Part shown: positions 1 to 18,980 of the stretch, one piece after another
Numbering within the stretch: position 1 is the stretch's first letter
How the letters are laid out: the number at the start of each line of letters is the position of its first letter
Origin: Oopsacas minuta
Lineage: Eukaryota; Animalia; Porifera
Assembly (NCBI GenBank): GCA_024704765.1
Contig: JAKMXF010000119.1
Span: 1-18,980 of the forward strand
Direction: 5' to 3'
DNA length: 18,980 nt
Notes under the pieces: model-generated
Database searches by the model: none
Told to the model about the DNA's origin: nothing
The model's input: only the letters and a program-made list of their open reading frames with translations
Translations under genes and position numbers: made by a program

Positions 1-131
1 TGTCCAGACTAATTGCCATCCATGGTCCAGAATTTGAATAGAGTGCCATTGCCTTAGTGTATAGAATGCTATGATCTAGCTAACAGTCCCAAAATATATC
101 CATTAGATAAATAGTACATCAATTAGGAATT

Positions 132-565
132 ATAAATATTAGAAAGAAGTGTTTTTAATGTTTCTATGCTGGGAATTCTTACATGATCAGAAAGAGAATT
201 CCACAAACGCGGGTTAGCACTTGAAAACGTACGTTCACTACACTTCTTCAACTTATCTCTAGGTTTACGTAGTAAATTTGTTTGTGTGGTAGACCTTAGA
301 CTGAGTACTTAAAGAAGTGTTATCAGTTGACTGAAGTATGTCGGATAAAGCCCATAAACTATTTTTAATGTGATGAGCAGTATTTTGTAGTCTACTCTAA
401 CTCTGACAGGTAACCAATGTAAATTTTTAAGTATTGGAGTTATGTGGTCTCACTTCTTCGCTCCAGAAATTAAACGAGCTGCAGCATTTTGTATACTCTA
501 GTATATTCAGTTCTTGTGATGTAGAGAATTACAGTAATCTATTCGACTGTAACCGTTGGCGTATA
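132..565 (-). mobile_element. Decayed L2/CR1-clade LINE, reverse transcriptase C-terminal fragment
   Basis: Minus-strand translation gives SRIDYCNSL...QNAAARLISGAKK*DHITPILKNLHWLPVRVRVDYKILL...RTFSSANPRLWNSL, the typical CR1/L2 ORF2 tail, with stops. Only the SRIDYCNSL..QNAAARL part survives in the duplicate (about 16629-16730). Confidence 0.85.
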
Positions 566-1442
566 GTTTAGGGGGGAAGGGGTTGAACTTGACTAAATAC
601 ATATATCGAATATGCCGAATCCGAATTTCATACTTTTGAATTAATCATATGAAATTTATTTGTTGTTTTATGAATATCAAATAAACAAATAGTTGAAATC
701 TTAAAATCGAGCTTCTAAGTGCCAAGTCCCATGCAAACATAAAGTGTTCGCAAGCGCGCAGCGGGAGCAAGCGATGCGGATCATTTCGATATAATAATTC
801 AATTTGATTATTCGACCTTTTTCAGTCCTAGAATCTATGAAAATGCATATTTGTAATCCTTTGTGTACAATTAAATACTTCGTTGGGATATTGCTGGGCC
901 TGGATATAACAACCACATTAAAGTAAATATACATATGAGTTTTATAATTTTCGCTCCCCTTGGAATTTCAAGAACTCTTGGCCCATCTGTAACTCAAGAA
1001 ATAGCCAACTTTTGTATTACAAGTTTTTCATATTTTGCATAATACTAACTATAGGTCATTTTATATATATTTTCACTTTGAGATGAAAGATTCCATATTT
1101 AACGTTCTACAAGGAATCTAAGAATGACATTCTTTACCAAATGCATATTCACTAGACACATCTTTTGACACATTCCTGAAATATGTTAACATATAATGGT
1201 TGCTCATGTATTACTCAACAAATATGCAACACATTTTTCGGGAAAAAATCGCCATTCTTGCTAGAGTTTGTTATATCGGCTAATGTATCAATTCTCAATA
1301 GTCCGAATTCCACAATTGCTGTTAGTTAATAAATTCTATATTTACAGCAGACTCCGCTTAACAGGGTTACATTGGGACCATTTTGACCCAATTAACCGAA
1401 ATATAGGTGTTGACGCGATTAACCGGTGCTCTAGTGTATAGT

Positions 1443-1449
1443 TATATAA
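1443..1449 (+). promoter_or_regulatory. Candidate TATA box upstream of gene A (also 17404-17410 for A3)
   Basis: TATATAA about 60 bp upstream of the ATG, conserved in the duplicate and absent upstream of A2. Weak evidence in AT-rich DNA. Confidence 0.25.
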
Positions 1450-1507
1450 TTATGTTTAGTAATCTAATTTCTTAATTTTCTTTGAAAAAGTTGATTTAAC
1501 AATTAGC

Positions 1508-2986
1508 ATGGGAACTACACAGTCTATTCCAGCACATAGAAGTTTTATACTTATTGGGGAATTGGCTAATGGTAAAAGCACTTTGGGAAATCTAATACTA
1601 GGAGGAGGAGTTAATGCTCCATTTGATATACATAAGATATACATGCCAGCCTGTCATACAAAACATACTCAAACATCAGAAACTACTATTAAATCTAGCT
1701 TGATATACGGTGACAAATTTCCAGAGGAAGACACTCGGATTCAAGTTGTTGATCAACCTGGCTTAGGTGATCCCAAATATAGTTTGGATAAATACAGCCA
1801 TTTCCTAATCAGATGCTTGAAGGAATCGAATGCTGAGATTTCTACAACATTCATAATTACCATCAAAATGAGTTTAATATATTTTACAGAAAAATCAGCT
1901 TCAGAACTGTTTGATTTAGCATATTTTATGTCAAAGTTTAACTACAACTTCTTCAGTAATGCTATTATTGTATTTACACACATTGATGAAATTCAACTGG
2001 GAGAGGGAATTGAATTGAATACTGACACATTGAATACAAAACTAATGGAAATCATGACTCGAAAAAGTTGGAAGCAATTATCCGAACTTCTACAGCGAGT
2101 TAATAACAGATATATGTTCGTAAATGCAATGAACAGAGAACCTGGTTATCGTGAAGAGATTCTACAGAAACTGTTTGAACTTTCTAAACCTGTTGTGAAG
2201 GCTACATTCCATGGAAGTACAGGCTTTACATGTGAAGACTTGCAGACACTATTCAAAGATAACAGCTGTGATATATCACATCCCAAATGTCACCTACAGT
2301 GTACTTTTTGTGATTTTCAATGCACACAGGACAATCCTAATTTGGAATCATTTATCTCTAGAGTAAGACAATTAACACACGGTATTTCTGTGATTGTACT
2401 CCTAATAAATCTTAATAATGATCTGAGCGAGCAGTCATTGAGGTTAATAACTGGATTGCCTGAATATTATAAGCTAGGAGGAGATGGAGAGAGTGAATTT
2501 TGGAAATACACATTTCTCTTGTTTAAGTTTGAAGCAGAACAGGAGGATCCAATTGGATATATTCATAAACAATGTGAGAGATACGGGTGTATCAGAGAAT
2601 TATATGAGAAATCTGGAAAGAGAGCTACATGGGTGACTGAGCATATGACACAAGATCAATGTATACACAAGATTCTAGAAATATCACAAATTATCAAGCA
2701 GAATAATGAAGGGAGAGAATACATAGATGTAGAGATAGTTAAGAAAATGGAGGAGAAGATAAATAAGTTGAGAGCCAAGCCTCCTCCAAAGGGTGCTGAT
2801 GCTCCAGTGTCCTATACAAAGATATTTGCATATGTTGCATTGAATGTGCTCGTATTAGGGGTATCAGCATCTATGGGGAATCCACAACCTATGACGAAAT
2901 ATTTGTATTCACCTCCTCCACCACCTCCGAGGAATATTGATGACAATGAATTCAAGGAATTCATCGAACATTTCAATAAAGATTAA
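1508..2986 (+). CDS. Gene A: AIG1/GIMAP-like GTPase with tandem degenerate AIG1 domain, N-myristoylation motif and C-terminal hydrophobic anchor (492 aa)
   Basis: MGTTQS (G2/S6); G1 GELANGKST; G3 DQPG; G4 FTHID; RYMFVN. A second domain after LSKPV has a dead P-loop (HGSTGFTC) but AIG1-like strands GISVIVLLI and FWKYTFLLF. Hydrophobic IFAYVALNVLVLGVSA at about aa 439-454; PPPPPP at aa 469-474. Confidence 0.85.
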   Translation: MGTTQSIPAHRSFILIGELANGKSTLGNLILGGGVNAPFDIHKIYMPACHTKHTQTSETTIKSSLIYGDKFPEEDTRIQVVDQPGLGDPKYSLDKYSHFLIRCLKESNAEISTTFIITIKMSLIYFTEKSASELFDLAYFMSKFNYNFFSNAIIVFTHIDEIQLGEGIELNTDTLNTKLMEIMTRKSWKQLSELLQRVNNRYMFVNAMNREPGYREEILQKLFELSKPVVKATFHGSTGFTCEDLQTLFKDNSCDISHPKCHLQCTFCDFQCTQDNPNLESFISRVRQLTHGISVIVLLINLNNDLSEQSLRLITGLPEYYKLGGDGESEFWKYTFLLFKFEAEQEDPIGYIHKQCERYGCIRELYEKSGKRATWVTEHMTQDQCIHKILEISQIIKQNNEGREYIDVEIVKKMEEKINKLRAKPPPKGADAPVSYTKIFAYVALNVLVLGVSASMGNPQPMTKYLYSPPPPPPRNIDDNEFKEFIEHFNKD

Positions 2987-3952
2987 TTATTTTACATATT
3001 TTTTCCCAATGTGCATTCATGAATTTTATTTTATATTATTTAGCCTAACAGGTATATTACTATTGACTAATAATTATTCCTTACTTGTAGTACTTGTGTA
3101 TAATCTGTCACTACACGGAAATGGGTATTATTACTTATATATTGAACATTTCTCTTAATGTAATTGTATTGAATATTATTCTCAATTAAGTTTTTAGGAA
3201 ACATTTCAAATTTTCTATGCTATCTAGTATTTTGTGTAAGTCTGAACTTAGTACATTTGGTGCGTTCATTCCATCGGTCGTTTATGACTTTATATTGTAT
3301 AATACTCACCAAACTATTTGTATATTTTTTCATATGAAGACATTTCCTGCCTTTTTAGGTCAAAATACTTTGATAGTGCTACACATTGATTACATAGTTT
3401 CTTTAGTTGGTGTTTGCTTTATTGAGTGTCGAGATTTTCCCAAATACTGTATTCATTTTACAGTAGTGTCGATGTTCCACAATTCGCTCCACGGCATTTT
3501 CACTATTTCAGAGGTATCCAGCGTTTCTATTCCTCAATGAGGTAGATTGCTTTGACAAACTACCTCACATTCGCATGATTTATCGGGAGATGCCGGTACA
3601 TCATCTATGTAAGATATACGTGGATAAACCGTCTCAGAGATGCCAATTCTATAGGCCTTTTGACTCTCATGGATAAATGTCAAAGAATTTGAGTGATCTC
3701 ACGATTGAATACTAAATTCTGATAAATTGTAGCCGTTCTCACAAGTACTCATGGATTCTTGAGATATCAGATTGGCATCTATATCTATCTATGTAGAATT
3801 GTAGATGTATCTCAGAATCTTCCGATAATAACATAGGGACTGATTTAATGGAATTCCATATATGAATTTGTGAAGTTGATTATCAATGAGTACCTATGTA
3901 TAGGGATTTACATGGCATTGTTATGATTGATCAGTTAGTACGAGTTTTCAAC

Positions 3953-3976
3953 GATTACATGATTACATGATTACAT
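3953..3976 (+). repeat. (GATTACAT)x3 tandem repeat
   Basis: Three perfect 8-mers. A reverse-complement partial copy TGTAATCATGTAATC lies at 6938-6952. Confidence 0.9.
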
Positions 3977-4261
3977 GAAAAGAAATAGTATTTATTGCTA
4001 ATTATCATATATAGCCCTCCAACATGTGGAATGTTTTTCAAAGTACAACTTTGAAATAGAAATACGTACACAATATCCATATCTACGGGAGGCCTAGTAA
4101 ATCTCCACTCCTACAACTCGAGGAGTCCCTAACATTATCTGATTTACGATATGTCTGGAACGAAATAGTTATAATTATAGTGGAACACTCGGTATATGTT
4201 TTTGAATTTATATCCAATTTCAGAATTTACCTTAGCATACAAGAATAGCTTTAAGGTTTAG

Positions 4262-5578
4262 ATGCAGGTAGATAGGAACTTAATATTAATCGGGGCTGTA
4301 AACTGTGGTAAGAGTGTCCTTACAGATTTTATAATCGGACAAGAAGAAGTGAGAAGTATTGGAGGTAGAGAAGTGACAATTTTGTCTCAAGGCAAACCAA
4401 GTTCTATTCTAAGAATATTTGAAACTACTCCAGAGAATAGAAAAGATGTTTGTTTAGAAATTGTGAGAAATCAAACAGTTGATACTTGTTTTGTTGTTGT
4501 TATTGATGTGACTAAAAGTGATGAGTTTGTAAACGAGTTAGTCAGATTGAAGGAATTGTCTGAGCAGTTAGCTGAGTGGTCTTATTCGTTGTTTGGTAAT
4601 TGTTTTGTTGTATTTACTCATATTGATGAGTTGGTTGATGGAGTTGATAAGCAACAGTTTGTAGACAGAGAATTCGGAGATATATTATGTCTAGTGGATA
4701 GGAGATGTGTATTCATTAACTCTACTCTTAGGACACAGGAGAATAGGAATAGGTTGTTAGATGAATTGATACATCTGTCTAAACCTGTTTTGAAGATTCT
4801 TTGTTATGGAGACATTCAATTTCCTGGCGAAATGATACAACAAATTATTGAAATTCCTGACAATTCCTCACTCCTGGAAGAATTAGGACTGCGTCTCTAT
4901 TTTCATCCAGACCTAAGTAAGGGTGATAAATATCGCGAGTTTGTGTTAGAGCCACAGGTATCAAGCATAATTGGACTGCCTGATGAGGTCGGTAGAGGAG
5001 TTACTGTTATCGTTATTCTTGTTACGTTGACTGAAGCATACTGTAAAGATTATGAAATTTTGATTAATCGCTTACCAAGTACACATGGATTAGATGTAAA
5101 CTCTGAGAAATACTTTTGGGACAGGGTGGTTGTTCTCTTCCGAATAATCGGAGGAGACTTCAAGGAAATTTTCGAACACACAATTCATAATAATCCTGCA
5201 GTCATGGCCCTGATGATACGAACAGGTTGGAGGTATACTCACATATCCCCTATCGTCCGCGACAATGAATTTCTTCAAAAATTCATTCCATTATGTCAAC
5301 AGGTTAAAAGAGAAAATAATTTCAGACAGTTTATTGGAGGGAAAAATATCATAGAAAGAGCAACACGAGATATTTCATTGAGAAAGAAGGAATCATCAAT
5401 AGTGAGTAGGATATACAAATTTGTGTGTACACATCCAAGAAAGATATTTACTACACTACTTGCCTTGGGAATACTTCCATTCGTATACAGGTTAGCTTAT
5501 GGATCAGCAAAGATGCTCTTCAAACGGTTAGTAATACGCAATTTCATGAACCCAGCAGTTAATTTCAATTATTGTTGA
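4262..5578 (+). CDS. Gene B: divergent tandem AIG1/GIMAP-like protein, probable pseudo-GTPase with C-terminal hydrophobic segment (438 aa)
   Basis: G1 GAVNCGKS; G3 position reads IFETTPE (no DxxG); G4 FTHID; RRCVFIN; the same LSKPV junction as gene A. Second domain GVTVIVILV / YFWDRVVVLF / GWRYTHI parallels gene A. Hydrophobic IFTTLLALGILPFVY at about aa 395-409. Confidence 0.8.
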   Translation: MQVDRNLILIGAVNCGKSVLTDFIIGQEEVRSIGGREVTILSQGKPSSILRIFETTPENRKDVCLEIVRNQTVDTCFVVVIDVTKSDEFVNELVRLKELSEQLAEWSYSLFGNCFVVFTHIDELVDGVDKQQFVDREFGDILCLVDRRCVFINSTLRTQENRNRLLDELIHLSKPVLKILCYGDIQFPGEMIQQIIEIPDNSSLLEELGLRLYFHPDLSKGDKYREFVLEPQVSSIIGLPDEVGRGVTVIVILVTLTEAYCKDYEILINRLPSTHGLDVNSEKYFWDRVVVLFRIIGGDFKEIFEHTIHNNPAVMALMIRTGWRYTHISPIVRDNEFLQKFIPLCQQVKRENNFRQFIGGKNIIERATRDISLRKKESSIVSRIYKFVCTHPRKIFTTLLALGILPFVYRLAYGSAKMLFKRLVIRNFMNPAVNFNYC

Positions 5579-5863
5579 TTTCAATTTACGCATGTTACTT
5601 TGTTTATTTGTAATCATGGAAAGATAGGGATTGGCAACTCCCGGCCGCGGAAATCGTTAGAAACGTGCTTGCTGTAACTGTAGACATGGCCTACTAAAAT
5701 ACAGCTATACATGCTGGCAACTCAATAAAAACATATCAGTTCATTTTAATAATTCTCATAAATGAAAATTTAGTCCTCTAATGTTTGCGAATAGAACTTT
5801 TTGGGTAAAATATGTCCAGTCGACAGACTGGTAGTGCAGCTCGGTGTTATTGGTTTGTATTTT

Positions 5864-5971
5864 CAGGTAATGAAGGCTAAAGAACTTCAAGTTGAGAATA
5901 GAAGTATTCGTGCATACCATTCAACTGCGAATGGATTGGTCGAAGCTCACAGTAAGATTCTCAAAATGTGA
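5864..5971 (+). mobile_element. Short relic of an LTR-retrotransposon-type integrase core
   Basis: Translates to QVMKAKELQVENRSIRAYHSTANGLVEAHSKILKM*, resembling the AYHPxxNGLVER motif. Nothing else from the element is recognisable. Confidence 0.45.
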
Positions 5972-6809
5972 GGTTCCAATTATCATATTTATCTCTCTAA
6001 TAATGTTTATGTAATGTGGCTCTCACAATTAAGGATAAGTAGATCTATTCCAGTTAAGTCAGTAGTAAGGGTTATTTGCGCTATCTGTTGGGGCAATCTC
6101 AGTTTTTGCATATTACATGTAAGCGAGAGGACTAGTATCTGGCAAGCTCTGGCCCTGGAACTTGGGTTTGGTAATTCGAATTTTGGTTAGACACAATAAA
6201 ATGTATTATTGTCGTATAGGAAGTTATAGTTAGTGAGTCAATTAGTCATATTATTTTTTCCAAATATTTGTGGAATGTGAGTTATGTGGTTTTCACACCT
6301 TTTCCCACTGTTGTACTATAGTTTACATCTCGTCATTATTTCTAGCTCGATATATGAAATGTATTATCGTTGAATACAAATTCACATACGTATAGTGAAT
6401 CTGTGGGTTATGTTTGTTCACCCATAGCAATCTATACACTAGCCAATGGCGCAGGCTATTTTGTAGGACCAGAGATTGGTTAAACCAGTTAGGAATTATG
6501 CTGGAGGCCATGGCTGAAGTATATATTTCAGAAACAATGCACTTTGGGCCGAATGAATGCATTAGATACATAAAATAAAATTTTTCTCAATATTTGCCAA
6601 TTTATCCGCCAAATTATTGCTTACTAAGAAATATATTGTATTAGTTGTAAGTTGTAGGGGGCAATCTGATCAGCTCATGTGAGTCATGTCAGATAAGCTG
6701 CTCTCCCAAAGAGTTTCGAACTTGGCTATCAAATTCCTTGTCCAGTTTTTGTTTATTATATTATGTATTCACTATTTTTGCAATTTTTAACTTGTTTAAT
6801 ATGCGATTA

Positions 6810-6934
6810 CAGTGTAACCTCGATTATCCGGATATGGCCCCTGGTCCCAGGTCCTATTCCACTGGGCATAAACGTCCTCGATTGCTCGGAGGTTTTAACA
6901 CTCCCAACGAGTCAGGATAATCGAGGTTGCACTG
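6810..6934. mobile_element. 125-bp Tc1/mariner(pogo)-type MITE
   Basis: TIRs CAGTGTAACCTCGATTATCC / GGATAATCGAGGTTGCACTG (19/20 match). TA on both sides (6808-6809, 6935-6936). Confidence 0.9.
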
Positions 6935-6974
6935 TACTGTAATCATGTAATCAAAAGTTGATTTAACAATTAGC

Positions 6975-8174
6975 ATGGGAACTACACAGTCTATTCCAGC
7001 AAATAGAAGTTTTGTACTTATTGGGAAATTAGCTAATGGTAAAAGCACTTTGGGAAATCTAATACTAGGAGGAGGAGTTAATACTCCATTTGATATACAT
7101 AAGACATACATGCCAGCCTGTCATACAAAACATACTCAAACATCAGAAACTACTATTAAATCTAGCTTGATATACGGTGACAAATTTCCAGAGGAAGACA
7201 CTCGGATTCAAGTTGTTGATCAACCTGGCTTAGGTGATCCCAAATATAGTTTGGATAAATACAGCCATTTCCTAATCAGATGCTTGAAGGAATCGAATGC
7301 TGAGATTTCTACAACATTCATAATTACCATCAAAATGAGTTCCATGTATTTTACAGAAAAATCAGCTTCAGAACTGTTTGATTTAGCATATTTTATGTCA
7401 AAGTTTAACTACAACTTCTTCAGTAATGCTATTATTGTATTTACACACATTGATGAAATTCAACTGGGAGAGGGAATTGAATTGAATACTGACACATTGA
7501 ATACAAAACTAATGGAAATCATGACTCGAAAAAGTTGGAAGCAATTATCCGAACTTCTACAGCGAGTTAATAACAGATATATGTTCGTAAATGCAATGAA
7601 CAGAGAACCTGGTTATCGTGAAGAGATTCTACAGAAACTGTTTGAACTTTCTAAACCTGTTGTGAAGGCTACATTCCATGGAAGTACAGGCTTTACATGT
7701 GAAGACTTACAGACACTATTCAAAGATAACAGCTGTGATATATCACATCCCAAATGTCACCTACAGTGTACTTTTTGTGATTTTCAATGCACACAGGACA
7801 ATCCTAATTTGGAATCATTTGTCTCTAGAGTAAGACAATTAACACACGGTATTTCTGTGATTGTACTCCTAATAAATCTTAATAATGATCAGAGCGAGCA
7901 GTCATTGAGGTTAATAACTGGATTGCCTGAATATTATAAGCTAGGAGGAGATGGAGAGAGTGAATTTTGGAAATACACATTTCTCTTGTTCAAGTTTGAA
8001 GTAGAACAGGAGGATCCAATTGGATATATTCATAAACAATGTGAGAGATACGGGTGTATCAGAGAATTATATGAGAAATCTGGAAAGAGAGCTACATGGG
8101 TGACTGAACACATGACACGAGATCAATGTATACACAAGATTCTAGAAATATCACAAATTATTAAGCAGGAATAA
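6975..8174 (+). CDS. Copy A2: AIG1/GIMAP-like GTPase, truncated at 399 aa by a +1 frameshift; restored frame runs to 8370
   Basis: About 11 aa differences from gene A over 399 aa. An extra G at 8168-8169 (AAGCAGGAATAA versus AAGCAGAATAAT) creates TAA 8172-8174. Removing it gives NNEGRECIDIEIV...SYTKILTNIALGVFFYYIFCQICSCYRPN* ending at 8370. Confidence 0.8.
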   Translation: MGTTQSIPANRSFVLIGKLANGKSTLGNLILGGGVNTPFDIHKTYMPACHTKHTQTSETTIKSSLIYGDKFPEEDTRIQVVDQPGLGDPKYSLDKYSHFLIRCLKESNAEISTTFIITIKMSSMYFTEKSASELFDLAYFMSKFNYNFFSNAIIVFTHIDEIQLGEGIELNTDTLNTKLMEIMTRKSWKQLSELLQRVNNRYMFVNAMNREPGYREEILQKLFELSKPVVKATFHGSTGFTCEDLQTLFKDNSCDISHPKCHLQCTFCDFQCTQDNPNLESFVSRVRQLTHGISVIVLLINLNNDQSEQSLRLITGLPEYYKLGGDGESEFWKYTFLLFKFEVEQEDPIGYIHKQCERYGCIRELYEKSGKRATWVTEHMTRDQCIHKILEISQIIKQE

Positions 8175-8979
8175 TGAAGGGAGAGAATGCATAGATATAG
8201 AAATTGTTACGAAGATGGAGGATAAGATTAGTGAGTTAAGAGCCAAACATCCTCCAAAGGGTGCTGATGCTCCAGGCATGTCCTATACAAAGATATTGAC
8301 AAATATTGCATTAGGCGTATTTTTTTATTACATTTTTTGTCAAATATGCAGTTGTTACCGACCAAATTGAATATTTGGCAGTGCCAAATTGAGCAAGGTT
8401 ATTCTTATACAAAATTTGAAATTAAATGTTATGGTTTACTAACTAACATATTTTGAAAATTTCAAAGGTATGTTTTATGGTCTGCTAAAATAAATGATGT
8501 TGTATCTAGATTAAGAAATAATGTAGTACACGTATGTCTAGAAACTCTATAAATTTTCATGAATTAGTTGGCCAGTTGATTAAAATGGTAGATAGCTAGT
8601 TGATTGAGGTGGTTTTTACATTACTATCTGTTCTCGCATACGATAAAGTGTCTGTGACACCTCGAGTTGCATTTAACTTGCTTTCGTTTGCACTAGCAAG
8701 TCTTGGTCCGGCAGTTATCTTGCATTGACATGAGACGCACGGTGTAACCCCTGCCTCTACAGTGTTCAATCCAGGATTTACTTTTGGAGGAAGGTTGTCA
8801 TTATGGGCTACGCTATAGATCTCTGACTATTCTTTCGTTGTATTTATCCCATGCAAATATTTTGTGTAATTAAGATACTTCTTACTTATAAACAATCATA
8901 ATTTCAATATGAATATTTTAGGAAAATCTGTGTTAATTAACAATCCACAAGATTTAAGCTTGAACCTCACAATACTATT

Positions 8980-10256
8980 CTATTCTACGGGTCTTTGCCC
9001 TTCATAATGATCAACAAATTTCTCCAACATATCATTCGTTAGGAGATCAAGGCCTTCAACGCATATGCGCATCGTATGTTCAAGCGTGCCCTCGCCCATC
9101 TGCTGCGGAGTCTTGTTATTATTCGTTTCATACTGCTAAATGTACGTTCAACAGTGGCTGTTGTTACTAGTAAAGCCTGTAGGCCTCTACTATTGCAGCT
9201 AAATTTTATAAGTTTGGAAATGCAATCGAAATGTCTCCGCTATTGATCAATTTCGATAGTACATCCTGCAAAGATCTATTCTTGAATTGCTTCTAAATTA
9301 TCCGCCGAAACATTTTCCATTCTGCTTCAGTTTCCTCTCCATTAATGTCTGGTTGTGACACCATCATCATCACCAAAGCTGACATGTTATATAACACTAC
9401 ATTGATTTATTAGCATCTACATCTTTTCCATACCATAGTTAGTGATAGTTGAAGTTCGGTTTTAGGAGATAGCGAGGGTCCGGAACGGACATAGAAGAGA
9501 CTAGATAAGTGCACTCCCTTCTTTTTCGGATATTGTCAATCACACTTTGTATATATGGCCGATACACTGTCTGAAGAAATTGAATTTTTTCCTCTTCCAT
9601 GATCACAATTTGTTTTCCACCAAGCTGAGTATCATCTGTAAAAACGAAAGAATGGTTCTTGAACCAGGTGGTGCTGTTTACTATTTCTTTAGTCTCTGTT
9701 AGTCTTTCAGTGGTACTATTGACCATTAATTGCACAGCTCCAAAGTCAATCGCTTTCCCCTGTAAAATCCTTGTAACTTGACAACTGTATCGAGTACATC
9801 TGATAGTATATAGATACAAAGTACAGTTTTGTATTTTGACAAGAGTGTCGCAATTCCATGAGCTTCTGCATCACAAGTTTCATCATAAATCTCTTCAAAT
9901 GTGCGTACCAAGCTGGGATACTCCGTCGCACAACACACACGGCTCTTTCACGTGCGAGCAATAGAGTATTAAAAGGTTTTACCATTTTAATCTCAGGAGA
10001 CTGGAGTTCCGCTTGGGTCAGTGAAAGTTTTTCTGCTTTCTTGGGAGAATAATGGAACGCTTTCCAGATTTTTAACATTGTAACTAAACTCTCATTATTT
10101 GTACATGTTCTCCACAAGTATTGACAGCAGCAAGTTGAAATTTATGGGACCTGTAGTGGATATAAATTGCACTTCTTGCAAGTAGTAATCTCAGACGCCT
10201 TAGAATACCACTTATATGGCCAGACATTGTATTAGTACCATCATTGCCAAGGACGG
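8980..10256 (-). mobile_element. Decayed hAT transposase relic, ZNF862/ZMYM1-like
   Basis: Fragments GNDGTNTMSG, YIHYRSHKFQLAA (CxxH mutated), YSPKKAEKL, EAHGIATLL, and a dimerisation domain VTTATVERTFSSMKRIITRLRSR...EHTMRICVEG. Many stops and frameshifts. A possible terminal CAGTGTTC lies at 8760. Confidence 0.85.
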
Positions 10257-10269
10257 CTCTCTCTCTCTC
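10257..10269 (+). repeat. (CT)6C microsatellite at the junction of two TE relics
   Basis: CTCTCTCTCTCTC lies where hAT similarity ends and integrase-like similarity begins. Confidence 0.8.
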
Positions 10270-10890
10270 ATGGATATCGTTAGGGTAGAGAAGCTTGTCA
10301 GTGCCGCAGGGTGTTAAGTTAGTGTAGTTGAATGCTGGCAGATTGTTCCATGTGCAGTCCCTATCTGGAAATCCCCTCCATCCAGTACACATCCGTAACG
10401 GTACTAATGAGGCTGTTGGGACCAATGCTAGCCCTGGGTAAGGAATGGCATCCTCACATTATCCCCTTTCAATAGTCTTGCTACGTTTCATACTAGACTG
10501 TATCATGTCAGCTCCTTGCTTTCTGAGTGCTCATCAGCTTCTTTGACGGAGCTTCTCAGTATTTCGCGCTTTCCTGCAGTACTCATCACGTGCACAGAAG
10601 TACTGTACTGGAGTCTTACCGTACACGTCTAGTCGGTCCAGGCAGTCAGCATGAAATGGATCCAGTTTACAATGGCTGCAACTCACTGTACAGTTGTCAT
10701 CATCTATTACACAGACTAGACAGGGAGGATGTTAATATAAGGTGTAACTTGTCTGCAGGGGTACAGTAAGGTTGTAGGAATCGTCATCAAGATCGTCGTT
10801 GTGGCTCATGAAATACTCGTACACCCCTGTCACGTCCCCCATGACTGAGCTCGTGATGGGCTGCCACTAACGTATCCCACAGGTCTTCGG
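10262..10890 (-). mobile_element. Decayed KRBA2/SCAND3-like (Ginger-type) integrase relic with PHD-like finger, catalytic core missing
   Basis: EDLWDTLVAAHHELSHGGRDR (HHCC N-terminal half), then CLVC..CSHC..FHADC..FC..C, ALRKQGADMIQSS, KGDNVRMP and FQIGTAHG. Several frameshifts and stops. Confidence 0.6.
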
Positions 10891-11349
10891 ATATATGAAT
10901 AAACTGATGGAAAATATATGTAAATTACACACATTCTTTACAATCTGAGCATTAAAATAGTAAGAAAAGACCGTTTCGACTATAATAAGCAGTGGTGGTC
11001 TGAGTATCAGCCACTGCCTTTTGGCTTATACTTTAAGTGATATTAATCATTTGTCTAACGACTAATCATTTTTTATCAGGTAGCAAAGTGACCCAGAGGC
11101 CTTAGCTACTCTCCCAGTTTCACATTTTTGAGCACTGTCTATTCGGTTCTCTCGTCACATTACATTAGCATTCGGAACTCAAATTGAGATCACCAAACAC
11201 AACAATTAATTAGTACTCAAGAAGCATATATGTCATCAGGGGGATCGGTAGTATGTGGGAGTCACCACTACTACTGGGTAGAAGGGCGGACGTGTATGAG
11301 TAAGAATTTTCAGTTACGACCAGTAGGGTGCCCTAACCGGATGCTGGTA

Positions 11350-11835
11350 ATATTCGGTTGGAGGAAAACATCATGCTCAGTTATTTCTGTATTTTCTAAT
11401 ACCGAGATTGATGATTCTAATTTAGTGACGGCCTCTTTGATATTTTCTAGAACAATATTGGATTCAAATAACTCAGGATTAGTGTAGTTTAGAATATCAC
11501 CAATTAAGATTTCAATTTGTCGTATATCGGTTAATCGACTGAGACTCAAAGGAACTTGGTGTTGGCAACAAACTGCTGAAACTGTTAAATCTGAATGAAT
11601 TGATAAGGTAGATAGAATATGTATAGACTCATTGGCGAATTCCAGCTGTATGATCTCTAAGGTATTGCTAGAGGAGTACCAGGTCGCCCAATCTTGGTTA
11701 AGGTGTAACTCTGGCAACTTAATTTAAGATCCTCAAAATTCCCCAAACCGAACCGTAATGAATCTTGTTGATCTTGTATAATGCTATCATGAAGAGCTTT
11801 AGCAAAGTTTTCCTCTTCCTTAGATTCAAGATTTA
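11350..11835 (-). pseudogene. Relic of a THAP/P-element transposase linker region
   Basis: NLESKEEENFAKALHDSI...LSIHSDLTVSA...RLTDIRQIEILI parallels SLDDKEERRIQEAY...SISIDVNFYCKA...NDIRSLENII in the plus-strand element. Frameshifted. Confidence 0.55.
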
Positions 11836-13405
11836 NCAATATAAGCATGTGAATATACCATGATTACTTATATCCTGTCAAATACACATCATCAGAGCAA
11901 TAGTTAGTAATCACATTTTGATCACCCATAATTCATATAAACAATCTTTTTACGATATTTCAAAAGATTTCAAAATATTGTCACACTCCAAATTCACATC
12001 TTGACTCAATTCAACGTCCATTCTCACATCATATCTGCTCTATTCTACCTCTATTTTCACTGTTACCCGATTCAACATCTACAATCTTCAACATGGCCTG
12101 TTTTGTACCTGGATGTAAGTCAAACTACCACGATAAAGATGAATATATAACCTGTCTTCTCCTTCCCTACTGACAATGAGACTCGTGAGAAGTGGTTCCG
12201 AGCTATACCTCGACCGAGAGAAAACTATGAGATGAACAAACGATTGAGGGTAGGTTGTTATCTTGTGATAATACTTTTAATTAACACATACTCAATAGTT
12301 ATCGGATTTTATTTCTTCAAGGTCTGTATACATCATTTCCATGAGAAGACATTGAAAAGACCATACAATTCTTTGATGGAATGAAGATGATAAAGACAGA
12401 GAGGAAGAAAGTTGCTCTTAAGAGTGCGCAGTTTCTAGCATCTTCCCCAACTGTCCTAGCTATCTGACTGACCCTACCGTTAACTGTCAAATACTATCTC
12501 TGGATGACAAAGAGGAAAGGAGGATACAGGAAGCATACCAAAGAAACTGAAGCTAAGTTTACTATTTCTACTCTTAATTGTATTAATTCAAGGTTGTATC
12601 TAGTTGAACTTCCTTACGGCTGGGTTATTATTCGTCCCAATTCTGCTATCATGCTTTTTCTTAAGATACGATATTATAATGAGATTTCTACATTCGAACG
12701 TTCAATAAGTATTGATGTAAACTTCTATTGTAAGGCTTTATATCAGGAAAAACACAATTCCACTATCCTGTCACTCAATTAACGATATTAGGTCATTAGA
12801 AAATATTATTCATGAAGTCGATTTATTTGAAATACAAATGAGAACGTATTTTCTTCAGCCACCCCCTTTGGTACAACACATGAATTTTGCCATTAATATA
12901 TCACAAATGCTATTGATACATTAAATCCCACTCATTCAATGTCCGATTTAGAACCTGAAAACGATTCTATGATAATGCGTCTGAATTTTTGTTCGATCAT
13001 TTGAAATATTTAATCGTTGGTAAACATGCTCGAAGGTATAGCATTCTAACTCAGGTCTTTTGTTTAAAATCTACGGATTGTCACCAGCTTGTTATCGTCT
13101 TATTCAGGGTTCTAACTGTAATATTCTTCCACACGAGCGTAATTCGTTGAAAATCAAGAATAGTATTGGCTTGGAGACAGGGTTGATAAAAATCAAAAAA
13201 ATCGGATTTTTTTTATTTAAATCGGATTTTTATTAATTTAAATCCGATTTTGTATGACAGCTGACTGAACCATCCGGCCGTATCACCTGTCCTTGTTATA
13301 ATAATGTATGCGTATTTATGAATTGTGAAGATTGATACATATAAATAAATGAATACATAATTGTGGTCTATCTCGTAGAATATAGAGTGTAGAAAATAGA
13401 ATAAT

Positions 13406-15098
13406 TTAATTTTTCATGTTCAATATCCTATAAACGAACACCAGTTTAGCCGCCTTCTCAATTCCAAGTCGGTTGCGAGTTTTTGAGTGTATATATCCAA
13501 ATGTAGAAAATATACGTTCAATTCCTGCACTTGAAGCAATTGCGGTGAGAAGTTGTTCAGCAACTTTAGTAATATCTTTCCCCAACGTTCCATGCATTGA
13601 TGCCCACCAGCAAGCTGGCGTAATATTATCAACTACATCGTCACTAAACATGTAGGATTTGAAAGGATCATATCCTGCTTTGAACTGCAAGACAGTCGCC
13701 ATTGCATTTGGACAATGCTGATGAATATATTCCATTGCATCGGTAGCTTCTTCTCAGTGAGTTTTCTTCCTCTATACCTTGGGTCTATTAAGTTCGCAGA
13801 ATAGTGTGCTGGAGAAATAGCTTGGGCAGCTCTTTCGTCTACTTTTCTTAGTACATGTGCCGGTTGCTGTGAACTTAGAAGATCCTCATAAAGTGTTTTC
13901 CATACTTCAACTGTATCGCTAATTATAGCATTTTCCCTTTGAATTCTATCTAGAGCAACTGAAATTGGTTTTAATCTAATAAAGAGATCTTCAGCGTTAC
14001 GTTTGATAGAATAATTCTTAACTTTATTACCAATGTTCGAATTTATCTCATCACGATATTCCTCACAGACCTGTACAAGGATATGCCAGTTAGAAATATA
14101 GCTATTCAAACAGTCCGTCAAAGTATTCCATCTAATTTCATGTGGGATAACAAGAGAATTACCACCAGCTTGCTTGTGTCTAGCTGCAGGTAGATGTGTA
14201 TGTCTAAAATATTTGACTATCTGGACAACTTGTTCTTTTATCCCAGTAATCTGTACATCTTGTGCTAATAGGTTCAACAAATGAGCAGAGCATCCGTATG
14301 TCAATATTTCATTCGGTATCTTTTTTTGTAAATCTCTTCTCATTTTTGCCATATTGGCTGCGTTGTCAGTTACAACGTTACGTACATGACATCTAAAATT
14401 TATCTCACAGGAAGTAATAGCATCTGCAGCAAGTTCTGCCAGATATTCTGATGTGTGACTATGTCCAGAGGTATCAATTGTCTCAGTAAGGAAAGTCTCT
14501 CCTTTGTCAGTTGTAACACTCACACACACGACAGGTTCATTATGTACGTTACTCCATCCATCCAGTGATAAGGAGACTGTCTTATCCTCCAGGGTTTTTC
14601 TGCATGTATCCAAGAGAGATCCTTGTACATTATTTAATAGTTTATTCCCTATATCATGGCGATTTGGTGGTATATAACCTGGCCGTAGCATCTTTATTAG
14701 TTTCATAAACTCGGGGTGTTCAACAGCTATAAAAGGCGTGTTAGTTGCGTAAATATAACGAGCAATTTGGAGATCCAGTAATTCTGCCTCTGATTTCGAA
14801 GTCTTCATGACATATTCACCGATATGAGTAATCCTAGGTCTTTTTTCTTTAGCAAAAAGACTTGTATCAGGCACTTCTCCACATAATGCAGTTGATCTGG
14901 CTACTAAATCAATTGATTCATTTTCAGCTATTATGGGATGGTCTTGCATGCTGCATGAAGAATAATGTTGCTTAAGGCGGTTGACCACCCCTGCATCTCC
15001 TTTTTGCAAACTTTACACCTTGCTTCCCAGCCAGCAACTCCTTCTGTCGTATACCGTTCGAAGTGGACCCATATATCATCTTGTTTCCTACCTGCCAT
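13406..15098 (-). pseudogene. hAT transposase (BED finger, DDE, dimerisation domain), about 564 aa after restoring two 1-bp deletions
   Basis: MAGRKQDDIWVHF..RCKVCKKEMQG(fs near 14990)VVNRLKQHYSSC; LSLDGWSN; VVTDNAANM; GCSAHLLNL; EIRWN; LTE(fs near 13753)EEATDAMEY; SSAGIERIFS. No in-frame stops in the restored frame. Confidence 0.93.
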
Positions 15099-15180
15099 AT
15101 CAAGTGTTGTTAAATGCTAAGGATAGTAGTAATCTGATAGTTATAAATCTTTTGTAAGTGGTTGTTTAAATATATATATA

Positions 15181-15325
15181 GACTCAGGGTCGCTTATTAA
15201 TAACCAGCTTAATATGAACATTCGTTCATTATGAACAACCTCTCAGGTCCCGATTCTTCGGCTTACATAAGATTTGTATTCAGCCAAGTCATTATGAAGG
15301 GGTTCACAATAAGCGACCCTGACTG
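15181..15325. mobile_element. 145-bp TA-flanked MITE-like element nested in the 5' region of the hAT
   Basis: Perfect 15-bp inverted repeat TCAGGGTCGCTTATT (15184-15198) / AATAAGCGACCCTGA (15308-15322). TA at 15179-15180 (end of a TA run) and 15326-15327. The outermost 3 bases match imperfectly (GAC versus CAG). Confidence 0.7.
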
Positions 15326-16492
15326 TACAAATCATTTATTTTTATTTAAATCGAACAACTCTGCCGTCAAATGAATAGACTTTCGATAGGTATAAATTTA
15401 TAATAGCAAAATGGACATAATCAGCTTGATAAGATAATAAAAACATAAAAATATTGAATTGAAAGAAGATATTTTGATAAAACTCGGATTTTTGATTTAA
15501 ATCAAACAACCCTGCTTGGAGAGCGAGTATATTCACCAGTTGAAGATATCCGTAATTTGTTTAAATCTGATAAACGCAATGTCTTGAAGCGAGCACCAAA
15601 ATTGACAGCGAAATCTTGTTGACCATCTAAGTTAGAATGACAAAATGTTAGTTTCGCATTGAAAATTTACCAGGAAACAACATCAGCTGGTCTATTAGCT
15701 TGGAAAATGAAAATAACACCTTATACGTCAATCAAACAGTAGAATTTCTTGAGCTAATCAATAAAATGTGGAAAATATTTCATGTAAACTGAGTCGGAAG
15801 AAATATACGATTTAATGGTGAATATTCAGCTCCAATTTACCCCTCAGACTTCGCTTAATATTTGTGAACAACGTTGTCTCTTGGCTGAACTGCTGTGCTA
15901 GTCTGCCGTTTACATCTGGAAAGTTAACTGCACAAACTTTTACCAGCTTTAGACATGCTTGTGAAGCGTTATCACTTCTAGTCACACAACTTACAGACAA
16001 CTGCGGCTACCAATACCTTCTAACTGCCAGAATCCAGAATGATCCTCTTGAACACCACTTTGGTCTATATAGACAGATGTGAGGATCCCATTATCAGATT
16101 TCCTTTAATCAGATATTAGAGAGCGAACGCAGACTCCAACTTTCGAATCTTCTAGAGGTGTTCGATCTTAAATATTCTTCAGCGTCTAGCTCTACTGAAG
16201 GCACCATTTCTCTGAGAAAATATCTCAACAAATTTGCTGACGACTGTGATTGTATAAATCAGGAACAACTTGATATAGAACATTATCTCACCTAATTGAA
16301 CGAAATCTCACTTCCTGAAATAGAATGTCTCGTTTATATTGCAGGATATCAGTCTTTCTACTGTTTAAGTATTATAATATGGTAATTATAATTGGGTTGG
16401 AAGTTGTAAATCATCAAAATATAACAAATGTTACATTAGAGCACTTTAGAATAGCATTGAAAGGCATTATAACAATTGTTTGAAATTTTGAA

Positions 16493-18980
16493 TGTCCAGA
16501 CTAATTGCCATCCATGGTCCAGAATTTGAATAGAGTGCCATTGCCTTAGTGTATAGAATGCTATGATCTAGCTAACAGTCCCAAAATATATGCATTAGAT
16601 AAATAGTACATCAATTATGAATTATACATCCAGAAATTAAACGAGCTGCAGCATTTTGTATACTCTAGTATAGTCAGTTCTTGTGATGTAGAGAATTACA
16701 GTAATCTATTCGACTGTAACCGTTGGCGTGTAGTTTAGGGGGGAAGGGGTTGAACTTGACTAAATACATATATCGAATATGCCGAATCCGAATTTCATAC
16801 TTTTGAATTAATCATATGAAATTTATTTGTTGTTTTATGAATATCAAGTAAACAAATAGTTGAAATCTTAAAATCGAGGCTCGAAGTGCAAAGTCCCATG
16901 CAAACATAAAGTGGGATTTCAAGAACTCTTCGCCCATCTGTAACCCAAGAAAAAGCCAACTTTTGTATCACAATTTTTTCATATTTTGTATAATACTAAC
17001 AATAGGTCATTTTATATATTCACTTTGAGATGAAAGATTCCATATTTAACATTCTATAAGGGATCTAAGAATGACATTCTTTACCAAATGCATATTCACT
17101 AGACACATCTTTTGACACATTCCTGAAATATTTTAACATATAATGGTTGCTCATTTATTACTCAACAAATATGCAATACATTTTCGGGAAAAAATCGCCA
17201 TTCTTGCCATATCGAACTCACCTAGAGTTTGTTATATCGGCTAACGTATCAATTCTCAATAGTCCGAATTCCGCGATTGCTGTTAGTTAATAAATTATAT
17301 ATTTACAGCAGACTCCGCTTAACAGGGTTACATCGGGACCATTTTGACCCAATTAACCAAAATATAGGTGTTGGCCCGATTAACCGGTGCTCTAGTGTAT
17401 AGTTATATAATTATGTTTAGTAATCTAATTTCTTAATTTTCTTTGAAAAAGTTGATTTAACAATTAGCATGGGAACTACACAGTCTATTCCAGCAAATAG
17501 AAGTTTTATACTTATTGGGCAATTAGCTAATGGTAAAAGCACTTTAGGAAATCTAATACTAGGAGGAGGAGTGAATACTCCATTCAAAATACACGCACAC
17601 CTGAAAAGATCATGTTACACAAGAGGAACTCAAACTTCAGAAACAATGATCAAATCTAGCCTAATCTACGGTAACAAATTTCCAGAGGAAGATATTCGGA
17701 TTCAAGTTGTTGATCAACCTGGTTTAGGTGATCCCAGATATAGTTTAGAAAGATATAGCCAATTTCTAATCACATGCTTGAAGGAATCGAATGCTGAGAT
17801 TTCTACAACATTCATAATTACTATCAAAATAAGCTCTGTTAAACTAGATAACGAAACAGTTTCGGCTCTATTTGATCTGTCATATTTATTGGGCCAATTC
17901 CATTACAACTTCTTCAGTAATGCTATTATTGTTTTCACTCATATCGATGAGATACGGTTGAGAGATGGTAACAAAAACATAGACCAAATAATCACAGATA
18001 TTACAGAGAATGAACAGTGGATTCGTTTAACAGAAATCCTACAGCGAGTTAATAACAGATATATGTGTGTAAATGCAATGAACAGAGAACCTGGTTATCG
18101 TGAAGAGATTCTACAGAAACTGTTTGAACTTTCTAAACCTGTTTTCCAGTAGCGTCGGTGTCCGACAATTCGTTCCACGGCATTTTCACTATTTCATAGT
18201 AAACCCCAGGCTTGCCGTAAGGATAAAATCCCATCCATATTCATATCCAGACCTTTTGGACGTGGAAATTCATAGATATTGATTTTTTCTAAAGCCTGTT
18301 GGTGTTGGGTAGACGTAGATGCTCTAAGCCTGGGGCATAGACTCATTGCTACATGCTTCTTGGTGGACTTCCAGTTTCAGTGTTTGATACAGAGGGAGGC
18401 CCTGGGTTATCCCCCACCTGAATTGATAATGAATATACTTTTTGCATTATTTGAAATGGGTATATGGTACTTGGCCTGATCCTCCAGCAAAAGTGTCTCT
18501 ATCATACCCTGAATGTGCTCATGTCGCTCTTGTATATCTATTTTCATGAGGTCAAATTGTACCACACAAAGGTTATGGAAGATTATTCGCACCAGAGGTA
18601 CCTAGCATTTCTATTCCTCAATGAGGTAGATTGCTTTGACAAACTACCTCACATTCGCATGATTTATCGGGAGATGCCGGTAAATCATCTATGTAAGATA
18701 TACGTGGATAAACCGTCCCAGAGATGCCAATTCTCTAGGCCTTTTGACTCTCATGGATAAATGTCAAAGAATTTGAGTGATCTCACGATTGAATACTAAA
18801 TTCTGATAAATTGTAGCCGTTCTTACAAGCACTCATGGATTCTTGAGATATCAGATTGGCATCTATATCTATCTATTAGAGTTGTAGATGTATCTCAGAA
18901 TCTTCCGATAATAACATAGGGACTGATTTAATGGAATTCCATATATGAATTTGTGAAGTTGATTATCAATGAGTACCTAT
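16493..18980 (+). repeat. Segmental duplication, copy 2 (partner 1-3897)
   Basis: See blocks under copy 1. This copy lacks 135-461, 747-960 and 2195-3457, and has an extra 398 bp (18197-18594) plus a 14-bp extra near 17208-17221. Confidence 0.95.
17469..18152 (+). CDS. Copy A3: single-domain myristoylated AIG1/GIMAP-like GTPase (227 aa)
   Basis: MGTTQS, GQLANGKST, DQPG and FTHID are intact. It ends LSKPVFQ*, with the last codons and stop supplied by sequence homologous to 3458-3466. Confidence 0.75.
   Translation: MGTTQSIPANRSFILIGQLANGKSTLGNLILGGGVNTPFKIHAHLKRSCYTRGTQTSETMIKSSLIYGNKFPEEDIRIQVVDQPGLGDPRYSLERYSQFLITCLKESNAEISTTFIITIKISSVKLDNETVSALFDLSYLLGQFHYNFFSNAIIVFTHIDEIRLRDGNKNIDQIITDITENEQWIRLTEILQRVNNRYMCVNAMNREPGYREEILQKLFELSKPVFQ

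Follow-up and report, generated by a model that had tools for sequence, protein, structure and literature searches.

GIMAP/AIG1 GTPases have links to immunity in plants and several animal groups, and their working mode is poorly understood. The window analyzed here, a stretch of 18,980 nucleotides that forms an entire contig of the glass sponge Oopsacas minuta, carries a complete GTPase gene of this type (A) and a switch-degenerate paralog (B), and raises the question of whether the two work as a pair or are merely neighbors. How an active GTPase is controlled by a non-switching paralog is a question common to GIMAP2/7, GIMAP5/4, and IRGM/GKS proteins, and a fixed unit in one early-branching lineage of animals would be a simple natural system of such control. 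If the pairing reflects genomic inertia only, the finding shrinks to a catalogue entry in a lineage-specific GIMAP expansion.

Domains, motifs, and predicted anchors of A and B

Gene A (positions 1508–2986, + strand) is a single ORF of 492 aa encoding a complete double-domain GIMAP/AIG1-like GTPase, and gene B (4262–5578, + strand) is an ORF of 438 aa encoding a switch-degenerate paralog with a predicted tail anchor; both lie in DNA with a G+C content of 34%. B is LOD99_11184, whose annotation has another 3′ end, and is 100% identical to P0001 across aa 1–382. BLASTP aligned A and B with 24% identity over 311 aa (E 6e-22), and profile-profile comparison with hhalign matched their N domains with E 5.6e-29 and their C domains with E 1.3e-27. 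By these comparisons, A and B are old paralogs. Their common layout consists of an AIG1/GIMAP G domain, an LSKPV linker (aa 225–229 in A, 172–176 in B), and an AIG1-like second domain without a P-loop, and both proteins contain FTHID (aa 156–160 and 118–122, respectively). The ancient divergence within a shared layout, noted earlier from the sequence alone, is thus borne out, with both motifs at confirmed positions. Orthologs of A were found in five assemblies at 49–60% identity, and all B orthologs have uninterrupted ORFs of 424–438 codons.

The Pfam AIG1 profile (PF04548, cutoff 27 bits) matched A with 64.4 bits and two copies of A described below, A2 and A3, with 57.2 and 51.9 bits; B scored 16.7 bits, below the cutoff. 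Pfam gave no match for the remaining ORFs of the window (9439–11717, minus strand), and a search of PDB sequences with the B profile returned nothing significant (best match Ypt51, E 0.27). The structures closest to the predicted model of A are GIMAP7 (Z 17.5) and GIMAP4 (Z 15.6), and the top Foldseek matches of the B model are GIMAP7 and GIMAP2. B is a divergent AIG1 offshoot, placed by its homology to A and by its fold and not as a profile-level member.

The second domain of A (aa 229–425; 2192–2782, + strand) follows the LSKPV linker and has an AIG1-like fold without a P-loop; that of B (aa 177–360; 4790–5341, + strand) is homologous to it, as the C-domain comparison above shows. A structure search of the ESM Atlas with the A domain gave TM values of 0.68–0.80 to AIG1/GIMAP clusters and a feature score of 0.92, and there was a weak HMM match to residues 129–204 of GIMAP7. 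Der/EngA proteins, which have two G domains, aligned with the double-domain proteins over ~400 columns. When the N and C domains of the same protein were compared with hhalign, neither alignment was significant (A, E 0.0023, probability 13%; B, E 0.38), and hence the AIG1-like assignment of the second domain rests on the structure and feature searches together with the weak HMM match. The degenerate second domain within each protein could itself be a built-in partner, which would speak against a partnership between the two proteins.

A begins with MGTTQSI (1508–1528, + strand), an N-myristoylation-type motif that suggests lipidation; the pattern MG[^EDRKHPFYW]xx[STAGCN][^P] is present in eight of ten A orthologs, with G2 nearly invariant. 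In the P-loop (G1, GELANGKS, 1556–1579, + strand), G22, K23, and S24 are nearly invariant, and in switch II (G3, DQPG, 1751–1762, + strand), D82, P84, and G85 are invariant in 20 sequences. T51, a candidate switch I threonine (G2), is nearly invariant and lies in a loop modeled with low confidence (pLDDT <50 at residues 41–51). A candidate G4 motif, F-T-H-x-D, occurs in both proteins, and its T, H, and D are invariant across the A family, throughout which MGxxQS, GKS, DQPG, and THxD are conserved.

B starts with MQVDRN and lacks the myristoylation motif of A. Its P-loop, GAVNCGKS (4292–4315, + strand), is intact: among 15 B/B′ sequences, K17 is invariant and G16 and S15 are almost so. The G1 Walker A consensus GxxxxGK[ST] is found in both A and B. 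A G3 motif is found in A only: the B family replaces DxxG by F-E-[T/P]-x-x with an invariant Glu, in B itself FETTP (4418–4432, + strand; E54 invariant, F53 nearly invariant), and in an HMM alignment RiFEta of B sits on WDTAGQ of Ypt51. The P-loop Lys is separated from the G3 position by 37 residues in B versus 59 in A, and the switch I region, 22 residues shorter than that of A, has no conserved Thr. In the candidate G4 motif of B and its relatives, T119 is fully and D122 almost fully conserved, and the His varies in B′ paralogs. Altogether the B family alignment has 47 invariant columns, the P-loop lysine included. A C-terminal hydrophobic segment, IFTTLLALGILPFVYRLAY (5444–5500, + strand), is a predicted tail anchor; in all B orthologs, a C-terminal 19-mer has a Kyte-Doolittle value of 1.5–2.5, is followed by 8–25 residues, and keeps its position in the alignment.

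The sequence-only reading had B without the myristoyl motif, without DxxG, and with a shortened switch I region, all of which we find. The label of pseudo-GTPase that it proposed is too strong, since B retains GxxxxGKS, THxD, and a conserved Glu at the position of the DxxG Asp. This motif pattern predicts that nucleotide binding is kept and that switching or hydrolysis is impaired; B would probably bind guanine nucleotide, and probably could not switch or hydrolyze alone.

Apparent transcription of B and copies of A in the contig

Word depth of the X4 contigs, which as run contigs cannot yield expression levels, is 10,000–19,000 on B versus 17–190 on the flanking spacers and 0 at 6425–6822. 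One X4 contig contains a joint, 5525>5866, that corresponds to a GT..AG intron (5526–5865, + strand) and removes the region of the B stop codon. Judged by the splice-site bases and by frame-by-frame translation 3′ of the acceptor, the joint continues the B frame to ...LFKR and then a stop, with the tail anchor retained. X4 was taken as RNA from the depth pattern and this one GT..AG joint, 5/5 runs having no recorded RNA library type. B appears to be transcribed.

A trans-spliced leader is present on ~4% of long reads in Aphrocallistes vastus (PMC10282587). A spliced leader or operon was considered for the tight B-to-A spacing, and the leader was rejected: a loose X4 end before 4258 resembles genomic sequence just upstream and hence reflects allelic or indel variation.

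The copy A2 (6953–8312, + strand) occupies the canonical place 3′ of B and is 97.1% identical to 1486–2841 (dS between A and A2, 0.027). Its reading frame (6975–8174), which follows B after 1396 bp, contains a +1 insertion and stops at codon 400; the 3′ end of A2 shows no relation to that of A. A third unit (16493–18980, + strand) is a segmental copy of 1–3897 from which stretches have been deleted. A3 (17469–18152, 227 aa), the truncated copy of A in this unit, is shortened by a deletion equivalent to 2195–3455 of unit 1, and the unit stops at the contig end, 364 bases before the position of the B start in unit 1. Compared with unit 1, its flanks are 97–98% identical and its coding part 85%. 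The divergence between A and A3 (dS 0.565) is patchy, with dN/dS 0.32, dS reaching >1, and flanks differing by 2–3%, a pattern that indicates gene conversion or mosaicism and not positive selection. Fragments of A are also found on other O. minuta contigs; B is present once in the contig, and the 61-Mb genome contains no second strict B. The earlier picture of a copied and truncated A beside a single B is therefore correct for this contig. The sole intact A of O. minuta lies upstream of B, and A2, downstream of B, is broken.

Adjacency and co-inheritance in related sponges

In five other assemblies, an A ortholog lies 3′ of B on the same strand, at a distance of 127–1382 bp, in 13/13 B orthologs examined; the proposal of an A-B module, to be checked by adjacency elsewhere, thus passed this check. 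The gene order, the shared strand, and the close spacing persist in 14/14 B copies in several unrelated genomic contexts, at least four distinct ones inside a single genome, and the species compared have housekeeping proteins just 71–74% identical to those of O. minuta. In the conserved head-to-tail arrangement B comes first and A second, and the canonical partner of B in the window is therefore the broken A2 and not the intact upstream A with which it had initially been paired. Look-ups anchored on A and blind to B (n = 3) found B directly upstream at two loci (three of four A genes). At L020 of a related sponge, a locus syntenic to L002, A is intact (dN/dS 0.17) and B is absent; cis-adjacency is therefore not obligatory, and A can manage without a neighboring B. 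The same sponge carries B copies elsewhere in its genome.

The A and B subtrees have the same topology with starred support, and in other genomes the two genes are present one-for-one and duplicate together. Recent duplicates of the unit have similar dS in both members (L001, B 0.125 and A 0.142; L018, B 0.107 and A 0.122), and in old duplicates (dS 0.5–2) both members are intact and under purifying selection. Such selection acts on both genes, B evolving faster (dN/dS 0.21–0.45) than A (0.08–0.22). The single decayed pair, L016, has a frameshift near the P-loop in A and in B. Mixed family clusters also occur (L015, in the order B′-C-A′-C-B-A; L022 is similar), and the gene that follows O. minuta B′ paralogs is a degenerate member of class C, not a live GTPase; in class C, the sister of B, the P-loop reads GxxxxGM or GxxxxGI. 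We conclude that A and B are a conserved, co-inherited glass-sponge gene pair in the order B then A.

A candidate regulator/effector pair and related GTPase systems

The pair could act as regulator and effector, a membrane-resident, non-switching B recruiting or restraining A; on this reading, drawn by analogy, our belief and doubt are evenly balanced. B, the upstream gene, would be membrane-anchored by a C-terminal transmembrane tail and, with the lysine of the P-loop and THxD, the putative base-recognition motif, kept and the switch I segment and DxxG glycine lost, would serve as a non-switching membrane partner, either scaffold or regulator. Through G-domain contacts, it may recruit or restrain the putatively lipid-anchored active A, the product of the downstream gene, with its full catalytic motifs and N-terminal myristoylation signal. 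Soluble GIMAP7 acting on membrane-anchored GIMAP2 and IRGM proteins controlling GKS-type IRG effectors would be the models for such an arrangement. By inference, B would bind nucleotide, the two proteins would be held by lipid and tail anchors and would touch each other, and the pair might serve in defense. A complex prediction for A 1–425, B 1–385, and two GTP, made without controls and with our own alignments unused, gave 0.00 in two runs, which is no verdict. A bolder version, which we think improbable, is that guard-effector logic of the IRGM/GKS kind arose independently in the glass-sponge GIMAP family: tail-anchored, switch-less B, together with class C, which lacks the lysine, would mark the sponge's own organelle membranes and restrain myristoylated A, A would assemble only on unguarded membranes, e.g., around engulfed microbes, and the guard would be encoded directly upstream and possibly co-transcribed.

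Tandem-born paralogs remain adjacent by inertia, and segmental duplication carries neighbors along regardless of function. The broken state of A2 in O. minuta, where the intact A lies on the other side of B, and the class C genes that follow its B′ paralogs also speak against a regulator/effector pair. A substantial, though less probable, alternative to such a pair is that the two genes arose long ago by tandem duplication within a growing AIG1 family of single-exon genes and are adjacent by duplication alone, each protein working independently and using its own degenerate second domain as partner. Glass sponges are known to have AIG1 genes of this single-exon type in large tandem clusters (PMC10282587), mixed clusters hold other classes too, A persists intact without B at L020, and both proteins have the second AIG1-like domain. 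Duplication alone, however, does not readily account for an arrangement kept 14/14 at such interspecies distances and in unrelated contexts, for the integrity of both members under purifying selection in old duplicates, or for the loss of both genes in the only decayed pair, and a tail anchor with lost switches opposite a myristoyl motif with full motifs looks like division of labor.

The sequence-only reading considered that a variable A with a partner B might form a defense system. A sensor/helper immune pair of this kind, in which a rapidly diversifying, copy-variable A would have B as its constant partner, as in paired immune receptors, seems to us distinctly unlikely. The three A-type copies against one B in the contig, the A fragments on other contigs, and the patchy divergence of A3 fit it, as do the immune links of the GIMAP family (vertebrates, plants, corals, molluscs) and the microbe-responsive GIMAP genes of a demosponge (PMC11229196). 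Elsewhere, however, A and B are one-for-one, A is the slower of the two, the additional A copies in the contig are broken or truncated, the A/A3 patchiness points to conversion or mosaicism, and the genes stand head to tail. That B is a pseudogene copied from an A-like gene, in decay and not expressed, as its lost DxxG and switch I segment and its sub-threshold Pfam score might suggest, is hardly credible given the uninterrupted ORFs of all orthologs, the dN/dS values, the invariant columns with the P-loop lysine, and the high-depth X4 contigs with their spliced joint.

GIMAP/AIG1 GTPases were undetected in sponges according to older surveys (PMC8857920). Like the AIG1 expansion of A. vastus, the genes studied here are glass-sponge single-exon AIG1 genes in tandem clusters (PMC10282587). 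The A. vastus study places a syntenic O. minuta gene on scaffold 133 (PMC10282587), and O. minuta contig C133, whose identity with scaffold 133 is not assumed, holds distant A-like members. That study describes family expansion only, with no degenerate/live pair, B-type class, or double-domain architecture, and neither the double-domain layout nor the recurring degenerate-then-live order across several subfamilies is described in the searchable literature. GIMAP8 likewise has several AIG1-type domains per polypeptide, and, outside the sponge set, the only named proteins that the B profile matched are fish GIMAP8-like ones, at the second domain of B. The GIMAP8 domains are described as potentially GTP-binding (PMC4201521), whereas the second domain in the sponge lacks a P-loop and the sponge proteins have predicted lipid or tail anchors.

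In mouse IRG proteins, non-canonical membrane-bound members (GMS, Irgm1–3) regulate canonical, partly myristoylated effectors (GKS, e.g., Irga6), as the regulator/effector reading would have B do with A: GKS IRGs are held GDP-bound by membrane-bound IRGM proteins (PMC3681737), and Irga6 carries myristoylation (PMC2581590). The P-loop of class C recalls that of the GMS group. B itself falls outside this group (GxxxxGMS), keeping GKS and having its defect in the switch regions. Unlike IRGs, the sponge proteins belong to the AIG1 family, and IRGB10 is only rank 50 among the structure matches of A; targeting of pathogen vacuoles by A would be hypothetical, and the likeness is one of functional analogy only. 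We know of no interferon system in sponges.

In vertebrates, GIMAP7 stimulates GIMAP2 to hydrolyze GTP, and C-terminal membrane anchors occur in some GIMAPs (PMC8201404). The GIMAP2/GIMAP7 pair joins a C-terminally membrane-anchored poor hydrolyzer to a competent partner that stimulates it via a G-domain dimer (PMC8201404). Unlike these proteins, those of the sponge have an additional AIG1-like domain that lacks a P-loop, A would be myristoylated and not soluble, and B lacks DxxG and the switch I segment, whereas the motifs of GIMAP2 are canonical; the sponge pair is also a fixed head-to-tail two-gene unit that is duplicated as a unit. As with GIMAP2/GIMAP7 (and GIMAP5/GIMAP4), AIG1-type G domains are the top structural matches of both A and B, one partner, B, has a predicted C-terminal hydrophobic anchor, and the genes are clustered.

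Genes A and B and their domain architecture

The window is the entire contig C119 of the 61-Mb O. minuta genome (18,980 bases). The G+C content of its DNA is 32-44%, so ORFs of 492 and 438 codons without interruption are not due to chance. These are A (1508-2986, forward strand), a GIMAP/AIG1-like GTPase gene, and B (4262-5578, forward strand), its switch-degenerate paralog, residues 1-382 of which are 100% identical to the annotated protein LOD99_11184. Both halves of A and B are homologous: BLASTP gave 24% identity over 311 residues (E = 6e-22), and profile-profile comparison gave E values of 5.6e-29 for the N-terminal and 1.3e-27 for the C-terminal halves. The LSKPV junction and the putative base-recognition motif FTHID are common to the two proteins. 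A starts with MGTTQS and carries GELANGKS and DQPG; B starts with MQVDRN and carries GAVNCGKS, with FETTP at the expected DxxG site, and the P-loop lysine lies 37 residues from the DxxG position in B versus 59 in A. When B was aligned by HMM with Ypt51, its R-I-F-E-T fell on W-D-T-A-G. BLASTP, profiles and motifs thus bear out what a sequence-only reading had said about the likeness of A and B and about their motif differences, with one amendment: the Walker A motif of B is intact. The "pseudo" label given to B needs correcting.

AlphaFold2 models were obtained for A (pLDDT 74, pTM 0.72) and B (pLDDT 78, pTM 0.74). In Foldseek searches the N-terminal domain was nearest to human GIMAP7, GIMAP2, GIMAP4, GIMAP1 and GIMAP5, with Toc34 and small GTPases ranking next; VIA-align Z scores were 17.5 for GIMAP7 and 15.6 for GIMAP4. 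The alignment with Der/EngA, proteins with two G domains, spans about 400 columns. In the ESM Atlas, residues 232-425 of A hit AIG1/GIMAP clusters both structurally (TM 0.68-0.80 by query) and in language-model features (0.92); an HMM comparison also matched them weakly to GIMAP7, in its G4 region. By these Foldseek, ESM Atlas and HMM matches, A and B each consist of a G domain, the LSKPV linker and a second, AIG1-like domain without a P-loop. Near the C-terminus of B orthologs, 8-25 residues from the end, is a hydrophobic 19-mer (hydropathy 1.5-2.5), a predicted tail-anchor pattern, whereas A orthologs have merely a weaker amphipathic segment; 8 of 10 A orthologs have an N-myristoylation-type start.

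Transcription of B was judged from run X4 of the source study. None of the runs found is on record as RNA; according to the genome paper, RNA-seq was part of the O. minuta project (PMC10280926). X4 contigs were placed against positions 1450-7400. Their word depth was 10,000-19,000 on B, 1,600-6,300 on A, 17-190 on spacers and 0 at 6425-6822. In one contig a GT..AG joint links 5525 to 5866; in the frame of B it reads ...LFKR and then a stop, so that the tail anchor is kept in the resulting 422-aa form. From this depth pattern and the joint, B appears to be transcribed. The public LOD99_11184 model removes two introns, at about 5408-5490 and 5526-5866, and has a soluble 44-residue end instead of the anchor. 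X4 shows the second intron only, which alone leaves the anchor in place, and the annotated upstream intron conflicts with a contiguous ORF conserved in all B orthologs. The 3′ end of the public model is probably wrong or represents a minor isoform.

When 1.84 billion cluster representatives were searched exhaustively with a profile, only 108 proteins came up at E ≤ 0.001, 29 of them at E ≤ 1e-30. Ten clusters were looked up. Four carried names, all of fish GIMAP8-like or AIG1-type proteins whose match was limited to the second domain, with E values no better than 5e-17. The remaining six, among them the stronger of the matches checked, were ENA or Logan records. The O. minuta genome paper makes no mention of GIMAP or AIG1 (PMC10280926), and that on Aphrocallistes vastus describes single-exon AIG1 genes that expanded in tandem but no paired classes (PMC10282587). 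According to a 2022 survey, sponges had yielded no GIMAPs (PMC8857920), and a 2024 study reported demosponge GIMAP genes responsive to microbes (PMC11229196).

B-A adjacency in related sponges

Word-index searches yielded only 17-18 relatives per query, from O. minuta or ENA assemblies. Several A-like and B-like matches lay on equally long contigs; the contigs were fetched and every ORF was classified. In five assemblies (ERZ25071281, ERZ25072730, ERZ25766962, ERZ25069837 and ERZ25072740), a B ortholog was followed by an A ortholog on the same strand in 13 of 13 cases, with gaps of 127-1382 bp. Among the layouts were alternating arrays, with four B-A units in L001 and two in L018, and solitary pairs whose surroundings were unrelated. 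When loci were looked up from A, a search blind to B, two of three (three of four A genes) had B directly upstream. Neighboring housekeeping genes (tRNA methyltransferase, SNX17) have a single exon and share 71-74% identity with their O. minuta orthologs. The contigs come from relatives of O. minuta, and we infer that these are other glass sponges.

The adjacency of B and A is conserved, and the pairing postulated from the window stands as a real gene pair. Its order has to be corrected: in the conserved arrangement B precedes A. In the window B is followed after 1396 bp by the broken copy A2, and the intact A lies upstream of B. One species retains an intact A, with a dN/dS of 0.17 relative to its ortholog in L002, at a locus that is syntenic with L002 but lacks B. 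In these two closely related sponges, L020:7380-8001 and L002:9479-12494 differ by a whole B gene, absent from the former and present in the latter between the tRNA methyltransferase gene and the A ortholog, with about 80% nucleotide identity across the locus; no B remnant was detectable in the 620-bp gap of L020.

Three O. minuta paralogs of B (B′, on contigs C116, C362 and C23) are each followed by a gene of a further degenerate class, C, in which the P-loop lysine is replaced (e.g., GDHNCGMN), and by no live GTPase. In other assemblies a live member lies downstream of C, as in L021. From these B′-C and C-live orders we conclude that heterotypic neighbor pairs are a general habit of the AIG1-like family here, usually with the degenerate member upstream. 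At L021:7466-13086 (ERZ26869290), a gap of 207 bp separates a lysine-less C gene (GDVNSGIV) from the live AIG1 gene downstream of it, whose product starts with MG, and another live AIG1 gene lies divergently upstream; the aconitase gene of this assembly was called as several short pieces, suggesting introns. Mixed clusters were seen at L015:213-11800 (B′-C-A′-C-B-A, A′ being a live relative of A) and L022:2012-10181 (live-A′-C-B′-C), where short C-class ORFs (230-304 aa) contain only the second domain and a strongly hydrophobic tail.

Copies of A and other elements of the window

In the assembled sequence, A2 (6953-8312, forward strand) carries a +1 insertion and runs into a stop at codon 400, and its 3′ end is unrelated to that of A. 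Its dS relative to A is 0.027, over a tract confined to 1486-2841 that looks like recent gene conversion or duplication. A3 (17469-18152, forward strand) lies within a segmental copy of 1-3897, at 16493-18980, with flanks 97-98% and coding part 85% identical; a deletion took its C-terminal half (dS 0.565, dN/dS 0.32 versus A). The coding divergence between A and A3 is mosaic, with blocks down to 73%, a pattern that favors gene conversion from an older paralog over positive selection. The contig stops 364 bases before the equivalent of the start of B in the first unit. Contig C10 (51953-56016) holds further pieces derived from A, which contain internal stops and match it at 92% over aa 155-411 and at 69% over the C-terminal tail, as well as a 98% copy of spacer 3500-3848; these look like pseudogene debris of the A-containing unit.

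A remnant of a hAT-type transposase (13406-15009, minus strand) separates the B-A2 pair from the A3 unit; its two overlapping ORFs encode 458 aa, including DUF659 (6e-16), and 109 aa, including a hAT C-terminal dimerization domain (1.4e-08). The A-to-B spacer holds a dispersed repeat (3787-4080), with copies of 70-85% identity on ten or more further contigs of the genome. A G+C-richer block (0.40-0.44) at 9439-11717 contains four overlapping minus-strand ORFs of 113-135 aa, none with a Pfam match, and could be a mobile element in decay or a gene missing from the annotation.

Maintenance of B and possible relation of the two proteins

A maximum-likelihood tree separated a "live" superclade (A, A′ and others), all members of which have GKS and DxPG, from a "degenerate" one (B, B′ and C) with support of 100/99. 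Branching order was identical in the A and B subtrees. Synonymous divergence between recent unit duplicates agreed for the two genes: it was 0.125 for B and 0.142 for A in L001, and 0.107 and 0.122 in L018. Both genes are under purifying selection, B evolving faster (dN/dS 0.21-0.45 versus 0.08-0.22). The B family has 47 invariant columns, including K17, E54 and T119, and D122 of FTHID is nearly invariant. The sole decayed pair, in L016, is 90-92% identical to the L017 pair and has a frameshift near the P-loop in both genes. L016:7959-10885 is a recent copy of that pair, its frameshifts lie close to the P-loop codons, and the one in B is in a poly-Gly run.

Purifying dN/dS, co-inheritance and invariant columns argue that B is a maintained gene; that it is a pseudogene is barely credible given such selection and invariance. 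A sensor/helper version of the pair is improbable. It would suit the asymmetry suggested by the window, with A varied and copied and B single, but the defects and divergence of A2 and A3 mark the extra copies as decayed or mosaic duplicates rather than a diversifying sensor repertoire, and A and B are one-to-one in the other assemblies; the asymmetry has to be given up. The main rival, which we consider possible if somewhat doubtful, is that adjacency is only a legacy of tandem and segmental duplication and each protein uses its own internal degenerate domain. The best-supported reading, to which we give about even credence, is a regulator/effector or scaffold/effector partnership on a membrane, with a presumed physical interaction.

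In such a partnership B would reside in the membrane through its tail anchor, probably nucleotide-bound and unable to switch, and catalytically complete A would be recruited through its myristate. A putative role in defense is plausible from family associations. There are precedents for these arrangements: GIMAP7 acts on membrane-anchored GIMAP2 (PMC8201404), membrane-bound IRGM proteins restrain GKS IRGs (PMC3681737), and Irga6 is myristoylated (PMC2581590). By analogy, the B-A pair may be a variant of the heterotypic regulation found in the GIMAP family.

Follow-up and report, generated by a model that had tools for sequence, protein, structure and literature searches.

Among the vertebrate GIMAP GTPases, GIMAP1, 2 and 5 carry C-terminal hydrophobic anchors. 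GIMAP8 contains three GTPase domains (PMC8201404), and some AIG genes of snails encode two AIG1 domains together with transmembrane and coiled-coil parts (PMC7053062). According to PMC8066113, GIMAP7 dimerizes and, by means of an arginine finger, activates both itself and GIMAP2. In the demosponge Dysidea avara, microbial consortia elicit a response of GIMAP/IAN genes (PMC11229196), and the genome paper of Aphrocallistes vastus reported that single-exon AIG1 genes have expanded in tandem in glass sponges, the Oopsacas minuta counterpart being on scaffold 133 (PMC10282587). The genome paper of O. minuta itself (PMC10280926; project JAKMXF) does not mention AIG1, GIMAP or GTPases. Outside this family, the Irga6-type immunity GTPases are myristoylated at Gly2, act on membranes and are linked to defense (PMC4774019, PMC3042988).

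We analyzed a stretch of 18,980 nucleotides of O. minuta (Hexactinellida), referred to here as the window, which is AT-rich eukaryotic DNA with a GC content of 32-44%, none of it flagged as resembling human sequence. Gene A is a single-exon ORF of 492 codons plus stop at 1508..2986 (+), and the same ORF is called in assembly GCA_024704765.1 (JAKMXF010000119.1). An ORF of this length in DNA of 35% GC, with full-length homologues, is far beyond chance. Its product is a two-domain member of the GIMAP/AIG1 superfamily, in which a live G domain is fused to a nucleotide-dead twin, preceded by an N-myristoylation signal and followed by a helix and a hydrophobic tail. The original prediction had proposed a myristoylated start, a GTPase, a dead GTPase, a membrane helix and a polyproline run in this ORF, and each of these five elements was located at the position given for it. 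The ATG of the MGTTQS start (1508..1525, + strand) is the first after an in-frame stop at 1460, 48 nt upstream. MGTTQS conforms to the N-myristoylation consensus, with Gly2 and Ser6, and matches the PROSITE pattern G-{EDRKHPFYW}-x2-[STAGCN]-{P}. An MG start is also present in 16 of 24 type-A relatives, and three more relatives contain an internal MG located 14-19 residues ahead of G1, the called start of these ORFs probably being too far upstream.

The first half of the protein (aa 13-228; 1544..2191, + strand) is an AIG1/GIMAP-type G domain, as judged from its Pfam match, its motif residues and Foldseek. The Pfam AIG1 profile (PF04548) matched aa 13-232 with an E-value of 1.2e-17 and 64.4 bits, compared to a gathering cut-off of 27. 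The predicted G1, G3 and G4 motifs were found as GELANGKST (1556-1582, +), DQPG (1751-1762, +) and THID (1976-1987, +), and G2 is represented as well, by Thr51 (1658-1660, +). No variation was seen among 20 relatives at residues G17, G22, K23, T51, D82, G85, T157 and D160. At the level of sequence, therefore, every nucleotide-binding motif of the N-terminal G domain is intact. GIMAP7, 2, 5, 1 and 4 ranked first when the full-length model was used as a Foldseek query, and no IIGP/IRG Pfam match was obtained in gene A at E-values up to 1.

The second half (pseudo-AIG1 domain, aa 229-400; 2192..2707, + strand) gave a different result at the profile level. Residues 230-492 of A alone matched nothing significantly in Pfam or NCBIfam; of the two halves of A itself, only the first is recognized by the AIG1 profile. 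Structure prediction nevertheless placed this region in the same family, and its assignment draws on the fold of the model, profile-profile comparison, motif loss and dN/dS. The full-length AlphaFold model (pLDDT 74, pTM 0.72) showed strands and helices at 229-400 in the order of a G domain, and long helices at 382-423, which bear on the definition of Lu et al. (2020), by which a GIMAP combines AIG1 with a neighboring coiled coil. Residues 229-425 modeled alone with 53 homologues reached a pLDDT of 88 and a pTM of 0.84. In Foldseek searches of the PDB with this second model, the top 19 entries were all GIMAP2, 1, 7 or 5 (TM 0.62-0.71), and an ESM Atlas search returned AIG1 clusters only (TM 0.62/0.65). 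VIA alignment to GIMAP2 covered 181 residues with a Z of 18.5 and an rmsd of 2.8 Å; the nine GIMAP entries scored Z values of 14.5-18.5, compared to 12.4 for Toc34 and about 11.5 for Ras-like proteins. The alignments to GIMAP7 and GIMAP1 extended to model residues 193-197. A long helix that follows the pseudo-domain (aa 401-425; 2708..2782, + strand) was assigned by DSSP in both models and corresponds to the C-terminal helices of GIMAPs.

This assignment was further supported by profile comparisons. With deeper alignments, hhalign aligned the profiles of the G half and the second half in register, with strands matched to strands and RYxFVN to RYTWVS, at an E-value of 5.5e-6; with a shallow alignment of 16 sequences, the match between the two halves was weak (E 0.028, probability 1.8%). 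GIMAP7 was the sole significant match of the second-half profile among PDB sequences (E 1.4e-3), and the same profile recovered true AIG1 repeats in multi-AIG1 proteins of fish. Among 53 second-half modules, 13 gave a subthreshold match to Pfam AIG1, and AIG1 was the only family to recur. The P-loop-equivalent of the pseudo-domain in A, FHGSTGF (2207-2227, +), is without GK[ST], and the domain is without a G4 motif; neither GK[ST] nor the G4 motif ([NT][KRH]xD) occurred in any of the 53 homologous modules. These modules instead carry conserved motifs of their own, [HY]GNNxFxSS in place of the P-loop and PDL[ND]LF in place of G3, of which the versions in gene A, HGSTGFTCE and FCDFQ, are somewhat divergent. 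When the catalytic arginine of GIMAP7 was mapped onto the dead domain, the alignment register proved ambiguous. Judged by its modeled fold and its lost motifs, the second half of A is a pseudo-GTPase domain of GIMAP descent. The claim of a second AIG1-like fold with a destroyed P-loop was thus confirmed, and aa 230-400, on whose P-loop fold that claim depended, were modeled with a P-loop GTPase fold of the GIMAP type.

A Cys/His-rich loop lies at the switch-I-equivalent of the dead domain (window 2252-2332, aa 249-275) and contains five Cys and two His. Pfam placed a weak C2H2 zinc-finger match on this loop (E 0.08-0.13), which is not significant; we rejected a zinc-finger reading because the Cys and His residues of the loop are conserved in the closest relatives only.

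Both halves of A share the G fold and C-terminal helices of the vertebrate GIMAPs (GIMAP2, 7, 1 and 5; PDB 2xtm, 3zjc, 3v70 and 6z3e). A differs from these proteins by its cis-fused dead domain and N-terminal myristoylation signal, and identity is just 14-20% between the single-exon sponge gene and its vertebrate counterparts. GIMAP8, the fish proteins P0042 and P0063 and the dual-AIG1 proteins of snails resemble A in having tandem AIG1-fold domains per chain, with transmembrane segments in some and tandem gene arrays. However, the repeats of the fish multi-AIG1 proteins reach the Pfam threshold and their G1 motif recurs along the chain, whereas in the family of A the second domain has its own motifs and is without G1 and G4; A therefore does not share the GIMAP8-like property of nucleotide motifs in every repeat. 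The glass-sponge cluster of PMC10282587 has in common with A the animal class, the single exon and the tandem clustering, and the relative P0023 is encoded on the O. minuta scaffold named there. That paper names the AIG1 domain only and describes no pseudo-domain, lipid signal, tails or architecture.

More distant proteins resemble A in single features. Irga6 shares the Gly2 signal, but belongs to the IIGP/IRG family and has a dynamin-like helical domain that is absent in A. In Der/EngA and p190RhoGAP, two G folds, or a live and a dead one, cooperate in one chain as proposed for A, but these families are unrelated to A, which is without a KH domain. We also considered a Der/EngA-type arrangement, since Foldseek produced long alignments to the full model; the rmsd of these alignments was about 18 Å, and therefore the domain arrangement differs. 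No publication was found that joins "AIG1 domain" with "myristoylation". We conclude that the full combination in A is undescribed in the literature found, and that the expansion of AIG1 genes in glass sponges is already published. The original prediction of a combination unlike described families was therefore correct in that no description was found, but went too far in that the architecture is a family trait inside GIMAP/AIG1, where multi-domain and tail-anchored forms are known.

The C-terminal region of A begins with a short proline run, KPPPK (2777..2791, + strand), which precedes the hydrophobic segment and is kept in close relatives. The hydrophobic helix itself, at aa 439-457 (2822..2878, + strand), is a candidate membrane anchor of marginal strength. 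Membrane-span calls were based on a Kyte-Doolittle (KD) window and a rough sum of insertion energies, which gave for this helix a 19-residue mean of 1.87 and about +2.3, values that are marginal for a membrane span. The predicted helix was thus present where expected, but its hydrophobicity is marginal and is weaker still in the nine closest relatives (KD 0.75-1.55 at this position). PPPPPP follows at aa 469-474 (2912..2929, + strand); the prediction of this run was accurate, but the run is specific to copy A. Elsewhere, P5 and P3 occur in the two nearest relatives, one relative has a P6 placed N-terminally, and the others have none. The protein ends in an acidic motif, R-x-I-x-D-(E/N)-E-F-K-x-x-(I/L)-E (2930..2974, + strand), that is conserved among close relatives. 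The tail of A was modeled at a pLDDT below 50, and an Atlas search with aa 401-492 returned nothing above noise and no look-alike.

These properties bear on how A would be held at membranes. Possibly, though we consider it doubtful, A is a peripheral protein that binds the membrane by its myristoyl group alone, while the C-terminal stretch is amphipathic or a hairpin, or folds back on the G domains to form an autoinhibitory helix of the kind seen in GIMAP structures, and the proline run and acidic end face the cytosol for protein contacts. Such an arrangement is consistent with hydrophobicity that is marginal in A and below the usual threshold in the nine close relatives, with the proline runs that bracket the helix, and with the pattern of conservation: among close relatives the hydrophobic segment is the least conserved part (25% mean identity) and the last 18 residues are better conserved (58%), as would fit a cytosolic interaction motif. 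By contrast, the helix of gene A aligns to a strong transmembrane segment in an O. minuta paralogue that lies downstream of a B-type gene, clear C-terminal transmembrane tails are found in many family members, including many stand-alone dead modules (KD 2-3.7), and the 35 residues between the helix and the C-terminus of A are compatible with tail-anchor insertion, which calls for a single, sufficiently hydrophobic span no more than about 30-40 residues from the C-terminus. A true membrane span in copy A is plausible. If the helix does span the membrane, the proline run and acidic end would be non-cytosolic, away from the usual cytosolic proline-binding partners. One stand-alone module (P0043) ends in KKFPKCCIFF, in which CIFF resembles a CaaX prenylation signal. 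Taken with the MG starts and transmembrane tails, this CaaX-like end implies that the family overall is membrane-directed by interchangeable devices.

Four related ORFs, A, B, A2 and A3, are present in the window, all on the + strand. B (4262..5578, +) encodes 438 aa in the two-domain layout of A and keeps GxxxxGKS and THID and a hydrophobic end, but is without the G3 region and without an MG start. A2 (6953..8312, +) is a 97% copy of A 1486-2841 that begins 22 nt before the ATG. Its ORF (6975-8174, 399 aa) carries a 1-bp insertion at 8168 that causes the frame to end at 8174, and homology stops before the tail, which is missing. A2 is thus a recent broken duplicate. Self-comparison showed that window positions 1-3897 are duplicated at 16493-18980, where A3 (16912..18199, +) is an 86% copy of A from which A 2195-3455 is deleted. 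This deletion removes exactly the pseudo-domain and tail and leaves a G-domain ORF of 227 aa (17469-18152). Between A and A3, the coding region is made up of blocks, some with a dS of about 0.1 and others with a dS above 1, and the upstream flank is 97% identical. This mosaic pattern points to exchange with other paralogues, and A3 looks like a product of gene conversion.

Because both sister copies in the window are broken, we considered that copy A might itself be silent or turning into a pseudogene, with only other family members functioning. The comparison of A with A2 is of little help here, since the two differ at only 18 sites and their dN/dS of 0.45 is uninformative. Yet the ORF of A runs unbroken through 492 codons, no motif is missing, and both the start and the C-terminal motif that are conserved in relatives are retained, which makes a silent copy A very improbable.

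Gene A is one member of a fast-evolving glass-sponge family and not a one-off. A word-index search with A yielded 17 relatives, the majority of which are full length and share 49-59% identity. When the second half was used for an exhaustive profile search of 1.84 billion proteins, only 86 representatives were recovered. These representatives fall into proteins of ~500 aa laid out like A and B-type proteins of ~430 aa (groups 1 and 2), a protein with one live and two dead domains (P0019; group 3), many stand-alone dead modules of 190-335 aa (group 4), and, among the weaker matches, ordinary vertebrate AIG1 domains (group 5). In species-named records, the G plus pseudo-G family and the pseudo-module occur in Oopsacas minuta only, and further relatives are present in other assemblies. 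P0023 is the O. minuta protein LOD99_16054, encoded on scaffold 133 of the same assembly. The locus L002 is syntenic with that scaffold, with aconitase exons that are 75-89% identical and an AIG1 gene that is 44% identical; the family is thus evolving at a much higher rate than the sequence around it. L002 is tied to glass sponges through synteny with O. minuta alone.

The arrangement of these genes is also shared. Family genes sit in tandem arrays that turn over fast, as judged from the frameshifted A2, the truncated and mosaic A3, the divergence at L002 and the hAT remnants in the vicinity. B-type genes encode proteins of about 430 aa that often keep the P-loop, have the G3 region deleted and have no MG start. 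In two other assemblies, a B-type gene lies directly upstream of an A-type gene, with gaps of 128, 446 and about 820 bp, and on O. minuta scaffold 23 a B-type gene precedes a divergent A-like gene whose P-loop is dead. This adjacency suggests that B-type and A-type genes form a conserved gene pair. B-type genes precede A-type or A-like genes at L001 5884-9485, at L005 4578-7464 and 11426-13464, and at L006 7001-10264.

Selection was estimated from two related loci, where dN/dS was 0.20 in the G domain, 0.12 in the dead domain, 0.13 in the following helix (stalk) and 0.40 in the tail. By this measure, purifying selection constrains the dead domain no less strongly than the live one, and the dead domain is not decaying. 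Strongly purifying selection on both domains would also be expected if the family had a housekeeping role in membranes or organelles that is particular to glass sponges, for example in syncytial tissue, rather than a role in defense. The restriction of the pseudo-module to O. minuta among named records, with one other locus syntenic to that species, would fit a role of this kind, as would the result that the family members searched with Pfam contained no immune-type domains (death, CARD or TIR). We regard such a role as unlikely, because the tandem arrays contain broken and mosaic copies, because the family diverges far faster than the neighboring housekeeping gene, and because the AIG1 expansions of other invertebrates respond to microbes, as the literature comparison indicated.

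Our main reading, to which we assign a probability of roughly 60%, is that A is a doubly membrane-held, GTP-switched GIMAP with the dead domain as its built-in partner, acting most likely in defense. A would be N-myristoylated, and its C-terminal hydrophobic segment would also hold it on the membrane. GTP binding by the live domain would switch the protein, and the dead domain would serve as a built-in, non-hydrolyzing surface for partnering, covalently linked and taking the place that a second subunit has in a GIMAP G-domain dimer. The dead domain may thereby control self-assembly, or pairing with neighboring family members such as B. The likeliest setting would be cell-autonomous defense or microbe discrimination; an immune role is the likeliest by analogy with the GIMAPs of vertebrates, mollusks and corals and from the birth-and-death evolution seen here. 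The original prediction had likewise suggested that a protein held at both ends could bridge or remodel membranes in innate immunity; double anchoring, bridging and the immune role are all inferences. A more elaborate version of this mechanism is a long shot. In it, the dead domain would sit on the G-interface of the live domain, so that the two form a pseudo-dimer within one molecule, and A would be a self-contained, doubly anchored GIMAP switch whose opening upon GTP binding tethers or remodels membranes. Competing trans partners would be supplied by the stand-alone, tail-anchored dead modules and by B-type neighbors, and these proteins together would form a modular GTPase/pseudo-GTPase defense system in one of the animal lineages that branched off earliest.

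How GIMAPs act is unclear even in mammals, and the known facts suggest that G domains dimerize, with one partner activating or scaffolding the other. In A, this partnership is apparently hard-wired, with a live and a dead fold in one chain that is conserved under selection, and genes that encode the dead module separately, with a membrane anchor, also circulate. The family thus provides a simple natural case in which to study what a GIMAP dimer gains from its second subunit. It also indicates that elaborate GTPase/pseudo-GTPase families with predicted lipid and transmembrane anchors exist in sponges, which are early-branching animals. If the family proves microbe-responsive, it would add a defense gene family to glass sponges, in which immunity is almost unstudied.

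Several further features were observed in the related loci and in the rest of the window. Two stand-alone dead modules of 268 aa each (P0044 and P0048) and a fragment (P0065) lie at L002 3964-7402 (-), on the opposite strand between two A-type genes, and the C-terminus of P0044 is a hydrophobic tail. At L005 1-4444, two NADAR-domain genes of about 730 aa immediately precede a B-A-A-B-A array. In P0015 (814 aa), ~290 extra N-terminal residues (within 1-300) replace the MG start, and this extension has no Pfam match. At the C-terminus of P0023, a glycine-rich hydrophobic segment is followed by a long tandem repeat resembling DTPLIPED/AQLISY. Overlapping ORFs in three frames occur at window 9439-10425 (-) and 11310-11717 (-), where GC rises up to 44%; they have no Pfam match, and this stretch may be a decayed gene or mobile element. 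A hAT transposase remnant lies at 13406-15009 (-), split over two overlapping ORFs and recognized by DUF659 (5.9e-16) and the hAT dimerization domain (1.4e-8).
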